A stretch of 64,000 bases of DNA from a virus. A model generated the notes under the pieces. That model made no database searches, had not been told where the DNA came from, and was given only the letters and a program-made list of their open reading frames with translations. The translations under genes and the position numbers were made by a program. The stretch's first letter is position 1. Every line of letters begins with the position of its first letter. Where the stretch lies: the IMG/VR virus record IMGVR_UViG_3300020469_000001, positions 41,273 to 105,272 of that record; one strand, written 5' to 3'. Positions 1 to 64,000 of this stretch are shown one piece after another.

Positions 1-106
1 CGGATTTTCTTCCACACGGAGGGTGTCCTCCTCCTTTTCTCTTACGAGAAATATCTACCCAACCTTCTTTGAACCATTTTGTTAGTCCACCTTTAGGTTT
101 TGCCAT
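1..106 (-). CDS. small basic phage protein, partial (runs off window start)
   Basis: Read manually: MAKPKGGLTKWFKEGWVDISRKRKGGGHPPCGRKS...; ATG overlaps the upstream stop (TAATG). Confidence 0.6.
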   Translation of the reverse strand, partial: MAKPKGGLTKWFKEGWVDISRKRKGGGHPPCGRKS

Positions 107-303
107 TACTTCCTTCTTTTACGTCCAGTACCCATACGATACCTTCCGCCTTTGGCTTTGTAAGTTTTTACTAGCCATCCATTAGCATATGCTGATGGGT
201 ATACCTTAAACTTTCTCTTTGCTTGTGCTTTTACTCTTGCATAAAGAGTAGGGTTTGTAGGTACTGGCCTTTTCTTAGCGGCCTTTCTTCTTTTTCTTGC
301 CAT
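106..303 (-). CDS. small Lys/Arg-rich phage protein
   Basis: ORF track; AGGAG RBS; KVYPSAYANGW motif typical of aquatic phage small proteins. Confidence 0.7.
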   Translation of the reverse strand: MARKRRKAAKKRPVPTNPTLYARVKAQAKRKFKVYPSAYANGWLVKTYKAKGGRYRMGTGRKRRK

Positions 304-356
304 TGAATCTCCTCAATGCATAGTGGGCGTTTCAGCCCACTATACCCCCGAAATGT

Positions 357-533
357 TTATTTATCTTTCGCTTTGCCAACATTTAAGGCAAACCAGTCAA
401 CTAGTTTATAGACTTTCTTCATCCAACCGTCATCTATAGGGGTTGGAGTTAAAGCTGCTATTAGAGAACAGATCATTACTATTGTTGGTAATACTGCTAT
501 CCATGCTTGGAGCCATTCAAAGAATCCTAACAT
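357..533 (-). CDS. small membrane protein (holin-like)
   Basis: Read manually: MLGFFEWLQAWIAVLPTIVMICSLIAALTPTPIDDGWMKKVYKLVDWFALNVGKAKDK; AGGAG RBS; hydrophobic helix plus TPTPxDD motif. Confidence 0.65.
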   Translation of the reverse strand: MLGFFEWLQAWIAVLPTIVMICSLIAALTPTPIDDGWMKKVYKLVDWFALNVGKAKDK

Positions 534-582
534 ACTTATCTCCTATCGTACTAAAAAGTACTCCTTGCGATGTATACGCGTC

Positions 583-1158
583 CTAGTAGCCTTGGCCACC
601 TGGATTATCCTGCAAAGTGTCTAATTGACCTCTCCACAGACCTTCCTTATTCACTTTGTTTCCATGGCTAAAAAACCAAGGTAACCCAGTAACATAAGTA
701 TTTAAGATCCTCTCGAGTCGAGTTTTATGCTCTATCTTCACTGTGCATCTATACAGCTTTTTACAACTGTAATCGACAACATATAAACCGCCAAACAGGC
801 CGTCATTATTTTCTAATTTTCTTGCTTCGTCTAAATTCTTAACACAAATGGTATTGAAAGTGTCATGTCCAAATTGAAATGACTGTGCGTTGTTATTTGC
901 GTCTCGAGTGATCGTTATTACTTCATTACGAACGCTAATTGTATGTGCATCAGCCCAGATACAGAACGGTTGTAAACCTATAGCTTGTTGGTTAGTTCTG
1001 CTTTGTCCTTCTAATTTTTCCCATGTTTCTTTTTTGAAGAATCTAGTATTTCCTCTTCTAGAGAATAAGTCACCATACAACACTGGCACTTCCCTATCAT
1101 TTGGAACTGCGTTATCGTTGTAAAATGCTCTTGCTATTTGATATGGTGTTTTTTGCAT
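583..1158 (-). CDS. hypothetical protein
   Basis: 191-aa ORF co-oriented with neighbours. Confidence 0.6.
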   Translation of the reverse strand: MQKTPYQIARAFYNDNAVPNDREVPVLYGDLFSRRGNTRFFKKETWEKLEGQSRTNQQAIGLQPFCIWADAHTISVRNEVITITRDANNNAQSFQFGHDTFNTICVKNLDEARKLENNDGLFGGLYVVDYSCKKLYRCTVKIEHKTRLERILNTYVTGLPWFFSHGNKVNKEGLWRGQLDTLQDNPGGQGY

Positions 1159-1282
1159 AATTCTTTGTAGAAGGGCGGATTGGAGACCCCTCGATATTTT
1201 TCCGTGTCATGATATAATATCATGCTTTTGCGTTTAGTATAAGGTCATCCAATCCTAAATTGTTGATCACCTCCTCGGTAAA

Positions 1283-1456
1283 CTACTTGCAGGGTTTGTT
1301 TCTTTTACGAATTCCTGACTGTAAAGCTTTTGGTAATTTTTTCTGCGCTGCAGATAAACAAGGTTTGAGTCCGCTCATACCTTTTTTCTTTTTACCTTTT
1401 CCTTTCTTCTTTGGTCGGCCTCTTTTAGAGCCGTAAGTTCCTTTGCCTCTTGGCAT
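1283..1456 (-). CDS. small highly basic protein with AT-hook-like RGRPKK motif
   Basis: Read manually: MPRGKGTYGSKRGRPKKKGKGKKKK...; GGGAG RBS. Confidence 0.65.
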   Translation of the reverse strand: MPRGKGTYGSKRGRPKKKGKGKKKKGMSGLKPCLSAAQKKLPKALQSGIRKRNKPCK

Positions 1457-1467
1457 ACTTCATCTCC

Positions 1468-1656
1468 CTAAGTCCAACGAGGTGGCTCGTCTGGACACTC
1501 AGCCCATCGTAGTTTTGTTTTGAGGGGCATAAAACAGTGACAAATCTTACAAGTTTTCCAAAACTTACTATAGTTTGGACACTGTTCACAAATCTTTAAT
1601 CTTTCTTTATGTGACTTTTTATTCGAAGTCCGCGTACCAATTCGTTCCATATTCAT
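1468..1656 (-). CDS. small Cys-rich (probable metal-binding) protein
   Basis: CxxC...CxxCxC...CP...W pattern. Confidence 0.65.
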   Translation of the reverse strand: MNMERIGTRTSNKKSHKERLKICEQCPNYSKFWKTCKICHCFMPLKTKLRWAECPDEPPRWT

Positions 1657-2122
1657 TTAATTTATTAGTCCACCATTCTTCGTTATGTAGACTTACATGA
1701 AAATTAGTACCATCACTAAACTTTTTAATTGCTGGTTTAGTATCAATATGAAAATACACAGAGTTTCCTAAAAAGAATATTGAGTGTAGTACACTATCGA
1801 CTTCTTCTGGTAGTATGTGTTCCATCACATCTACACATAGTACTAAATCGAAAAAGTTACATTTATATCCTGCTAGTTTATTATACTTAGCTACGTAAGG
1901 ATCGTATAGTGTTGGCATTGGTATACCCCAATCTTCGTGTACATTCTGTCGAGTGTACTGCCAACCTTTACCACAACCAAAGTCTAAAACATTGACAGGA
2001 TTTACTCTGTCTATAACTTTCTTAATTATATCTTTGTTCTTTACTGTTGTTCTACCACTCATTGTAGTAGTGTTTTCATGAACCCAGACATACTCTTTAG
2101 CAAGTCTTTCCTTATCGATCAT
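1619..2122 (-). CDS. class I SAM-dependent methyltransferase
   Basis: VLDFGCGKG motif I; FDLVLCVDVMEH. Confidence 0.85.
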   Translation of the reverse strand: MIDKERLAKEYVWVHENTTTMSGRTTVKNKDIIKKVIDRVNPVNVLDFGCGKGWQYTRQNVHEDWGIPMPTLYDPYVAKYNKLAGYKCNFFDLVLCVDVMEHILPEEVDSVLHSIFFLGNSVYFHIDTKPAIKKFSDGTNFHVSLHNEEWWTNKLNEYGTNWYADFE

Positions 2123-2277
2123 CTTGTTCTTTTACGATTAGGGTTGTGTGATCTTCTCTTTAAATTTTTCTTTCTAGCAAGTAATCTTTTCATTCTGCTA
2201 GTAAGTTCTGGAGACTCATTCTTTTCTTCTGAGTGCTCCACTGCCTTTTTCAAGGCTTCTTTTATTTCGTTAGCCAT
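2119..2277 (-). CDS. small basic hypothetical protein
   Basis: Read manually: MANEIKEALKKAVEH...RKRTR; overlaps both neighbours. Confidence 0.55.
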   Translation of the reverse strand: MANEIKEALKKAVEHSEEKNESPELTSRMKRLLARKKNLKRRSHNPNRKRTR

Positions 2278-2444
2278 GTAAGTGCTTCCTGTTTAGTTTT
2301 AAATATTTGGTGGTCTATTCCATCTCCTTTTAGATGCCATAGTCCTCTTTTTTCATAAAGTTCTACACCTTCAGGTACTTCTGTTTTTACCTTTTTCATT
2401 TTAGGTGCTTTTGTTATATCTTTTTTAGAATAATCTAATTCCAT
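2262..2444 (-). CDS. hypothetical protein
   Basis: ORF with AGGAG RBS. Confidence 0.6.
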   Translation of the reverse strand: MELDYSKKDITKAPKMKKVKTEVPEGVELYEKRGLWHLKGDGIDHQIFKTKQEALTWLTK

Positions 2445-2453
2445 TGTTTTCTC

Positions 2454-2651
2454 CTATGAGTGCATACTCCATATTGTAAATATGACGGTTGCTGCTCCGA
2501 CAATAACCCCACCAGCTGCAGAAATCAGTATTGTTTCTACACGCTTTAAGCTATTATCCATGTCGTCAAAGCGGTTAAATGCAGTTTTCCATCGCTCCGC
2601 GCAGACTGCTTCATGCCTAGCTAGATCGTTTGCCACTTGTTCAGCGTCCAT
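2454..2651 (-). CDS. small coiled-coil protein with C-terminal TM helix (XhlA/holin-like)
   Basis: HEAVCAERW...LKRVE followed by hydrophobic C-terminus; GGGAG RBS; upstream sigma70 promoter. Confidence 0.6.
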   Translation of the reverse strand: MDAEQVANDLARHEAVCAERWKTAFNRFDDMDNSLKRVETILISAAGGVIVGAATVIFTIWSMHS

Positions 2652-2725
2652 TTGTTACTCCCTTTTCTTAACTTTTGTATTAAATACATGATAATTATAT
2701 CAAATTACCAACCTGATGTCAAGTA

Positions 2726-4510
2726 CTATTTTCGTATGGTATAGATTTTTACAGGTTCTGACTTACCTTTTACAGTTACCTCGTCAAGAAACTCATAATC
2801 ATAACCATCTACTAAACTGTGCTCAGATATAATTAAGTCAGCATCATATTCTTTACAGCTAGATTCTAGTCTAGCAGCCAGATTGACGCTATCACCAAGA
2901 ACGCTGTAATCAAAGCGAGTGCTGCTGCCAAAGTTTCCAACGACACAGTCCCCGGTGTTGATTCCCGCTCCTGTATTAATCTCATCCAAGCCTTCTTCTC
3001 TGAGTTTTTCATTTAACTCCTCCAATGCCACTCTCATTTCGAGAGCTGCCTTTGTTGCATTTTCGACATGATTCTCGTCTGGACACGGCGCTCCCCAAAA
3101 TGCCATGATGCAATCTCCCATATATTTGTCTATTGTTCCCCCATGCTTGAGAATAATCTCAGTCTGATTATCAAGGAAACGATTAATGAGGCTCGTAAGT
3201 CCTTGTGGATTCTTTTGGTATTTTTCCGAAATCGGGGTAAATCCTCGTATATCAGAAAAAAGAAAAGTGAGTCGTGAAGTTAACCCACCCAATCTCAGTA
3301 ATGTTGGGTCGTCCTGTAATTTTTTTACTAAGTCGGGACTAACGTATGTCCCAAATTGTTGTTTGATTCGAAGTTTCTGTTGATACTCCGATAGGAAACT
3401 CAGAAAGGTATGAATACTCCAAAAGAGAACGGATATAATTACGATTCCACTAACGTCAAGCAAGTAAGAAGATTTATATAGATGCCAGGCTCCATATAAA
3501 CTTCCTCCAGTTATCAGTAATAGTGCGGGAACGGAAAGCCAGACTGACCTTGATGCAAAAGCAAGTATTATCAGTGCTAGTAGTGTTGCGATGATTTCTG
3601 CTCCTGTAGCCCAAGTTGGTTGGCTAGGTGCGGTTCCTGTAATTAGATTGTGTAGAATGTTCGCTTGGATTTCGTGTGGGTATTTAGCCCCCGCAGGGGT
3701 CGGCACTGGGTTAGTTATACCCTCTGCAGTCGTGCCGAATATAACGAACGGAGCTTCTATTGGTTTCTTAAGAAACTCCAGTCCGCTTTGTTTGTAAAAC
3801 TTCGTATTCCAATTTAAAAAGATACGACCATTCGCATCTGTATTCATCAGTGGGTAGTTTGGGATTCTTATCCAATCAATACCTTCTGGTGTTGTTTTTA
3901 GCTGGTACGAAGGATCGTTTACGGCGACTCTTAAGAGTTCCAAGGCGAAACTCGGGTAAAGTTTTGACTGCACGTTTACGACTAGGGGAATGCGACGAGT
4001 AACCCCGTCTATTTCCGGCGTAGCGGTTACTACTCCGATTCCCTTTGTTTTTGACTCCAGCGTAGACGCGGTAGGTAAAATTCCTGGTAGTTCGAATAGC
4101 CATGGTAATGGGTCCTCTCCTAACTGAGCAGTACCTACATGAGGGTTTGTCCCAGTTACTTGTGTCGATGCTGCTGAAGCAAGGACTGTTGGTATGTATT
4201 GCATTCGCATAGCAAAGTAATTATCATAATCTTTGCCACGAATGTCGGGGTTTGGCATCAAGATTGTAAAACCTGGTACGGCCTGTGTAGTAGTGATTAA
4301 GTCACCAAACACTGACCTAGGTAATGGCCATCCGCCATAAGTCTGTAGAAAATCTTCATCAAGATCAACTATCAGAATGTTCTCGTTCTGTACTGGTTCG
4401 GTATTCATGATTAAGTAGTCGTAACCAATTAGTTCGACTCTTTGCATGACACCAGGATTCCATATAAGCAATCCCATAAACAGTACTATTGTGATAACTT
4501 TATTTAGCAC
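2726..4510 (-). CDS. CHASE2-domain class III adenylate cyclase
   Basis: CHASE2 motifs (IVDLDE, GWPLPR, DGVTRRIPL), three TM helices, cyclase motifs FSDIRGFT, DKYMGD, DYSVLGDSVNLAARLES; K/D residues suggest ATP specificity. Confidence 0.92.
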   Translation of the reverse strand: MLNKVITIVLFMGLLIWNPGVMQRVELIGYDYLIMNTEPVQNENILIVDLDEDFLQTYGGWPLPRSVFGDLITTTQAVPGFTILMPNPDIRGKDYDNYFAMRMQYIPTVLASAASTQVTGTNPHVGTAQLGEDPLPWLFELPGILPTASTLESKTKGIGVVTATPEIDGVTRRIPLVVNVQSKLYPSFALELLRVAVNDPSYQLKTTPEGIDWIRIPNYPLMNTDANGRIFLNWNTKFYKQSGLEFLKKPIEAPFVIFGTTAEGITNPVPTPAGAKYPHEIQANILHNLITGTAPSQPTWATGAEIIATLLALIILAFASRSVWLSVPALLLITGGSLYGAWHLYKSSYLLDVSGIVIISVLFWSIHTFLSFLSEYQQKLRIKQQFGTYVSPDLVKKLQDDPTLLRLGGLTSRLTFLFSDIRGFTPISEKYQKNPQGLTSLINRFLDNQTEIILKHGGTIDKYMGDCIMAFWGAPCPDENHVENATKAALEMRVALEELNEKLREEGLDEINTGAGINTGDCVVGNFGSSTRFDYSVLGDSVNLAARLESSCKEYDADLIISEHSLVDGYDYEFLDEVTVKGKSEPVKIYTIRK

Positions 4511-5046
4511 GATACATTTACGCCTGTAATATGATGGTAATTAAAATCTCTGCATTCTGAAGCCTCTTCATACAAGTAAAAGTTTCTTATTATTACTGCT
4601 GCAAGAATCCAGTTTGTAAGCACCATTTGCTCCTCTTCTAAGTTAGCTGCTATAATTGGAGTTAATACAGATTTGTGTAGTAAAAATTCTGCAGCAGACG
4701 GCTTTTCCGGCAGTAAAAAGTTGGCTTCCTTTATGTGCGGGTTGTTTCTAGTAAACACATATGAAGTTGTCATGTCAACCGCATTGAGAATATAGTAAGC
4801 TCTTAGTGTTCTCTTAGTGGGTTCATTGTTTATCTTTATAAATCTAAGACGCTTTTTCTCAGCAGCTTCTATTTGAACAGAGTCTTGCTTCATCTGTTCA
4901 TAGTTGAATGGAGTTTCAGGTAGTGTTAAATCTAAGCTATCCGCTTGATTGTTTGACGCTAATAGTAACATCGGCACCATTACCAACGACAACATTGTAA
5001 GCTTTGCCATCTTGTTCCAATATAATGTTATATCCAGTTTGTCCAT
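4504..5046 (-). CDS. hypothetical protein in curli/cyclase operon (true start probably near 4970)
   Basis: ORF overlapping both the FecR and cyclase genes; hydrophobic N-terminal segment. Confidence 0.6.
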   Translation of the reverse strand: MDKLDITLYWNKMAKLTMLSLVMVPMLLLASNNQADSLDLTLPETPFNYEQMKQDSVQIEAAEKKRLRFIKINNEPTKRTLRAYYILNAVDMTTSYVFTRNNPHIKEANFLLPEKPSAAEFLLHKSVLTPIIAANLEEEQMVLTNWILAAVIIRNFYLYEEASECRDFNYHHITGVNVSC

Positions 5047-6040
5047 TTATATCTAACCTTACACTTTGATTTACTTCTCGAATGAGAGTAAGAAACTCTG
5101 CATCTCCAAAAGTTGTAATCTGTGTGCTTGCATCTTGTCCGAATGTAGTACCTTTTAAATCTACAGGTGCTGCTCCAACGGATGCGAGTTCATTATTATC
5201 TAGTTCATCTACTGATTCTATTATTTCTAGTAGATCTTCCAGGAAGTTAGTTCCTAGGTAGTCTATGTCAAGTTCTCGAAAGTCTTCCTCTACTTCTAAT
5301 AAGTCTACATCGAGCCCGTCGTAAGCGAGGTAGTCGATATCAAGAATATTAGTACCAGAGTCGTCACTTCCAGACGATCCCTCATTTTGTTGTATTTCTT
5401 CATTTTTCTTAGGTGGTGAGACAATCAAAAGATTGTCTATCAGATCTAGTGTTAAGTCGAGGATAACAGGTTTAGTAGGACTCTGTTCCCATACAGTTGT
5501 AACAGTAGATTGATACGGTTTATTTAGTATTACCTGTCCTAAAGCAGTTGCTACTACAATCTCGCCAGAGGGCAGTCCGTTTGCATCTGGTAAGAGTATC
5601 ACCAATGACTTACCGAACTCGTCAACGGTAACAGTAAAGTCTGTTCCTCGAATTGCGATTTGTGCTGTTGGTGTACTGATGTTGATATTCTGTTTGTTTA
5701 TCTGTCCTATCTTACCAGTAATAAATCGAGCAGTGCCACTTGCAAATTGCATACTCATCTTTGACTTGTTTGGATTTGGGTCAAAGATTACTTCGTCTAT
5801 AACAAGTTTGCTATGCTCTGTGAGTCGAACTTGACTATCGTCTATGAATGTGATACCTAGTCGCCCATTAGCTGTACGCACATCATCCATTTGTTGAATG
5901 TCTTGTTCTAAAGTTGCAGGTAAGGTGTCATCTCGAATGACGGCACCTTGCCCGCGTAGTTCCGTGATTGCGCCTATATCAGCAAGAAGTGGATGTACCA
6001 CCATCAGACTGAATAACACAGATGTTACTGTTTGACGCAT
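4937..6040 (-). CDS. FecR-domain protein with signal peptide and acidic C-terminus
   Basis: DDVRTANGRLGITFIDDSQVRL...GTARF...TPTAQIAIRGTDF FecR signature. Confidence 0.85.
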   Translation of the reverse strand: MRQTVTSVLFSLMVVHPLLADIGAITELRGQGAVIRDDTLPATLEQDIQQMDDVRTANGRLGITFIDDSQVRLTEHSKLVIDEVIFDPNPNKSKMSMQFASGTARFITGKIGQINKQNINISTPTAQIAIRGTDFTVTVDEFGKSLVILLPDANGLPSGEIVVATALGQVILNKPYQSTVTTVWEQSPTKPVILDLTLDLIDNLLIVSPPKKNEEIQQNEGSSGSDDSGTNILDIDYLAYDGLDVDLLEVEEDFRELDIDYLGTNFLEDLLEIIESVDELDNNELASVGAAPVDLKGTTFGQDASTQITTFGDAEFLTLIREVNQSVRLDINGQTGYNIILEQDGKAYNVVVGNGADVTISVKQSSG

Positions 6041-6692
6041 CGCTCTCTATTTTTAACCAATCGAGTGCTAGTGTTGATTTTTGTTGTATTTCAATAGTAT
6101 TTGTACTACCATTTAAATCCAAGTAAAAATAACCTGCATCACTCGATGAGGCTCCTTGACCAGTTTTGGTCAATTCCATTGTATTACTATCTCCTAAGAT
6201 ATCCATATACGCAGTATAGTAGTCAGAGTCTATATCGAATGTTAAATCGTTACTGTCTCCGTCTAGTATTAGATCTAAGTCTAAATAACTTGCTCCTGCA
6301 TTTTCACCGATGTCCCAATCAAAAACGTTTGAGCTACCTGTTACATCTACATTGATGTTTGCAAAGTCAACTGTATTTAGTCCTGTAGTATCCATAGAAA
6401 ACTCGAATGTATTTGAATCTCCATCAAATTCGAAGAAACCAGTAAAGTTTTCGCCTAATACACCGTCAGTTAGAAATTTATTTGAAGAACCAATCTGGTT
6501 AATATCCAATGTCCATGTACCACCGTTTAAGATAGCTTTTGTCATAGAACCGCTTGTTGCATCGTCACCACCAATAAGGTTGTTCGATCCTAGTTGCTCT
6601 AAGTCAATATTGACATTGTTTCCAGTTTGATCTATGTAAATTTCATTGTCTGCATATAAACCAAAGGATAGTAATAAAAGTAATATTCTCAT
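5979..6692 (-). CDS. curlin-like secreted beta-solenoid repeat protein
   Basis: Short signal peptide; repeated Q/DxGxSN units (QTGNN, QLGSNN, QIGSSN, DGDSN, TGSSN, DGDSN, LGDSN, NGSTN); lies directly after csgG. Confidence 0.75.
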   Translation of the reverse strand: MRILLLLLSFGLYADNEIYIDQTGNNVNIDLEQLGSNNLIGGDDATSGSMTKAILNGGTWTLDINQIGSSNKFLTDGVLGENFTGFFEFDGDSNTFEFSMDTTGLNTVDFANINVDVTGSSNVFDWDIGENAGASYLDLDLILDGDSNDLTFDIDSDYYTAYMDILGDSNTMELTKTGQGASSSDAGYFYLDLNGSTNTIEIQQKSTLALDWLKIESDASNSNICVIQSDGGTSTSC

Positions 6693-7558
6693 TACTTCTC
6701 TCCCCAGTACTTCCAGTACCCTTTCTCTTTGCCGTCTTTTATCAATTGAACTACTGCAGTTTCAAGCGCTGCTTGTATTGCAATAGATTTACTTTCATTC
6801 ATTGCAGTTCCGCTTTCAAACTCTACGAGCTTTGTGCCTTCTGCTATAAACCTAAAGAAGTCATTTGATACTCCGACAGAGAGTATTTTCTTTGACGTAA
6901 GGATTTCCATTAAGATCTCTCCTGTACTCACAGAAACTAGTCTTAATGAGACCACTACGGTATCCTCACGATATTGCTTGGAGTTACCAATGCCTAAATA
7001 TCTAGCACCTATACCTCCTGTTAATAGATTAGTGTTATAATCTACTATTCCCCCTTCAATGATTAATCCAGCAAACAGTAGTGGAAGCTGCTCGTCTTCA
7101 TCATTAAAACTTTGTCTAGTCTGTCTTATTAATTGTCTTTCTCTAGTTAAGTGGTCAAGGCCACCTCTTTCGACAACTTTGAAGAATCCAGACTGTTTGA
7201 GTGCTCTTATGAGGTATGTCTCGGGAGCCATAGTAACAGCAGTACTGAAACTAGCTATACCATCGACACTCTTTCTTTGTCCTGTTGAATCTGTAAATTT
7301 GTATACGGCCACCACGGGATATCGTGATGGTTGTGGAATTGTTTTAATTGCATCTGTAACTGGCGTATTGATAATAGCATCTCCAGAAAAGCATTGCGCT
7401 TTTCCGATAATAGTTACAACATCTTTATAGTCTTCGTCTGGATTTGTTAAGCAAGGTGACACATATTTGTAATGTGTAAAGTTTGCACAACTAGCCAGTA
7501 GGAAAACCGAAGTCGCCAATAGGGATTGTAATGACAGTCGTTTCACCAGTAGCCTCAT
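6692..7558 (-). CDS. csgG: curli secretion channel lipoprotein CsgG
   Basis: Lipobox LASC; VAVYKFTDSTGQRK, FSTAVT, FKVVERGGL, GGIGARYLGIG, VSLRLVSVSTGE motifs. Confidence 0.92.
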   Translation of the reverse strand: MRLLVKRLSLQSLLATSVFLLASCANFTHYKYVSPCLTNPDEDYKDVVTIIGKAQCFSGDAIINTPVTDAIKTIPQPSRYPVVAVYKFTDSTGQRKSVDGIASFSTAVTMAPETYLIRALKQSGFFKVVERGGLDHLTRERQLIRQTRQSFNDEDEQLPLLFAGLIIEGGIVDYNTNLLTGGIGARYLGIGNSKQYREDTVVVSLRLVSVSTGEILMEILTSKKILSVGVSNDFFRFIAEGTKLVEFESGTAMNESKSIAIQAALETAVVQLIKDGKEKGYWKYWGEK

Positions 7559-7985
7559 TAAATATGGTCATTGTAATTGATATACCATCTGATGTCCATG
7601 TAATCAGATTATCAAACAACATGAATGATCCTTCCGATGCAGGGTTTTCTCCGAACAACTGGTCTACTAGCTGTCGAGATAACTGTGCGTATACTCTACT
7701 CTCAAAGTTCTTTATAAATCTTGCGAGAGTACTATTATTTTCCTCTCGTTCTGCGGCTTCTTTGAGTGCTTTAATTTCTGCGGCGATTGCCTCTTTTCTT
7801 GACATCTCTTGTGAGTCAATTGTAAGATAGTGGCTAGATGTACCTACACCACTGAATGAAGGATTTTTAAATCCAAACTTTATTTCATCCGCGTTTAAGT
7901 CTGCTGCAATTGCTATAAAGCTTAATATAAATAAAGCTCCTATAACACTATTTGCAACTCTGTTATTTAGTTTTCTTTCGTTCAT
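7491..7985 (-). CDS. csgF: curli assembly protein CsgF
   Basis: Signal peptide then FGFKNPSFSG, matching the CsgF N-terminal motif; C-terminal TGETTVITIP; upstream of csgG. Confidence 0.85.
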   Translation of the reverse strand: MNERKLNNRVANSVIGALFILSFIAIAADLNADEIKFGFKNPSFSGVGTSSHYLTIDSQEMSRKEAIAAEIKALKEAAEREENNSTLARFIKNFESRVYAQLSRQLVDQLFGENPASEGSFMLFDNLITWTSDGISITMTIFNEATGETTVITIPIGDFGFPTG

Positions 7986-8226
7986 TTTCTTTTAACTGTA
8001 AAACTGTGTCCAGTTTCTTTTGCAGTCGTATCATGTCATTATCCAACATTCTTATCTGGTCGATAAGTTGTAGTATGGTAATTTTCATTTCTTCGATTGC
8101 TGGGTCTATCTTCTCGGTCACTGTAGTCCATACGAAGTATACGAAATATCCAAGTCCAACCATTGCAACAACTGGAAATCCAAATTGTTGTATGGCATCA
8201 ATCACGTCTTGCATCGATACTCCCAC
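7963..8226 (-). CDS. small single-TM protein, paralog of 8198..8494
   Basis: IQQFGFPVVAMVGLGYFVYF...IRMLDNDMIRL. Confidence 0.7.
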   Translation of the reverse strand: MGVSMQDVIDAIQQFGFPVVAMVGLGYFVYFVWTTVTEKIDPAIEEMKITILQLIDQIRMLDNDMIRLQKKLDTVLQLKENERKKTK

Positions 8227-8494
8227 TTTCTACAAAGTTTTCTGCTCTTGCTATTTTTTCTAAGTCTGGTGCAAGTCCCAGCGCGGATGATACACTCATA
8301 TCTATTTTAATCATATCATTGTTCATAACTTTGATACGAGTAATTAACATCTTAGAGATTCCTCGAACTTCTTCTGTATCTCCAACAACGTCATCCATAA
8401 TCTTTCTTATGATGAGAAATATAAAACCACCCATAAACAGTGCTGCAGCGATAGGTGCTCCAACTTGTCCGATTACGTCAAATATCTCACTCAT
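8198..8494 (-). CDS. small single-TM protein, paralog of 7963..8226
   Basis: IGQVGAPIAAALFMGGFIFL...IKVMNNDMIKI. Confidence 0.7.
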   Translation of the reverse strand: MSEIFDVIGQVGAPIAAALFMGGFIFLIIRKIMDDVVGDTEEVRGISKMLITRIKVMNNDMIKIDMSVSSALGLAPDLEKIARAENFVESGSIDARRD

Positions 8495-8730
8495 AAGTAC
8501 TTAATCATTTCTTGATTGATTGCCATACATCCAAACATGCCAAATAGTACAGTAACCTGTATAATACTTGCATAAGTAATTTGTCTCATTGGATGCATAT
8601 CTGTTAACTTCTCTATCATGCTTTCTGATGGCGATAGGTTAACTATTTGTAATGCTTTCCTAGAAGCCGATGCTTTCTCCGCATCCGCATCTATATGTTT
8701 CTTTTGGGTTGTTAAATCTGAATTCTTCAT
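8491..8730 (-). CDS. hypothetical membrane protein
   Basis: ORF with C-terminal hydrophobic stretch, overlapping its neighbours. Confidence 0.5.
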   Translation of the reverse strand: MKNSDLTTQKKHIDADAEKASASRKALQIVNLSPSESMIEKLTDMHPMRQITYASIIQVTVLFGMFGCMAINQEMIKYL

Positions 8731-8977
8731 TTAGTCCGTCCGTGTGCCAATCAATAGTCATGCCTTCTAAATAAGGCGCAGAGTTAGGGTCTACCCTAAA
8801 TCTAATCTTGCCCCAATCTATTACCAGATCATCTGAATAATTTTTAGGGTTAAAAGCAAAAAGATACTCCATACCACCGCAGCCACCCCCAGTAATACCA
8901 AGTCTAAAAACAAAGTTGTCTTCTGCGCTCGCTTTCTGTATAAGTTTAGTATACGCCTCATTAGTAATTTCTATCAT
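8660..8977 (-). CDS. iscA: HesB/IscA/ErpA-family Fe-S cluster carrier
   Basis: GGGCGGMEY and C-terminal RCGCGES motifs. Confidence 0.9.
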   Translation of the reverse strand: MIEITNEAYTKLIQKASAEDNFVFRLGITGGGCGGMEYLFAFNPKNYSDDLVIDWGKIRFRVDPNSAPYLEGMTIDWHTDGLNEEFRFNNPKETYRCGCGESIGF

Positions 8978-9023
8978 CTATCTAATTTAAATAGTCTCCA
9001 AACATTTTGTATTCTGCTTGCTT

Positions 9024-9440
9024 TCATAAATTTGTGTATTTTTCTGAACATTTATCCTCCCAGTTCTGAATAGCCTTTCTTATTGCGTCTTCGGCTAGAA
9101 CTGAGCAGTGAATCTTTATTGGCGGCAACTGTAGTGCCTCGGCAATATCTTTGTTCTTAATTTCTTTTGCTTCTTCTATAGTAAGTCCTTTTAACATATC
9201 TACAAACATTGTAGAAGACGCGATAGCTGAACCGCATCCATATGTTTTAAATTTTACATCAATGATTTTTTCTTGTTCGTCAAGTTTAAGTTGTAACTTC
9301 ATGACATCACCACAAGCGGGTGCTCCTGTCATTCCTGTAGCTATATCGGGGTCGTTCGGGTCAAAACGGCCTACGCTAAATTGCTTAGGACTGTTCAGTA
9401 CTCCTTCGAACCTTTCGATAACTTCTTTACTATATGCCAA
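9024..9440 (-). CDS. iscU: Fe-S cluster scaffold IscU
   Basis: MAYS, GAPACGDVM, FKTYGCGSAIASS, LPPIKIHCSVLAEDA. Confidence 0.95.
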   Translation of the reverse strand: MAYSKEVIERFEGVLNSPKQFSVGRFDPNDPDIATGMTGAPACGDVMKLQLKLDEQEKIIDVKFKTYGCGSAIASSTMFVDMLKGLTIEEAKEIKNKDIAEALQLPPIKIHCSVLAEDAIRKAIQNWEDKCSEKYTNL

Positions 9441-9636
9441 TTTTCTTTATACCAAATACATAGTTTTCAGCTGCATCTTCTGCATACGCTTCACTATGTC
9501 CTTTGTAAAATTCGGTAGCTACTAATACACCCTCTGGGTTGTAGAATCTAGCACCAAATACTCCTTTGTCTACGATTGTGTCGGCTCGTAGATTGCCACT
9601 CATGTACGTTGATAGTTCTTGCATTTTTTTCCTCAT
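9430..9636 (-). CDS. hypothetical protein
   Basis: ORF; HSEAYAEDAAENYV motif. Confidence 0.65.
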   Translation of the reverse strand: MRKKMQELSTYMSGNLRADTIVDKGVFGARFYNPEGVLVATEFYKGHSEAYAEDAAENYVFGIKKIGI

Positions 9637-9639
9637 ATT

Positions 9640-10092
9640 TTATTTCAACAACTTCTCCATCAGTTTGCCATAGTTGCCTTGCCCGAAAGGGAGTTCGTTG
9701 ATCTGTACATTTGTCTGATTTTTGACATTTGAGGTTTTTGCTTTTTCTAGTTCTGCCATAGCTTTGATTTCATCCATACGCATTTTGTGTGCCATTTGTA
9801 TTAAATCCGCTAGGTCTTTGTTAGTATAAATTTGAGATTCTTCGCTCTCTTCTAGTTTGCGCTCAATAATATCGTCAAGTGTGTTTGCTAATTTAAAACG
9901 ATTTCTGTAACCTGTATCTAGATACACTTGATCGATGTACGCTTTGATTTCCCGTTTTCCTAAAAATTCTTGCACGGTGTTTTCATCTATTTTCATTCTG
10001 GCGCACACGGCTGGTATGCTTCCTAATTCTAGATAGTTGTTCGCTATTTCAAGCCCTTCTGGACTCATCTTGGTTACAATTTCATTTTTCAT
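9640..10092 (-). CDS. T5-type terminase small subunit
   Basis: SPEGLEIANNYL, GYRNR, IERKLEE, AHKMRMDE, NQTNVQIN recall T5 TerS; start set at ATG 10092, just downstream of a promoter. Confidence 0.8.
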   Translation of the reverse strand: MKNEIVTKMSPEGLEIANNYLELGSIPAVCARMKIDENTVQEFLGKREIKAYIDQVYLDTGYRNRFKLANTLDDIIERKLEESEESQIYTNKDLADLIQMAHKMRMDEIKAMAELEKAKTSNVKNQTNVQINELPFGQGNYGKLMEKLLK

Positions 10093-10098
10093 ATTTTG

Positions 10099-10127
10099 AT
10101 TATACCAAATTTTAATCCTCGTGTCAA
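10099..10127 (-). promoter_or_regulatory. sigma70 promoter for terS operon (leaderless)
   Basis: TTGACA-17 bp-TATAAT, with ATG 6 nt downstream. Confidence 0.8.
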
Positions 10128-10264
10128 GAAGTATTTTCGTATGCATCGTCACGATGCTCTGTGCGCGTCTTTTTACTCTTTTCCAAAAAATCCAAAAGTC
10201 GTACGCGCAGGGGGGTGTGGGCGAGACAGGGGAGCAAGGTCTACTAACCCCCCTATCATATATG

Positions 10265-10447
10265 CTAGACTGTGTCAACTGTTCTTTCAAGAAAACTGCC
10301 AAAGGGCGATTCTTGAAGGCTCACTACTTGACATCTATTATCAAATCTTTTCTTTTGCTCATCACAGATTTTTTCTGCTATTGCTTTTGCTTCTTCGTCA
10401 TTCTCACACCAAATATTTAATGAGAATTCTACTCTATATCTTTCCAT
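10265..10447 (-). CDS. hypothetical protein
   Basis: ORF with GGAGG RBS. Confidence 0.6.
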   Translation of the reverse strand: MERYRVEFSLNIWCENDEEAKAIAEKICDEQKKRFDNRCQVVSLQESPFGSFLERTVDTV

Positions 10448-10448
10448 A

Positions 10449-10586
10449 TTATTTGCCCTCCAATTTAATTTTTAGCTTATGGATTCTATTTGAAATATTG
10501 AAATACATTTTTGAGCCAACTCTAACTTGCTTTCTAGCTTTGAGCCAAACTTGAATTTCCCTTTCCATTTCTTTTTTCGTTTTCAT
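10449..10586 (-). CDS. small basic hypothetical protein (leaderless)
   Basis: Read manually: MKTKKEMEREIQVWLKARKQ...; TTGCAA-17-TATAAT ending 6 nt upstream. Confidence 0.5.
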   Translation of the reverse strand: MKTKKEMEREIQVWLKARKQVRVGSKMYFNISNRIHKLKIKLEGK

Positions 10587-10647
10587 AATATAATTATACA
10601 CTCCTTATTTTAAATTTGCAAATCTTTTTTTCTTAAAAACTTGAACA

Positions 10648-10712
10648 TGGTTTAAAATTTGTTTACCCTTCGGGTTAATCTAAACTTGTTTAGATAAACA
10701 AATTTTAAACCA
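10648..10712. repeat. T/Y-shaped palindrome, copy 1
   Basis: 17-bp stem TGGTTTAAAATTTGTTT/AAACAAATTTTAAACCA enclosing hairpins ACCC-TTC-GGGT and ATCTAAAC-TT-GTTTAGAT. Confidence 0.9.
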
Positions 10713-10965
10713 CGAACGCCTTTTTGTCAACTTTTGTGACAGATTATTTTTCGGGTTTCTCATACACGATTTTAGCAAAAATGTCAAATTTTGTGACAGA
10801 ATTTTTTGCGAACTTTTGAGAAATGTTTTGCAAACTTTAGAGAAAAGATTTATAATTTATATATTGTTAATAATTAAATGGAGACAATATAAGAATGGAA
10901 ATATTTTTAATACCTATGGGACTGCTAATACTAGCAATCGGATTTATGATTAATGGGGGAAGATA

Positions 10966-11181
10966 ATGCACGATAAATTATACATGCACTTACTGAAAGC
11001 CAAACATCAAGCCGAGAAAGAAAGGCTAGAAGTTAAGCAAAAACTAGACCTATTCAGAAAAGCGAATAGACATGCTAAACTTACTAAAGCGATAGGCTCA
11101 GAATATAAACAATTCGAGAAACAAATCAATTCATATAATGGGTTGATTCGTGGACTGAAAGAAAGACTAAAACAAGGTTAA
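10966..11181 (+). CDS. hypothetical coiled-coil protein
   Basis: ORF track; GGGGA RBS. Confidence 0.6.
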   Translation: MHDKLYMHLLKAKHQAEKERLEVKQKLDLFRKANRHAKLTKAIGSEYKQFEKQINSYNGLIRGLKERLKQG

Positions 11182-11225
11182 AGATGTTGACCTTTAGCAA
11201 CAACATCACAAATGGAGAAAATATT

Positions 11226-11396
11226 ATGGTAGATAAACCAAAATATTATGAAGATATGACTAAATCAGAAATGGTAAAAATCATATCTGAATCAACAGGG
11301 ATTAAACTCCCAGCACTCGAAAGAGCAACGAAGATTGATATTTCTAATATAGCGAAAGCGTTAAAAGTATCGGCAAATTATAAGGGGGCGAATTAA
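11226..11396 (+). CDS. small protein resembling the C-terminal domain of the A2/D3-like proteins
   Basis: TKSEMVKIISESTGIKLPALERA aligns with AKSELVAQLEAHFGIELPTLVKA of 14923..15234; GGAG RBS. Confidence 0.65.
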   Translation: MVDKPKYYEDMTKSEMVKIISESTGIKLPALERATKIDISNIAKALKVSANYKGAN

Positions 11397-12277
11397 TGTC
11401 ACCTCATAGCACGAGGGCAACGCATACTATTGTATGCGTTGTCGATACTGAAACAACTTTTATCAATGAAACGCCTAGAATGGTTTATCATTTTGGGGCG
11501 ACCTTTGGAGACATTGAGCAAGAGAATTCTTTTAATGTTGTTAAAATGGATTATTATGTTAAGGAAGTTATCGAAGATTTATCTTTATTCTTACATCAGA
11601 ATAAAGAGGGGCATAACTTTGGATATAATAAATCTATGGCTAGAGCATTAAAAGACGCTATTAACAATCCTCATAAGGTTAAGAAATGGAAAGATATAAT
11701 AAAAGAATGGCAAGACTATTTACACGCTATGAATGTTCAATATCTTACATCTTATAATTTCAATTTTGATATTGGCACAGATTCAAGCGAAATTGCCACC
11801 ATTAGAAAAACACATCAACAGCTAACAGATAAGACTTTTTTCTTACCTCGTAATGTTGATTATTGTTGCTTAATGGATATAGGGGCAACTTTGTTTATGA
11901 ATAGAAATTATCTTAATTGGGTTAATTCCTTAGATGAGAATGAAAAGAATCAGATGACTACAGAAAAAGGAAATTTATCTTATTCGGCTCAATCTTGTAT
12001 GCGATACATAAACCGAGATTTATGGTATCAAGAACAACATACAGCATTAAGGGATTCATTACTTGAATTTCAATTATTCGCACATTTTTGGGGTAAATGG
12101 AAATCAATAATAAAAAAAGAGTTTGTTAATAATGTAAATACTCCCTCGTGGCAACATCTTAAAAAGGGTTATTCGGCAACGAAAAAACGCCAATTAAGAA
12201 AAGGGATTAAATCGAAAAAGGTTGCTAAAAAGAAAATGCAAATACAAACCGAGCTAAACTTACAAGGGGGTAAATAA
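11396..12277 (+). CDS. DnaQ/DEDDh-like 3'-5' exonuclease
   Basis: VVDTETT (ExoI), SYNFNFD (ExoII), HTALRDS (ExoIII). Confidence 0.8.
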   Translation: MSPHSTRATHTIVCVVDTETTFINETPRMVYHFGATFGDIEQENSFNVVKMDYYVKEVIEDLSLFLHQNKEGHNFGYNKSMARALKDAINNPHKVKKWKDIIKEWQDYLHAMNVQYLTSYNFNFDIGTDSSEIATIRKTHQQLTDKTFFLPRNVDYCCLMDIGATLFMNRNYLNWVNSLDENEKNQMTTEKGNLSYSAQSCMRYINRDLWYQEQHTALRDSLLEFQLFAHFWGKWKSIIKKEFVNNVNTPSWQHLKKGYSATKKRQLRKGIKSKKVAKKKMQIQTELNLQGGK

Positions 12278-12453
12278 TGGCTAAACAATTAGAATTAAAT
12301 TTTGATCCAAAATCGGCAATGGTTAAGGAAATAGAAAAAGATGTTCCAGACTTTAAAAAGAATGGATTTAAAACAAGGGACGAATATTTGGTTGCTTGTG
12401 AATTTGATAGATGTGCAAGGCACATGGAACAAATGAAAGGGGGTAAAAAATGA
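12277..12453 (+). CDS. small protein with N-terminal QLELNF motif
   Basis: Read manually: MAKQLELNFDPKSAMVKE...; TAATG coupling and GGGGG RBS. Confidence 0.65.
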   Translation: MAKQLELNFDPKSAMVKEIEKDVPDFKKNGFKTRDEYLVACEFDRCARHMEQMKGGKK

Positions 12454-12704
12454 GATATATGTCAGAATTTGAAAGGCACGATAGAAAACTTCGTAAAATA
12501 AAAAATTGGTTAACTGTATTAGCTATGCTTTTAATTTTTATAGGATTGCAAGGGTTTTTACCCTTGCCACGCCTTGAATCTACATTTTTCATATTTACAG
12601 GTAATGCCTGTATTTTTTGGGTTGCTATGGTAGATGAAGATAAAAGATTATTTCTTTTTACTTTGTTGATGATAATTGCACAAATTTCTAGGGTGGCATT
12701 ATGA
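12450..12704 (+). CDS. small membrane protein
   Basis: Hydrophobic helices; ATGA overlap. Confidence 0.65.
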   Translation: MRYMSEFERHDRKLRKIKNWLTVLAMLLIFIGLQGFLPLPRLESTFFIFTGNACIFWVAMVDEDKRLFLFTLLMIIAQISRVAL

Positions 12705-13243
12705 CTTTTAGAGGAATGAAAGCGTATCTATATCTTAAACTTATAACTCGATTTTGTGATAGACTTTTTAATATAAATCAGAAAATCAGAATTTATGATT
12801 TAGATGGAACTATAATAGATTCGAGCCACCGAGCAAAGCATAATGAATATGGAAAATTAGATTTAGACCATTGGAAAGAAAACAATACTAAAGAAAATAT
12901 TTTTAAAGATGATTTGCTTCCTATGTATTGGCAACTCGTAGCCGATTATAAGAATGGCGATTATATTATTTTATGCACAGCTAGAGAAATGGGAAAATGG
13001 GATTTAGAATATTTGCATACAATGGGTATTTATTACGATAAAATTTTATGTAGAAATGAAAATGAAAATACTGCCGATTGGAAATTAAAAAGGCGTTTAC
13101 TAAATCCATATTTTAATTTGAAGCCATTTAGAAATATACAAAAATATTTCTATGATGATAACGATTCTAACCTTTTAGCCATTGGCGATATGGGGGCGAC
13201 TTGTTGCAACGCTAAAGAATGGAATAACAAATTTAGCAAATAG
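12701..13243 (+). CDS. HAD-superfamily phosphatase (PNKP/5'-nucleotidase-like)
   Basis: IYDLDGT motif I, CTAR motif II, K, FYDD motif IV. Confidence 0.85.
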   Translation: MTFRGMKAYLYLKLITRFCDRLFNINQKIRIYDLDGTIIDSSHRAKHNEYGKLDLDHWKENNTKENIFKDDLLPMYWQLVADYKNGDYIILCTAREMGKWDLEYLHTMGIYYDKILCRNENENTADWKLKRRLLNPYFNLKPFRNIQKYFYDDNDSNLLAIGDMGATCCNAKEWNNKFSK

Positions 13244-13255
13244 AAAGGGGGAACA

Positions 13256-13284
13256 GGGGCGAGAAATCGCCCCACTTTTTTTTT
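13256..13284 (+). terminator. intrinsic terminator
   Basis: GGGGCGA-GAAA-TCGCCCC followed by T-run. Confidence 0.85.
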
Positions 13285-13369
13285 CAAAAAAAGACTTGAC
13301 TTTTACCCCAAAATCCTGTAAAAAAATCCACAAAAAAACTTGTCACAAAACTTGACTTTTTCTCGTGCG

Positions 13370-13428
13370 TGGTTTAAAATTTGTTTATCTAAACAGATAA
13401 ACCCGAAGGGCTAGCAAATTTTAAACCA
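13370..13428. repeat. T/Y-shaped palindrome, copy 2 (inverted relative to copy 1)
   Basis: Stem TGGTTTAAAATTTG/CAAATTTTAAACCA enclosing TTTATCT-AAAC-AGATAAA and CCC-GAA-GGG. Confidence 0.9.
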
Positions 13429-13632
13429 AGAACGATTTATCAACCTTCACAAATCCATAACACGAAACGCCAAAAATGTCAAGGGTTAATTTTCAAAAAT
13501 TTTGTGATATAATCACTAGGTGAATTTACTTTATAAATATAGAATCGTCATGGAATTAATCAGAACTGTAATTCCTGTTATTATGGTCATATTACAGGGC
13601 ATAATTATTTTTAAATTATTTTCATAAATCGC

Positions 13633-13661
13633 TTGACAATAGGGGCGAAATCGCCGATAAT
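13633..13661 (+). promoter_or_regulatory. sigma70 promoter
   Basis: TTGACA-17-GATAAT; spacer contains inverted repeat GGCGA/TCGCC. Confidence 0.7.
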
Positions 13662-13667
13662 ATTTAT

Positions 13668-13940
13668 ATTGATTGAGAGGGAAACAACCGAAAGGGAAAC
13701 GAACTCGACAGACTAGGAAAGACAACAGAAACATAGACACAGAAACCCACTCTCTAAGAATCGAACTCGCAGAACTTCAACCACCTCCGAGACTGAGTCG
13801 CTGACAAGGTCAACAGGGAATGAACTCAAAATCAAGACAGGCTAGGAAGTCTCGACCAACTAGCCGACCGAGAGGGAAAGGACTCATACTCCGAGATTAT
13901 ATCAAAAGAGATTGTTGGACTTCCCCTCTCACTTTTTTTT
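13668..13940 (+). ncRNA. candidate ~270-nt small RNA
   Basis: Promoter upstream, no ORF, 5' TGAGAGGGAA pairs with 3' TTCCCCTCTCA, then T8. Confidence 0.55.
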
Positions 13941-14093
13941 CACCGATTTTTTCGGAGGACTGCCCCTGCCCGAGATTTGAGAAATCCTGACGCGCCCTGC
14001 GCCAACGCAGTGCAGTGTCGAAACGAAACGTGGTGCGGGTGCGCCAAAGGCAGTGCAGTAACGAAACGAGAGGTCTGCGCAGAGCGATCCGAC

Positions 14094-14113
14094 TTATCCA
14101 CAGGTTATCCCCA
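14094..14113 (+). promoter_or_regulatory. tandem DnaA boxes
   Basis: TTATCCACA (perfect, 14094) and TTATCCCCA (14105). Confidence 0.65.
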
Positions 14114-14217
14114 AGTCTCTGTGGGTATCCCGCCCCCCACCCTATTATTGTATCACACTTTGTCGCTCTTGTCAAGTCTTTTTGAAAATAAAAAACCCGC
14201 TTTCGCGGGTTCTGTGA

Positions 14218-14370
14218 TTAGGAACAGATGTCGATTAATCTTTTGATTGTTTCTGCATTCGCTCTCTCAAGACTGTTTAAGAAACCTTTGTCGGCTCTGA
14301 TTACCACCTCTAATTCTGCAACTAATGTTGCTTTAGTTTTTACAACTTTTTTCGCTTTTTCGTTTTTCAT
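14218..14370 (-). CDS. small protein resembling the C-terminal domain of the A2/D3-like proteins
   Basis: TKATLVAELEVVI...LNSLERA; AAGGAG RBS; terminator hairpin at 14191-14211. Confidence 0.65.
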   Translation of the reverse strand: MKNEKAKKVVKTKATLVAELEVVIRADKGFLNSLERANAETIKRLIDICS

Positions 14371-14762
14371 TTCGTTCTCCTTATTTATAGATATAATTAT
14401 ACGCACATTTTCTAGGATATCAAGAACTATTTTACATTATTTTCAGAAATTACCACAAAACACCAAAAAACCCGCCCCAACTGCCTGAAAGCCCCTGTTT
14501 ATGCGGGTTTCACGGGCACGCTCCGCGCCAAACGCCCAGTGCAGTATCGAAACGAAGTGCGAAAGTGAAGTGCCAAAGCGAAGTGCTAAAACGAACTAGT
14601 CTATAATTAGGTTATTTATAGTATATCATACATTTGGGCGGGTGTCAAGGGAATTTTGCACAAATTTGCGTTTTTTGCGACAAATCGCAACGAAGGTTGG
14701 TGGTTTCGCGTCCCGCCCCCCGAATCAAATGCTGATAAATTATAAATAAATCACATTTATTG

Positions 14763-14892
14763 TTGACACAAGTGATAAAAGCGAATATAATATATACATA
14801 TTAAAAAGGAGGCAAAAGTGAAATACAAGAAAACAATCAAATCAAAGTTTTTTCATAAAATCCTTGACAATAGAAACAAAAGTGGTTATAAT
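14763..14892 (+). promoter_or_regulatory. two tandem sigma70 promoters
   Basis: TTGACA-17-TATAAT at 14763-14791 and 14864-14892. Confidence 0.85.
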
Positions 14893-14922
14893 ATACTATA
14901 TAAAATATTTGGGAGAATACTA

Positions 14923-15234
14923 ATGGCAAACGCTAAAAATTATACAGAAGAAATGGTCAGTCAAATGACCGAAGCATACTCTGCTAACCCTAGTAGAGAA
15001 ACAGTAGACGAACTTGCTCAAACTTTCGGCAAAACAACTAGAAGTATCATTGCTAAGTTGTCAAGAGAAGGAGTATACATCGCTCAACCTAGAACTACAA
15101 AATCTGGTGAACCAGTTGTAGCAAAGTCTGAGTTAGTTGCTCAACTCGAAGCACACTTTGGAATTGAACTACCTACACTTGTCAAAGCAGGTAAGCAAGA
15201 CCTACAAAGATTGGTCGACACAATCGCATCTTAA
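14923..15234 (+). CDS. T5 A2/D3-family DNA-binding protein (possible longer form from GTG 14818)
   Basis: NYTEEM...ELAQTFGKTTRSIIAKLSREGVY HTH-like N-domain; paralog of 19782..20090. Confidence 0.75.
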   Translation: MANAKNYTEEMVSQMTEAYSANPSRETVDELAQTFGKTTRSIIAKLSREGVYIAQPRTTKSGEPVVAKSELVAQLEAHFGIELPTLVKAGKQDLQRLVDTIAS

Positions 15235-15284
15235 TTGTTGAGGAGTGATTACCCTAAGTAATCAATTTTGAAGAGAGTATCTAT

Positions 15285-15350
15285 CTGAGGTAAGTGTCTA
15301 CGGAAGCACACCTAAAGAGGAAGTAGCAAGTTCGACTCTTGCACCTCAGA
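15285..15350 (+). ncRNA. tRNA-like element with truncated anticodon arm
   Basis: Acceptor CTGAGGT/ACCTCAG, D arm GTGT-CTACGGAA-GCAC, T arm GCAAG-TTCGACT-CTTGC; anticodon arm only CCT-AAAG-AGG. Confidence 0.7.
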
Positions 15351-15399
15351 TATCTCTGCTCTGCTCAAAGTTTAGTCAGTAAAAAAATCGCTTTTTCTA

Positions 15400-15428
15400 T
15401 TGACAAATCCTTAAAAAGCGAGTATAAT
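15400..15428 (+). promoter_or_regulatory. sigma70 promoter
   Basis: TTGACA-17-TATAAT. Confidence 0.85.
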
Positions 15429-15551
15429 ATATTTATATTCAAAAAAAGGAAAACCCACTGGGACTGGGCATCTGGAAGTGATGACATAGTTAACACTTAG
15501 AATTAAACTGTTTGCCCTACCCACCTTTCAAGAAATAAATCAAAATTTTTC

Positions 15552-15580
15552 TTGACAAATGGTTAAAAAGTGGATATAAT
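15552..15580 (+). promoter_or_regulatory. sigma70 promoter of large ncRNA
   Basis: TTGACA-17-TATAAT. Confidence 0.85.
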
Positions 15581-15586
15581 ATACTT

Positions 15587-16525
15587 ATATTCAAAAACAA
15601 AAAAGAATAGCAAAACACGGAGTGAAGTACGCCATTAAAGATACTTCTAGTGTGGCGACACGATAAAATGACTGCCGAACGCTCGTTAGATATTGAGAGA
15701 AAGCGTTAGATGAGTTCAATATCCGCTTTTGAGAGTCAGATACAGACATATCCTCCGCAGCAGGAAGCGAGTGTATCTTCGATTGACTTGTCGGTAAAGG
15801 GAGTATAAAAGCACGATAACTGCCAGTAATTCCTACACTAAGTCCCTTTTTCGGGCAGTAGGTAGTAAGCGATTTCGTTGACTGCTCTCCAAGTAGTGTA
15901 TTGGCACTATAAAGTCCTGAGGATTAGTATGAATTACACAGGTAAAACAGTAAATCATACCGTGATTGACGCGTAGATACATCGAGAATATCACGCAGAG
16001 TGAGGAAACCACGCTGATTCTATACCACACCCTCAACCGTTTCGGTAGTAGGAAGTAGAGCATAGAACGAGTAGTAAACCAGTTTGACATTTCAGTGTGC
16101 AAGGTATGAGATAATTTCAAAACCCACCAAGTAATGAGAGCATAAATGCAAACTTCAAGGGCAAGGAAGTTAGAGGAACATATGATGTACTTTAGTTGAG
16201 ACTTCCACGCTACCTGCGAGTGAGAACCCACGCGGCGATTCAGGTTTACCTGTCAAAGTAGTAGGGACATTGGGGGCAGTTAGCAACTTAGAGGAAATAG
16301 ACACCGATTGATGAGTGAGGAAAACAATCGAGTGAGCAAGTGAAAGGTCGATACAACCTCTATTCCAAGTATCGCACTTGCAGTTAGGCATACACTATCG
16401 TTGAGGTTTCGAGTAAAGCAATCCGAGATAGAGAGTAATGCCAAGTTGTAGACCGATATCAGTCTGACAGCGATAGTAAAAAACAAATAGTTTTTTCGAG
16501 GGAACAGCGCGTTCCCTCTTTTTTT
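15587..16525 (+). ncRNA. large (~930 nt) highly structured non-coding RNA candidate
   Basis: Consensus promoter and terminator bound a region with no sense-strand ORF; many local and long-range helices. Confidence 0.75.
16498..16525 (+). terminator. intrinsic terminator
   Basis: GAGGGAAC-AGCGC-GTTCCCTC followed by T7. Confidence 0.9.
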
Positions 16526-16575
16526 GTCTCAAATAAGTTAACATCAAAATTTCTTATGTTAATTTAAAATAGTTC

Positions 16576-16604
16576 TTGACAAACAAGATAAAAGTGAGTA
16601 TAAT
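16576..16604 (+). promoter_or_regulatory. sigma70 early promoter
   Basis: AAATAGTTC-TTGACA-17-TATAAT. Confidence 0.85.
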
Positions 16605-16732
16605 ATATGTATCAAAAGAAAAAGGAAACCACATTTTCCGACATAATGAGTGTGGGGGTCGTAACCGAAAGCGCAGGGGAGGAGTGAAATGACTCCCCAC
16701 CTAGATTAACTATTATTTATAAGGAGGGCATC

Positions 16733-16951
16733 ATGCCAGCAAAATTTAAACCAAGTGAAAAGATTTACAAGAGAGGAGTTCCAGCAAGAAACTTGCCAGA
16801 AAGACACTTCTATCTAAAGAACACTCCTAAAGAGGAACTGTTCTCAGAAATTAACAAGCACAATGTCAAACCAAAACAAAGACAAAAGTGCCTAAACGAA
16901 CTCGCTAGACGAGGCGTGGAAGTAGTGTGGACTACTAAGGAGAGTGTGTAA
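16733..16951 (+). CDS. hypothetical protein
   Basis: AAGGAGG RBS. Confidence 0.75.
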   Translation: MPAKFKPSEKIYKRGVPARNLPERHFYLKNTPKEELFSEINKHNVKPKQRQKCLNELARRGVEVVWTTKESV

Positions 16952-17085
16952 TGAGAGCATGGGGAACAAATCATGTGTCGCACAAGAAGAAAACTTCACA
17001 GGGCAACGGCAGAGGCACATTCAGTATAAATATGAACAAGAACAAAAAGCGTTCTTACAAGAAATACAGGGGGCAAGGCAAGTGA
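16951..17085 (+). CDS. small basic protein (KKTSQG...KKYRGQGK type)
   Basis: Read manually; AAGGAG RBS; TAATG coupling. Confidence 0.65.
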   Translation: MRAWGTNHVSHKKKTSQGNGRGTFSINMNKNKKRSYKKYRGQGK

Positions 17086-17258
17086 AGACAGCAATGCTAA
17101 CACAACAGGACTTTCAAGAGTTCAAAAAGAAAGTGGCAATTCTAGGTAGAGCAGGTATTACATTGGATTATACAGTAGCAAAACCAAACCACAAAAAAGT
17201 AAAGATAACAATGCGTACACCAGTGGACGCACAAAAGTGGGACGAGGTGTGTGGATGA
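17082..17258 (+). CDS. hypothetical protein (GTG start; 3' part of track ORF 16944..17258)
   Basis: GTGA overlap with the preceding gene. Confidence 0.55.
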   Translation: MKTAMLTQQDFQEFKKKVAILGRAGITLDYTVAKPNHKKVKITMRTPVDAQKWDEVCG

Positions 17259-17428
17259 AAAAATTACTAGACGCAATGTGGGAACCGTTTGACAGCGAAG
17301 ATGCAACAGAGTGGTTCCTCATACTGTTCGGTTATACAGTATTATTCTTTATCCTATTGGGTGGAGTGATAGAATGGATTTAACAGTATTATTATTAGTA
17401 GCAATGTTCTTAGTGTATATGTATTTCA

Positions 17429-17665
17429 ATGACAGGGATGACTGGCGTGGGTAATATAATACGCTTTCCTATTGAAAGGACTGAGATACAACGCTTAGTG
17501 AGAGATTTGAGGCATCAGGAAGAAGAAATCAAACTGTGCCTCGATGACCTTGAAGCATTAAATGAACATATAGTCGAGTTAACAGCAGAGTATGAATCCC
17601 TGTTAAATCGAGTATGTGAACTAAATCAAATTAATTTAAAAGGAGAAAGTGATGAAGAAAGGTAG
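17429..17665 (+). CDS. hypothetical coiled-coil protein
   Basis: NIIRFP N-terminal motif; heptad repeats. Confidence 0.6.
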   Translation: MTGMTGVGNIIRFPIERTEIQRLVRDLRHQEEEIKLCLDDLEALNEHIVELTAEYESLLNRVCELNQINLKGESDEER

Positions 17666-17933
17666 TATGCAATACGACCAGTTTGGTCGCAAGAGAAAAG
17701 TATCGCATCTTTACAAGAGTAAGAAAGCGACGCCTCAGTTTGCGAAACAAGCAAAGAAACAATTTAAAAAGGAAGAAGATATCTACGCCAGTGCACCTAT
17801 TGGGGAATATGCTGTGCCTGTAGATAATTCATATAAACAAGACATCAGTAAGCAATATACGGTATCGATTGCTTACAACAAAGGTGCTTATCAAGTGATA
17901 CCAAAAGGAGAAGTGAAAGACATTGGCAAGTAA
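17649..17933 (+). CDS. conserved phage hypothetical protein
   Basis: C-terminal YTVSIAYNKGAYQVI...DIGK motif; AAGGAG RBS. Confidence 0.7.
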   Translation: MMKKGSMQYDQFGRKRKVSHLYKSKKATPQFAKQAKKQFKKEEDIYASAPIGEYAVPVDNSYKQDISKQYTVSIAYNKGAYQVIPKGEVKDIGK

Positions 17934-18180
17934 ACATTATAAAGTGGGAATGAAAGCAAATGGTAGCACAATAGTAGCAATTCGATACCCCGAAGGCACT
18001 TCTAAGAAGTATGAACATTGGGAATGTCCTGCACGAAACAGTGTAGAACACATGGATGTCGAATTAGCAGATGGTAGAGTGTTATCCAGTAAGGATTTGA
18101 TACTTGGAAACAAGTTCAAAGTCGAAGATGTAGAGAAAATAGACAAATTTATATCTAAAATTAGTGGAGGTGTAGCATAA
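17923..18180 (+). CDS. hypothetical protein
   Basis: ORF track; overlapping chain. Confidence 0.6.
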   Translation: MASKHYKVGMKANGSTIVAIRYPEGTSKKYEHWECPARNSVEHMDVELADGRVLSSKDLILGNKFKVEDVEKIDKFISKISGGVA

Positions 18181-18614
18181 TGAGTAAAATTAATGACTAT
18201 GCTAGGTTTGTTGATAGTTGTACATCGGCAACAAGTAAAGATACTAGCAAAATGTGTGATAGAATGGACTATCTACGAGGAAACTACACAATGCAAGGTG
18301 GTGAAGTGCTAGAACAAGAAGTAGATATGGCAAGATTGATGACTGCCCTGATAGGAATGATGGCAGAGAGTGGAGAATTTGCAGAAGTAGTGAAGAAAAA
18401 GGTATTTCAGTCAGATAGCAAGTTCAAAAGCGATGAGATTTTCCATATGAAACGAGAACTCGGTGATGTATTATGGTATTGGGTTCAAGGATGCAAAGCA
18501 TTAGGTTTTACACCTGATGAAGTAATGGATGAAAACATTAGGAAACTAGAGAGTAGATATCCGAATGGTTTTGAAGTAATTAGAAGTGAAGTCAGAGAAA
18601 AGGGGGACATATAA
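18180..18614 (+). CDS. MazG-like nucleoside triphosphate pyrophosphohydrolase
   Basis: ESGEFAEVVKK and RELGDVLWY motifs; NIRKLESRYP. Confidence 0.88.
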   Translation: MSKINDYARFVDSCTSATSKDTSKMCDRMDYLRGNYTMQGGEVLEQEVDMARLMTALIGMMAESGEFAEVVKKKVFQSDSKFKSDEIFHMKRELGDVLWYWVQGCKALGFTPDEVMDENIRKLESRYPNGFEVIRSEVREKGDI

Positions 18615-19258
18615 TGGCAAATCATGTATATTTTAATATCTCTATAGAGGGGATAACAGAGGAACAGCACTCATGCTTGTTCAAAAGCGAAGAAACAGAA
18701 AGACCTCATTGGGACGAAAACGAACCACCAATTAAAATGGTTGAGTTAGTAGAAGTCCATGAGCAACCTTTCATGTCTAATCTCGATAAAGAGTATGATG
18801 ATGAAGGTTGGATTAAAAATTCATGGGATTGGTATGTAAACAACTGTGGGGCAAAGTGGGTTTGTATTGAAGAGTGGGAACATAACATGATTACTGGACA
18901 CAGTGCTTGGTCACAGCCTGTTGCAATGGTAGAGAACATGCTAGAGTATGCCAGTAATAGATTTGGTATAGAACTTAGTGCAAAAATGACATATGAAGAT
19001 GAGTTCAGAAACTTTGTAGGAGTAGATGACTTTGAAACATACAGTGAAGAAGGAGAATGGTATTGTATGCACAGTGAGAACTATTTAGATGGTGGTGAGT
19101 TAACCGAACTACTAGAAGAAAAGTTAAAATGTGATGTATCTGATGATGACTTTGACTGGTGGGAAGAATACAAAGCAACAGGATTAGTTCCTAGTGAGTG
19201 TGTAGACGAAATGGTTTATAACTTCTTTGATACAGGAGAGTTAAATTGGGTAAACTAA
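18614..19258 (+). CDS. acidic hypothetical protein (DUF1281-like)
   Basis: MANHV start, WYVNNCGAKW and SAWSQP motifs. Confidence 0.6.
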   Translation: MANHVYFNISIEGITEEQHSCLFKSEETERPHWDENEPPIKMVELVEVHEQPFMSNLDKEYDDEGWIKNSWDWYVNNCGAKWVCIEEWEHNMITGHSAWSQPVAMVENMLEYASNRFGIELSAKMTYEDEFRNFVGVDDFETYSEEGEWYCMHSENYLDGGELTELLEEKLKCDVSDDDFDWWEEYKATGLVPSECVDEMVYNFFDTGELNWVN

Positions 19259-19370
19259 GAAAAATTCTAAGAGATTGGATTGACGGAGTGATTGAGAGGT
19301 CATTTCAAAGACAAGCAAACAAAATATTTGCTAAGCATGATGTGGTTTACAGAGATGGAGATAACACATA

Positions 19371-19655
19371 ATGGGACAGTATGACGAACTAGTAGAAAGA
19401 CAACGCATATTGCTAGAAGCAGAAAAGTGGGCAAAAGGAGTGAAAGAAATCCATGCCCATAGTTTCAGTTCGATGTGGTATGATAATAGACCTCAGGACA
19501 CTGAGGGTGGTAAAAGTGTATTAGATGTATCTTACAATAGTGGACTAATTCAGAGAAAACTAGAGGATGGCAGTATAGTATACTTTGGTAAAGAAATGAC
19601 ACCAAATGAACTAATTGATGAGTATGGGAGAGCTAAAGCGTATGAAAGAAGATAG
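19371..19655 (+). CDS. hypothetical protein
   Basis: ORF with GGAG RBS. Confidence 0.6.
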   Translation: MGQYDELVERQRILLEAEKWAKGVKEIHAHSFSSMWYDNRPQDTEGGKSVLDVSYNSGLIQRKLEDGSIVYFGKEMTPNELIDEYGRAKAYERR

Positions 19656-19781
19656 AGAGTACCAATTCTATGCTTGGGAAAAGCAGTACGGAAACGATGA
19701 GGCAATCAGAGTAGCAGCAGATGAATGGGGTGTAAGTGAAATGCAGGTCAGACTGCTAATACAAAAGTGGGAGGATAACTT

Positions 19782-20090
19782 ATGGCTATAAATTACACAC
19801 AAGACCAAGTAGAATATATTGTAAACCAATACAGACTTAACCCTGATAGAGAAACAGTAGAGAATCTAGCAAATGAACTAGACAAGAGTGTAAAATCTAT
19901 AATAGGTAAATTGAGTAGGGAAGGAGTGTATAGGAAAACAGAGTATACTACCAAAACTGGAGAGAAACCAATAACAAAACTAGAATTAGTGCAAGACTTA
20001 GAAACATTGTTAGAGTTACAAAACGAAGCCCTAGCGGGGTTAGAGAAAGCACCAAAATCAGTATTAAAAATTTTAAAGGAGTCGATATGA
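19782..20090 (+). CDS. A2/D3-family DNA-binding protein, paralog of 14923..15234
   Basis: SIIGKLSREGVY...TTKTGEKPITKLELV nearly identical to the paralog. Confidence 0.75.
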   Translation: MAINYTQDQVEYIVNQYRLNPDRETVENLANELDKSVKSIIGKLSREGVYRKTEYTTKTGEKPITKLELVQDLETLLELQNEALAGLEKAPKSVLKILKESI

Positions 20091-20287
20091 GAGTAGCAAA
20101 AATACTAGAAACAGCATTAGCTGATAAGCATGGCAAGTATGCAGAAGTGTTAGGACTTGTTGACAGTCCCAGCGGGGTCAAAGCAAGACTAAAGTTTGGA
20201 GATGGTCATAGAGAAACCATAACAGTAAGAAAACTAAGAATGGTTCAAGATAAGAATGTACCAAGGTCTAAAGATGGTTGGTTCTAA
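20087..20287 (+). CDS. hypothetical protein
   Basis: AAGGAG RBS; ATGA overlap. Confidence 0.65.
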   Translation: MRVAKILETALADKHGKYAEVLGLVDSPSGVKARLKFGDGHRETITVRKLRMVQDKNVPRSKDGWF

Positions 20288-20309
20288 CTAGGAAAAACTT
20301 GTGTAAGAG

Positions 20310-20332
20310 AGGGACAACTTAGTCCCTTTTTT
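20310..20332 (+). terminator. intrinsic terminator
   Basis: AGGGAC-AACTTA-GTCCCT followed by T-run. Confidence 0.75.
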
Positions 20333-20446
20333 ATTGTCTTAAAAATTTTGGATTGGTGGAAGTTGGTGTAGTTTGGAAAGGTTTTGTAGTAATTGCGTTT
20401 TTATGTTGGATTGTTAAACCCCAGAATTGAGGTATTTGACTTTTCA

Positions 20447-20587
20447 ATAGTTGATGTAGTTTACACAATTAACAGTCTACATTTACCTATTTAGTATGCT
20501 CGCTTTCACTCTCGCTTCGCTTCGTTCAAGCTCTTAGCATAAGATTAGGTAAGCGACTGTAATCGGTGGTTTGTAATGATTAACTAT
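20447..20587 (-). other. long interrupted rod-like inverted repeat (ncRNA or origin-like element)
   Basis: Nested pairs ATAGTT/AACTAT, ACAGTC/GACTGT, TTACCTA/TAGGTAA, TATGCT/AGCATA; minus-strand promoter TTGCAT-17-TATAAT at 20604-20632. Confidence 0.6.
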
Positions 20588-20750
20588 CAAAATTTATGAT
20601 AATATTATACCATGATTTTCAACAGAATGCAAGAACTGTTTTTCTCGGGTAATTGAAATATGGTGTTCGGGTAGGTTTTGATTGCAATAAAATATTTTCA
20701 CTGATGTTATCTAGTTGTGTTGTCAAAGGATATTCGACAGATGTTTTTCG

Positions 20751-20984
20751 TTAAGGACGAACTCTCATTGACAATTTCTTTTTCATAGCGAGTTGTAGTT
20801 CCTTTCGTTTGTCCAACTCTCGTGAACGCTTCCTGTAATTGTTCATTTGATTTCTTTTAGCATTGGGTTTTTCGTAGTATTCTTTCTCTCTGCAACGCTC
20901 TTTGATTTCTGCTCGTTGACATTTTTTACGGAATATACGAAGTCCTTTCTCGAAGGACATGCCTTTTAGATTAACGCTGGGCAT
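20751..20984 (-). CDS. rpsU: ribosomal protein bS21
   Basis: MPSV...FEKGLRIFRKKC...REKEYYEKP bS21 signature; GGAGG RBS. Confidence 0.88.
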   Translation of the reverse strand: MPSVNLKGMSFEKGLRIFRKKCQRAEIKERCREKEYYEKPNAKRNQMNNYRKRSRELDKRKELQLAMKKKLSMRVRP

Positions 20985-21144
20985 CTGTCCTCCGATTGAA
21001 TGTCCAACCTCTCTTTCTTAAGTAGTAAACTTTAGATATGATGGAATCTTCACTTCTATCTAGTTTGCGAGTGAGTTCCTCTATCGGCATTACATTATAG
21101 TGCCGTTTCAGAAAGTCTACTTCCTCTGTTGTCCATTTATTCAT
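20971..21144 (-). CDS. small Myb/SANT-like HTH protein (leaderless)
   Basis: Read manually: MNKWTTEEVDFLKRHY...IEELTRKLDRSEDSIISK. Confidence 0.7.
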   Translation of the reverse strand: MNKWTTEEVDFLKRHYNVMPIEELTRKLDRSEDSIISKVYYLRKRGWTFNRRTDAQR

Positions 21145-21175
21145 AGGTATATTATACTCGCTTTTGAAGTAAAAG

Positions 21176-21628
21176 TCAAGAACTATTTTCTCCGAGTTCC
21201 TTAAATGCTTTCATTCTAAAGTTCTTGTTCAGCTGCGCTCCAGTAGTGTTTGCAAAATGGTTCAGCAAATATTTTTTGAGAACCTGAGCATCACAGTAAG
21301 CAACTTCGACTATGTCGATACCTTCATGCAGTGCAACATACGCACCTTCTAGTTTGTTCATATAGTTTTCTATTCTATCTTCCCACTTGGAAGAGTTCGT
21401 GTATCTGTTCTGAAAGTTAAAATTAAATTGATTCGTAGCTGATACTTTGTATTCGTATAATTTGCCATCATCATCCTCAGCGTCTGCACCTTTATCTCCA
21501 TCAACTAGTGTGTGTCCTAGATGATGAGCAAGTGCAAGTTCTCCAATGCCACCTTTTGTTAGGTTAACGCCCTCGGGGAGTGTTTCATATACTTTTCTTA
21601 ATAATTCGATTGTTTCTTTATATTTCAT
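21176..21628 (-). CDS. putative PD-(D/E)xK nuclease (leaderless)
   Basis: GIGELAL...GADAEDDDGKLYEYK motif order. Confidence 0.55.
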   Translation of the reverse strand: MKYKETIELLRKVYETLPEGVNLTKGGIGELALAHHLGHTLVDGDKGADAEDDDGKLYEYKVSATNQFNFNFQNRYTNSSKWEDRIENYMNKLEGAYVALHEGIDIVEVAYCDAQVLKKYLLNHFANTTGAQLNKNFRMKAFKELGENSS

Positions 21629-21729
21629 ACAACTATTATAACAAAAATAACAGGTAGTGTCAAGAAATATATTAACCATTGGTATAGATTTACCTTGACT
21701 TCAGGTTATAAAGTTGCTATAATATGTAT

Positions 21730-21876
21730 ATGAATGAAAATGACATAAGCTATATAATCTTTTTAATCATGAGCATTGGAATGGCATACATGATTGGGAA
21801 GCAAATCGGAATACGAGGGACGATAGACTATTTAGAAGAAGAAGGATTACTTACTTTCGATGACTCTGAAAAATAG
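21730..21876 (+). CDS. small membrane protein (leaderless)
   Basis: Read manually: MNENDISYIIFLIMSIGMAYMIG... Confidence 0.55.
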   Translation: MNENDISYIIFLIMSIGMAYMIGKQIGIRGTIDYLEEEGLLTFDDSEK

Positions 21877-22000
21877 TTCTTGACACCGAGTTAAAAATTT
21901 GATATAATTATTTTGTAAGTGATAGGTTTCACTTGCGTATTGGTGCATCTACCGAAAGGAGATGTGAATGTTTACTGAAAAGGAATTATGGAGATAAAAA

Positions 22001-22381
22001 ATGAGTATAGATTTAAGTAAATTTTGGCTTGGATTGGATATGCCTACGCTTCCCACATATACGGAAACGAGCTATCCTAGATATAACTTAATAGCAGGGG
22101 ACAACGATTATCGAATAGAAATCGCAGTGCCTGGTTGGAAGAAAGAAGAATTGGAGATTGTCTTTGATAACAAAGAACTTCAAATCAAGGGTAAAAAGGA
22201 ACACAAACTAGGTGATGATGAGCAGTTCGTTCATCAAGGTCTTAGTCTAAAATCTTTTGAGAGGAGATTTATTCTAAACGCCGACCTATTGGTAGATAAG
22301 GTAAGTCTACAAGACGGGTTACTGACAATCAACTTATCACGAACTCCAGATTCTAAGAGGAAAGTCTTGGAGATAAATTGA
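22001..22381 (+). CDS. Hsp20/IbpA small heat-shock protein
   Basis: YPRYNLI, YRIEIAVPG, HQGLS, FERRF, DGLLTINL. Confidence 0.92.
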   Translation: MSIDLSKFWLGLDMPTLPTYTETSYPRYNLIAGDNDYRIEIAVPGWKKEELEIVFDNKELQIKGKKEHKLGDDEQFVHQGLSLKSFERRFILNADLLVDKVSLQDGLLTINLSRTPDSKRKVLEIN

Positions 22382-22584
22382 AATGAAAGCAATCGCTTTA
22401 AAAGTTCGTGATACAATATGTGAGAATGGGGAGTTCTGTGAAGCTGTAAGCCAAATCTGTTTAATGAGTTTTGGTGCCAGTATCATAGGTTTAAACTTAT
22501 CCTATCTTATATAGACTGTCAACGATTAAGGGAGTGGCATGAGTGTACATAGTACGATTGTTACTCCCTTGCTTAGGAGAAAGC

Positions 22585-23022
22585 ATGAAAATATCACAAA
22601 ATGGATTAGAACTAATAAAACACTTTGAAGGGTGTGAACTAGAAGCATATAAATGTGCTGCTGGCGTATGGACTATAGGATATGGTCATATTAAAACAGC
22701 AGTAGAAGGTATGACTATAAGTCAGTCGTATGCTGACGAACTCCTTGATGGAGAGATAGTAGAGTATGAAGACTATGTAAATGCAGCTGTCACAGCTCCA
22801 CTATCACAAGACCAATTTGACGCACTCGTTAGCTGGACATTCAATCTAGGAAATGGAAACCTCAACGCCTCAACTATGTTGAAAGTGTTAAATCGAGGTG
22901 AGTATGAAGAAGTACCAGCTCAAATGAAGAGATGGAATAAAGCAGGTGGTAAGGTTCTTGAAGGACTTATTCGCCGTAGAGAAGCAGAGGCAAACCTGTT
23001 CGAGGGAAAGGAATGGACTTAA
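22585..23022 (+). CDS. endolysin (GH24 lysozyme)
   Basis: FEG...AYKCAAGVWTIGYGH, QFDALVSWTFNLG, GLIRRREAE. Confidence 0.93.
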   Translation: MKISQNGLELIKHFEGCELEAYKCAAGVWTIGYGHIKTAVEGMTISQSYADELLDGEIVEYEDYVNAAVTAPLSQDQFDALVSWTFNLGNGNLNASTMLKVLNRGEYEEVPAQMKRWNKAGGKVLEGLIRRREAEANLFEGKEWT

Positions 23023-23237
23023 AAGAAATTTGGTTACAAATAAAGTACTATTTCTCGCCAAGATATAAGTTAAGTGTTAGTTATAATCACACATGGGGAG
23101 ACGCTGACGATTCAACTTATATAGTTCGCAAATTTTACAAAAAACAAGATAAATACCTTAGTTTCCTCACCGAGGACAAGGAAGTAGTTGAAATCCGAGG
23201 AGCAGAAGGATTAAACTATAGGATAGAGCAGTTATGA
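23013..23237 (+). CDS. hypothetical protein
   Basis: ORF track. Confidence 0.6.
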   Translation: MDLKEIWLQIKYYFSPRYKLSVSYNHTWGDADDSTYIVRKFYKKQDKYLSFLTEDKEVVEIRGAEGLNYRIEQL

Positions 23238-23358
23238 TAGAAAAACTTAAACTCAAACACATGAAGTTCATAAACAATATAAAAGTAAAGTATGAACTTA
23301 GTTTATATCAAATGTATTGGATATGCTTTGGTAAAGGACTAATCATTGGAGGACTATT

Positions 23359-23769
23359 ATGTATCAGTTTCTCCTAGCAATCATACTAGCCTTAGGTTTA
23401 AGCACCTATTGGTTATGGAATGAGAACACAACCTTAGTAGCAAACAATGCAAAGTTGGAAGGAGCTGTCCAACTACAAGAAGAAGCAATAAGCTCACTAC
23501 AAAATGATTTTGCAAAACAAACAAAAGCATTAACAGGATTACAAAGTAAGAATAACGAAATCGAGTTAGAAATGAATCGTTATTTAGATATATTTAAAAG
23601 GCACAACTTAACGAAGTTAGCCGCAGCAAAGCCTGGTCTAATCGAGACTAGAGCTAACAAAGCAACGAAAGAGGTATTTGATGGAATTGAACAAGATAGC
23701 CGTGACATCGATGCTGCTGATGATAGTATCATCGTGCAGCCTGTTACCAACGAAGACATTAGAGGTTAG
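23359..23769 (+). CDS. inner-membrane spanin (Rz-like)
   Basis: N-terminal TM helix, coiled coil, AKPGLIE motif; near endolysin. Confidence 0.75.
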   Translation: MYQFLLAIILALGLSTYWLWNENTTLVANNAKLEGAVQLQEEAISSLQNDFAKQTKALTGLQSKNNEIELEMNRYLDIFKRHNLTKLAAAKPGLIETRANKATKEVFDGIEQDSRDIDAADDSIIVQPVTNEDIRG

Positions 23770-24046
23770 TGCCAAGCCTATAGAAAGGCAGATAGCACAA
23801 CCCGTTCTCCCAAGAGAGATAGATTTAAAAGACCCATACTGGTATGTGGTTAGTGATAAGAACTTGGAAGAGTTTTTAGCAAGAGTAGAGAAAGACCAAG
23901 GACAAGTGGTGTTTTTCGCTATGTCAGTTCCTGATTATGAACTCATGGCATACAACACACAAGAGTTAAAACGATACATTCGTGAACTCAAAGAGGTAGT
24001 AATATACTATCGTGAAGTAACAACCAATGAAGCAAGTACAGATTAG
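23678..24046 (+). CDS. outer-membrane spanin lipoprotein (Rz1-like)
   Basis: Lipobox VSSC; overlaps the i-spanin 3' end. Confidence 0.72.
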   Translation: MMELNKIAVTSMLLMIVSSCSLLPTKTLEVSAKPIERQIAQPVLPREIDLKDPYWYVVSDKNLEEFLARVEKDQGQVVFFAMSVPDYELMAYNTQELKRYIRELKEVVIYYREVTTNEASTD

Positions 24047-24644
24047 AGAACATCAGATAATACAAAGACTAGATTTAATAGCAGAGGACTTTTTAAGATT
24101 GCCCCATCAGTGGCAACATACTCCACTACCAAAGACAACAGCAGCAGACCTTAAAGAGTGCATGGATGATGAAAACAATAGTGGTTATCCTAAGAAAAGT
24201 AATAATTTAGATTATGCTGGCAGAGCAGTTAGTAGGAATTATAAAGATAGAACCAATGCTTTTATAGGCTCAGTAAAACAATTAACTGATAATAAGTCAT
24301 GGTATTGGGATAGTATGGTATTCCAAGTTCCAGAAACAGGCTGGACAGCATGGCATAATGGAGGCAATAAGCCTAGATACTTTGTTAGATTCATACACAA
24401 TAGTGGAGTTGGATTTACAAATTACATTAAAGATGGTAAAAGAACAAAAATAGAGGATAACCATAACCCAGAAACTACTAAAAACTGGACTTGTATTACT
24501 GGTTATTTAGACGGCAACACTACATGGATGAGTGATAGAAACTTAGGTAGCCACCCTAGAGTAATATTTGACCTATCAATAGACGGAAAATATCATGAAT
24601 CTGTAAAGCAATTTATAGAGTTCATAGAAACAATCCATGTTTAA
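24027..24644 (+). CDS. hypothetical protein, possibly oxygenase-fold
   Basis: GWTAWHN motif. Confidence 0.55.
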   Translation: MKQVQIREHQIIQRLDLIAEDFLRLPHQWQHTPLPKTTAADLKECMDDENNSGYPKKSNNLDYAGRAVSRNYKDRTNAFIGSVKQLTDNKSWYWDSMVFQVPETGWTAWHNGGNKPRYFVRFIHNSGVGFTNYIKDGKRTKIEDNHNPETTKNWTCITGYLDGNTTWMSDRNLGSHPRVIFDLSIDGKYHESVKQFIEFIETIHV

Positions 24645-24900
24645 AAATTTATTTACAATGCTCATGTGGAAGAGAGACATGGAGCAACACTCAAAATGGT
24701 TTGACAAGAACGAACCAGCACAGGCACGATTTGAAGAAAACGAAGAGTGGCTAGAAGAATTAGAGGATAGGATAATCTCATTAGAAAAAGATTGCCACCC
24801 ACCAAAAGAATTGTGTGAATTTGATTCATACGAAGAACATATGAATAACATCAAAAAAATGATAAAAGATGAACTTAATACTCAGTCAAGACAAAAATAA
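24637..24900 (+). CDS. hypothetical protein
   Basis: ORF track. Confidence 0.6.
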   Translation: MFKNLFTMLMWKRDMEQHSKWFDKNEPAQARFEENEEWLEELEDRIISLEKDCHPPKELCEFDSYEEHMNNIKKMIKDELNTQSRQK

Positions 24901-25516
24901 CTTATCAGACCTATGTGGACACATAGAAAACTTCCTGTCTGACACAGAGATTAACGACTTTTATTCCCACCAAACAAAAGAATTTAAACCAGCAATAACC
25001 AGATACAGAGGATTAGACAAGTCTATAAGAGATTGTGATAAACTTAGTGGAGCAACTATACCTAAGTGGTTAGGAGAAAAGCTCAATCAAGCAATCAGTA
25101 TGTACAATGACAAAACATACCAGTTTGACCTATACCCTATTGATTCAGAACATCATGAGTTTAACATAGTAAGATACAAAAAGAAAGGACAATTTTTTAC
25201 TGCACACAGAGACTGTAGACCAATGTTAAATCACATTCATCTCAGAAGGTCAATGAGAAAAATAAGTATTAGTGTGCAATTGACTGATGGATATACAGGT
25301 GGAGATTTAGAGATTGCAGAATCATTTAGACAAAAAGATATACTCGGAGGAGAGCTAACACCCCCTAACGAGTTTAGACACAAATTTAAAAGTATGAAGA
25401 ATAAAGGAAGTTTAACAATATTTACATCATTTCATATGCACGAAAGCAAACCACTAGAATCAGGATTGAGAGATGTATTAGTATGTTTTATACGAGGAGA
25501 AACTAAAGTATGGTAG
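24869..25516 (+). CDS. 2OG-Fe(II) oxygenase
   Basis: HRD, RKISISVQL, YTGGDL, HESKP...R motifs. Confidence 0.85.
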   Translation: MNLILSQDKNNLSDLCGHIENFLSDTEINDFYSHQTKEFKPAITRYRGLDKSIRDCDKLSGATIPKWLGEKLNQAISMYNDKTYQFDLYPIDSEHHEFNIVRYKKKGQFFTAHRDCRPMLNHIHLRRSMRKISISVQLTDGYTGGDLEIAESFRQKDILGGELTPPNEFRHKFKSMKNKGSLTIFTSFHMHESKPLESGLRDVLVCFIRGETKVW

Positions 25517-26037
25517 CACAGAGTATCATTGATTTAGCAAATGAAGTAATAGAGTGGATGGACGGACAAAGAGATAGTCAGTTTCCTTTCTGTGATTCCT
25601 ATTTAATGTGGCATGATTTTTCAGGAACTAAGTTTAACGATATAGAAACATACAACTGTACTTTTCCATACTGGAGAGAGCATGGTAACACTGTAATGGA
25701 AGACATCATGATTACAGGAACTTTCAAAGAACAAATAGCAAAAATAATGATAGTCAAAGGAACAGAAAAGGGTATTATGATACCTAATCACCCAGCTTGT
25801 AGACAACAGACCTTCGTAATTAAGGGAGATATTGATTTTATCTTAGGTAAAGACCCAGTAAGATTGCTCAATACACTAGAAGTAAATGATTACAAACTAT
25901 TTCCTTGGGCAAGTAGAAAACTCGACCATAAAATAGTAAGAAAAGGTGGTCATATATCAGTTGGAAATCTATGGAACTACAACGCACATTTAAAAGAGGG
26001 GGATATAATAGTTCATGTCACACACTATGATAAGTGA
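25510..26037 (+). CDS. hypothetical protein
   Basis: ORF track. Confidence 0.6.
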   Translation: MVAQSIIDLANEVIEWMDGQRDSQFPFCDSYLMWHDFSGTKFNDIETYNCTFPYWREHGNTVMEDIMITGTFKEQIAKIMIVKGTEKGIMIPNHPACRQQTFVIKGDIDFILGKDPVRLLNTLEVNDYKLFPWASRKLDHKIVRKGGHISVGNLWNYNAHLKEGDIIVHVTHYDK

Positions 26038-26860
26038 AGAAGATTGGGAGATAACTCCACAATTTAAAAGAGATAACTGGGATAACGAACCAATTCGTTT
26101 ATTTGTTGGAACAAGTGAAACTTTTGATAGACACCCAGAGCAAATATATCTATACAGTATACTAAGAAATACTGACCACCCTGTAGAAGTCACTTGGCTT
26201 AGACCAAGTATGTTCCCTGATTGGACAAGACAAGGATGGGGAACACCATTTACTTGTTTTAGATATGCAATACCAGAGATGTGTAATTTTAAAGGAAGAG
26301 CCTTGTATACTGACTGCGATATGATAAACTTTAGAGATATACAACATCTTTGGAGAACAGACTTAAAAGGTAAACCTTTTGGAATGGTCTGGGATGCACT
26401 ACAAATGAATTCAGATAAATTTAAAGGCACTGACCACGAAAGAGGTTGGTGGTGTGATAGTGTCATGTTGATAGATTGTGAAAAAGCAAAAGAATACATA
26501 CACCCTATAAAAGAACAAGCAAAGTGGCCTACAACATATAAATGGGATTTCATGGCAGGTATAGGTTCTCCCTTCAAAGAGAAATCAAAAGAGATAGTGC
26601 AGGAACTAGATGCAAGATGGAACTCATTTGATGGTGCTGATACAGCATTTCCATACAAAAAACCATACCCAATGGATGATAAAGAACAGTTAGCCTTAGA
26701 AGAAATATGGCAAGTGCATTTGACAGCGTTAAGCTATCAACCTTGGCATCCGAAGTACTCTCCTCATGCAAAAGCTAGTCATAAACGACAAGACATAATG
26801 GAGGTGTATTGGAAGTATAGTAGGGAGTTGAAAACATTGGAGAAGTTAAGTGAGATTTGA
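26015..26860 (+). CDS. glycosyltransferase (GT-A, GT8-like)
   Basis: TPFTCFRYAIP, ALYTDCDM (DxD), SVMLIDC, WN, HLT. Confidence 0.8.
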   Translation: MSHTMISEEDWEITPQFKRDNWDNEPIRLFVGTSETFDRHPEQIYLYSILRNTDHPVEVTWLRPSMFPDWTRQGWGTPFTCFRYAIPEMCNFKGRALYTDCDMINFRDIQHLWRTDLKGKPFGMVWDALQMNSDKFKGTDHERGWWCDSVMLIDCEKAKEYIHPIKEQAKWPTTYKWDFMAGIGSPFKEKSKEIVQELDARWNSFDGADTAFPYKKPYPMDDKEQLALEEIWQVHLTALSYQPWHPKYSPHAKASHKRQDIMEVYWKYSRELKTLEKLSEI

Positions 26861-27536
26861 AGAACTAATTCATCCCATCGGGGTTGATGAGTTTCACTTA
26901 AAATACAAGGGGAAGAAACATTTTTACATCAAACGGAAAGATAATCCGTTTGTAAAACATTTTAGTTGGGAAGAACTAGATAACTATCTCAATCAGATAA
27001 GTATAGGAACTTGGGATAGAACACCACAGCTACAGGTAGTGTTGCCTGACGGAAAGAAGTGGTGTAAGAAAAAAGACAAGACTAAAAAGACACGCACAGA
27101 ACTTTGGAATCTGTGGAATAATGGAAGTAGTTTCATACTCACACTTAGTGAGTTCTTAAGTGAAACTATGTGGAAGCAATGTCAAGAGTTTGAAAAACAT
27201 TACGGTGTTGGTCAAGCAAACATTTACTGCAGTAAGCAGGAAGATGCTAAGTGCTTTCCCATTCATGCAGATTCTACTGACAACTTTTTATTTCATGTAT
27301 CTGGTAAAATACGCTGGTACATTTATGAGGAGTTTGCAGAAAAGGGAGGTCGCTGGGAAGATGCTACTTTGGAAGAAGTAGTAGATTTAGATGATGGCGA
27401 CTTACTTTACATACCGAAAGGTAAGTATCATAGAGTGGATACTCTAAGCCCACGAATATCAATTAGCTTTCACTTTCAGGACCGAAGTGAAGGTAACCCA
27501 TATTATAGGAAGAATTGGTATAACTGGAAACCATAG
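26850..27536 (+). CDS. JmjC/cupin-4 (ROXA-like) 2OG oxygenase
   Basis: ANIY, HAD, GKIRW, GDLLYIPKGKYH, ISISF. Confidence 0.85.
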   Translation: MRFEELIHPIGVDEFHLKYKGKKHFYIKRKDNPFVKHFSWEELDNYLNQISIGTWDRTPQLQVVLPDGKKWCKKKDKTKKTRTELWNLWNNGSSFILTLSEFLSETMWKQCQEFEKHYGVGQANIYCSKQEDAKCFPIHADSTDNFLFHVSGKIRWYIYEEFAEKGGRWEDATLEEVVDLDDGDLLYIPKGKYHRVDTLSPRISISFHFQDRSEGNPYYRKNWYNWKP

Positions 27537-27545
27537 GAGATTACT

Positions 27546-27920
27546 ATGGCAGAAGGAAGTGATAATTCACGAAATGAAGTCGAAATAGATTTAGACAAGT
27601 ATATGGCTCTCATAGAGAAGTTAGACAAGTCTGAAGATATGATAAAAGAAATGCAACTTGAGGCTGCAGCAGCCAAGAAAAGACTTGCACCTCCTAAACG
27701 AAAGTTTATGGACTTATTTCTTGACGACAATGATGTTAATGAGAAGGCTATAATTGGCTTTATCGCATTCTTTATGCTTATTGTTTTCGCTGGGTGTGAC
27801 TTAGTAACGGCGTTCTGGGGACAGGACTTAGTAATTAGTGACACCATATTCACAAGCCTCGTAGTGATTACACTAGGAAGTTTTGGAATCAGTGAAGCAG
27901 GAAGAGCATTTGGAAAGTGA
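27546..27920 (+). CDS. membrane protein with two C-terminal TM helices (holin candidate)
   Basis: Coiled-coil N-terminus, two hydrophobic helices. Confidence 0.6.
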   Translation: MAEGSDNSRNEVEIDLDKYMALIEKLDKSEDMIKEMQLEAAAAKKRLAPPKRKFMDLFLDDNDVNEKAIIGFIAFFMLIVFAGCDLVTAFWGQDLVISDTIFTSLVVITLGSFGISEAGRAFGK

Positions 27921-28303
27921 TAACAGCAAAATTATTTATAGACTTTGAATTAATTGAAAAACAGTATGAACCAGCAATGATTCATACTACGGATATATTC
28001 TGTCCTGTTTCTCATAGAAAGGAACAGGATGGGTATGCCCAACTCCGACAGGATGTACTCAGCAATGGGATGAAGCATCCTGTCATCTTAATTCCTAATA
28101 CAGAAAACAACTATCAGTTAGCAATAAGACAAGTAAATGCTGAGTATATTGTTGACAGAGTAAAGACTAAATATTTATGTATGTATGGAAATCAAAGATT
28201 AGACATATACAAGGACGCTTCCTTCAGTTATATATGGAGTGTGGTAACTGAAAATGTGGAGTGGTCACATGCTGTATTCCTAGAACTAAAAAATAGTTCT
28301 TGA
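27917..28303 (+). CDS. ParB/Srx-like N-terminal domain protein
   Basis: NGMKHPVIL...GNQRL. Confidence 0.55.
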   Translation: MITAKLFIDFELIEKQYEPAMIHTTDIFCPVSHRKEQDGYAQLRQDVLSNGMKHPVILIPNTENNYQLAIRQVNAEYIVDRVKTKYLCMYGNQRLDIYKDASFSYIWSVVTENVEWSHAVFLELKNSS

Positions 28304-28334
28304 CACGAACAAAAAATTTCTGTATAATATACAT

Positions 28335-28487
28335 ATGAATGAAAATACAACAAACAAAAAAACTTGTCAGATGTGGAACTCAGAAACACAGTCCTTTGAG
28401 ACTTGGTACTGGGATAACTGCGAACATTGTGATACATTAGTAGACCACAAAACAGGCGAGTGTAAACAATATAAGTGCTGGATATAA
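28335..28487 (+). CDS. small Cys-rich protein (leaderless)
   Basis: Read manually: MNENTTNKKTCQMW...CEHC...ECKQYKCWI. Confidence 0.55.
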   Translation: MNENTTNKKTCQMWNSETQSFETWYWDNCEHCDTLVDHKTGECKQYKCWI

Positions 28488-28488
28488 T

Positions 28489-29085
28489 ATGAATTTATTT
28501 TACTTAGACGAAGATTTAGACAAGTGTGCTGAATACCATGTGGATAAACACATAGTAAAGATGCCACTTGAAGCTGCACAGCTTTTGTGTACTGCTGTCT
28601 GGGTAGACCATGTACTTGGCTTTGTTCCCCGTGCTTTGAACAAAGAAGAAAGTAAAATCCTCAACGAGGAGAAAGCAAAAATCAAAGACTTACCAATGGA
28701 AGAGAGACCATTGACACCTTACTTACCAATGATGTACAACCATCCTTGCACAATATGGACTAGGTCATCTCTTGACAACTTTGAATGGACTCATTGTTAT
28801 GCAAATGCACTAAATGACGAGTATCATTATCGTTATGGTAAGCAACACAAGTCGATAGTAGAAGTAGTAAACAAACTGCCTGAGCCAAAGAATATGGAGC
28901 GTCTAGGACAGACTCCATTCGGAATGGCTATGCCAGATGAGTTGAAAGACGAAGCGGATGTTGTAGGCAGTTATCGACTCTATTATCACACAGACAAGGC
29001 GACATTCGCCAAGTGGTCACACCGAGACAAACCCCATTGGTGGGATGAAGGTCTCGCATGGTATGACCAACGGATAACAAGATGA
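28489..29085 (+). CDS. pyrimidine-dimer DNA glycosylase/endonuclease V-like protein
   Basis: MNLFYLD, HVDKHIVKMPLEAAQLL, NHPCTIW, YRLYY. Confidence 0.8.
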   Translation: MNLFYLDEDLDKCAEYHVDKHIVKMPLEAAQLLCTAVWVDHVLGFVPRALNKEESKILNEEKAKIKDLPMEERPLTPYLPMMYNHPCTIWTRSSLDNFEWTHCYANALNDEYHYRYGKQHKSIVEVVNKLPEPKNMERLGQTPFGMAMPDELKDEADVVGSYRLYYHTDKATFAKWSHRDKPHWWDEGLAWYDQRITR

Positions 29086-29276
29086 TTAAAGTAGAAAGCG
29101 AAGGCTATACCTTTACATTTAATGACGGAACAACAGAAGAACAACAGCAAGAAGCAATCAAAAGACATCTAGCAAAGAGCAGATGGTTTAGACCGATTGT
29201 TATGCACAAGAAAGATGGCAATATTGTACATCTAGGAAATGGAGTAAGAAAACATGGCAAAAGACATACCTCTTGA
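29082..29276 (+). CDS. hypothetical protein
   Basis: ORF track. Confidence 0.55.
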   Translation: MIKVESEGYTFTFNDGTTEEQQQEAIKRHLAKSRWFRPIVMHKKDGNIVHLGNGVRKHGKRHTS

Positions 29277-29469
29277 TGTATTATTGGGAGTCAAAAAAGA
29301 ACCTATAAATACTATGGAACATAGAGATATGATTCGTGTAAATCTAAACAAACAAAGAGAAGTCACCGAGCAAGAAATTTCTTTGCTTCAGGGTCAATTA
29401 GACTCTAAGAAAGAATACCTTGCAAAGATAGAGGGCGGACTTGATGTACTTGATGAATTAAGCAAGTGA
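29254..29469 (+). CDS. hypothetical coiled-coil protein
   Basis: ORF track. Confidence 0.6.
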   Translation: MAKDIPLDVLLGVKKEPINTMEHRDMIRVNLNKQREVTEQEISLLQGQLDSKKEYLAKIEGGLDVLDELSK

Positions 29470-30092
29470 TAGTAATAAAGGACGATTTTTACGCTTACCC
29501 AGACGAGGTCAGAAAAGAAGCCTTGTCTATGTTTTTTAGACCAGGGCGCAGGGAACGAAGAACTATGTTTCCAGGGCGTCGCACTAAGTCATCCTTCAGT
29601 AATGAGAACTTCATTTATTGTAGGAATAGGTGGGAGAATATGCTTAACGCAAAAATGCAATATTTTCCTAGAAGAAATAGTAATACAGCTTTTACATTGT
29701 CAGAGCATGATGATGCAAACTGGAACTGGGTACACCATGACTGTTCAGGATTCTTAGAGAATACTAGCAAAGACATGAGAGGTCAAGCGTACGCAGCAGT
29801 TATATATCTAAGCCCTAACGCAGATGTTAGAAAAGGTACAGGATTATTCCAGTCTATAAAGACAGGAAAAGTACATAAGAATGACGAACTAAGTAAAGGC
29901 AAAGGTATGTTCAAACAAATGTGGAAAGAGGACGGAGAGTTCTTAATGCACACTTATGTTGGGAACATCTATAACAGATGTGTTTTGTACCCTGCACACT
30001 ATTGGCACGCTCCATTCTGTGCGGGATATGGACACGACAAAGCTACTGGACGATTAGTTCAGGTTGGCTTTTTTACGATAAACAAAAAATGA
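29466..30092 (+). CDS. 2OG-Fe(II) oxygenase-like (DUF6445-type)
   Basis: DDFY.PD.VR, FPGRR, WVHHD, AAVIYL, NRCVLY...H, RLVQ. Confidence 0.75.
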   Translation: MIVIKDDFYAYPDEVRKEALSMFFRPGRRERRTMFPGRRTKSSFSNENFIYCRNRWENMLNAKMQYFPRRNSNTAFTLSEHDDANWNWVHHDCSGFLENTSKDMRGQAYAAVIYLSPNADVRKGTGLFQSIKTGKVHKNDELSKGKGMFKQMWKEDGEFLMHTYVGNIYNRCVLYPAHYWHAPFCAGYGHDKATGRLVQVGFFTINKK

Positions 30093-30406
30093 GTGAGTAC
30101 AACAGCGATAAATTTAACGAACATCAAGTATTAGAAATGCTTGAAGAATACATAATGTCTACCTATGGTAAGCATTACAGTATGAATAAGATACAATCTA
30201 CTGAGTTCGTATTCGATGCAGGACATGGCGAAGGTTTCTGTTTAGGAAACATCATCAAGTATGCACAGAGATATGGCAAGAAAGATGGTAAGAATGTTGA
30301 TGACTTACTCAAAATTTTACATTATGGAATAATTTTATTAGGGGTAGAAATTGAGAACGAAGAAACACGAAAATCTTTCACAAGCAAATATAAGCAAGGT
30401 AATTGA
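30089..30406 (+). CDS. DUF3310-family (nucleotide kinase-like) protein
   Basis: HY...GFCLGNIIKYAQRYGKK...DLLKILHY. Confidence 0.75.
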   Translation: MSEYNSDKFNEHQVLEMLEEYIMSTYGKHYSMNKIQSTEFVFDAGHGEGFCLGNIIKYAQRYGKKDGKNVDDLLKILHYGIILLGVEIENEETRKSFTSKYKQGN

Positions 30407-31010
30407 ATACTTAAACCCTACAGATGGTAGTAAGCCTATCACTAAAAAAGAAGCATGTAGTATACTTAACATAGCTTACAACACAACAAGATTAGGCAAC
30501 ATCATTGCAGAGTTTGAAGAAATGATGGAATTCCGTGCAAGAAGAAAAGCACAGAACAGAGGCAAGGCTGCAACACCAGCAGAGATAAAAGATACAGTAA
30601 AGATGTATCTTGAAGGAGATAATGTAAGTGATATAGCAAAATCGCTATATAGGTCTCCAGCATTTATCAAATCAATAATTGATAAGATAGGTGTGCCACA
30701 AAAGATAGCACACACAGATTACGAAGGCAGACGAAATGCCATGCTACCAGAACAATGTGTAGCAGAAAGTTTCGAACCAAAAGAAAAAATATGGGCAATC
30801 AGACAGAACTATCCTGCAATAGTGCAAAGAGAGTTATCACCTGAAGTTGCCGAACAGCGAGGATTCAAAGTATATCTAGTATATACTATTGAAGCAACAC
30901 AAGACGACCTCGCAAATACATTCTTCCCATACTTAGAGTATGCAGGTAAATATCATTGCCTCGCAGCTTTTGATATGGGTAGTTTAAGACATTTACAAGA
31001 GTACATGTAA
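30351..31010 (+). CDS. T5 D2-like protein
   Basis: TKKEACSILNIAYNTTRL; HTH; position in T5 synteny. Confidence 0.75.
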   Translation: MRTKKHENLSQANISKVIEYLNPTDGSKPITKKEACSILNIAYNTTRLGNIIAEFEEMMEFRARRKAQNRGKAATPAEIKDTVKMYLEGDNVSDIAKSLYRSPAFIKSIIDKIGVPQKIAHTDYEGRRNAMLPEQCVAESFEPKEKIWAIRQNYPAIVQRELSPEVAEQRGFKVYLVYTIEATQDDLANTFFPYLEYAGKYHCLAAFDMGSLRHLQEYM

Positions 31011-31022
31011 AAAGGAATAAAA

Positions 31023-31283
31023 ATGGACGCACTAATGTTAGTGTCGGCATTTTGGATAGCTGGAGTGGGAATGGCAATTTATACACTCTACATTCCAGCA
31101 GTGCAGATAATTGGAAGAATAGATAAGAACAATTTAGGATATAGATATGCTTGGTTAGGCGGGATTGTTTTCGCCTTCTTTTCAGCAGTATCTTTACCTT
31201 TTCTTATACACATAATACTAATAGACAAACATCAGGAAAGATTCCTGAGAGCATTTATACCAGCATATATGGGAGAAAAATAA
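31023..31283 (+). CDS. membrane protein
   Basis: Two TM helices; AAGGA RBS. Confidence 0.65.
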   Translation: MDALMLVSAFWIAGVGMAIYTLYIPAVQIIGRIDKNNLGYRYAWLGGIVFAFFSAVSLPFLIHIILIDKHQERFLRAFIPAYMGEK

Positions 31284-31486
31284 TGTATAGAGGAAACGCA
31301 TACTACGAAGCATTAAAATTAAAATACTTAGCCGAAATTGCAGAAGCAGAGGCAGTACTAGGAACATACTTTACGAACTCAGTAGGTATTGGGGAACACT
31401 CCGAACTATTACCAGAGTTTGATAAATGGGTAGGTGTACTAGCAGAATCAAAAGATAAGCTAAAAGCATTAGAAGGGTTGCTGTAA
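31283..31486 (+). CDS. hypothetical protein
   Basis: VGIGEH motif; TAATG coupling; 3' part of track ORF 31151..31486. Confidence 0.65.
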   Translation: MYRGNAYYEALKLKYLAEIAEAEAVLGTYFTNSVGIGEHSELLPEFDKWVGVLAESKDKLKALEGLL

Positions 31487-31618
31487 TGCACGATATACAA
31501 AAGTGTACTCAAAAACTTATTGCATTAATTGATGCAGTAGAAAGAATAGACAAGGATAACCAAACGACCTTACCTTGGAAACTACAAAACGCAAAAGAGT
31601 TAGCAAGAGAACTAAAGA

Positions 31619-31975
31619 ATGAATCAGAGTTTATTACTTCACTACGATAACAAAACTATCGGAGTTGTACGAAACCCCTATGAACGAGTAGTTAATCTGT
31701 ATATGGAGAGCTTGGATTATATTGGATTGGATAATTGGATAGCCAAATACCCTCCTGAAAAACAAGTAGTTCTGTATAAGAATTGTGACCACTTAGTTCG
31801 TTTCGAGGCATGGGAAGATGAACTTAAATTTGCAAAACTACATCCAAAAGATACATCAATTTTGAAGGATGAGGAGATAGTACCTATGTGGAATAGGTGG
31901 TATACAATGAAGACTAAAACTTTAGTTTACTCAATATATCGGGAAGATATTTTAACCTACGGTTATAGCTTCTAA
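31619..31975 (+). CDS. truncated sulfotransferase-like protein
   Basis: VVRNPYER, RFE, YREDILTYGY; lacks the N-terminal PAPS-binding loop. Confidence 0.55.
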   Translation: MNQSLLLHYDNKTIGVVRNPYERVVNLYMESLDYIGLDNWIAKYPPEKQVVLYKNCDHLVRFEAWEDELKFAKLHPKDTSILKDEEIVPMWNRWYTMKTKTLVYSIYREDILTYGYSF

Positions 31976-32159
31976 AATATAGTTCTTGACACAAGGTCAA
32001 AATTCCGTTATAATATATCTATATTATGGAAATAAGCTAATGAGTGACAGATTTTATACGCAACAGCTAGAAGCCACAGGTTGGTGTCCTGGCTACCGCA
32101 ATACTCTAACTCTTAGTGAATTTGAATCAAAATTTGGTAAAACAAAAAGGAGAAAAAGA

Positions 32160-32510
32160 ATGGCTTGGACAGATGAAGCTAAAGCTCAAGCAGTAGAGAT
32201 GTATACTGCGGAAGAACCAACTCCAGACAACAGTATGGAAGTTGTAAAGATGATTGCTGAAGAATTAGGCGAGAGCCCAAATGGTGTCAGAATGATTCTA
32301 ACAAAAGCTGGTGTATATGTAAAGAAAACTCCAGCTGCAAAAAGCAGTGGTGGAACTGGCGGTGGCAGAGTAAATGTCGCAGCTGCTCAAGACGAGTTAG
32401 CAAAAGCTATCTCAGATATGGGTAAAGAAGCCGATACTGCAATCATAAGTAAGCTAACAGGTAAAGCTGCTATGTATTTTGCAACACTAATTAACGAACT
32501 TAACGATTAA
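32160..32510 (+). CDS. T5 D3-like DNA-binding protein
   Basis: SMEVV...SPNGVRMILTKAGVYVKK...IISKLTGKAA; AAGGAG RBS. Confidence 0.85.
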   Translation: MAWTDEAKAQAVEMYTAEEPTPDNSMEVVKMIAEELGESPNGVRMILTKAGVYVKKTPAAKSSGGTGGGRVNVAAAQDELAKAISDMGKEADTAIISKLTGKAAMYFATLINELND

Positions 32511-32630
32511 TTACCCCTGAATCTTGGGGAGGGCAACCTCCCTGAGTATTTTTGTATCTAACAGAAATAGCTCGTAAGAACCTTACCATTGATAGGACGC
32601 TAATAGATATTAACCACCTACAAGGAAAGA

Positions 32631-32903
32631 ATGAAAAAGGACGATTTTGTTAGAAAACTAGACGATGCAGGTGATGCAATCGTCACCTACAGAAGTCAAA
32701 ACAGTCGTAGACTAAAGTATAATGTCTGCACTAGTGACTTCGACAATAAATATATACAATCAAAAAAGAATCGAGCTAAGCCGAATCCAAGACAAGTTCT
32801 CTTGTTTTGTTGGGATACTGATTCTTACAGATTATTACAACCTGACAATGTAACTTCTATCGTGCCTTTAGCAGCTATACTAAAAAATGATAGAACTACA
32901 TAA
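32631..32903 (+). CDS. conserved T5-like hypothetical protein
   Basis: DFDNKYI...FCWDTDSYR...VPL; sits between D3 and the PC4-like gene. Confidence 0.7.
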   Translation: MKKDDFVRKLDDAGDAIVTYRSQNSRRLKYNVCTSDFDNKYIQSKKNRAKPNPRQVLLFCWDTDSYRLLQPDNVTSIVPLAAILKNDRTT

Positions 32904-33189
32904 CGAAACACCTGTCTACGAAAAGGTTATTCATTATAACGAAGAAAAGAATGAAAAAGTTTATGTTATGATAAACAATTTTCGTGGCACAGAGTATCTA
33001 CACATAAGGAAGTATTATCAAGACTTTGATGAAGAATGGAAACCTACAAGGGAGGGCATTGCCTTACCTATTGATTTGGATAACACTAGAGAACTTTTTG
33101 ACGCATTAGTTGAGATTCTTTCCATATCAGAAGTCAAAGGAGTATTAGAAACACATTTCAAAGAAATACTCGATAAGATTTATTTATAG
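32887..33189 (+). CDS. PC4/p15-like ssDNA-binding protein
   Basis: FRGTEYLHIRKYYQDFDEEWKPTREGI. Confidence 0.8.
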   Translation: MIELHNETPVYEKVIHYNEEKNEKVYVMINNFRGTEYLHIRKYYQDFDEEWKPTREGIALPIDLDNTRELFDALVEILSISEVKGVLETHFKEILDKIYL

Positions 33190-33240
33190 TATCAAAAAAT
33201 AATACTTGACACGAACCCAAAAATTCTGTATAATATACTT

Positions 33241-34182
33241 ATGAATAAAACAGAATACCTAGAATATTGTAATCAGATGTATGCAGAAGGTAATCCTATA
33301 TTGCCTGACGAAGTATACGATAGACTAGTAGAAAATACCGAACTTGAAAGTAAGGTCGGATATGATTCCACAGAAGAACGATTTCAACATCCCTACCCAA
33401 TGTATTCATTACAGAAAGTCTTTGTCGGAGAAGATAAAGAACCAGATTGGGAAATCAAACAACCACATATAATGACTGCCAAGTTGGACGGTGCAGCCGT
33501 GTCTATAACTTATATAGATGGCGTACTGACACAGGCGTTGACTCGTGGTGATGGTAAAGCAGGGCTAGATATTACTGATAAAATGAGATGTATAGTACCA
33601 GAACGATTGGATAATCTTTATGGGGTAAGACAAATTACTGGAGAAGTAGTTGCTCCCAAAAGTATTCCTAACGCTAGAAATTATGCGAGTGGTGCTTTGA
33701 ATCTCAAAGATATAGAAGAATTTAAATCCAGAGATGTAACTTTCATAGCGTATGGTGTTCAGCCATATCCAACCGATAGTTGGGTAGAAGATATGAGAGA
33801 ACTTGTACATAATGGATTTTCAACTGTCACACAAAGTGATTACAGCATGTTCCCTCAGGACGGTAAAGTGGTACGAGTCGACTCTAATAAATATTTTGAA
33901 AAATTAGGCTACACCTCACACCACCCTAGAGGCAGCTTCGCTCTAAAAACTAGACAGGCAGGAGTAGTTACTCGACTCTTAGATGTTGAATGGAATGTCG
34001 GGAAGTCAGGTGCTGTTTCACCAGTAGCAATACTGGAGCCCTGTGTAATCGGTGAGGCGACAGTTAGTAGGGCAACCCTACATAACATGGCGTATATTGA
34101 TGCATTGGAACTAGAGATTGGTTGTGATGTAGAAGTAATACGAAGTGGAGAAATAATACCTAGAATAGTAAAAAGAATATGA
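33241..34182 (+). CDS. ligA: NAD-dependent DNA ligase, subunit A (adenylation and OB domains)
   Basis: MYSLQK, KLDG, ALTRGDG, GEV, DG, VSRATLHN, RSGEIIP. Confidence 0.92.
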   Translation: MNKTEYLEYCNQMYAEGNPILPDEVYDRLVENTELESKVGYDSTEERFQHPYPMYSLQKVFVGEDKEPDWEIKQPHIMTAKLDGAAVSITYIDGVLTQALTRGDGKAGLDITDKMRCIVPERLDNLYGVRQITGEVVAPKSIPNARNYASGALNLKDIEEFKSRDVTFIAYGVQPYPTDSWVEDMRELVHNGFSTVTQSDYSMFPQDGKVVRVDSNKYFEKLGYTSHHPRGSFALKTRQAGVVTRLLDVEWNVGKSGAVSPVAILEPCVIGEATVSRATLHNMAYIDALELEIGCDVEVIRSGEIIPRIVKRI

Positions 34183-34718
34183 CAGTGGATGATTACAGAA
34201 AACTTGGCAATCCTAGAAGGAACGGCTTAGGTTTCATATGGATTATGGATGGAGAGGAAAGATATAATTTCTATCATCCAGAGCTACTGCCTATTGGAGT
34301 ACAACAGTATCACAATCATAGATACAGTTTTATTTCTAAGATTCTTAAAGGTAAGTTCTGCAACAGAAAAGCAGAGTTAGTTGAGGGCAATAAAGAGCTT
34401 TGGGCTATTGACTGCGTTGGAGACAAGAGTAAACTAAAAGGTGGAGAGTCTAAAAAACTGGACAACGGCATTGATATATTTGAAGGAGAAGTAGAGTATC
34501 TAAATGAGGGCGACAGTTACTATATGCACCAAAATGAATATCACATAGCATGGGCAGAGACCCCTGCTATTACGCATCTAGAACAAATGGGCGAACCTAT
34601 ACAAGGTCTAGGAGTGTATCATAGATATGACTATCATCATTGTCCTATCGCAGATTTTAAATTACCACACCATTTATGTTGGGAGATTATTGAGGAGATT
34701 ATAAACCATGGCAAATAA
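34179..34718 (+). CDS. cupin-like hypothetical protein, paralog of 36871..37401
   Basis: GLGFI...NFY.P.L...HNHRY.F.S...G...H. Confidence 0.65.
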   Translation: MTVDDYRKLGNPRRNGLGFIWIMDGEERYNFYHPELLPIGVQQYHNHRYSFISKILKGKFCNRKAELVEGNKELWAIDCVGDKSKLKGGESKKLDNGIDIFEGEVEYLNEGDSYYMHQNEYHIAWAETPAITHLEQMGEPIQGLGVYHRYDYHHCPIADFKLPHHLCWEIIEEIINHGK

Positions 34719-35016
34719 AAAAGAAATAATCTTTAGTAAAGAAGAACAAAAAAATAGTAATAGAATTTATAAGAGTGCCACACCAAAACAGACAACTGAT
34801 TGGTATATCAAGTGGGCAGCCTCTGGAGTACTACTTACAGCTATGGTTATTAGGTCGGCAGGAGTATCAAATCTTGCTGATACAATATTATCTTTTATTG
34901 GGTGTTTAGGTTGGTTATTTGTAGCGTTTATCTGGAAGGATAGAGCATTAATACTTTTAAACGGCATAGCTTGTTTCATATTATTAACAGGAATATTCAC
35001 TAAAGTATTGTCATGA
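34708..35016 (+). CDS. small multi-TM membrane protein
   Basis: WYIKW...GWLFV...WKDRALILLN. Confidence 0.7.
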   Translation: MANKKEIIFSKEEQKNSNRIYKSATPKQTTDWYIKWAASGVLLTAMVIRSAGVSNLADTILSFIGCLGWLFVAFIWKDRALILLNGIACFILLTGIFTKVLS

Positions 35017-35780
35017 ACCCCATACTAATCAATATAGATGTATGTGGTATCTGTAACGAATCGTGTAATTATTGCCCGAGGTCATCTTCATATCCAAACA
35101 AAAAAGAATATATGAGTGTAGAACTTTTTACTAAGTTCATAAATGATTGTAAGGATTATACTGGGTTCATCTGTTTTACAGGCAGAGGAGAAAACAGTTT
35201 AAACCCAAAATTCAAGAAACTTGTGGAAATTTTACATTCGAGTGATAGGAAGTATAAGACTAGAATTTTGACAAATGGATATAAACTAAAAGAAAAGTAT
35301 GAATGGTTTAACATGTTTGATTCGCTAATCATCAACTCTTACGAGAGTAAACATCAGATGGAAGCAAGAAAAAAACTTATGCCTCGTGCTACCCACAGGT
35401 ATTGGGATCAAAGTATAGAGCCAGAAGAATGGGGTGAAACACCTATTCAAGTTCAAAATAGAACTGAACTATACGAAAGAATCGCAACAGATAGAAGTGA
35501 AATTAACACACCTTGCATATTACCAGCAAGTAAAGGGTGGATACATCATGACGGAACTATACAGTTATGTTGTAATGATTGGACAGACACAAATGTATAT
35601 GGCAACATTGCACATGATAACTTCTTTGATGTATGGAATAATAATGAAGAACTTATAAAGATAAGAACACAGCTGTTATATGGCAATAGAAGTGCTAATC
35701 CTATATGCACAAATTGTAATAGGAAAGTAACAGATAGAGAGGAGAAAAGAATTGGAAGGCTTAGACAAGTCTATAAATAG
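35013..35780 (+). CDS. radical SAM protein with SPASM/Twitch domain
   Basis: CNESCNYC, GRGE, TNG, PC...G...LCCND...GN...CTNC. Confidence 0.88.
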   Translation: MNPILINIDVCGICNESCNYCPRSSSYPNKKEYMSVELFTKFINDCKDYTGFICFTGRGENSLNPKFKKLVEILHSSDRKYKTRILTNGYKLKEKYEWFNMFDSLIINSYESKHQMEARKKLMPRATHRYWDQSIEPEEWGETPIQVQNRTELYERIATDRSEINTPCILPASKGWIHHDGTIQLCCNDWTDTNVYGNIAHDNFFDVWNNNEELIKIRTQLLYGNRSANPICTNCNRKVTDREEKRIGRLRQVYK

Positions 35781-36498
35781 TATAGTAAATGTAAGTGGTG
35801 GGGCTGAGTGCTTTGCTGCTTTGTGGTGGGCAAAAGAAAATGGATTGAAACCAGTAGGATTACATCTATATAATAATCCACACAACCACCCAGCAAAAGA
35901 TGCACAATTACACTATGCTCAGAAACAATGTGATTTTTTCAAGATTCCGTTAGTAGTAGATAGAAATGAGTTACCACAACAAGTAACTCTAGCATTAGCT
36001 GTCAATCAACATATGTCAGCAGCTGCAACTTTATTACTTGGAAACCCAGACAATGATTGGAGATACTTAGTATGGGGAGCAAATGCAGAAGATTCTTTTG
36101 CACAAAGGCTACAATTAAGGTTTCCTATAAGAGCTTACTTGGCTCAAAGGTCATATCAATTAGACCTACATGGAGTATCAGCACAAGAAGTAATGTATGC
36201 TCCTATAAATATATTCCCATTTGAAACACTATATAAATCAGAAGTAGTTTCAATGATAGCAAAGAACTTATGGGACTTTGCAAAACACAACATCTGGTAC
36301 TGTTACCCTCCTGATAGAAAAACAGACCTAGTTAAAAAGATAAAGAAGAAAGATGATGGAGGTTACATTCCATGTGGAGAATGTATAAAATGTATTGAGT
36401 GGAAACACGCAGTACAAGTAGCAAATAAATCAGTTTACAAACAACAAGAAGGAACATTTAAAAAGAAAAAACCAAACCAACAATGGATAGACGAATAG
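35752..36498 (+). CDS. QueC-like PP-loop ATPase
   Basis: SGGAEC PP-loop variant; WYCY...PCGECIKC zinc motif. Confidence 0.65.
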   Translation: MEGLDKSINSIVNVSGGAECFAALWWAKENGLKPVGLHLYNNPHNHPAKDAQLHYAQKQCDFFKIPLVVDRNELPQQVTLALAVNQHMSAAATLLLGNPDNDWRYLVWGANAEDSFAQRLQLRFPIRAYLAQRSYQLDLHGVSAQEVMYAPINIFPFETLYKSEVVSMIAKNLWDFAKHNIWYCYPPDRKTDLVKKIKKKDDGGYIPCGECIKCIEWKHAVQVANKSVYKQQEGTFKKKKPNQQWIDE

Positions 36499-36881
36499 GA
36501 TTTACATGTGGAGCATTTGATTTGCTTCATGCAGGACATATCGTTATGCTAAAAGAGGCAAAAGCACATTGTGACCACTTAATAGTAGGATTACAAACAG
36601 ACCCTAGCATAGACAGACAAGACAAAAATCAACCTATTCAGTCAGTATTTGAAAGATATGTCCAACTAAACGCAGTAAAGTATGTAGATGAAATCATACC
36701 TTACGATACAGAACAAAGCCTTCTAGATTTACTAGAGGCAACTCCAATACATATAAGATTTGTTGGAGAAGATTGGAGTGAAAAACATTTCACAGGCAAA
36801 GGATTACACGAAATATTCTATACGAGTAGAGCGCACTCCTTTTCAACAACACAACTAAGGAACAGAATAAGTGATAGATGA
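36483..36881 (+). CDS. cytidylyltransferase (TagD/RfaE-like)
   Basis: GAFDLLHAGH, LIVGL, VKYVDEII, STT. Confidence 0.9.
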   Translation: MDRRIGFTCGAFDLLHAGHIVMLKEAKAHCDHLIVGLQTDPSIDRQDKNQPIQSVFERYVQLNAVKYVDEIIPYDTEQSLLDLLEATPIHIRFVGEDWSEKHFTGKGLHEIFYTSRAHSFSTTQLRNRISDR

Positions 36882-37401
36882 GTTAAAATCTTGGGGAGTT
36901 AAACCTGAGTATAGTGGATTAGGATTTATATTCCTGCACGAATCTAACAAGCAAGTTAGATGGAACTTCTATTGCCCTGACCTTACACCTGTTGAAGTAA
37001 ATGATTTTCATACCCATAGAATTAGATTTGAGTCCCAAGTAATAAGAGGGCGACTAGTCAACGAAGTATGTAAGTGGGAGAGGTCAAAAGATAGCCTACT
37101 ACAGATAGTAGAAACCAACTGCATACATCCACATTTCAGAAGAAATGTAATAGAAGAAAGTATTCATATACGACCAGACGGTACATACTCACTCCCAGCG
37201 GGTGCATGGTATATCAGCGAAGCAGATACCTTTCACAGAGTGAAGTGTCCCGAACAAACCATAACAAGATTACACATATTTGACAAGGAAACTAGAAACA
37301 ACTTGACAATAAGAAGAAAAGATAAAACGTTTCGTTGTCCTTTACAGGACTTCAAAAAGTCTGAGAAAGAATGTTGGGAAATAATTAGGACATTCTTTTA
37401 A
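36871..37401 (+). CDS. cupin-like hypothetical protein, paralog of 34179..34718
   Basis: GLGFI...NFY.P.L...HTHR..FES...FHRV. Confidence 0.65.
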   Translation: MIDELKSWGVKPEYSGLGFIFLHESNKQVRWNFYCPDLTPVEVNDFHTHRIRFESQVIRGRLVNEVCKWERSKDSLLQIVETNCIHPHFRRNVIEESIHIRPDGTYSLPAGAWYISEADTFHRVKCPEQTITRLHIFDKETRNNLTIRRKDKTFRCPLQDFKKSEKECWEIIRTFF

Positions 37402-37781
37402 TGGCTGGGGGAATATATAACGAAACATATTTTAAGAACTACCCTGAAGAAAAAGAAAGGGAAGGAATACTGTATGGTATTGTATTGGTAAATATGAAAA
37501 CATGGGAACGAGAAACTATAAAAGTAGGCATCGCAAAAGGAAGAACCTTCAAAGACGCAGTACGAAGAGGGCGTGGATTTACAAACTACGACATTCGGAT
37601 TCAGAGACTGTGGCAGGGGAATCTATACGATTGTTGGAGATTCGAGCAAAAACTACACAACCAGTTTCAGAAAGATAGACATAAAACGGAGCATAAATTT
37701 GGCGGACATACGGAGTGTTTCTCAATGGACAGCAAAATCTTGGAGGTATTTCCGAAGAAGAATGAGATATTTAGGGATTAG
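37401..37781 (+). CDS. GIY-YIG/T5orf172-like protein
   Basis: LYGI...KVGIA...EQKLH...GGHTECF. Confidence 0.55.
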   Translation: MAGGIYNETYFKNYPEEKEREGILYGIVLVNMKTWERETIKVGIAKGRTFKDAVRRGRGFTNYDIRIQRLWQGNLYDCWRFEQKLHNQFQKDRHKTEHKFGGHTECFSMDSKILEVFPKKNEIFRD

Positions 37782-39108
37782 CGAGGGCTTTCACAATGCA
37801 GCATACGCTGTAGTGGAAGGAGATAAGGTTATCTACGCAACAGAAGTAGAGAGAATAACTCGTGTAAAAAATGATAAAACAATACCAGATTTTCATTTCA
37901 ACACATTACAGAGTAAATTTAATTATGATGAAACAATTTTTTATGAACATACTGATATCAAGAATGCGAGACGAGACATGTACAGAATGGCAAAAACAAC
38001 GCCGTGCAGACCGTATACTCACAGAAATATATTTCACCATGAAAGCCATTACGCCGCTGCTTATTTTTCTGCTCCTTTCACTCCTGACAGCACGGTTGTA
38101 ATCGATGCTATTGGAGAGTTTGATACAGCAACAATATGGGTAGAGGGTAAGAAAGTATGGTCAAAGCAATACCCATGGTCACTAGGATTATTCTATAGTG
38201 CAATCACGAAACGAATAGGACTAAAACCAAACGAAGATGAGTATATTACTATGGGCATGGCTGCCTTTGGGGATATATCTATAGATATGCAGGAAGAAAT
38301 ACACCAAAATAATCACAAAGGTTTTAAGAGACGTAAGTGGTTTTGGCACACTCCTGAAGATATAGCTGCGTCAGCACAAGCTCATCTAGAAACAGAGCTA
38401 CTAGACATCTTTGCAAAAGCAAGGAAGTATGGACCAAATGTAGCGTATGCTGGTGGGGTTGCGTTAAACTGTGTGGCAAACAGTAAGATAAGACCTATGT
38501 TTGACAATATGTGGATATTTCCAAACCCAGGCGATGCAGGTAGTGCGTTAGGTTGCGTACTTGCAAAAACTAAACAGAAAATAAAATTCGAAGACACTTT
38601 CCTAGGACATGATATAACAAGAAGTATCAATCCTAAGTTAGTAGTCGATACACTACTTAAAAGAAAAGTAGTAGGAGTAGCAAATGGAAAAGCAGAATTT
38701 GGGCCTCGTGCCCTCGGGAATCGCAGTTTGCTTGGTGATGTTCGTTATGATATTAAAGACACAGTCAATAATATTAAGCGAAGACAAAAGTTTCGTCCTT
38801 TTGCTCCCGCAATCCTCGAGGAGTATTATGAAAAATATTTTGAAGGATACGGAAACGAATACATGCAATTCGTTGCAAAAGCGAAACACGACTACAGTTC
38901 TGTCACACACATTGATGGAACCTCAAGAGTCCAGGTGGTCAAGCCTAGCTCTAAGTCAGCACTGCGACCTATACTAGAAGAATATTACGAGAGAACAGGA
39001 GTACCTATGTTGCTCAATACAAGTTTGAATATTAAAGGCGAACCTATGGTTAATACTGTGGAAGACGCTGATAGATTTCAAAGCAACTACGGAGTGAGAG
39101 TATTTTGA
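37762..39108 (+). CDS. carbamoyltransferase (NodU/CmcH family)
   Basis: LGIS.GFHNAA, HHESH, DAIGE, MGMAAFG, GGVALNC, EFGPRALGNRS, FRPFAP, LLNTSLN. Confidence 0.92.
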   Translation: MRYLGISEGFHNAAYAVVEGDKVIYATEVERITRVKNDKTIPDFHFNTLQSKFNYDETIFYEHTDIKNARRDMYRMAKTTPCRPYTHRNIFHHESHYAAAYFSAPFTPDSTVVIDAIGEFDTATIWVEGKKVWSKQYPWSLGLFYSAITKRIGLKPNEDEYITMGMAAFGDISIDMQEEIHQNNHKGFKRRKWFWHTPEDIAASAQAHLETELLDIFAKARKYGPNVAYAGGVALNCVANSKIRPMFDNMWIFPNPGDAGSALGCVLAKTKQKIKFEDTFLGHDITRSINPKLVVDTLLKRKVVGVANGKAEFGPRALGNRSLLGDVRYDIKDTVNNIKRRQKFRPFAPAILEEYYEKYFEGYGNEYMQFVAKAKHDYSSVTHIDGTSRVQVVKPSSKSALRPILEEYYERTGVPMLLNTSLNIKGEPMVNTVEDADRFQSNYGVRVF

Positions 39109-39854
39109 TTTACTGGAACGGATGTAGTTTTGTTAGAGGCATGGAGATACGCAACCGTCCTCGTGATATCTTTGCTAACATTGTTAGTGAAGAATTTGGT
39201 CAACCTTGGTGGGATAATGCTAAAGTTGGTGGAAGTAATGACAGAATATGGAGAACAACCATGGATGACATGATACGGAAACCAGCAAAGCTAGCCATCA
39301 TCTGTTGGTCAGGAATAAATAGATTTGAGTATCTTGACGACCACAACACATGGAGAAGTGCAGTTTGGGTAAAGTATAAGTTTGATAAGAAAAATTTAAA
39401 AATTAGTGAACAATCAGAAACACACTTTCACCCACGCATGACATTGAAACAGTGGAAAGCTATACAGGGTTGGGCTATACACGTTCGTTCTATGAGATAC
39501 AATATTATAAATACATTTAATCATATGATAAGTATAAAGTATTTTTTAGAATCAAAGAACATACCATATCTATTTTACAATTTGTCTGATGGACAAATAC
39601 AACCCACACTAAAAATATTAGACGAGCAAAGAATGGAAGGCGCTAATAACTTGTGGGAGGTAGGACACATGAAGTTAAATGACTATCTAGATGAACTACC
39701 TCACTTGCAAGAAGAAGCTTTCTATGACATGTGTAAAAGAGAACAAGTGCCATTCGGACCGAAAGACCATCCATTAGAGGAAGGTCACAAGTTGATGGCA
39801 GAGAGAATTATTGGAGATATATATGATAAAAAACTGGATAAAGTCTTTAGTTAA
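39105..39854 (+). CDS. SGNH hydrolase-like protein
   Basis: NGCSF, GGSNDRI, HPLEEGH. Confidence 0.7.
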   Translation: MIYWNGCSFVRGMEIRNRPRDIFANIVSEEFGQPWWDNAKVGGSNDRIWRTTMDDMIRKPAKLAIICWSGINRFEYLDDHNTWRSAVWVKYKFDKKNLKISEQSETHFHPRMTLKQWKAIQGWAIHVRSMRYNIINTFNHMISIKYFLESKNIPYLFYNLSDGQIQPTLKILDEQRMEGANNLWEVGHMKLNDYLDELPHLQEEAFYDMCKREQVPFGPKDHPLEEGHKLMAERIIGDIYDKKLDKVFS

Positions 39855-40036
39855 GAAATGGAAAGCTTTGTGCTGGCAGTGGGAGAACCGCAACATGGTT
39901 GAGGACACTCACATTTATGAAGGCGAGGACAATTAAATTTTGTCCCAAAAAATCGTATCTAGCACTCAAAAAATAGTTCTTGACAGCAGCTCAAAAATCG
40001 TCTATAATATATCTATATTTTGGAGAGAGAAGCTAA

Positions 40037-40810
40037 GTGAAACAGATTATACCACCGACTAACTGTCCTTGTTGCGCTAGTATATTAGTATACCGCAATG
40101 ACCAGTTATTTTGTGAGGACATTACTTGTCCAGCACAGTGGGATAAAAAAGTAGAACACTTTGCTTCGACTCTTAAGATAAAAGGACTCGGACCTGCAAC
40201 TCTTAACAAGTTGCAAATCGAAGACTATGCAGAACTTTACGAACTAACAGTATCTGAAATAAGAGAAAGATTAGGAAGTACAAAGTTAGCTGAGAAACTC
40301 TTTGTCGAGATTGAGAAATCAAAACAAAGTAAGTTGGTTGATATTATACCAGCTTTCAGCATACCCCTTATTGGTCGGTCGGCTTCTCAAAAATTATGCG
40401 ATAGAATATCACACATCGAAGATATTAGCGAGAAAAGTTGTACTGAAGCAGGTATCGGACCAAAAGCATCGGCTAACTTAATTCAGTGGTTAGAAACTGA
40501 ATTCTACCCTAATCAATACTTGACAACACTACCTTTCAAATGGAATAATAAAGTAATTAGAAAAAAAGAGGTCATAGGAGTTGTTTGCATATCAGGTAAG
40601 TTAAAGTCATATTCGACTAAGGCACACGCCACTAAAGTTCTAAATGAATATGGTTTTACAGTAAAGAGTTCGTTGACAAAGGACTGCACTCATCTTATAA
40701 ATGAGAGTGGAATCGAGTCAGCAAAAACAACGACAGCTCGTGACCGAGGTGTTATAATAATAAGTAATATTAAACATTTGATAGAGGAAAATAAAAATGG
40801 CATTACCTAA
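40037..40810 (+). CDS. NAD-dependent DNA ligase, subunit B (Zn finger, HhH, BRCT)
   Basis: PTNCPCC...C...C, IKGLGP, IPLIG, GIGP, BRCT C-terminus. Confidence 0.88.
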   Translation: MKQIIPPTNCPCCASILVYRNDQLFCEDITCPAQWDKKVEHFASTLKIKGLGPATLNKLQIEDYAELYELTVSEIRERLGSTKLAEKLFVEIEKSKQSKLVDIIPAFSIPLIGRSASQKLCDRISHIEDISEKSCTEAGIGPKASANLIQWLETEFYPNQYLTTLPFKWNNKVIRKKEVIGVVCISGKLKSYSTKAHATKVLNEYGFTVKSSLTKDCTHLINESGIESAKTTTARDRGVIIISNIKHLIEENKNGIT

Positions 40811-41513
40811 ATGGACAGACGAAAGAACTCAACAATTAGTTGATTTCGTTGGAAGTGAGTCACCTATCTCACAAAACACAGTTGCTAACGCAGCTGATGA
40901 GTTAGAAACATCTGTAAGAAGTGTTTCTTCTAAACTCAGAAAAATGGGTTTCGAGGTTGAACTAGCTTCAGCTTCAGCTTCTAAATCATTCTCAGATGAG
41001 CAAGAAGCTACATTAAGCACATTCGTGCAAGACAATTCTGGCGTATACACATATGCTGAAATTGCTGGAAACTTTGAAGGCGGACACTTTAGTGCGAAGT
41101 CAATTCAAGGAAAAATCCTTTCTATGCAGTTAACAGAACATGTTAAACCTGCACCTAAAGTTGAGACTGTTAAGTCTTACAACGAGGAAGAAGAAGGGCA
41201 ATTTGTATCATTAGTAAATGATGGTGCATTTATTGAGGACATCGCTGAAGCCCTAGGCAGAAGTGTAAACTCAATCAGAGGTAAAGCATTATCTCTTCTC
41301 AGAGCAGGAGAAATCAATGCTATTCCTAAGCAGAAAGAAACCAAAGGTTCAAGCAAAGCTGATCCTTTAGCAGGTGTCGACATTGACGGCATGACTGTTG
41401 AAGAAATTGCTGATGAAATCGGCAAAACAGTAAGAGGCGTGAAAACAATGCTTACTAGAAGAGGCTTACAGTGTGCGGACTATAACGGCGCTGCTAAAAA
41501 AGAAATAGGCTAA
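40797..41513 (+). CDS. T5 D5-like DNA-binding protein
   Basis: RSVSSKLRKMG, SIRGKALSL, KTVRGVKTMLTRRGL...DY; synteny. Confidence 0.85.
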   Translation: MALPKWTDERTQQLVDFVGSESPISQNTVANAADELETSVRSVSSKLRKMGFEVELASASASKSFSDEQEATLSTFVQDNSGVYTYAEIAGNFEGGHFSAKSIQGKILSMQLTEHVKPAPKVETVKSYNEEEEGQFVSLVNDGAFIEDIAEALGRSVNSIRGKALSLLRAGEINAIPKQKETKGSSKADPLAGVDIDGMTVEEIADEIGKTVRGVKTMLTRRGLQCADYNGAAKKEIG

Positions 41514-41527
41514 ACTATTTCTATCCG

Positions 41528-41565
41528 AGGCGAGCAGTTCATCTATGGATTGCCTCGCCTTTTTT
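41528..41565 (+). terminator. intrinsic terminator
   Basis: AGGCGAG...CTCGCCT followed by T-run. Confidence 0.7.
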
Positions 41566-41597
41566 GTATATATTAACTTTGTTTTGGGAGAGACAGA

Positions 41598-42959
41598 TTG
41601 ACTTTAGAGAGTGCATTACTCAAACAAATACTTGCGAATGGCGACTTTGAGACTTGGAATGGTCTGAAAGAACACTATTTCCCAGAAGGTGAGTACCGAA
41701 AACTGTGGCGAATAGTAGACAAACATGTTCACAAGTATAACGATTTACCTAGCTTTGAAGATTTAAAGCTAGAAGTCCGTTCGCGTGATTTACAAGAAAA
41801 AATATATGCAATCGAAACAGTTGAAACAGATGTCGAGTCTATAATTCTATTAGACTATCTGAAAAATCAATTTACTCAATCCGAGATATTATCGAAAATC
41901 GAAAACTATGTTGACACACAAGTAGCTATATCAGATGCTAGAGAAAACATAGACCTACTACAAGAAATTGTTGTGCAAGTGGAAGATAGCGTTGACACCA
42001 ACGACGAAGCTGACAACATGGAAACTGTAGAGCTTTTCGATAGTGATGAGGACTTAGCAAAGTTTTTACCGCTCGGGCTCAATCAAGAATACGACCTGGA
42101 CTATACATTCTCTCCCAAAGACTTGGTAGTTATCGGTGGACAGCGTGGTGGAGGTAAGTCCTTTACCTGTTGTAACGTGGCAGCTGCTGCCCAAGATAAG
42201 GGCAAATCAGCACTATACTTTACTATTGAAATGGACACTAGACAAATGTTGCAGAGAATCTGTGGTATTCAGACAGGTGTTCCTAGTAAGCGAATCAAAG
42301 CAAAGAATCTTTCTCCAATGGAGTGGGATAAAGTTGCTCAATGGTGGGCTGCTAGATTCAATTCAGGAGAAGAAGTCTACAGTAAGTGGCAAGACCACCA
42401 AGATTTCGACAAGTTCCATTATGAACTTAGTAGAAACAGACTGAAAGAAGGACAACCTCTCATAGATATTCATTACGACCCATCACTTACTTTAGCGAAA
42501 ATTATTAGCGTAGTAAGACAAAAGCAAGTCCAGTTACCAAACTTGGGCGTGGTCATAGTGGACTATCTAAACCAAGTGAAACGCCATAACGCACCAAATC
42601 GTTCAGGTCAGTATGATTGGACCGAGCAAATCGAGATCTCAAAAGGTCTCAAATCTCTCGCACAAGAGAGCAAAGTTCTAGTTCTCTCCGCTTTTCAGAC
42701 TAATGAGAAAGGAGAGGCAAGATTCTCAAAAGGAATCTTGGATGCTGTTGATGCTGCTTACAGCATACAGCATTGGGGAGACGAAGAACCTTGTATTAAG
42801 TTTAAGTGTGATAAGATGAGAAGTGGAGCAGCAGAAAACTTCACCTCAGAAATGAACTGGGAAACCTTAAAGATTGGGCCTCACACTGCCCTTGACCCAG
42901 ATGAAAAGTCAGAAATGAAAGAAGCAATGACAACAGGGGAAGATACATACGATCTATGA
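41598..42959 (+). CDS. replicative DnaB-like helicase (T5 D6-like)
   Basis: GGQRGGGKS Walker A, FTIEM, VIVDYL. Confidence 0.9.
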   Translation: MTLESALLKQILANGDFETWNGLKEHYFPEGEYRKLWRIVDKHVHKYNDLPSFEDLKLEVRSRDLQEKIYAIETVETDVESIILLDYLKNQFTQSEILSKIENYVDTQVAISDARENIDLLQEIVVQVEDSVDTNDEADNMETVELFDSDEDLAKFLPLGLNQEYDLDYTFSPKDLVVIGGQRGGGKSFTCCNVAAAAQDKGKSALYFTIEMDTRQMLQRICGIQTGVPSKRIKAKNLSPMEWDKVAQWWAARFNSGEEVYSKWQDHQDFDKFHYELSRNRLKEGQPLIDIHYDPSLTLAKIISVVRQKQVQLPNLGVVIVDYLNQVKRHNAPNRSGQYDWTEQIEISKGLKSLAQESKVLVLSAFQTNEKGEARFSKGILDAVDAAYSIQHWGDEEPCIKFKCDKMRSGAAENFTSEMNWETLKIGPHTALDPDEKSEMKEAMTTGEDTYDL

Positions 42960-43109
42960 TATTATACACAGAAAAACAACTTGAAGACGCATGGCACATT
43001 CATTGTGCAGAAATAGTATATAGCAACCAAGAAAGCACAGTATATTTAGCATATCCAACACTAGAGGAGTTCAGACCTATCTATGAAGAAATGATGGAGG
43101 ATATATTAA

Positions 43110-43763
43110 GTGGTCGCACATGATAAGAAATGGTGTTATGTACATATACCTAAATGCGGAGGTATATCAATAACAAGAGCATGGTTAGCTCAACAAGACA
43201 AAAAATTTTTATTCCAACATAGAAATTGGCAAGTAGGATTAAATGCCGATTTTATTAGAGAGGGAATAGACAACAGAACAAAAGGAACAGTATTTAACAA
43301 TATACACGCAACCTACGACCAGTTAGCAATACAGTACCCAAACTATAAGTATTATACTGTAATAAGAAACCCTCTCACAAGATGGGAAAGTCTTTATAAA
43401 CACGCTTGTGATGAAGGCTTTATAGTAGACTGGGATATTATAACTTGGACAAAGAAAGCAATACAGTCCCTAGAGAATGGGGCATACTTCGGTACTATAC
43501 AGAACTTAGATGTATTTGAAAAAAGTTTAGTTCGTATGGGCAGTTACCATGTGATGTATTTACCAGCATGGACATACTACAGAGAACCAGAAGTAGAAGT
43601 GCATAGACTAGAAGACCACACTATTTGGAAAGCTCTAGGAATAATAAGAAACAATCATCATGCCTCTATAACACAACTAGCAGGGTATGATAAAGAGTAT
43701 GTAATGAAATTAATTTACGAATACTACAGGAAGGATTTTGAAAGATGGCAGATGACAGAGTAA
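43110..43763 (+). CDS. sulfotransferase-family protein
   Basis: VHIPKCGG 5'-PSB loop; IRNPLTRWES. Confidence 0.8.
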   Translation: MVAHDKKWCYVHIPKCGGISITRAWLAQQDKKFLFQHRNWQVGLNADFIREGIDNRTKGTVFNNIHATYDQLAIQYPNYKYYTVIRNPLTRWESLYKHACDEGFIVDWDIITWTKKAIQSLENGAYFGTIQNLDVFEKSLVRMGSYHVMYLPAWTYYREPEVEVHRLEDHTIWKALGIIRNNHHASITQLAGYDKEYVMKLIYEYYRKDFERWQMTE

Positions 43764-44224
43764 GTAGAGAAACTGCAGAACTAGTACCTCTAGCACCACA
43801 TACTTGGTATGTAAGAAAGATAGGGTGGCTACTAGAGCAACCTAAAGTAAAAGAGAATATAGTAAATGTTCCGCCCAATGAACCACTGAGAGAAGCACTA
43901 AAGAAAGAAGGAGTGCGTTCTCCATTTTTATGTATGCCAAACTGGTACCCGATTGCAGGAAGTCAAAGACTGAGAGTGCTTAGTGAGATACCTGAACTAT
44001 GGGAACAAGAAGTAAGAGTATGCAGATTTGATAAAGAGTGGTGGCTACATTATTATTTATGGGGCGACACAGAATTTAGAGACAAAGCGGTTGCTGTTTG
44101 GTTTCAAATGGCAGAATTAGTATGGAAAAGTATGTACTATGAGAATGATGAAAAATTTAGGGAGTACGAAAGATTAGGAGATGAATTGGAATGGAAACAC
44201 AAGTCAAAGTTAACGGACAAGTAA
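43745..44224 (+). CDS. hypothetical protein (ParB-like motif)
   Basis: EGVRSPF...AGSQRL. Confidence 0.55.
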   Translation: MADDRVSRETAELVPLAPHTWYVRKIGWLLEQPKVKENIVNVPPNEPLREALKKEGVRSPFLCMPNWYPIAGSQRLRVLSEIPELWEQEVRVCRFDKEWWLHYYLWGDTEFRDKAVAVWFQMAELVWKSMYYENDEKFREYERLGDELEWKHKSKLTDK

Positions 44225-44685
44225 TAATTCTAGCAGACACAAATCCTTTACATCATGAAGGGTATTGTCAATGGAAAAATATAAATACAAAACAAATATG
44301 GAATGTTGATGGCAGCGAAGCACAAGTATGTTTCAATGCAGAGTTAGCAGAGCAGAAAGAGATTACTTTTCTAGCCCCAGTAATAACACGACCAAATACT
44401 ATAGAAATATGTAGAAACAATAAAATAATAGAGCATACATGGGTAGAGACAATAGACACAGAATTAGACCAGAATCAAATTATGGTACATGATTTATATG
44501 ATGGCAACATATTTGTAGATGTATGGGAAAAAGGTGTAGGTTATGTACCTAGTTGCGGAACAGGAGCTGCATCTGCAGCACTATTCGGTAATAATACATT
44601 TATGGATGTATATTGCAGAGGCGGTAAGTATACAATCAAAAAGGATTATTACAGTTGGACTATGGAGGCGGAAAATATTTCTTGA
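44191..44685 (+). CDS. short diaminopimelate epimerase-like protein
   Basis: WEKGVGYVPSCGTGAAS resembles the DapF ERGxGxTxACGTG motif. Confidence 0.6.
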   Translation: METQVKVNGQVIILADTNPLHHEGYCQWKNINTKQIWNVDGSEAQVCFNAELAEQKEITFLAPVITRPNTIEICRNNKIIEHTWVETIDTELDQNQIMVHDLYDGNIFVDVWEKGVGYVPSCGTGAASAALFGNNTFMDVYCRGGKYTIKKDYYSWTMEAENIS

Positions 44686-44720
44686 CAAATCCTTAAAAAT
44701 TTGTTATAATATATGTAATT

Positions 44721-45560
44721 ATGATAGCTGAAGAACTTCTTAGAGAAAAAGGAATTGATTATCGTCTTTCGGGTAAAGACGCAATAATCTCATGTCTGAA
44801 CCCAGAGCATGACGACACTAATCCATCAATGAGGGTGGACAAAATTACAGGCATATTCCATTGTTTCTCTTGCGGTTACAAAGGTAATCTATTTAGTTAT
44901 TTTGGTGCACCAGCATCACCGTTAGAAGTGAAGATGCACCGCATAAAAGAAAAGGTCAATAAAGTTAAAAGCGAAACTGTCGGTATCCAACTCCCAAAGG
45001 ATCGAGTGATGTGGAAAGGTGGCGGACTCAGAAATATATCTGAGGAAACTCTCGCAATATGGGATGCATTCACATGGAGTGCTCCCCAGTTCGAGAACCG
45101 TATCATCTTTCCTATTCGTGACATTCGAGGCAAGACAGTCGCACTGATAGGTAGGAGTTTAGATGACTTCTCACAAATGAAGTATTACATCTATCCGAAT
45201 GGCGTAGAAATGCCATTCTGTCCAGCAAAAGTAAAACCTATGCAGAATAGAGTTATATTGGTGGAGGGCATATTTGATGCTCTTAACCTTTGGGATAAAG
45301 GTCTCAAAAATACAGTGTGTACATTTGGCACACAACAAGTGAATTGGGTCAAACTAAGTCTGCTGAAACTACAAGGTGTTCAAGGCTTAGACATTATGTT
45401 TGACGGGGATGAGGCGGGTATAAAAGCTGCTGAGCAAGCCAAAGGCTTGGCTGAGAAACTGGAGCTCTCAGCAAGAGTAGTAAAACTAAGGGATAATGTA
45501 GACCCTGGTAATTTAACAAAACCAGAAATAGAAAGATTAAAGGAAAAATTATATGGCTAA
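44721..45560 (+). CDS. DNA primase (Zn finger and TOPRIM)
   Basis: CLNPEH.D..PS, HCFSC, LVEGIFD, FDGD.AG. Confidence 0.92.
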   Translation: MIAEELLREKGIDYRLSGKDAIISCLNPEHDDTNPSMRVDKITGIFHCFSCGYKGNLFSYFGAPASPLEVKMHRIKEKVNKVKSETVGIQLPKDRVMWKGGGLRNISEETLAIWDAFTWSAPQFENRIIFPIRDIRGKTVALIGRSLDDFSQMKYYIYPNGVEMPFCPAKVKPMQNRVILVEGIFDALNLWDKGLKNTVCTFGTQQVNWVKLSLLKLQGVQGLDIMFDGDEAGIKAAEQAKGLAEKLELSARVVKLRDNVDPGNLTKPEIERLKEKLYG

Positions 45561-47814
45561 TGTAGCAATAATAGAAAAGACAATGTCAAGTACTAACTAT
45601 GATAAGTACTTTGACTTTGAGCATGACAGATTTGCGTTATGTTCAGATAGTTCAAAACAGAAAATTTTGAAAAGAGATGTTGATATTGAAATCGATATCG
45701 ATTCGTACGAATGGCTCATTCTTGTAGGTTCAGAGCCTTTCAAACATTTCACTAAAAAGACATCAATAACAGAGTACAATGGAAAAATAATTGATGATAG
45801 ATTTTTGGCTTTGATAAACCCTGCAATGATTAAGTTCAGACCAGAGGCAAAGAAGTCATTCGAGGAAGCCGTTGAGAGTATATCGGGATATGTAAGCGGA
45901 GAGCTTACACAGAAATCCTTAGGCGAAGATAGATGCTTTGGTATACAAGATTCAGAACAGCTTCATGCGTACCTACAAGATGCGCTAGACCATCCAAATG
46001 ATTTCGTTGCACTTGACTCCGAGACATCAGCACTATATTGCCGTGATGGCTATATGCTTGGTTTCTCTATGTCATACAAAAAAGAACATGGTGTATATGT
46101 AGATACAGAGTGTATAGATGAAAAAGCAGAACAAATGATGCAAACACTATTCAGCAAGAAACGAGTTGTATTTCACAACAGTAAGTTTGACTTGCAGTGG
46201 TTTGAGTATCATTTCAACTTTGAGTTTCCACACTTTGAAGATACTATGCTTATGCACTATATGTTTGACGAGAATCCTGGTACGCATGGTTTGAAACAAC
46301 TTGCTATTAAGCATACAGACTATGGAGATTACGAGGCAGAACTCGACAACTATATCAAAGATTATTTGAAACGCACAGGAATACTTAAAGCTAGTTTCAG
46401 TTATGATTTGATACCCTTTGAGGTAATGAAGAACTATGCTGCAATGGATGCTGTAGTTACTTTCTTATTGTTTGAAAAATTTGAGAGTGCTATATTGAAG
46501 AATGAAAAACTATATTGGGTTTACAAGAATATTCTTATAGAGGGTGTTCGATTCTTAAAAGATGTAGAATCCAATGGCGTACCTTTTGATAAGACTCGAC
46601 TAGAGTTTGGGCAAAAGAGAATGGGAGAAGATATACAAGCTGCAGTTGATGCACTTCAAGCTTTCCCAGAGGTCAAAGCATTTATAGCTGCAAAGGGTGG
46701 GTTCAATCCTAACTCTACAGTTCAATTACGAAGTCTATTGTTTGACTACATAGGCTTAGCCCCAACGGGTAAGAAAACGGGTACTGGTGCTGATAGTACT
46801 GATGCGGAAGTATTGGGTATACTAGCAGAACAACACGAAGTACCAAAACACATTCTTGAAATTCGTCAAAAGGTTAAAATTAAGAATACATATCTTGATA
46901 AAATTATACCTAACTTGGACAAGGACAGGCGACTTAGGACGAATTTCAACCTTCATGGTACAACTTCGGGCAGACTTTCATCAAGTGGTAAACTAAACAT
47001 GCAACAGCTTCCAAGAGACAATCCTACAGTAAAGGGTTGTATCAAGGCAAAGGCGGGTCATAAGATAGTTGCCATGGACTTGACAACCGCAGAAGTATAT
47101 TGTGCGGCTGTACTTGCAAATGATAAAGGTCTAATGAATGTGTTTAAGTCTGGAGGAAACTTCCATAGTACGATTGCAAAGCAAGTGTTCAGACTTCCTT
47201 GTGAAGTAGAACAAGTTGCAGAGTTATATGGAGACAAAAGACAACAAGCGAAGGCAGTTACCTTTGGTATCATGTACGGAGCTGGCCCGAAGAAAATTAG
47301 TGAGCAGGTAACTAAGGATAGTGGAAGTGTATTTAGTATGCAAGAAGCTCAATATGTTATCAAAGATTACTTTGAGGCTTTCCCTAAACTGCGAGAATGG
47401 TTGAACAACATGCAGAAGTTCATTCAAGCAAATGGTTTCATTTATTCTCATTTCGGAAGAAAGAGAAGATTACCAAATGTATTCTCGCAAGACAAGGGAA
47501 TCGCTGCTCACGAAGTAAGGTCTGGAGTAAATGCACTTGTGCAGTCTGTATCATCTGACATCAACTTGCTTGGTGCGATAGATACACAGAAGTATATTCG
47601 TAAGACTGGCATGAAAGCAAAAATATTTGCGCTAGTGCATGACTCCATACTTGCTGAAGTTCCAGAAGATGAGATAGAACTATATAGTGCTAAACTAAAA
47701 GAGTTTATTCAGAAAGATAGAGGACTGTCAATACCTGACGCCCCTGTTGGATGTGACTTTGATGTTGCTGATGATTACTCACTAGGTAAGTTTGAGAAAT
47801 TATACGGACTATGA
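45553..47814 (+). CDS. family A DNA polymerase (T5-like)
   Basis: DSET exonuclease motif, TSGRLSS, DLTTAE, RQQAKAVTFGIMYG, VHDS. Confidence 0.95.
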   Translation: MANVAIIEKTMSSTNYDKYFDFEHDRFALCSDSSKQKILKRDVDIEIDIDSYEWLILVGSEPFKHFTKKTSITEYNGKIIDDRFLALINPAMIKFRPEAKKSFEEAVESISGYVSGELTQKSLGEDRCFGIQDSEQLHAYLQDALDHPNDFVALDSETSALYCRDGYMLGFSMSYKKEHGVYVDTECIDEKAEQMMQTLFSKKRVVFHNSKFDLQWFEYHFNFEFPHFEDTMLMHYMFDENPGTHGLKQLAIKHTDYGDYEAELDNYIKDYLKRTGILKASFSYDLIPFEVMKNYAAMDAVVTFLLFEKFESAILKNEKLYWVYKNILIEGVRFLKDVESNGVPFDKTRLEFGQKRMGEDIQAAVDALQAFPEVKAFIAAKGGFNPNSTVQLRSLLFDYIGLAPTGKKTGTGADSTDAEVLGILAEQHEVPKHILEIRQKVKIKNTYLDKIIPNLDKDRRLRTNFNLHGTTSGRLSSSGKLNMQQLPRDNPTVKGCIKAKAGHKIVAMDLTTAEVYCAAVLANDKGLMNVFKSGGNFHSTIAKQVFRLPCEVEQVAELYGDKRQQAKAVTFGIMYGAGPKKISEQVTKDSGSVFSMQEAQYVIKDYFEAFPKLREWLNNMQKFIQANGFIYSHFGRKRRLPNVFSQDKGIAAHEVRSGVNALVQSVSSDINLLGAIDTQKYIRKTGMKAKIFALVHDSILAEVPEDEIELYSAKLKEFIQKDRGLSIPDAPVGCDFDVADDYSLGKFEKLYGL

Positions 47815-48302
47815 GTTTAGTTACAGTAATAAAGCACTATGATGAATTAACAACTGATGAACTTTATAGAGTTATTCAGTTGAGAATACAAGGTTTTATT
47901 GTAAGAAATGGAACTTGTTATCAAGATCTTGAAGCGCATTATGATAAAGAGCAGTGGTATATGATGACATATGACACAGTTCTTGGTATGCAACCGCAAG
48001 TTATGGTGGGCGTAAATGCATTGTGTACTAATAAAGTATTTACAGGGGATGATGGTACAGAGTATCGCTACCCTGCGTTTCGTAGACAATCGTGGGTTGA
48101 TGCCTACAAGGGTGGAGCATCAACCTATGACCTTACTATCGGTAAAGAGTTTTGTGAAAAACAATTCGATAGTCCTAACATGATGTGTGAAATAACATAT
48201 GAAAAAGGTAGAGATGTATTTTTAGATTTTGGTATGATAGAAGTAGGAACAAATGTAGACCCAGCAGGTAGAAGAAACTGGGTTTTTATCTATGAGGAAT
48301 AG
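47811..48302 (+). CDS. ElaA-like GNAT protein
   Basis: ELTTDELYRVIQLRIQGFIV...YQDL. Confidence 0.65.
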   Translation: MSLVTVIKHYDELTTDELYRVIQLRIQGFIVRNGTCYQDLEAHYDKEQWYMMTYDTVLGMQPQVMVGVNALCTNKVFTGDDGTEYRYPAFRRQSWVDAYKGGASTYDLTIGKEFCEKQFDSPNMMCEITYEKGRDVFLDFGMIEVGTNVDPAGRRNWVFIYEE

Positions 48303-48609
48303 TATGAAAAAATTTATTTTATGGGTAGTGGATTGTTGGAGATTAGTAATGGATAATAGATATAATCCATTGAAACATATTCCAGACCCTAGTTTACAAA
48401 TGTACTTCACATTAGTATTGTTTACAATGTGGTCAGTATATTTTGGAGCAGTCGCAACTTATTATATGGGTTGGTATGGATATAATACAGTAACAAGTAT
48501 AGTAGTTCATCTAGCCGTTTTGATTCCATTAGGATTTACAAATGCAATATTTTTAGATGCAGAAAGAGATGGCGCACAATGGTTGAAGGACTGGAGAAAC
48601 GACAAGTAA
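48292..48609 (+). CDS. membrane protein
   Basis: VMDNRYNPLKHIP plus two TM helices. Confidence 0.65.
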   Translation: MRNSMKKFILWVVDCWRLVMDNRYNPLKHIPDPSLQMYFTLVLFTMWSVYFGAVATYYMGWYGYNTVTSIVVHLAVLIPLGFTNAIFLDAERDGAQWLKDWRNDK

Positions 48610-49374
48610 GTGAAAGTATTGATATTTGGTCAGTCTGGTTCAGGCAAGACTACTCTATGTAAAAACATAGTCGATATAATGGGCGATAGAGTCGTTCATA
48701 TCAATGCGGATGAAGTTCGTAAAGAAGCAGATGATTGGGACTTTTCAGAACAAGGTCGTTGGAGACAGTTTAGAAGAATGTTGAACAAGGCAAATGCTGT
48801 ATCAGAAAGTGGTAAAGTTGCCTTAGTAGATTTTATATGCCCATACAAGTCAGGTCGAGAGCAGTTTGATGCCGACCTGATTATTTTTATGTCAACAGTA
48901 GTGAATGGTAAGTATGAAGATACTAACAAGATATTTGAATGGCCGCACTGGAGTGAGTATGACTTCGATATACATGAGTGGGATGATGACGATCCTGTTG
49001 ATGTATGTTGGACTATAGGTAAAAGATTATGGCAAGATGATATGCCAACAGTACAAATGCTTGGTAGGTGGCAACCATGGCATGAGGGACACCAAGCCCT
49101 GCTAGATAGATGTCTAGAGAAAGCGCCACAAGTAGATATACAAATAAGAACAATGCCTTGGGGTGACAATAACCCCTTTAGTGTACATGAAGTACAAACA
49201 AATTTAAGAAACAAACTAGCACATCTAGCTGGTATAGTATCAATATCCATAGTGCCAAATATAGTAAATATTACATATGGCAGAAAAGTAGGGTATACTA
49301 TAGAACAAGAACATTTTGAGAAAGAAATTGAAAACATTAGCGCAACAAAAATACGAAATAATACAACCGATTAG
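48610..49374 (+). CDS. adenylyl-sulfate kinase-like domain fused to a nucleotidyltransferase domain
   Basis: GQSGSGKTT, NADEVR, DFS..GR, DFICP; C-terminal GRWQPWHEGH and ISATKIR. Confidence 0.8.
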   Translation: MKVLIFGQSGSGKTTLCKNIVDIMGDRVVHINADEVRKEADDWDFSEQGRWRQFRRMLNKANAVSESGKVALVDFICPYKSGREQFDADLIIFMSTVVNGKYEDTNKIFEWPHWSEYDFDIHEWDDDDPVDVCWTIGKRLWQDDMPTVQMLGRWQPWHEGHQALLDRCLEKAPQVDIQIRTMPWGDNNPFSVHEVQTNLRNKLAHLAGIVSISIVPNIVNITYGRKVGYTIEQEHFEKEIENISATKIRNNTTD

Positions 49375-49876
49375 TTTCAGAGCTGATGTTGAATATTTAT
49401 TGGATAAAGCAAATAAACTAAAAAAGAAAGACTATACACATAAAGATGGGACAAAAGTTCCCAACTATAAGTTTGCACATTACCATGATGATGAAATAGA
49501 AGGCTTCCTAGAAACTATGCCTTTTCTCTCAAAGTGTAAATACAGAACAAGTTTTGTCTGGCTTACTAAGAATAGTGTATTGCCATGGCATACAGACAAG
49601 AATAATAAGTGTACTATAATATGGTCACTTGCAGGTGGGTGGGATAACTCAACTACATACTTTAGACATCCAAGTCAGACTGGTGGCAACAGAGGAGACC
49701 ATGATAGAAAGTGGGTATACAAAGATGCTTTAATAGATACACAGATAGAACATAAAGTAAAAGTTAGAAAAGAAGATAAAATTATGTTTAAAATATCTAT
49801 AATTGATAAGGACTTCCAATGGTTAGTCAAAGAGTGGGAAACTTGCTATAAAGGATTTAAGATAAGTCGTGATTAA
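49316..49876 (+). CDS. oxygenase-fold hypothetical protein
   Basis: LPWHTD...H motif. Confidence 0.55.
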   Translation: MRKKLKTLAQQKYEIIQPISFRADVEYLLDKANKLKKKDYTHKDGTKVPNYKFAHYHDDEIEGFLETMPFLSKCKYRTSFVWLTKNSVLPWHTDKNNKCTIIWSLAGGWDNSTTYFRHPSQTGGNRGDHDRKWVYKDALIDTQIEHKVKVRKEDKIMFKISIIDKDFQWLVKEWETCYKGFKISRD

Positions 49877-50333
49877 ATTTCCAGCATACATACTTTCAGA
49901 CGAGCCAGAAGAGATAGATGGATTAGTATTGATTGGCGACCAGATAGTAGACGATAGAAATATGACTGGTAAAACACTAGGAATGAGAAGATTACAAAGC
50001 CCTATGAAAAGTATCTATCCGCTTCGTTATCAGATTGATGATGAAATAGGAATGATGAAACATAGAGGCAAACATTTCATAGATACAAATGGAGTGTATT
50101 GGTACAATGAGAAAACAGGAACTGCCCAACTCAAATATCATAAAATAAGAAAAGTAGAAAAGAAAGATATTGCCACAGTTGTGTGGTTAAAGGATGTTCC
50201 TTTCCCTTTTGTAGAGGCACGACCTCCGCAAGAAGGTAACTCATGGGCAGGAGTTTTGTACAAGAAAGGAATACCATGGAAGATATGGGAATACTGTGAG
50301 GAGCAGAAGAAAGATACATGGCGGAAAATTTAG
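49869..50333 (+). CDS. conserved T5-like hypothetical protein
   Basis: DDRN..G.TLG.RRL motif; lies between pol and D10. Confidence 0.65.
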   Translation: MIKFPAYILSDEPEEIDGLVLIGDQIVDDRNMTGKTLGMRRLQSPMKSIYPLRYQIDDEIGMMKHRGKHFIDTNGVYWYNEKTGTAQLKYHKIRKVEKKDIATVVWLKDVPFPFVEARPPQEGNSWAGVLYKKGIPWKIWEYCEEQKKDTWRKI

Positions 50334-50524
50334 TTATATTCTACAAGGCAATAACTTGGAGAATAATAGCAACAACAATAACATTTTTAATCGCTTGGGC
50401 AATACTCGGCAAAATCGAGTATGCGGCAGGCATAGCCTGGCTTGATATGTTAGTCAAGCTAGTAGCATATATGGGGCATGAAAAGATATGGTTATCAATA
50501 TCGAAAAACTCAAAAGTAAGTTAG
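50318..50524 (+). CDS. DUF2061-like membrane protein
   Basis: KAITWRIIAT...YMGHEKIW. Confidence 0.75.
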   Translation: MAENLVIFYKAITWRIIATTITFLIAWAILGKIEYAAGIAWLDMLVKLVAYMGHEKIWLSISKNSKVS

Positions 50525-50730
50525 AAACAAATATAGTATTAATCACATTTGAAAGTTTAAAGTCTGGCAAAGTATATTCCAGAGAGTACACTTTAAATGA
50601 GAAATACATGGAAGTTCCTAATCATATAAAAAATCAAAGTGGAGATACTTTGATATGTTATGATGTAGAATTTAAAAAGTGGGAAGACTTACAACTTTAC
50701 ACTATACAACAATTTAAAGTAGTACAATGA
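50488..50730 (+). CDS. hypothetical protein
   Basis: ORF track. Confidence 0.6.
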   Translation: MVINIEKLKSKLETNIVLITFESLKSGKVYSREYTLNEKYMEVPNHIKNQSGDTLICYDVEFKKWEDLQLYTIQQFKVVQ

Positions 50731-51233
50731 TAATGGTTATTAATAATTTCTTTACGGATGAACAGTGTGCCTTTTGGCGCTCTTACTGTTCTTTTGCTAG
50801 TAATAATGATAGTTTAGAAGTAGCATTAAAAGTACAAGAAGTGCCACAAAAAGTAGATAGAAATTATTACACCTTACTAAGTAAATATAACTTTATGGAT
50901 GAAGTAAAGTATCTTGCAGAGAAAAATTTTAAGAAAAAGTTATATTTTCAAAAAAGAAACTATGGACATATAATGCATTATCACACTCCTGGACAAGGAT
51001 TGAGGTGGCATGCAGAACCTAATATTAGTACTGTATCAGTATCTATCAACATATCAGAAGAATATGAAGGTGCTGAATTACAGTTTAGACAAGAAGATTT
51101 ACAACTGCCATATAAAAGCGCAGTATTTTACGATAGTAACTTGGCACACAGAGTCAGTCCTCTTACGAGTGGTGAAAAGATGAGTATAGTTATGTGGCTA
51201 CCAAATAAGGAACAATTATGTGTGGATTCGTAG
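50727..51233 (+). CDS. 2OG-Fe(II) oxygenase
   Basis: WHAE, YEGAEL, HRVSPL.SG.K. Confidence 0.8.
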   Translation: MIMVINNFFTDEQCAFWRSYCSFASNNDSLEVALKVQEVPQKVDRNYYTLLSKYNFMDEVKYLAEKNFKKKLYFQKRNYGHIMHYHTPGQGLRWHAEPNISTVSVSINISEEYEGAELQFRQEDLQLPYKSAVFYDSNLAHRVSPLTSGEKMSIVMWLPNKEQLCVDS

Positions 51234-52726
51234 TAACAACTAGAAGGCATGATATAGAATACATGACCATGAGACAGAAACATCGTGGTCCAACAGATAC
51301 AGGTTACTATAAAGATGGTAGGTTTGCTTACGGGCATGTTTTACTTGATGTAAATGGAGAGCATCAAGTACAACCTTACAAAACAAAGAAAGGAAATATT
51401 CTAGTATTCAATGGAGAAATGTATGATTCTAATGTTAGTAATGATACAGCTTTTCTAGGAAATGGGCTAGATTTATTCGGATATAGATTTATTGGAAGCA
51501 CTGACTTTCATGGCTCGTTTGTATATCACAATAAACAAACAAATAAATTAATCATAGTACGAGATCACTTTGGGGCAAAACCTTTGTGGATTTATAAGAA
51601 AGGTAATGATATTACTGTTAGTACTAGTTTGAGAAGTATATATTGGAAAGAAACTAATAAAGATGAATATAATATGTACATGCACAACCCTTTATGGTTA
51701 GGAACAAAGTCTCCATATAAAGATATAATTAAAGTTGCTCCTGGTCAAATGTGGATTTATGATTTAAAGACAAACAAAATGGAACAAAAGAATCTATGGG
51801 CAAATATGAGAATTGGGTCAAAGGAAATAGACTTGGCAGAGTTCAAAGAAAACTGTATCAATGGAATAAAAAAGGTTGCAAAGAATAAACAAAAAACAGC
51901 ATTATTCCTTAGTGGAGGATTAGATAGTACTTGTGCACTAGGTGTGCTCAAAGAAGAAGATTTGAACTTGACTGCGTACATCTGTAATTATGGTAAGGGT
52001 GGAGAGCTTTTTCACGATCATGATGGATTTAGAAATGAGGCAAGAATGGCAGTACAAACTTGTCAAGAGTGGGGAGTTCCTTATAAAGTTGTAAATCTAA
52101 ACTATGAATCTTTACATCACTATCATAGAATGTGGTTAGCACATACACACTATCCTTGGGTAGATAGAAATAGAACAGCTCCTAGATTTGCACTGTGTAA
52201 AGCGGCAAGTCGTGACGGGTGTAAAGTAGTTCTAACTGGAGATAGTGCCGATGAATTATTTACAGGATATCAACATCATGATAGATACTATGATGATGAA
52301 TATAATAAAGAAACAATAGAACAATATTCTACAAGACAACAGTGGATTCCAAGACAGATATTTAGTGAAACAGACCACAAGAATAATGCTTTATGGTATG
52401 ATTTAGTGAGTACATCAGAACAAAATATACTGACAACTGACCAAACCTGCGGTATGTGGGGATTAGAAAGCAGACCAGTATTTTTATCACAAAGTTTTGT
52501 AAGATACATGATAGGTATAGAAAGCGGAGTAAAATTCACTAAGCATCGTAAGTATCAGTTAGGGACATATAAGTATCTATTAAGAGAAGTTATGGCGGAC
52601 TATTTACCAAATCATGTCCGTAACAGAATGAACAAAACAGGGTGGTCATCCCCTTGGGATAATAACCATCCAGAGTTGACTAAGCTATGGAAGCTACAAG
52701 ATTTGGAATTTATTGCAAACTTATGA
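51218..52726 (+). CDS. asparagine synthase-like glutamine amidotransferase
   Basis: MCG, HRGP, FNGEMY, RDHFGAKPL, LSGGLDS, TGDSADELF. Confidence 0.9.
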   Translation: MCGFVVTTRRHDIEYMTMRQKHRGPTDTGYYKDGRFAYGHVLLDVNGEHQVQPYKTKKGNILVFNGEMYDSNVSNDTAFLGNGLDLFGYRFIGSTDFHGSFVYHNKQTNKLIIVRDHFGAKPLWIYKKGNDITVSTSLRSIYWKETNKDEYNMYMHNPLWLGTKSPYKDIIKVAPGQMWIYDLKTNKMEQKNLWANMRIGSKEIDLAEFKENCINGIKKVAKNKQKTALFLSGGLDSTCALGVLKEEDLNLTAYICNYGKGGELFHDHDGFRNEARMAVQTCQEWGVPYKVVNLNYESLHHYHRMWLAHTHYPWVDRNRTAPRFALCKAASRDGCKVVLTGDSADELFTGYQHHDRYYDDEYNKETIEQYSTRQQWIPRQIFSETDHKNNALWYDLVSTSEQNILTTDQTCGMWGLESRPVFLSQSFVRYMIGIESGVKFTKHRKYQLGTYKYLLREVMADYLPNHVRNRMNKTGWSSPWDNNHPELTKLWKLQDLEFIANL

Positions 52727-54003
52727 AGGCAGTATACTCTAACAGAATCTATCTTTCTGTAGATACAAAAACAAGTTCGGATATCGAAAAGGAGCTTACA
52801 TATACAATAGCACCGCGTATTCCGACTGACCCACCTATCGTGTTCAAAACAATACGATGGATAAAAGAGGGATTGATTTCCATACCAATGGGTAGAGAGG
52901 ATTTAGTCCCATCAGATTACGAGATTATCGACAAGCGAGTAACATCGCCAGTCGAACTACCTGACTTTGCGTACACTTTACGACCTTCCCAGCAGAAGGT
53001 ACATGACGAGGTACAAGACAATGCGATAGTTAACGCATGGGTAAGTTGGGGAAAGACAATAACGGCTTTGGCTATAGCTAAGAAGTTAGGTCAGAAAACA
53101 TTAGTTGTTACCCACACAACTAACTTAAGAAATCAGTGGGAAAAAGACGTACAAAATTGTTTTGGAATACAAGCAGGGAGAATCGGGTCAGGTAGCTTTG
53201 ATACTTCGTCCCCAATCGTTGTCGGGAATATCCAAAGTTTGTACCGAAAAATGGACGACATCAAACAAGTTTTCGGAACTGTGATTTTAGACGAGATGCA
53301 CCATGTTAGTAGTCCGACTTTTACTCGGATTGTTGATGAAATGCCTTGTCGTTATAAGATAGGTTTGACAGGAACACTAGAAAGAAAGGATGGACGCCAT
53401 GTGGTTTTTAGAGATTACTTTGGTCACAATGTAATGAAACCACCAAAAGAAAATTACATGACTCCTAGGATTGATGTAATTAAGTCCGAGATACGCTTCC
53501 TTGATGGTGCGTATACGCCTTGGGCAGAAAGAATAAATCATCTTGCATTTAATGAGGAATATGTTCATAGTGTAAGTATGATTGCTGCAAAATATGCCGC
53601 ACAAGGACACAAAGTTTTAGTAGTGTCTGACAGAGTAGCTTTTCTAAAGGCATGCTCTGAATTGTGTGGCGATAAAGCAGTTTCCATAACAGGAGATATG
53701 GAGTTTGCTGAAAGAGATAAAGTAATGAATCAAATAAAGAAAGATAAAAATATTTTGTTTGGTACACAGTCTATATTCTCAGAAGGCATATCATTGAACG
53801 ATTTAAGTTGTTTAGTGTTGGGTACACCAATAAATAATGACCCTCTGCTAACACAGCTAATCGGTAGAGTAATAAGAGAGAAGGAAGGAAAACAACAACC
53901 TGTGGTTGTAGACATTCATCTCAAAGGAAAAACGGCAGCCCGTCAAGCAAATGCAAGACTGGGCTACTACATGAAACAAGATTACGAGGTAAATATACTA
54001 TGA
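52723..54003 (+). CDS. SF2 helicase (T5 D10-like)
   Basis: WGKT, DEMHH, GLTGT, QLIGRV. Confidence 0.9.
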   Translation: MKAVYSNRIYLSVDTKTSSDIEKELTYTIAPRIPTDPPIVFKTIRWIKEGLISIPMGREDLVPSDYEIIDKRVTSPVELPDFAYTLRPSQQKVHDEVQDNAIVNAWVSWGKTITALAIAKKLGQKTLVVTHTTNLRNQWEKDVQNCFGIQAGRIGSGSFDTSSPIVVGNIQSLYRKMDDIKQVFGTVILDEMHHVSSPTFTRIVDEMPCRYKIGLTGTLERKDGRHVVFRDYFGHNVMKPPKENYMTPRIDVIKSEIRFLDGAYTPWAERINHLAFNEEYVHSVSMIAAKYAAQGHKVLVVSDRVAFLKACSELCGDKAVSITGDMEFAERDKVMNQIKKDKNILFGTQSIFSEGISLNDLSCLVLGTPINNDPLLTQLIGRVIREKEGKQQPVVVDIHLKGKTAARQANARLGYYMKQDYEVNIL

Positions 54004-54950
54004 GTAATGAAAAAACAATACAGTTAAATATTGAGGAAATGCGCAAGAATAAAGTATTTCTTGCTACACCTATGTATGGTGGTATGTGCAATGGACTTTA
54101 TACTAAGTCTTTAATGGACACTACTGCAGTATGTATGAATCACGGATTGCAGTTGCAAATTTACTATATGTTTAACGAATCACTTATTACTAGAGCTAGA
54201 AACTATTGTGTTGCTAACTTTCTTAAAAGTGATGCAGAGTACCTACTTTTTGTAGATAGCGATATAGCTTGGAATGCAATGGACTTACTTTATATGTGGC
54301 ATTTACTTGCTACAAGAAAGGAAGAATTAAAAGTTTTCTGTGCATTATATCCTAAGAAAACTATTGCATGGGAGAAAGTACTTAGAGCAGCAAAAACAGG
54401 GTTATATGACGAAGACCCTATGGCACTAGAAAAAGTTGCAGGAGATATGGTGTTTAATCCTTTACCAGATGAGCATCCAGATGGGCAAGCCCCTATCTAC
54501 GAACCTGTAAAAATAAAAGAAGGTGCAACAGGATTTATGTTTATACATAGGTCTGTCTTTGAAGAATATGACCAGCATCACCCTGAAAGACTATACACTC
54601 CTGACCATATAAGAGAAGGAGAGTTTGAGACTGGTGAGCAAATAATGGCATACTTTGATTGCATAATCAATGAACAGAACAGATATCTTAGTGAAGATTA
54701 TATGTTCTCTGAAACTGTAAGAAATTTTGGAGTAGACATATGGTGTTTACCTATGATAGAATTAATGCACTGCGGCAGTCACATATTTCAAGGTAAATTG
54801 ATTGATATGGCTCAGGCAGGAGTACACGCAACTTTAGATCCTGACGATGTTGGTAAGGTACATAAGCGGAAGTTAGGCACGTTGCCACAAACACCTGCTC
54901 CTGACCAAGCAACAGCAGATAGTAATAAAGCTGAGAAAAATAGTTCTTGA
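54000..54950 (+). CDS. glycosyltransferase-like protein (GT-A fold)
   Basis: ATPMYGG, ESLITRARN, FVDSD, TGFMFI, LSEDY. Confidence 0.7.
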   Translation: MSNEKTIQLNIEEMRKNKVFLATPMYGGMCNGLYTKSLMDTTAVCMNHGLQLQIYYMFNESLITRARNYCVANFLKSDAEYLLFVDSDIAWNAMDLLYMWHLLATRKEELKVFCALYPKKTIAWEKVLRAAKTGLYDEDPMALEKVAGDMVFNPLPDEHPDGQAPIYEPVKIKEGATGFMFIHRSVFEEYDQHHPERLYTPDHIREGEFETGEQIMAYFDCIINEQNRYLSEDYMFSETVRNFGVDIWCLPMIELMHCGSHIFQGKLIDMAQAGVHATLDPDDVGKVHKRKLGTLPQTPAPDQATADSNKAEKNSS

Positions 54951-54975
54951 CACGAGTTTGAAAATTTGTTATAAT

Positions 54976-55368
54976 ATGTTGTTATTTGATTGGAATAAGA
55001 TTGTAAAAGTAAGCAAAGGGAATGTTGGTGACATCATTCAGATCCTTCGTATTATAACTTACAAGATTCAACCAAAAAACTACTATGATAAAACATTTAA
55101 GTTTTACAAGTACAAGTTCGGAGGCAAGTCTTATCTTCTTAACCCAAAAGATTTACTTGAACGAGGACGAGCATACAGTGATAAAGAGGTAGCAGAATAT
55201 GCAGGTGTCGCATCATTCCGCAACTATCACAACTATGTTAATACAAAAGACACCACACTAGATCATTTGATGTGTCCAATATCAGATGATATAATTAATA
55301 ATAACAGACTGCTTGAAGTGAAAGATGGACGGGTACACTTTCTTTTCGAGGAGACATTAGGAGAATAA
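54976..55368 (+). CDS. conserved T5-like hypothetical protein
   Basis: LFDW...AEYAGVASFRNY...NRLL; precedes D11. Confidence 0.65.
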   Translation: MLLFDWNKIVKVSKGNVGDIIQILRIITYKIQPKNYYDKTFKFYKYKFGGKSYLLNPKDLLERGRAYSDKEVAEYAGVASFRNYHNYVNTKDTTLDHLMCPISDDIINNNRLLEVKDGRVHFLFEETLGE

Positions 55369-55370
55369 AA

Positions 55371-56003
55371 ATGGCAATTGGATTCAACCAAACCAAGGGC
55401 TCAGCCCAAAAAAATAAAATCGAAACCTATAACTATGCAGGTAAAGAAGATCATCATCTAAGAATGGTTGGTGACTTACTACCTAGATATGTCTATTGGA
55501 TTAAAGGAGAAAATGGCAAAAACATTCCTATGGAGTGCTTATCTTTTGACAGAAACTCTGAAACCTTTAACAACAAAGAACATGACCATGTTCGTGACTT
55601 TTACCCAGACTTAAAATGTGGATGGTCTTACGCTGTCCAGTGCATTGATTACGCTGATAAAACTGTTAAAGTTCTTAATCTAAAAAGAAAATTATTCGAC
55701 CAAGTTATAGTCGCCATGGAAGAGTTGGGAGACCCAACAGACCCAGTCACAGGATATGATATCCATTTCAAAAGAAAGAAGACTGGTCCACAGGTGTTCA
55801 ATGTCGAATATCAATTACAGGTTCTTAAGTGCAAACCAAGAGAACTAGATGACTGGGAGAAAGATCTAATGGCTGAATTAAAGTCAATGGATGATGTTTT
55901 ACCAAGACCAACTGCAGATGCACAGTTAGAGCTTCTTAGAAGAGTCAACGACTCAGGTAGTGAAACTCCTGAAGATGTATCAAGCGAATTTGACATATCA
56001 TGA
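55371..56003 (+). CDS. T5 D11-like ssDNA-binding protein
   Basis: LPRYVYW, ECLSFDR, KKTGP..NVEY; acidic tail. Confidence 0.8.
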   Translation: MAIGFNQTKGSAQKNKIETYNYAGKEDHHLRMVGDLLPRYVYWIKGENGKNIPMECLSFDRNSETFNNKEHDHVRDFYPDLKCGWSYAVQCIDYADKTVKVLNLKRKLFDQVIVAMEELGDPTDPVTGYDIHFKRKKTGPQVFNVEYQLQVLKCKPRELDDWEKDLMAELKSMDDVLPRPTADAQLELLRRVNDSGSETPEDVSSEFDIS

Positions 56004-56521
56004 TAGGCGTTGGAGAGAAGTTCCCTGCCTTTACACTGCAGGGTGTAGACAAAGATAATAACTTTGTAACAGTATCTGTCACAGAACAGTACGAACCTTT
56101 GAAAAAAGATTACACAGTTATATACTTCTATCCAAAAGACTTTACTTTCATATGCCCAACAGAAATTGCGGGAATGGATATGTTAGTAGAGGAAGCTAAT
56201 GTTATTGGTATTAGTGGAGATAATGAGTTTTGTAAATTAGCTTGGAAACAAGATAATACACTCATAGGAAACATACAACACTCCTTGGCAGCAGACTGTG
56301 GCCTAGGACTATCTTCTAAACTAGGAATAGTACACGAAGAAGCAGGAGTATGTTTTAGAGCTACTTTTATCATTGACAAAAATGATATAATACAACATGT
56401 AAGTGTTAACGCACTTGACACAGGCAGAAATGCTCATGAAGTTCTTAGAACTTTGCAAGGCATTAAAGCAGGTGGATTAACAGGTTGTGAATGGCAACCA
56501 GGAGAAGATTTCGTAGGATGA
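56000..56521 (+). CDS. ahpC: peroxiredoxin (AhpC)
   Basis: FYPKDFTFICPTE; GRN..EVLR. Confidence 0.9.
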   Translation: MIGVGEKFPAFTLQGVDKDNNFVTVSVTEQYEPLKKDYTVIYFYPKDFTFICPTEIAGMDMLVEEANVIGISGDNEFCKLAWKQDNTLIGNIQHSLAADCGLGLSSKLGIVHEEAGVCFRATFIIDKNDIIQHVSVNALDTGRNAHEVLRTLQGIKAGGLTGCEWQPGEDFVG

Positions 56522-57477
56522 TTTTATTTACAGCAGACTGGCATATAAAGCTAGGACAGAAGAATGTACCTGTCTCATGGGCATGTACTAGATATCAATT
56601 GTTTTTTCAGCAAGTGCAAGACGCTGTAGATAAACACGAAGTTGACCTTCACATCATAGGTGGGGACTTGTTTGATCGAGTCCCTTCCATGGATGAACTT
56701 ACTTTATATTTTGATTTTGTAAAGAGACAAAAAGTAAGAACGATTATCTATGACGGCAACCATGAAGCCACTAGAAAAAATAATACTTTCTTTGATAACT
56801 TAAAGAGAGTAACAAATGAATTAAATCCTCTAGTAACAGTAATAACTGAAACTTATTATGAGGATGATTGGTGTATTCTACCATATGCAGATTTGCATAA
56901 AAAGAAAAGTATAGAGATGATAGATGCAGACTATCTATTTACTCATGTGAGGGGTGAAATACCACCTCATGTTATACCTGAAGTAGATTTAGAAAGATTT
57001 GACTCGTTCAAAATCGTATTTGCTGGAGACTTACATGCTCACGAGAATACTCAACGAAATATTGTGTACCCAGGCAGTCCGATGACTACATCTTTTCATA
57101 GAAATGAAGTAACAACAGGTTACTTAGTAATTGATACCAATACCGATTGGGTTTGGACATGGCATGAATTTGATTTACCACAATTAATCAGAAAGACTGT
57201 TACCAACCCCGATGATATGGTGCAAACAGACTTTCATCATACAATCTATGAATTAGAAGGAGATGTACAAGATTTGGCACAAGTTAAAAACTCCGATCTA
57301 CTTGATAAAAAAGTCGTTAAGCGAGAGACAGAGGCAACTCTATCGTTAACAAACGAGATGTCTATTGCTGACGAACTAAGTGTGTATCTAAAAGAGATTC
57401 TATCTCTTGATGATATGAAAACAAGAAAATTAATGGGAGTGTTTAATGATTATTCTACAAAAACTGAAATGGGATAA
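56518..57477 (+). CDS. SbcD/Mre11-like nuclease (T5 D12)
   Basis: ADWH, GGDLFD, GNHE, GDLH, YPGS. Confidence 0.9.
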   Translation: MILFTADWHIKLGQKNVPVSWACTRYQLFFQQVQDAVDKHEVDLHIIGGDLFDRVPSMDELTLYFDFVKRQKVRTIIYDGNHEATRKNNTFFDNLKRVTNELNPLVTVITETYYEDDWCILPYADLHKKKSIEMIDADYLFTHVRGEIPPHVIPEVDLERFDSFKIVFAGDLHAHENTQRNIVYPGSPMTTSFHRNEVTTGYLVIDTNTDWVWTWHEFDLPQLIRKTVTNPDDMVQTDFHHTIYELEGDVQDLAQVKNSDLLDKKVVKRETEATLSLTNEMSIADELSVYLKEILSLDDMKTRKLMGVFNDYSTKTEMG

Positions 57478-59263
57478 TTGCTTCTCTTATGGGGCAAATA
57501 ATGAGATGGATCTATCATCAGATACACTCACACAATTAGTTGGTACAAACGGTGTAGGTAAATCATCTATACCATTAATACTAGAAGAAATACTATTCAA
57601 CAAAAATAGTAAGAATGTTAAGAAAGCGGATATTGCAAATAGATATGTTAACAAAGGATATGATATTAGTCTTGACTTTACTGTGGACACTGACGTATAC
57701 AACATTACTGTTATACGGCGTGGTACACTCAAATGTAAGCTAACAAAGAATGGTGAGGATATATCTTCACACACAGCTTCTAATACTTACAAAACCTTGG
57801 GCGATGTCTTAGGTATTGACTTTAAAACTTTTTCACAGCTAGTGTATCAAAACACTAATGCATCATTGCAGTTTTTAACTGCTACAGATACAAACCGTAA
57901 AAAGTTCTTAATTGACCTATTGAAACTAGACCAATATGTTTCTTTCTTTGAGACATTCAAAGAAGCGGTAAGGGTAAATTCCACAGAAGTTACAACTATC
58001 AATGCGAAAATATCAACTATTGCAAAATGGTTAGAAGACAATTTTCTCGAAGATAGTTCCATACTTTCAAAAATGGATTTACCATTTTACTCGGAAGAAG
58101 ATGAGATATCTTTACGTTCACTATTAGTAGAACTGGAAAATATCACTGAAAAGAATAAAAAAATAAATACTAATAATCAACTCAAACATCAATTAAATGA
58201 TATAGATTTGCATGAGTACAAAAGAAGGTTAGCAAAATACCCAGAAGAAGTCGATACTAAAATACAAATCTCTTCTGTAGCAACCTGGAAGTCTGAAATG
58301 ATACATGAGGAAAGAATGCTTAAGAAGTATAATGACCTTATGCAACTAGAAGATATGCAGTGTCCAACTTGCGAACAAGAAGTTGACAAGATGTTTGTAG
58401 AGAGTATGATAAAAGACCATACTCAAAGAATAGAGCAGTGTGAAAAGTTTACACAAGATGCTGCAAAAAAGCTCACAAGATTGGAGGAAAACAATGCGAT
58501 CCATAGGACAGCGCAAAGAGAAATCTCAAGTTGGGAAGACCTCTACAGGTCTGTTGACCACGACCTTACAACGACAGTCCTTGATGAAGCAGACTTACAA
58601 GACCAAGTTACTGAACTTCGCAAAACGATTACCAGTACTAAATCTGCTCTTCAAGAAGTAATAGAAGAAAATGAGAAAAGAGAACGACATAACACAAGAA
58701 TTGGAATTATACTCGAACAGACTGGCGAATTTCAAAGTCAACTTGATAAACTTGAATCTGAACTATCAGATAAAGAAGAACACTTGGCGGCACTTGAAAC
58801 GCTTAAGAAGGCATTTTCTACAAACGGACTCCTCGCGTATAAGATAGAGAGTCTAGTAAAAGAGCTAGAAGTTATGACAAATGATTATCTAGCAGAGTTT
58901 AGTGATGGTAGATTTAGTATCAATTTTGTTGTTACTAACGACAAACTAAATGTAGAAGTATCAGATAATGGAAACATTATTGACATACTAGCTCTATCTA
59001 GTGGAGAACTAGCAAGAGTGAATATTGCGACATTAGTTGCAATACGAAAACTTATGACATCTATTAGTAGAAGTCAAATTAATGTTCTGTTTCTCGATGA
59101 AGTCAATCAGGCTCTCGATGAACAAGGTAAAGAAAAAGTAGTAGAAGTCCTACTCAAAGAAGAAAGACTAAATACATATTTAGTATCTCATGGTTGGACA
59201 CATCCGCTACTAGAAAAAATAGAAATAATTAAAGAGGATAATATATCATGTTTAGATTCATAA
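57446..59263 (+). CDS. SbcC/Rad50-like ATPase (T5 D13)
   Basis: GTNGVGKS, CPTC hook, LSSGE, LFLDE. Confidence 0.92.
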   Translation: MIILQKLKWDNCFSYGANNEMDLSSDTLTQLVGTNGVGKSSIPLILEEILFNKNSKNVKKADIANRYVNKGYDISLDFTVDTDVYNITVIRRGTLKCKLTKNGEDISSHTASNTYKTLGDVLGIDFKTFSQLVYQNTNASLQFLTATDTNRKKFLIDLLKLDQYVSFFETFKEAVRVNSTEVTTINAKISTIAKWLEDNFLEDSSILSKMDLPFYSEEDEISLRSLLVELENITEKNKKINTNNQLKHQLNDIDLHEYKRRLAKYPEEVDTKIQISSVATWKSEMIHEERMLKKYNDLMQLEDMQCPTCEQEVDKMFVESMIKDHTQRIEQCEKFTQDAAKKLTRLEENNAIHRTAQREISSWEDLYRSVDHDLTTTVLDEADLQDQVTELRKTITSTKSALQEVIEENEKRERHNTRIGIILEQTGEFQSQLDKLESELSDKEEHLAALETLKKAFSTNGLLAYKIESLVKELEVMTNDYLAEFSDGRFSINFVVTNDKLNVEVSDNGNIIDILALSSGELARVNIATLVAIRKLMTSISRSQINVLFLDEVNQALDEQGKEKVVEVLLKEERLNTYLVSHGWTHPLLEKIEIIKEDNISCLDS

Positions 59264-59367
59264 CTAAATGGTGGAATATACTTATCGGAAATGATAAGAA
59301 CTGGGATGGCGAAGTAGATATCAAAGATAAAATGCTTGACGCCAAACAAAAAAGTATGGAAAAGTAA

Positions 59368-59802
59368 ATGAAAGGGTACATATTAACAATTTGTTTCTTT
59401 ATGACAGCAACAATAGCATACACATACCAAAACTTAGAGTACAGAGGTGTTCCTCGTACTACTTCTTGTTCTGGTGAGTGTTATGCAGAGTATGTTCGCA
59501 TAAATGGTACACCTGCAGAAATTGAAAGAAAAAAACAAGCATTAGCACAAGCTGACGAGTTCAGTAATATCAGAAGCCTATGGGCTGGATGTGCTGCCTG
59601 CCATGGTGCAGACGGTGGTGGTGGTATAGGACCAATGCTTGCTGGTCAAAATGCAGAAGATATTATTAGTAAGTTGACTATCTACAAAAACAGAGGACAG
59701 ATTGGTGCACAGTCTGCTCTTATGTGGGGTCAAGCAGGTATGCTGACTGAAGATGAGATATCAACTATTGGCAAATTCATACAAGGAGGTATGCCAAAAT
59801 GA
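59368..59802 (+). CDS. c-type cytochrome (c553/c4-like)
   Basis: Signal/TM segment, CAACHG, GPMLAGQ, distal Met. Confidence 0.85.
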   Translation: MKGYILTICFFMTATIAYTYQNLEYRGVPRTTSCSGECYAEYVRINGTPAEIERKKQALAQADEFSNIRSLWAGCAACHGADGGGGIGPMLAGQNAEDIISKLTIYKNRGQIGAQSALMWGQAGMLTEDEISTIGKFIQGGMPK

Positions 59803-60020
59803 AAATAGAAATTTACAGTATTCCTAACTGTCCATATTGTGTAAGAGCAAAAAATCTTGCAGAACAAAAAGGACATGAAGTAGTTTACAATATGATGGGC
59901 GAAGAGTTTCAAGCAGGGGATGTAAGAACATTATTCCCAACTGCTAGAACATTCCCACAAATTATTGTAGATGGCGAAAAGATTGGAGGTTATACAGAAC
60001 TGGAGAAGTTGATTGGTTAA
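59799..60020 (+). CDS. glutaredoxin
   Basis: CPYC, TFPQI, IGGY. Confidence 0.92.
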   Translation: MKIEIYSIPNCPYCVRAKNLAEQKGHEVVYNMMGEEFQAGDVRTLFPTARTFPQIIVDGEKIGGYTELEKLIG

Positions 60021-60501
60021 TTCTAGACGGAAAGGACATGACGCAGAACTAAAAGCGGCAGCTATGATGAAAAGAATAACTGGAGAAAACTTCGTACAGA
60101 CTCCAGGCAGTGGCTCAGGTAAAATTAAAGGCGATCTACATGTAGAACATAAACATAATTTGTTTTGCATAGAGATAAAACATTACAAAGATATGGGATT
60201 CAATCACAAAATCTTTACTCAAAAGAGTAATGTATTTGTTAAGTGGTGGTCTAAACTTTGTAGACAGTCTGAAGAAATGAAACAAGAGCCATTGTTAATC
60301 TTCAAAGAAAACCACTCGCAGTGGTATGTGGCAACGACAAGAAAGCCACAGTACAAAAAACATATGTATATAAACTGGCTTGGGTGCTATGTCACCTTTG
60401 CTGAACAATTTTTAGAAACACAAGAGGTAAAATTTACAAATGGCAATACAATTTACGAGCCATGGAAAGCCGATTCCCAATGGGAACTTATTGATTGTTG
60501 A
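60013..60501 (+). CDS. T5 D14-like Holliday junction resolvase
   Basis: SRRKG..AE, PGSG, GDL, IEIK. Confidence 0.8.
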   Translation: MVNSRRKGHDAELKAAAMMKRITGENFVQTPGSGSGKIKGDLHVEHKHNLFCIEIKHYKDMGFNHKIFTQKSNVFVKWWSKLCRQSEEMKQEPLLIFKENHSQWYVATTRKPQYKKHMYINWLGCYVTFAEQFLETQEVKFTNGNTIYEPWKADSQWELIDC

Positions 60502-61297
60502 TGGACTCAATCTGGCTTTTAGATGGAAACATCAAGGACGCAACGACTTCGAACATGATTATATTCGTACAGTCGAGTCTTTAGCAAAGTCCTATAACTG
60601 TGGAGAGATAGTCGTTTTAGGCGATGGCGGTAGTAATTACCGTAAAACTATCGACCCAGAGTACAAAGCAAATCGTAAGGAACGATATGCAGAACAAACT
60701 CCCGAAGAAGCAAAAGAATTTGAAATGTTTCTTGCGGAGTTTCAAACTACTATGTCTAGTTTAAAACGTAAGGGTTACCTTACACTAAAATATGCTGGAG
60801 TAGAAGCTGATGATATAGCCGCACTTATATGCCAAAACCGAGAAAACATAGGTGTAGATGAGATATGGATGATATCATCAGATAAAGACTGGGATTTACT
60901 AGTTGACCCAAAAATAAGTCGTTTTTCGACTGTAACTAGAAAAGAAACAACAGTACATAACTGGGATGAACATTATGATTTTGACCCTGTTTATTTTTTG
61001 ACTTACAAATGTTTGACAGGAGATAAGGGAGATAATGTTCCAGGAGTTGACGGAGTTGGACCAAAGCGTGCTACTCAGTTAATCGAGCAATACGGAGATG
61101 TATTTGATATTATGGCGAGTTTGCCACTTGACGGAAAGTACAAGTATATTCAAAACTTAAATGAGTTTGGAAGTAAAGGACTAGAAGTAGGAGTGCAACT
61201 CATGGATTTAACTTATGATGTCGAAGGCGCAGTACTTGGACACGGACAAGAAATTATAGGATTGGTGGAAAATTATGTCAGTGAAGATAGATTATAG
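60440..61297 (+). CDS. 5'-3' flap endonuclease (T5 D15)
   Basis: IVDGLNLAFR, YKANR, EADD, SSDKD, GDKGDNVPGV.GVGPK. Confidence 0.93.
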   Translation: MAIQFTSHGKPIPNGNLLIVDGLNLAFRWKHQGRNDFEHDYIRTVESLAKSYNCGEIVVLGDGGSNYRKTIDPEYKANRKERYAEQTPEEAKEFEMFLAEFQTTMSSLKRKGYLTLKYAGVEADDIAALICQNRENIGVDEIWMISSDKDWDLLVDPKISRFSTVTRKETTVHNWDEHYDFDPVYFLTYKCLTGDKGDNVPGVDGVGPKRATQLIEQYGDVFDIMASLPLDGKYKYIQNLNEFGSKGLEVGVQLMDLTYDVEGAVLGHGQEIIGLVENYVSEDRL

Positions 61298-63050
61298 TAG
61301 AGATTCTCTCTTGGATGAGTTCGCACATGCAACTCTAAAAGATAGATATATGATACCCGGTGAAAATTCACCACAGGAAGCTTTTGCTCGTGCAGCCGAG
61401 ACATTCGCAGATGATGATGACCATGCTCAACGGTTATATGACTATGTCAGTAACTTATGGTTTATGTTTGCAACTCCTGTATTATCAAATGGAGGTACTC
61501 GTAGAGGACTACCCATTAGCTGTTTCTTAAATTATGTTGATGATAGCAGGGAAGGTATTACAGACCATTTTACCGAGAATGCTTTTTTATCATCATTTGG
61601 CGGAGGTATCGGAGGCTCATGGAGTGATGTTCGTTCTATAGGAACTAAAACATCTAAAGGTTCAGAGTCAACTGGTGTTATGCCATTTATGAAAGTTGTG
61701 GATGCAGAAATGTTGGCATTTAGCCAGGGAGTAACTAGACGGGGTAGTTACGCTTCTTATCTACACATATCACACCCCGAGATAGAGGAGTTTTTAGATG
61801 TCAGAAAGCCTACAGGCGGCGATACTAATCGCAAGTGTACTAATCTCCATCATGGTGTTGTTATTTCTGATTCCTTTATGGAGCGAATACACAATGCTGG
61901 AAAAATTGATAATTTCGACGATAGCTGGGACCTTGTGGATCCTCACACGAAACGAGTAGTAAAGACAGTAAGTGCGAGAGCCTTATGGGTAAAACTACTT
62001 CTTAATAGAATGGAAACAGGCGAACCTTACATTATGTTCGAGAATGCGGTACAAAATGAGTTACCTGACTTCCAGAAAAGAAAAGGATTGAAAGTTCATC
62101 ATAGTAATTTATGTAGTGAGATTACTCTTGCTACTGATGAAGAAAGAACAGCAGTATGTTGTTTATCTTCTGTAAACTTAGAGTACTATGACGACTGGAA
62201 AGACCACCCAGCTTTTATACCAGATTTAATTCGTATGCTTGATAATGTATTATCGGACTTTATCGATAATGCGCCACCCCAATTAGAAAGAGCTAGATTC
62301 AGTGCTATGAGGGAGAGAAGTATTGGACTAGGCGCTATGGGATTTCATGCGTACTTACAGAAAAATGGTATACCATTTGAAAGTGCAATGGCAGGTGGTA
62401 CTAATCTAGAAATGTTTAATTACATCAAAAATAAAGCAGACCAAACTACTAGAGAACTAGCAATAGAAAGAGGAGCATGTCCAGATGATGACACAGCTTC
62501 AGTGAGAAATGCTCACCTATTAGCTATAGCTCCTAATGCAAGTTCTAGTATTTTATGCGGTAACACTTCTCCAAGTATTGAACCTTTTAGAGCAAATGCT
62601 TATACTCAAAAGACTAAGACTGGAAGTAATCTAGTTAAAAATAAATATCTTGATTTAATTGTCAGAGAAAAGTCAAATAACGAAGATGAGTATGCAGAAT
62701 ACTGGAGAAGTATAGTTGCAAACAAAGGAAGTGTCCAACATCTAGATATACTAGAAGAGTGGGACAAAGATGTATTCAAGACTGCTGTAGAAATTAATCA
62801 GTCTTGGGTTATCGAACACGCAGCTGTGAGACAACAATTTATTTGTCAATCACAGTCTGTAAACTTATTCTTTCCTCCAGATGTGAACAAAGCAGATTTG
62901 CATAATGTTCATATGTTGGCATGGGCAAAGAATTTAAAAACATTATACTACCTTAGGAGTGAAGCTATCAGTAGAGCTGATAATGTTACTTCTCAGGCTA
63001 AAAGAGAGATAATCTTTGAACAACAAGATTGTCTAAGTTGCGAGGGATAA
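61275..63050 (+). CDS. nrdA: class I ribonucleotide reductase alpha subunit
   Basis: ATPVL, ISCFL, SNLCSEI, APNASSS, TLYY, C-terminal CLSCEG. Confidence 0.95.
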   Translation: MSVKIDYSRDSLLDEFAHATLKDRYMIPGENSPQEAFARAAETFADDDDHAQRLYDYVSNLWFMFATPVLSNGGTRRGLPISCFLNYVDDSREGITDHFTENAFLSSFGGGIGGSWSDVRSIGTKTSKGSESTGVMPFMKVVDAEMLAFSQGVTRRGSYASYLHISHPEIEEFLDVRKPTGGDTNRKCTNLHHGVVISDSFMERIHNAGKIDNFDDSWDLVDPHTKRVVKTVSARALWVKLLLNRMETGEPYIMFENAVQNELPDFQKRKGLKVHHSNLCSEITLATDEERTAVCCLSSVNLEYYDDWKDHPAFIPDLIRMLDNVLSDFIDNAPPQLERARFSAMRERSIGLGAMGFHAYLQKNGIPFESAMAGGTNLEMFNYIKNKADQTTRELAIERGACPDDDTASVRNAHLLAIAPNASSSILCGNTSPSIEPFRANAYTQKTKTGSNLVKNKYLDLIVREKSNNEDEYAEYWRSIVANKGSVQHLDILEEWDKDVFKTAVEINQSWVIEHAAVRQQFICQSQSVNLFFPPDVNKADLHNVHMLAWAKNLKTLYYLRSEAISRADNVTSQAKREIIFEQQDCLSCEG

Positions 63051-64000
63051 ATGAGTAAACTATTAGAAGAACGAGATTATTATAAACCTTTTGACTATCC
63101 TTGGGCATTTGAGTTTTACAAAAAACAACAACAAATGCATTGGCTTCCTGATGAAGTACCACTCCAAGATGATATAAAGGATTATAACCAAAAGCTATCA
63201 GACGGTGAAAGAATACTTATAGACAATATATTTAAGTTTTTTACACAAGCTGATGTAGATGTATGTTGTGGGTATGCCAAGCATTACCTTCCAACATTCA
63301 AGCAACCAGAAGTAAGAATGATGCTAGTAAGCTATGCTGCTATGGAAGCAGTACACCAAGAAGCATACTCATTACTTTTAGAAACATTGGGTAAGTCAGA
63401 AGATATGTACCAAGAGTTTTTTGATATACAAGCTATGTCAGAAAAACACGACTATCTAACTGACTTCAATATGGAAACTCCACACGAGATGGCTAAGACC
63501 ATGGCCGTATATAGTGGATTTACAGAAGGAGTACAACTATTTAGTAGTTTTGCTATACTTCTAAACTATCCAAGACATAACTTGATGAAAGGTATGGGGC
63601 AGATAGTTACATGGTCGATAAGAGATGAGTCCCTTCATGTTGAAGGACTATCAAAACTCTTTAGAACTTTTATTGCAGAAAATCCTGATATATGGACAGA
63701 TAAGCTAAAATATGAGATATATTGTGCGGCAGAACGGGTTGTTGAATTAGAAGATAAATTTATTGATGTTTGTTTCGAGAAAGCAGATATTAAAGATTTA
63801 ACAGCAAAAGAAGTCAAAGAATATATTCGTTATATTGCGGATAGAAGATTACTAGGACTAGGAATGAAAGGAATATTCCATAGTACTGAAAATCCATTAC
63901 CATGGATTGATATGCAAGTAAATGCAGTTGAGCATACCAACTTTTTTGAAAACCGTGCTACCGAGTATGCTAAGGCGAGTACACAAGGCAATTGGCAGGA
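63051..64000 (+). CDS. nrdB: ribonucleotide reductase beta subunit, partial (runs off window end)
   Basis: Read manually: MSKLLEERDYYKPFDYPWA...HWLPDEV...FFTQAD...EAVH...RDESLH. Confidence 0.92.
   Translation, partial: MSKLLEERDYYKPFDYPWAFEFYKKQQQMHWLPDEVPLQDDIKDYNQKLSDGERILIDNIFKFFTQADVDVCCGYAKHYLPTFKQPEVRMMLVSYAAMEAVHQEAYSLLLETLGKSEDMYQEFFDIQAMSEKHDYLTDFNMETPHEMAKTMAVYSGFTEGVQLFSSFAILLNYPRHNLMKGMGQIVTWSIRDESLHVEGLSKLFRTFIAENPDIWTDKLKYEIYCAAERVVELEDKFIDVCFEKADIKDLTAKEVKEYIRYIADRRLLGLGMKGIFHSTENPLPWIDMQVNAVEHTNFFENRATEYAKASTQGNWQ

Follow-up and report, generated by a model that had tools for sequence, protein, structure and literature searches.

The locus studied here raises the question of whether genes for curli secretion and genes for cAMP signalling, lying side by side in a viral genome, form one system in the infected cell. 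The cassette consists of eight minus-strand ORFs between positions 2726 and 8494 of a 64,000-nucleotide stretch of DNA (the window), which overlap or abut one another (coordinates checked; Table 1). The gene content claimed in an earlier note on this DNA was confirmed, with all eight ORFs in place and Pfam matches to CsgF, CsgG, FecR, CHASE2 and Guanylate_cyc, and every protein of the module has a hydrophobic leader, a lipobox or TM helices, as read from the translations. The perfect promoter at 10099-10127 is, judged by its sequence, likely to be the start of the leftward transcription unit containing the cassette. It is located inside a long TTG-started ORF (9640-10302); the terminase PHROG match begins at residue 78 of this ORF, and the true start of the gene is therefore probably near 10071. 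The second promoter opens the next unit and thus marks the end of the cassette. The NifU/IscU-like and IscA/ErpA-like genes upstream are kept in T5-like contigs. The 79-residue protein is a possible ninth member of the cassette; a Pfam search gave no match to it. T5-like contigs have homologues of it, and so do some non-T5 contigs (for example L048, L051 and L059), where the gene separates the small TM gene from csgF.

Table 1. Features of the cassette and its transcription unit, in window coordinates.
Feature	Position	Strand	Size and evidence
Perfect sigma70-type promoter, TTGACA-17-TG-TATAAT	10099-10127	-	12/12 matches
T5-like small terminase subunit, first gene of unit (context)	9640-10071	-	phrog_3802 2e-37
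NifU/IscU-like Fe-S scaffold gene, upstream in the cassette's unit (context)	9024-9440	-	PF01592 8e-40
IscA/ErpA-like Fe-S cluster biosynthesis gene (upstream context)	8660-8977	-	PF01521 1e-14
79-aa protein, C-terminal hydrophobic helix	8491-8730	-	translation
Small membrane protein 1	8198-8494	-	98 aa; N-terminal TM helix, then coiled coil; phrog_18771 2e-22
Small membrane protein 2, paralogue of protein 1	7963-8226	-	87 aa; phrog_18771 3e-26
CsgF homologue, curli pore cap or adaptor	7491-7985	-	164 aa; PF10614 3e-19
CsgG homologue, outer-membrane lipoprotein pore	6692-7558	-	288 aa; PF03783 4e-49
Secreted curlin-like beta-solenoid protein	5979-6692	-	237 aa; alignment, AF2 model
Exported FecR-domain protein	4937-6040	-	367 aa; PF04773 2e-11; phrog_37870 4e-71
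DUF5658-like small membrane protein, variable slot X	4504-5046	-	180 aa; alignment of family
CHASE2 sensor fused to class IIIb adenylate cyclase	2726-4510	-	594 aa; PF05226 5e-32; PF00211 (Guanylate_cyc) 9e-21
Second perfect sigma70-type promoter, with TG	2694-2722	-	12/12 matches; 4 nt past cyclase stop codon

T5-like (Demerecviridae-like) phages have T5-type replication and packaging genes, genomes of approximately 100-120 kb and long terminal repeats. The carrier, a marine phage, was assigned to this group on its replication and packaging genes, genome size and terminal repeats, and the T5-like nature proposed in the earlier note is borne out by a DNA polymerase 45-46% identical to those of T5-like phages, a small terminase 41% identical to those of T5-like Vibrio and Salmonella phages, and a 105,272-bp record that ends in direct terminal repeats; the genome also has genes of SbcC-like, DnaB-like and NAD-ligase type. 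The complete set had been thought unusual in such a phage, but about 45 IMG/VR contigs with the same flanking genes hold the cassette at the same place. The T5-like copies fall into one clade for CsgG (0.95), the cyclase (0.997) and FecR; this single clade, with 55-95% amino-acid identity, implies long vertical retention and, with the shared backbone of those contigs, indicates that the cassette is normal for this lineage.

Conservation of gene order in relatives, on which the earlier proposal depended, was found by synteny comparison: the order is also annotated in Pelagibacter phage HTVC008M and Methylophilales phage Melnitz, and is kept, far beyond chance, in nearly all of 82 fetched viral loci. 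Some podophage-like contigs retain CsgF-CsgG-curlin-FecR without the cyclase, so export would not depend on this enzyme. Two marine RNA-library studies contain contigs matching the cassette at 99-100%, one of them (1.26 kb) spanning csgG, curlin and the start of fecR, and carried-over DNA is a possible source of both the matches and this contig.

The composition of the cassette, including FecR and the cyclase, is not new. A 'viral T8SS + FecR + adenylate cyclase' region of the same composition has been published for pelagiphages, which carry the complete set, and its expression has been reported (PMC9599517; see also PMC7029224, PMC9004378). What is new here is the T5-like carrier, the DUF5658-like gene in the slot before the cyclase and the finding that a published kinase label is without support. 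The pelagiphage region (HTVC023P-type podophages and pelagimyophages; PMC9599517, PMC7029224) has the same families in the same order, namely one or two small membrane proteins, CsgF, CsgG, a curlin-repeat protein, FecR, an optional slot and the CHASE2 cyclase, and the cassette proteins are 32-49% identical to those of HTVC008M. In contrast, the present carrier is a 105-kb T5-like phage with terminal repeats, a backbone without mention in those two papers, its slot holds a DUF5658-like membrane protein rather than a second curlin, and its cassette shares a unit with the small terminase and Fe-S assembly genes. The curli operon of Melnitz, gp97-gp104 (PMC9004378), is likewise syntenic (two small proteins, CsgF, CsgG, curlin repeat, FecR domain, curlin repeat and cyclase), although Melnitz is a T4-like phage of OM43. 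In that paper the discussion is confined to CsgG/CsgF, regarded as a pore that times lysis, and fibre genes are said to be missing; contrary to this, the GenBank record of Melnitz annotates curlin-repeat proteins, and these pass the Pfam cut-off.

The export components were compared with the E. coli curli system (CsgBAC-CsgDEFG). Residues 72-283 of the CsgG homologue (PF03783, 167 bits) match E. coli CsgG structures at 2e-42, and a lipobox, L-A-S-C, occupies residues 21-24; unlike in E. coli CsgG, two of the three constriction-loop residues are changed (Asn to Ser and Tyr to Val, with the Phe retained). The CsgF homologue (PF10614, 69.8 bits) gave no direct sequence match to PDB CsgF chains, and carries, right after its hydrophobic leader, FGFKNPSFSG, which resembles the N-terminal pore-binding segment of E. 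coli CsgF (F-x-F-R-N-P-x-F-G-G). The absence of csgE, csgC and a CRP-like gene, noted earlier for the window, extends to the whole phage genome: in the complete genome we found no match to PF10627 or PF10610 (CsgE, CsgC) at E up to 1, and no cNMP-binding protein in its 105 kb. CsgD is also lacking, and there is only one subunit gene. Alphaproteobacterial curli loci are likewise described as lacking CsgE and CsgC (PMC9599517).

The identity of this subunit is weaker than that of the other genes. The alignment reveals approximately eight G-[DS]-S-N rungs and two conserved C-terminal Cys residues, and the protein, which is the only curlin-like one in the phage genome, is modelled with rungs of strand-turn-strand form like those of the E. 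coli subunits. Unlike these it is an acidic protein, with a resemblance to the Pfam curlin repeat in the first rung only. Curlin_rpt scored 14.6 bits on the window's copy, below the cut-off of 20.7, and matched 11 of 12 relatives weakly. The AF2 model (pLDDT 82) is a regular strand-turn-strand solenoid, whose top structural match is Pontibacter CsgA (8c50_A; Z 17, 20% identity), tied with unrelated beta-helices of the SufD type; a Foldseek search with the model gave nothing below E 0.05. These genes would together form a first unit, a curli-type export apparatus in which CsgG is the lipoprotein pore, CsgF its cap and the curlin-like solenoid the single secreted subunit. Placed in the envelope of the infected cell by the Sec and Lol pathways of the host, the apparatus would export this subunit to the surface.

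In the CHASE2 protein, PF05226 spans residues 8-315 and PF00211 residues 413-592, and hydrophobic stretches at approximately 5-22 and 305-375 place CHASE2 between TM helices. The closest solved relative is P. aeruginosa CyaB (2e-37), and in an alignment to CyaB (3r5g) Ser536 occupies the class IIIb Thr position. The catalytic motifs, described earlier as intact, are indeed so: the two metal-binding residues Asp420 and Asp466, together with the substrate residue Lys462 and the transition-state residues Asn543 and Arg547, are invariant in 13 sequences, and on this sequence evidence the protein is predicted to make cAMP. As the phage encodes no receptor, the cAMP would act on receptors of the host.

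The remaining proteins are small membrane proteins, which in the most likely working model are accessory. The first two, both members of phrog_18771, are paralogues (26% identity, E 4e-12 by BLASTP). The 'histidine kinase' label given to the one or two genes preceding the viral cassette (PMC9599517) fits them in position; however, these proteins of 87-98 residues, with one TM helix and a coiled coil, match neither HisKA nor HATPase_c at E up to 10, leaving the kinase domain without support. The product of the slot between FecR and the cyclase, a 'hypothetical protein' in the earlier note, can now be described as DUF5658-like: PF18902 matches nine of 15 family members (best 1.4e-5), the window's own copy (4504-5046) not being among them, and D91, E107, N109, P116 and K125 are invariant in the family alignment. 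This slot holds a second curlin in T4-like phages and is empty in podophage-like contigs.

In size and topology the small TM proteins are like holins, and for the second of them the closest atlas clusters with a name are YvrJ and Holin_BhlA, both scoring below 0.9 (Holin_BhlA 0.86) and serving as leads only. It might be argued that CsgG/CsgF has been repurposed as a gated, pinholin- or secretin-like channel for lysis timing, with holin-like small TM/coiled-coil proteins and with the sensor-cyclase setting the time, as was proposed for Melnitz from modelling and synteny (PMC9004378); the lack of curli genes in the host clades (PMC9004378) would agree with it. We consider this quite improbable, because a bare channel needs neither the secreted curlin-like subunit nor the pore-inserting N-terminal motif of CsgF, both of which are kept in every lineage. 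In addition, the CsgG pore resides in the outer membrane, whereas holins act on the inner membrane, and no endolysin or spanin was identified adjoining the cassette.

The FecR-domain protein, which forms more than 6000 clusters at 90% identity in metagenomes, has a hydrophobic leader, a FecR domain at residues 52-141, a conserved beta region to about residue 200 and, beyond an acidic linker, a small beta domain at the C-terminus. An anti-sigma factor of the FecR type (E. coli FecIR), in which an N-terminal cytoplasmic sigma-binding domain and one TM helix precede the periplasmic FecR domain, was rejected: with the domain starting at residue 52, directly after the leader, there is no space for a cytoplasmic sigma-binding domain. 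This also bears on the suggestion (PMC7029224, PMC9599517) that the open pore takes up solutes needed for replication, such as iron chelates or cofactors, and that FecR acts as a sensor of the iron-citrate type. The absence of CsgE, the periplasmic gate, and the Fe-S assembly genes just upstream in the unit are in line with such a role, but it appears very improbable, as the protein is not a FecR-type anti-sigma factor, its bacterial relatives beside CHASE2 cyclases bear RTX and cadherin-like extensions rather than TonB-system partners, and the curlin gene is left unexplained.

The neighbourhood of FecR genes and CHASE2 cyclases in bacteria, cited in the earlier note, was verified in a sample of 401 alphaproteobacterial genomes. 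Comparison of coordinates gave at least 24 pairs with a FecR-domain gene within approximately 3 kb of a CHASE2 cyclase, the pairs were confirmed on fetched DNA (regions of approximately 8-20 kb), and the cyclases match with E down to 1e-147. One locus, L124, has the same order as the phage (FecR, one gene, CHASE2 cyclase). As in Sinorhizobium meliloti cyaD1-smc02177 (PMC5498481) and the Burkholderia BiofilmReg LysM-FecR protein with its CHASE2 kinase (PMC5192318), the genes of an exported FecR-domain protein and of a CHASE2 membrane sensor are neighbours; the S. meliloti FecR-domain gene was reported to be dispensable for signal perception (PMC5498481). Unlike in the phage, no CsgG, CsgF or curlin gene lies beside the bacterial pairs in the 40 regions examined, each of approximately 8-20 kb; the second element there varies (OmpA-like, RTX, cadherin-like or SpoIIE output), and the FecR proteins have an OmpA neighbour or RTX or cadherin-like parts. 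An export module and a sensor pair thus seem to have been fused in the phage cassette.

One view of such a fusion is that its two units are independent passengers, the curli fibres serving aggregation, 'sibling capture' or phage exclusion (fibre and aggregation ideas are found in PMC7029224 and PMC9599517) while the FecR/CHASE2 cyclase separately reprograms host metabolism via cAMP on an unrelated periplasmic cue, and that they occur together only through acquisition and transfer as one block. The bacterial pairs, standing without CsgG in 40 of 40 regions, and the viral contigs from which the cyclase is missing would agree with this. It nevertheless seems unlikely, given that FecR invariably lies between curlin and cyclase, an order that survived transfer among three phage backbones, and that Melnitz-infected cultures showed no aggregation (PMC9004378).

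We favour instead, with the balance for and against roughly even, the reading that the cassette is the T5-like version of the published pelagiphage cassette and comprises two fused units, curli-type export and a FecR/CHASE2 sensor, in which FecR reports to CHASE2 and so sets cAMP. What the data demonstrate are the identities of the genes, catalytic and lipoprotein motifs that are intact, a linkage conserved on three phage backbones and the pairing of FecR with CHASE2 in bacteria. The second unit would be an envelope sensor of bacterial type, formed by the exported FecR-domain protein together with a CHASE2 protein of the inner membrane whose class IIIb domain makes cAMP in the cytoplasm. The FecR-domain protein would pass information on the pore, on the subunit or on the surface to the CHASE2 domain and thereby set the output of cAMP. 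We infer that the curlin is exported, that parts make contact, how the cyclase is controlled and what cAMP acts on, and a trans-envelope circuit from surface to cAMP is plausible from the predicted locations and conserved linkage.

The last 45 or so residues of the FecR-domain protein resemble a curlin rung (RLDINGQTGYNIILEQ...VTISVKQ compared with YLDLNGSTNTIEIQQ...ICVIQ in the curlin), and a similar ending is present in HTVC008M and Melnitz. Conceivably, this protein is the physical link from exported fibre to sensor, its C-terminal rung docking either onto curlin subunits or, at the CsgG/CsgF pore, onto the fibre as it grows, and its N-terminal FecR domain engaging CHASE2, so that fibre assembly or surface contact would be converted directly to cAMP; we regard this as a speculative idea with little chance of being correct. 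If it were true, the cassette would be a phage-encoded mechanosensor or contact sensor, and CHASE2 domains would gain their first defined input.

The cassette is abundant in ocean viromes, and would equip infected cells with an outer-membrane secretion pore and a predicted cAMP-making sensor; SAR11 and OM43, which the cultured carriers infect, reportedly have neither. That the block is also fixed in T5-like phages, a third lineage, makes it more credible that selection acts on it as a whole. The comparison with bacteria separates the export genes from the FecR-CHASE2 sensor genes, and what CHASE2 domains sense might be conveniently studied in the compact version that phages carry.

The eight genes read from the sequence in the earlier note were all recovered: the minus strand at 2726-8494 holds eight ORFs that abut or overlap, and Pfam families for CsgF, CsgG, FecR, CHASE2 and the cyclase domain are matched among their products. 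PHROG families could be assigned to six of the eight, so phage relatives of these genes had previously been catalogued. The phage CsgG has a lipobox (LASC) and aligns with the Escherichia coli CsgG structures at 2e-42; compared with the E. coli protein, the constriction loop retains the Phe and has substitutions at the Asn and Tyr. In CsgF, the motif FGFKNPSFSG stands behind the leader. The nearest solved relative of the cyclase is Pseudomonas aeruginosa CyaB (2e-37), and none of its catalytic residues (two metal Asp, substrate Lys, transition-state Asn and Arg) varies across 13 relatives, in agreement with the intact catalytic motifs claimed previously; the class IIIb position is Ser or Thr in these proteins.

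Features of the cassette and its surroundings
Feature	Position	Strand	Basis or remark
ORF downstream of the cassette, 167 aa	1619-2122	minus	weak methyltransferase match, PF13489, 6.6e-6, just under the cut-off
Predicted sigma70-type promoter	2722-2694	minus	perfect TTGACA-17-TG-TATAAT
CHASE2 + class III cyclase	2726-4510	minus	Pfam 5e-32 (CHASE2) and 9e-21 (cyclase)
DUF5658-like family protein	4504-5046	minus	between FecR and cyclase
FecR-domain protein	4937-6040	minus	Pfam 2e-11
Curlin-like protein	5979-6692	minus	sub-threshold curlin repeat, AlphaFold2 solenoid
CsgG	6692-7558	minus	Pfam 4e-49
CsgF	7491-7985	minus	Pfam 3e-19
Small membrane protein 2	7963-8226	minus	paralogue of small membrane protein 1
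Small membrane protein 1	8198-8494	minus	paralogue of small membrane protein 2
Tail-anchored protein, 79 aa	8491-8730		probable ninth cassette member
IscA/ErpA-like Fe-S assembly gene	8660-8977	minus	PF01521, 1e-14
NifU/IscU-like Fe-S assembly gene	9024-9440	minus	PF01592, 8e-40
Long TTG-started ORF	9640-10302
Predicted sigma70-type promoter	10127-10099	minus	perfect TTGACA-17-TG-TATAAT

The curlin identity is the weakest of the cassette assignments. The Pfam curlin repeat was matched by the first rung alone, below threshold, and curlin-repeat matches were found in 11 of 12 relatives. The AlphaFold2 model (pLDDT 82) is a regular solenoid with two strands per rung, for which the best structural match was a CsgA (8c50_A, Z 17, 20% identity), with SufD-type helices practically level; Foldseek returned nothing below E 0.05 for the model against the PDB, and the sole match of the curlin profile among PDB sequences was a weak one to TbpB. 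The last ∼45 residues of the FecR-domain protein (4937-5070) are similar to the final rung of the curlin-like protein (C-terminus at 5979-6130), and the HTVC008M and Melnitz proteins have a similar terminal I-x-I-x-Q pattern. A profile-profile comparison of the FecR C-terminus with the curlin family (hhalign) was not significant (probability 1.2%, E 0.044) and no FecR family member matched Curlin_rpt, so that a curlin-like rung at this terminus is a possible lead only. For the FecR-domain protein AlphaFold2 gave an unusable model (mean pLDDT 35), and prediction of a complex between mature FecR and the CHASE2 periplasmic domain from 13-row alignments gave no answer (score 0.00), a result neutral on binding.

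The same gene order is annotated in two cultured T4-like phages, HTVC008M of Pelagibacter (gp011-gp019) and Melnitz of Methylophilales (gp97-gp104). Pelagimyophages with CsgF and CsgG were reported by Zaragoza-Solas et al. (PMC7029224), and the full region was described in HTVC023P-type podophages and in myophages by the Worden laboratory (mSystems 2022; PMC9599517), as ‘histidine kinase’, CsgF, CsgG, CsgA/B-like, FecR, a second CsgA/B-like protein and adenylate cyclase; that paper also treats the global distribution and expression of the region, and notes that bacterial curli operons lack it.

Three of these gene positions call for a different reading in the window. The two small membrane proteins are paralogues (26% identical, E 4e-12), each with a single hydrophobic helix at the N-terminus and a coiled coil; because they are only 87-98 aa long and lack a kinase domain, we reject the label ‘histidine kinase’ given to this position in PMC9599517. 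A language-model search gave YvrJ and BhlA-type holins as sub-threshold leads only. Between FecR and the cyclase, the T4-like phages encode another curlin-repeat protein (that of HTVC008M has a PA14 domain) and podophage-like contigs have nothing, whereas the window encodes a protein from a rapidly evolving family in which Asp, Glu-x-Asn, Pro and Lys positions are invariant and nine of 15 members match DUF5658. Among T5-like relatives, one viral contig (L025, 11440-12010) has two extra ORFs of ∼100 aa in this slot ahead of the cyclase, without a Pfam match, and another (L008, 7090-7848) has an extra 252-aa ORF separating the two small membrane-protein genes.

The viral record that holds the window is complete (105,272 bp, with direct terminal repeats), and identities with T5-like phages of 45-46% for the DNA polymerase and 41% for the small terminase point to a T5-like phage, as the earlier note had proposed. 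The genome also encodes SbcC-like, DnaB-like and NAD-ligase genes; no tRNA genes were found in the window. The complete set had been thought unusual in such a phage, but relatives of the FecR-domain protein occur in 497 viral contigs and, of the best 80 that were fetched, ∼45 carry the cassette between the same flanks as the window (small terminase, NifU-like and IscA-like genes upstream, a 65-aa gene downstream). The rest have neither T5-like nor T4-like flanks; in one of them a neighbouring ORF is distantly akin to podophage virion proteins. The T5-like copies form one clade in trees of CsgG (support 0.95) and the cyclase (0.997), and in that of FecR except for one unassignable fragment, a pattern pointing to a single gain and prolonged vertical inheritance thereafter. 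No near-identical DNA turned up when the region was compared by megablast with 50,697 phage records, and protein searches in cultured phages returned only HTVC008M, Melnitz and unrelated fragments. A T5-like carrier is absent from PMC7029224, PMC9004378 and PMC9599517, and a literature search found none.

Scanning species-representative genomes with the FecR profile gave three MAG contigs only, all phage DNA. These contigs, L084 (NZJW01000021.1), L086 (NZIO01000054.1) and L085 (NZMJ01000081.1), contain the full cassette; two come from MAGs with the label Candidatus Pelagibacter and one from a Maricaulis MAG. L084 has T5-like flanks, and the Maricaulis MAG holds two cassette copies, on contigs C32 and C42. 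Their presence in these MAGs may reflect mis-binning or be a slight clue to the host, a weak hint at most in the case of the T5-like contig binned with Candidatus Pelagibacter.

The two predicted promoters bracket the unit; one starts 4 nt past the cyclase stop codon and the other falls within the long TTG-started ORF, which makes a start of the small terminase near 10071 probable. With this arrangement, the cassette would share a transcript with the small terminase gene and the two Fe-S assembly genes, which lie between terminase and cassette and keep this position in T5-like contigs. RNA-library contigs from two studies agree at 99-100% with stretches of the cassette, one of them a 1.26-kb contig over csgG, the curlin gene and the start of fecR; these matches are compatible with expression but also with DNA carry-over. 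RNA cover of the cyclase region was almost nil in two runs, which, being contig data, is uninformative.

In a sample of 401 alphaproteobacterial genomes, 138 gave FecR-like matches confined to the N-terminal 20-200 residues, and 138 gave strong CHASE2-cyclase matches over the full length (down to 1e-147). Comparison of coordinates across the 401 genomes placed the two genes within ∼3 kb in at least 24 cases; among 20 such cases that were fetched, 17 showed the pairing, which upholds the previous statement that FecR genes neighbour CHASE2 cyclases in bacteria. Published pairs are the Sinorhizobium meliloti cyaD1 locus (PMC5498481) and the Burkholderia BiofilmReg operon (PMC5192318). The bacterial FecR-domain partners range from 153 to ∼2000 aa, one having RTX and Calx-beta repeats and another cadherin-like domains. 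Viral-gene profiles found no homologues of CsgG, CsgF, curlin or the small proteins in the 20 fetched regions or in 20 others around the best FecR matches, and the phage cassette thus looks like a curli export unit fused to a FecR-CHASE2 sensor pair that already existed. One bacterial locus (L124, 8948-12838) has a phage-like three-gene order of FecR-domain protein (153 aa), OmpA-family protein and CHASE2 adenylate cyclase; another (L126, 5630-11735) has a CHASE2-SpoIIE phosphatase, a 464-aa protein of no assigned family and a 903-aa FecR-domain protein.

Every product of the cassette is a predicted envelope protein, and the cyclase domain faces the cytoplasm. In the most economical account, CsgG and CsgF would build an outer-membrane pore that exports the curlin-like subunit, and the FecR-domain protein would relay the state of the apparatus or surface to CHASE2, so determining cAMP synthesis. 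Alternatively, the export genes and the sensor-cyclase may be independent passengers, or CsgG/CsgF may serve as an uptake pore or as a lysis-timing pore, as Buchholz et al. suggested for Melnitz (PMC9004378); these readings fit less well with the conservation of the curlin gene and with the constant place of FecR between curlin and cyclase. The complete phage genome contains no CsgE, CsgC or cNMP-binding domain, which extends beyond the window the earlier observation that csgE, csgC and a CRP-like effector were not visible; cNMP-binding matches number two in one Pelagibacter-labelled MAG and zero in another, smaller one. A trans-envelope circuit turning surface cues into cAMP is a reasonable interpretation of a system that has itself already been described; what is new is the T5-like lineage of carriers, a revised interpretation of three accessory genes and a clearer view of the cassette's origin from two modules.

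Follow-up and report, generated by a model that had tools for sequence, protein, structure and literature searches.

A probable gene for a large structured non-coding RNA in uncultured marine phages distantly related to T5

To our knowledge, bacterial and phage RNAs of nearly 1 kb with complex conserved folds are very few: GOLLD, ROOL, OLE, HEARO and a handful more. ROOL is roughly 580 nt long, and phi29 pRNA, of ~170 nt, is an architectural homo-oligomer that acts on the late packaging motor. GOLLD is phage-encoded and often tRNA-adjacent, spans ~0.8-1 kb and contains many helices and pseudoknots; its 3' region is universally conserved and its 5' region less so, and one member, located 3' of a tRNA-Met, is of marine metagenomic origin (PMC12286853). 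ROOL (Rumen-Originating, Ornate, Large) occurs in phages and prophages near tRNA islands; its complex fold is pseudoknotted and includes a linker of low conservation, and no protein is known to partner it (PMC12286853). Both GOLLD and ROOL form RNA-only nanocages, as revealed by cryo-EM, whose purpose is unknown, and OLE RNA has been proposed to sequester bS21 (PMC12286853).

We analyzed a 64,000-nt stretch of viral DNA (the window), comprising bases 41273-105272 of a 105,272-bp IMG/VR virus record. It carries what is, with high probability, a genuine stand-alone gene for a structured non-coding RNA of ~0.9-1.1 kb, representing a previously undescribed family of marine T5-related phages. The carrier is a distant, uncultured marine relative of T5, whose DNA polymerase is ~45% identical to the polymerases of T5-like phages of enterobacteria; T5-like phages are a group known as virulent. 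DNA of the locus was recovered from marine viral and seawater metagenomes. No blastn match to 15400-16700 was found among 50,697 cultured phage records, and a syntenic 214-aa protein encoded downstream had no tblastn match in cultured phages, so that no cultured relative or host can be named. The unit is single copy in the genome. A HAD-type phosphatase gene and a D5-like DNA-binding gene lie upstream of it and a MazG-like gene downstream, and gene order is the same in 35 loci: D5-like gene, tRNA or its relic, RNA, the gene of a basic protein of 72 aa, other small genes, MazG and finally the 214-aa protein.

An initial annotation had proposed an RNA of ~930 nt with its own promoter and terminator, located in a non-coding block where T5-like phages would carry tRNAs. 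This location fits what was found in relatives. In L006, L013 and L033, a tRNA-Glu(UUC) occupies the syntenic place, ~30 nt upstream of the tandem promoters, and the same site in the window holds a tRNA-like relic sharing the T-arm AGTTCGACTCT with the tRNA-Glu of these relatives. The relic does not have a full anticodon arm and was not called a tRNA by ARAGORN or Rfam; ARAGORN detected no tRNA in the window or in the whole 105-kb genome. With the relatives' tRNA-Glu and the relic here, the locus shares with GOLLD and ROOL the trait of a phage location beside tRNA genes. The parts of the locus are as follows.

15273..15366, + strand: tRNA-like relic upstream of the unit (alignment)
15400..15428, + strand: upstream perfect sigma-70 promoter, first of a tandem pair (12/12 match)
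15429..15551, + strand: inter-promoter segment (alignment of 15 relatives)
15552..15580, + strand: proximal sigma-70 promoter, TTGACA-17-TATAAT (12/12 match), kept in the 36 relatives with full-length units
15587..15631, + strand: A-rich 5' leader, varying in length and sequence among relatives (alignment)
15632..16025, + strand: conserved pseudoknotted 5' core, ~390 nt (alignment A2, RNAalifold, pair counts with controls)
16026..16477, + strand: variable modular 3' domain (module maps, clustering, compensatory changes versus L004, L301, L017 and L068)
16478..16496, + strand: A/U hairpin AAAAAAC-N5-GUUUUUU, abutting the terminator and kept in L004, L301, L017 and L068
16498..16525, + strand: intrinsic terminator, an 8-bp stem (16498-16518) followed by T7
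16576..16604, + strand: next perfect promoter, at the head of the early operon that follows the RNA and opens with the gene of the 72-aa basic protein

The proximal promoter and the strong terminator were both correctly recognized in the initial annotation. By our own arithmetic, a 12/12 promoter match is expected by chance ~0.01 times per 64 kb. The perfect promoter at 15400-15428 is absent from the initial annotation. Most relatives likewise have a second promoter, which precedes that of the RNA by ~120 to 340 nt, and no + strand terminator was detected between the 15400-15428 promoter and the RNA promoter, indicating that the tandem promoters serve the unit. The segment between them, a small conserved unit or else an alternative leader, is A/T-rich at its 3' end, where it abuts the −35 hexamer, and carries a module, GATAACAGACCAATTTGATGGTAGCAAC, that is also present in the 3' domains of some large RNAs. 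Among relatives, the terminator stem changes in sequence and retains its complementarity through compensatory differences. The promoter-unit-terminator-promoter layout recurs in 36 full-length relatives of 905-1586 nt, with a T-tract before the next promoter.

The ~940 nt bracketed by these signals possess no sense-strand ORF of note, as had been pointed out: on the + strand, the longest started ORFs are of 30-32 aa and the longest stop-to-stop frame is of 41 aa. With any single stop codon read as sense, no more than 80 codons become open; all three stop codons are frequent in every + frame, and the + strand open frames of relatives match those of shuffles (70 vs 70 aa). The unit might nevertheless encode a protein, either as a small + strand peptide, through another genetic code or from an antisense ORF such as that at 15833-16231 (132 aa), which is accompanied by antisense ORFs of 73 and 68 aa; these antisense ORFs are absent from the initial annotation. 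Antisense frames in relatives range from 59 to 219 aa, with a mean above that of mononucleotide shuffles (107 vs 81 aa). A purine-rich + strand (57%) accounts for part of the scarcity of antisense stops, although the antisense frames are still longer than those of composition-matched shuffles. However, neither their position nor their frame is conserved among relatives, and their translations have no Pfam match. Comparison with the 84%-identical L004 reveals frame-breaking indels of 8, 2, 1, 10, 9, 10, 3, 1, 1, 5 and 1 nt together with 147 mismatches that split 50/47/50 by codon phase, showing no 3-nt periodicity. There is no conserved reading frame on either strand of the unit, and the conservation is explained by compensatory pair changes, so that we give next to no credence to a coding function.

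Searching with all 4227 models of Rfam 15 by cmscan produced no gathering-score match in the window. At E <= 10 over 13000-17500, nothing relevant was found inside the unit; two sub-threshold overlaps both lie at the terminator, and a weak PrrB_RsmZ match falls outside the unit, at 13131-13281. The same search over 13 related loci returned tRNA only. No match to tRNA, tmRNA, RNase P RNA, group I or II intron, self-cleaving ribozyme or riboswitch was obtained with Rfam, and ARAGORN detected none. These results indicate that the unit is not a member of GOLLD, ROOL, OLE or another curated family. Of the alternatives left by the initial annotation, namely an RNA like GOLLD or ROOL and a new class of giant non-coding RNA, it is the second that is supported: the unit is real, conserved, structured and non-coding, is found in RNA libraries and matches no Rfam family. 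We found no description of the RNA in the literature.

Could it still belong, as a diverged representative, to one of the known families of large RNAs, such as GOLLD, ROOL, OLE, HEARO, raiA, RNase P RNA, tmRNA or a group I or II intron? It is phage-borne, ~1 kb long and adjacent to a tRNA or its relic, and, like GOLLD, it consists of a conserved and a variable half (PMC12286853). However, the conserved half is 3' in GOLLD (PMC12286853) and 5' in the marine RNA, with the variable half being 3', the reverse of GOLLD; the GOLLD covariance model has no match in the window, in 13000-17500 or in the 13 related loci. The carriers are likewise T5-like marine phages rather than prophages of Lactobacillales or mycobacteria. 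The ROOL model has no match either, and the marine RNA differs further from ROOL in its length of ~1 kb, its marine habitat and a variable part built of recurring structured modules in place of a disordered linker. With Rfam silent at gathering score apart from the tRNA of the related loci, we regard a divergent known family as extremely unlikely. The marine RNA resembles GOLLD and ROOL in general kind, its richness in pseudoknots included, and is unrelated to them by every test run here.

Two further systems offer partial likenesses. Like phi29 pRNA, the marine RNA is a phage-encoded structured RNA; it is, however, five times larger and lies among early-type promoters, and no sequence or structure similarity was detected between the two. 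Any likeness to CsrB/RsmZ sponges would lie in recurring modules, a GGA in the conserved AGGAAAC loop of helix P11 and four copies of GAGUGAG. The latter had been noted at 15998, 16218, 16313 and 16330; they make up four of the ten matches in the window, where ~0.1 is expected per 939 nt. In contrast to those sponges, most GGA triplets of the marine RNA are located in stems or purine-rich linkers and not in regular hairpin loops.

We then turned to relatives of the unit. With the 214-aa protein of the downstream flank and the phosphatase of the upstream one as probes, 84 related viral loci were fetched, and blastn and nhmmer with the RNA gave same-strand collinear matches in ~25 of them, at identities from 100% down to ~67%. 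Further relatives were obtained by scanning viral contigs with the most conserved 16-mer and screening the hits by a profile of the 5' part. This yielded a total of ~42 distinct 5' cores, all on the same strand, in uncultured marine phage contigs of the same synteny. At least 120 stretches of bacterial genome contigs contain GTGARGAAACCACGCY; among the matches listed, none fits the HMM of the 5' core, and there is thus no evidence of the RNA in bacterial genomes. Scanning metagenomes for a window-type 3' motif gave 21 stretches, with L301 as the only new divergent homologue and L303 near-identical to L004. A search of 58 further related loci with covariance model R1, built on positions 1-148 of the core, recovered nothing beyond the window itself, L031 in truncated form and a weak match in L012. 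That model misses a set of distant syntenic ORF-free units of 1.15-1.3 kb (L038, L039, L045, L077, L079, L081, L027 and L063), which keep the tandem promoters and have in common only one small island of sequence around GGUGAUUGACGCGUAGAUAC; these units are not counted as shown members of the family. As far as searched, the family does not extend beyond one clade of uncultured marine phages, themselves distant relatives of T5.

An alignment (A2) of 40 distinct sequences over window positions 15632-16025 was used to derive the fold of the 5' core. RNAalifold, run independently, returned 46 pairs, of which 31 show double, compensatory changes. Long-range and crossing helices were added by our own scan for covarying stacks, and the model was then curated to 55 pairs in 14 helices with three pseudoknot-type crossings. 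Its helices include the following.

15650-53/15658-61, + strand: helix P1 (core model)
15679-82/15703-06, + strand: helix P2, ACGC/GCGT, nearly invariant (86.8% of cells pair)
15689-93/15719-23, + strand: helix PK1, GATAT/ATATC, crossing P2, with compensatory changes in 5/5 pairs
15735-37/15745-47, + strand: helix P3, whose loop is the 5' strand of P4 (crossing)
15738-44/15772-78, + strand: helix P4, 7 bp, every pair of which covaries
15751-53/15763-65, + strand: helix P5 (core model)
15779-83/15790-94, + strand: helix P6 (core model)
15787-89/15891-93, + strand: helix PK2, in which the P6 hairpin loop (15787-89) pairs with 15891-93, contiguous with P7 (crossing)
15800-05/15888-90, + strand: helix P7 (core model)
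15895-99/15904-08, + strand: helix P8 (core model)
15921-25/15953-57, + strand: helix P9 (core model)
15961-63/15982-84, + strand: helix P10 (core model)
15997-16002/16010-15, + strand: helix P11, the most conserved hairpin (15998..16014, GAGUG-AGGAAAC-CACGC)

In this model, 96.8% of 2191 cells pair, compared with 78.2% in shuffles, the former figure being inflated because the model is partly derived from the alignment on which it was counted. Compensatory counts and slid controls are not inflated in this way: sliding the partners by 1-3 columns drops the paired cells to 30-46%, and compensatory changes are found in 39 of the 55 pairs across the homologues. The covariation score is 0.524, compared with 0.187 in shuffles, and was reached by none of 500 shuffles. 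Many pairs are G-U (for example 34 at columns 59:87 and 27 at 171:178), which would give A-C on the other strand; this identifies the + strand as the RNA strand. The P11 stem holds an A-G mismatch, and its sequence serves as the search handle for the family. Thermodynamic stability was uninformative, as the MFE of the whole RNA is not significantly below that of shuffles (z-score only −1.37). A pairing of a GGGGCAG module with a core CUGCC was considered and rejected, its 5' side varying without compensation.

The crossing helices at P2 and PK1 had been proposed in the initial annotation as a pseudoknot with longer arms. They hold up in a shortened form: GATAT/ATATC covaries, ACGC/GCGT is kept and the two helices do cross, whereas the outer pairs of both fail, leaving 5 of the 8 bp proposed for the GATAT/ATATC helix.

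Such covariation also bears on whether the unit is a remnant that is transcribed without having a function, such as what is left of a tRNA array or a spacer kept only for its place between strong early promoters. A genome without tRNA genes, the tRNA relic upstream, a fast-evolving 3' half and distant relatives that keep only the layout and one small sequence island would all suit this explanation. Against it, the 55 core pairs are kept by compensatory change over ~40 lineages, across which the neighbouring 214-aa protein is only ~36-81% identical to that of the window. In addition, GC content is raised to 0.43-0.44 in the unit, as opposed to ~0.30-0.37 upstream, and no tRNA-like piece was detected inside it. 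We consider a remnant exceedingly improbable.

Signs of the RNA itself were sought in sequence libraries, as had been suggested. Six marine metatranscriptome runs contain 65-77% of the sampled words of 15400-16700, a stretch of which the unit makes up 72%. Four runs, one from each of four studies, were mapped onto 12500-18500, and each gave one mismatch-free contig, at 15554-16483, 15554-16471, 15630-16483 and 15627-16472 (846-936 nt); contigs of this kind show neither strand, true ends nor RNA level, and DNA carry-over in the RNA libraries is not formally excluded. The unit thus turns up in marine RNA libraries as one discrete contig of about the size of the molecule. The 3' ends of these contigs lie within 12 nt of each other, at a place where DNA runs continue, and their coincidence is a weak hint of an RNA boundary. 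The starts at 15627 and 15630, from two studies, are only a hint of a processed or defined 5' end; position 15630 abuts sequence recognized as Illumina adapter. Two contigs already start at 15554, before the predicted first base of the transcript, so that this prediction is provisional and transcription probably also reads through from the upstream promoter. Most of the mapped flanks have no cover in the RNA runs, and the uncovered parts cannot rank genes. As a side observation, the contig depth in run X15 was 3289 for the unit and 16.5 for 16799-17503, values that can neither rank genes nor show expression level. A low-depth joint from 15772 to 15997 was disregarded, since it comes from a short variant contig whose shorter side is only 20 nt.

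Alternatively, what is conserved might be a DNA element (for instance an origin of replication, a signal for injection stop or packaging, or a primer RNA of the ColE1 RNA II type), with the transcript being incidental. The heavy promotion of the unit, as in transcription-activated origins, and a GC-rich repeat block a little upstream of it point in that direction. But covariation that tolerates G-U on one strand only is a signature of RNA and not of DNA, the unit has a dedicated terminator and a discrete RNA-sized contig in four RNA studies, and no repeat or iteron structure was seen inside it. A DNA element therefore seems very unlikely.

In contrast to the core, the 3' half of the RNA differs widely among relatives. 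Their 3' halves cluster into 8 dissimilar groups, and the 3' type of the window is common only to L004 and its near-twin L303, and in part to L301, L017 and L068. As this type amounts to about five sequences, the fold of the window's 3' half, while real, is only sketched. Its structured elements are listed below.

16165-70/16201-06, + strand: local hairpin (comparison with relatives, as for the next five)
16305-10/16325-30, + strand: local hairpin
16336-42/16375-81, + strand: local hairpin
16349-54/16369-74, + strand: local hairpin
16395-99/16427-31, + strand: local hairpin
16445-53/16462-71, + strand: local hairpin
16237..16255, + strand: module B hairpin, GAUUCA-GG-UUUA-CC-UGUCA, with a conserved non-Watson-Crick internal loop (22 distinct instances)

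Compensatory differences from relatives were observed in the window hairpins 16305/16325, 16349/16369, 16395/16427 and 16445/16462; the last of these reads GTTGT/ACAGC in the window, GTTAC/GTAGC in L017 and GTCAC/GTGGC in L068. Module B shows covariation in its closing helix, and its apical GG/CC pair is exchanged for GU/AC. The usual order of modules is P11 hairpin, B, C, I/F, D, E/G, H, J and terminator, from which the window departs in that C and D precede B. The site of module B differs among relatives, and in L029 it lies inside the 5' core. These comparisons show that the 3' domain evolves fast and is composed of a small vocabulary of autonomous structured modules, which are gained, lost and moved from site to site.

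The initial annotation had drawn four long-range helices reaching into this region (among them GTCCCT 15842/AGGGAC 16263), which are not supported as part of the real structure. All of the complementary segments that it listed exist at the positions given, but they are at chance level: long-range perfect complementary 6-, 7- and 8-mers number 81, 22 and 5, as compared with 82, 20 and 4.7 in dinucleotide shuffles. Of the segments involved, CTGTCA at 16250 is inside the module B hairpin, a module absent from this site in L301 and L017, and AAGTTGT at 16443 and TGACAG at 16465 overlap a local hairpin with compensatory changes in three lineages. In L004, three of the four helices lose pairs through sequence differences that nothing compensates. 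The GCAACTT/AAGTTGT pairing is still possible in three of four lineages.

Returning to a stand-alone RNA gene as the favored explanation, its consensus sigma-70 promoters suggest that host RNA polymerase would make the RNA, in large amounts, and its position among T5-type early promoters, just past pre-early-like genes, suggests that it would do so early in infection. The RNA would act via its fold as a stable architectural RNA, in contrast to a messenger, an antisense regulator or a cis-acting element. Conserved non-Watson-Crick modules inserted at the tips of different hairpins, together with recurring short motifs, are what might be expected of docking surfaces for RNA copies, a protein or the ribosome. 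Timing, abundance and each of these steps we infer, the RNA being known here from sequences and library contigs. By analogy, it may work as a self-assembling or multi-RNA scaffold of the GOLLD/ROOL kind, an idea that we hold tentatively. A decoy function, in which a host or phage protein or the ribosome would be sequestered on the repeated modules, is equally speculative; we rate the two about equal and leave the remaining weight to functions not yet imagined. A fuller but still doubtful proposal would be that the marine RNA is a new giant ornate class of phage RNA, with a fold unrelated to that of GOLLD or ROOL, and the main product of an 'RNA island' at the place of the tRNA genes of relatives. 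Its core might nucleate a higher-order particle, either homo-oligomeric or formed with module-sharing RNAs of the island, and its 3' modules might dock a host machine (with the ribosome and RNA-processing or defence factors as candidates) in early takeover.

An independent family would tell whether giant ornate RNAs are a general strategy of phages. The marine RNA differs from those described in its fold, in being carried by T5-like marine phages and not prophages, in its tRNA-type locus and in its presence in several ocean metatranscriptome studies. Its modular 3' domain constitutes a natural experiment with exchangeable parts. The hypothesis is directly testable in vitro. The alignment of ~40 sequences already yields a covariation-backed secondary structure of the core.

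Two proteins of the phage are candidate partners of the RNA, by position only. The gene of the 72-aa basic protein (16733-16951) is the first gene 3' of the RNA in 35/35 loci checked. Its fold was predicted at a pLDDT of 87.9; the model has no PDB match at E <= 0.001 and the protein belongs to no Pfam or PHROG family, so that no RNA-binding assignment is possible. The other is a bS21 homologue encoded by the phage ~4 kb from the RNA unit, a likeness to the OLE system.

Perfect TTGACA-17-TATAAT promoters number 16 in the whole 105-kb genome, and five of these lie on the plus strand inside the 1.9 kb around the large RNA (window 14763-16604). Features of the window that accompany the large RNA are as follows.

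13673-13940, promoter-driven unit containing a segment (13679-13817) that reads as back-joined in one RNA contig
15273-15366, tRNA-like element with the T-arm retained and the anticodon arm reduced
15429-15551, short unit between the tandem promoters
16733-16951, plus strand, lysine- and arginine-rich protein of 72 aa
20751-20984, minus strand, phage-encoded homologue of ribosomal protein bS21 (Pfam PF01165)

The module GATAACAGACCAATTTGATGGTAGCAAC occurs both in the short unit that separates the tandem promoters and in several large-RNA 3' domains (those of L063, L071 and L024), indicating that the separately promoted RNAs of the island draw on one module set.

For the unit at 13673-13940, a 169-nt contig from the marine metatranscriptome run X15 joins 13763-13817 straight onto 13679-13792. 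The resulting junction, CAACAGG|GGGAAACAACC, is absent from the DNA. Assuming an assembler word length of 31, a 139-nt cycle that closes on itself in the assembly graph would yield a contig of this length (139 + 30 = 169). Such a back-joined contig could represent a circular or permuted RNA, could come from a variant phage with a tandem duplication, or could be produced by template switching during reverse transcription.

No tRNA gene was found across the entire 105-kb genome. Three relatives carry a canonical tRNA-Glu(UUC) at the position equivalent to the tRNA-like element of the window.

L006:39-113, tRNA-Glu(UUC)
L013:2216-2290, tRNA-Glu(UUC)
L033:6741-6815, tRNA-Glu(UUC)

More distant relatives retain, at the syntenic place, the tandem promoters and an ORF-free, GC-enriched unit of 1.15-1.3 kb.

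L038:5095-6387, ORF-free unit
L039:6598-7938, ORF-free unit
L045:6778-8025, ORF-free unit
L077:4647-5855, ORF-free unit
L081:1838-3028, ORF-free unit
L079:1330-2539, ORF-free unit

Because their sequences are almost wholly different from that of the window's large RNA, these units are possibly further large-RNA families.

Downstream, the gene for the 72-aa protein is the first after the large RNA in all loci checked (35/35; identity 37-88%). Its product is without a relative in Pfam, PHROG or PDB, and its fold is predicted with confidence (pLDDT 87.9). The bS21 homologue, which scores 34.9 bits against PF01165 (cut-off 27), is encoded about 4 kb downstream of the large RNA.
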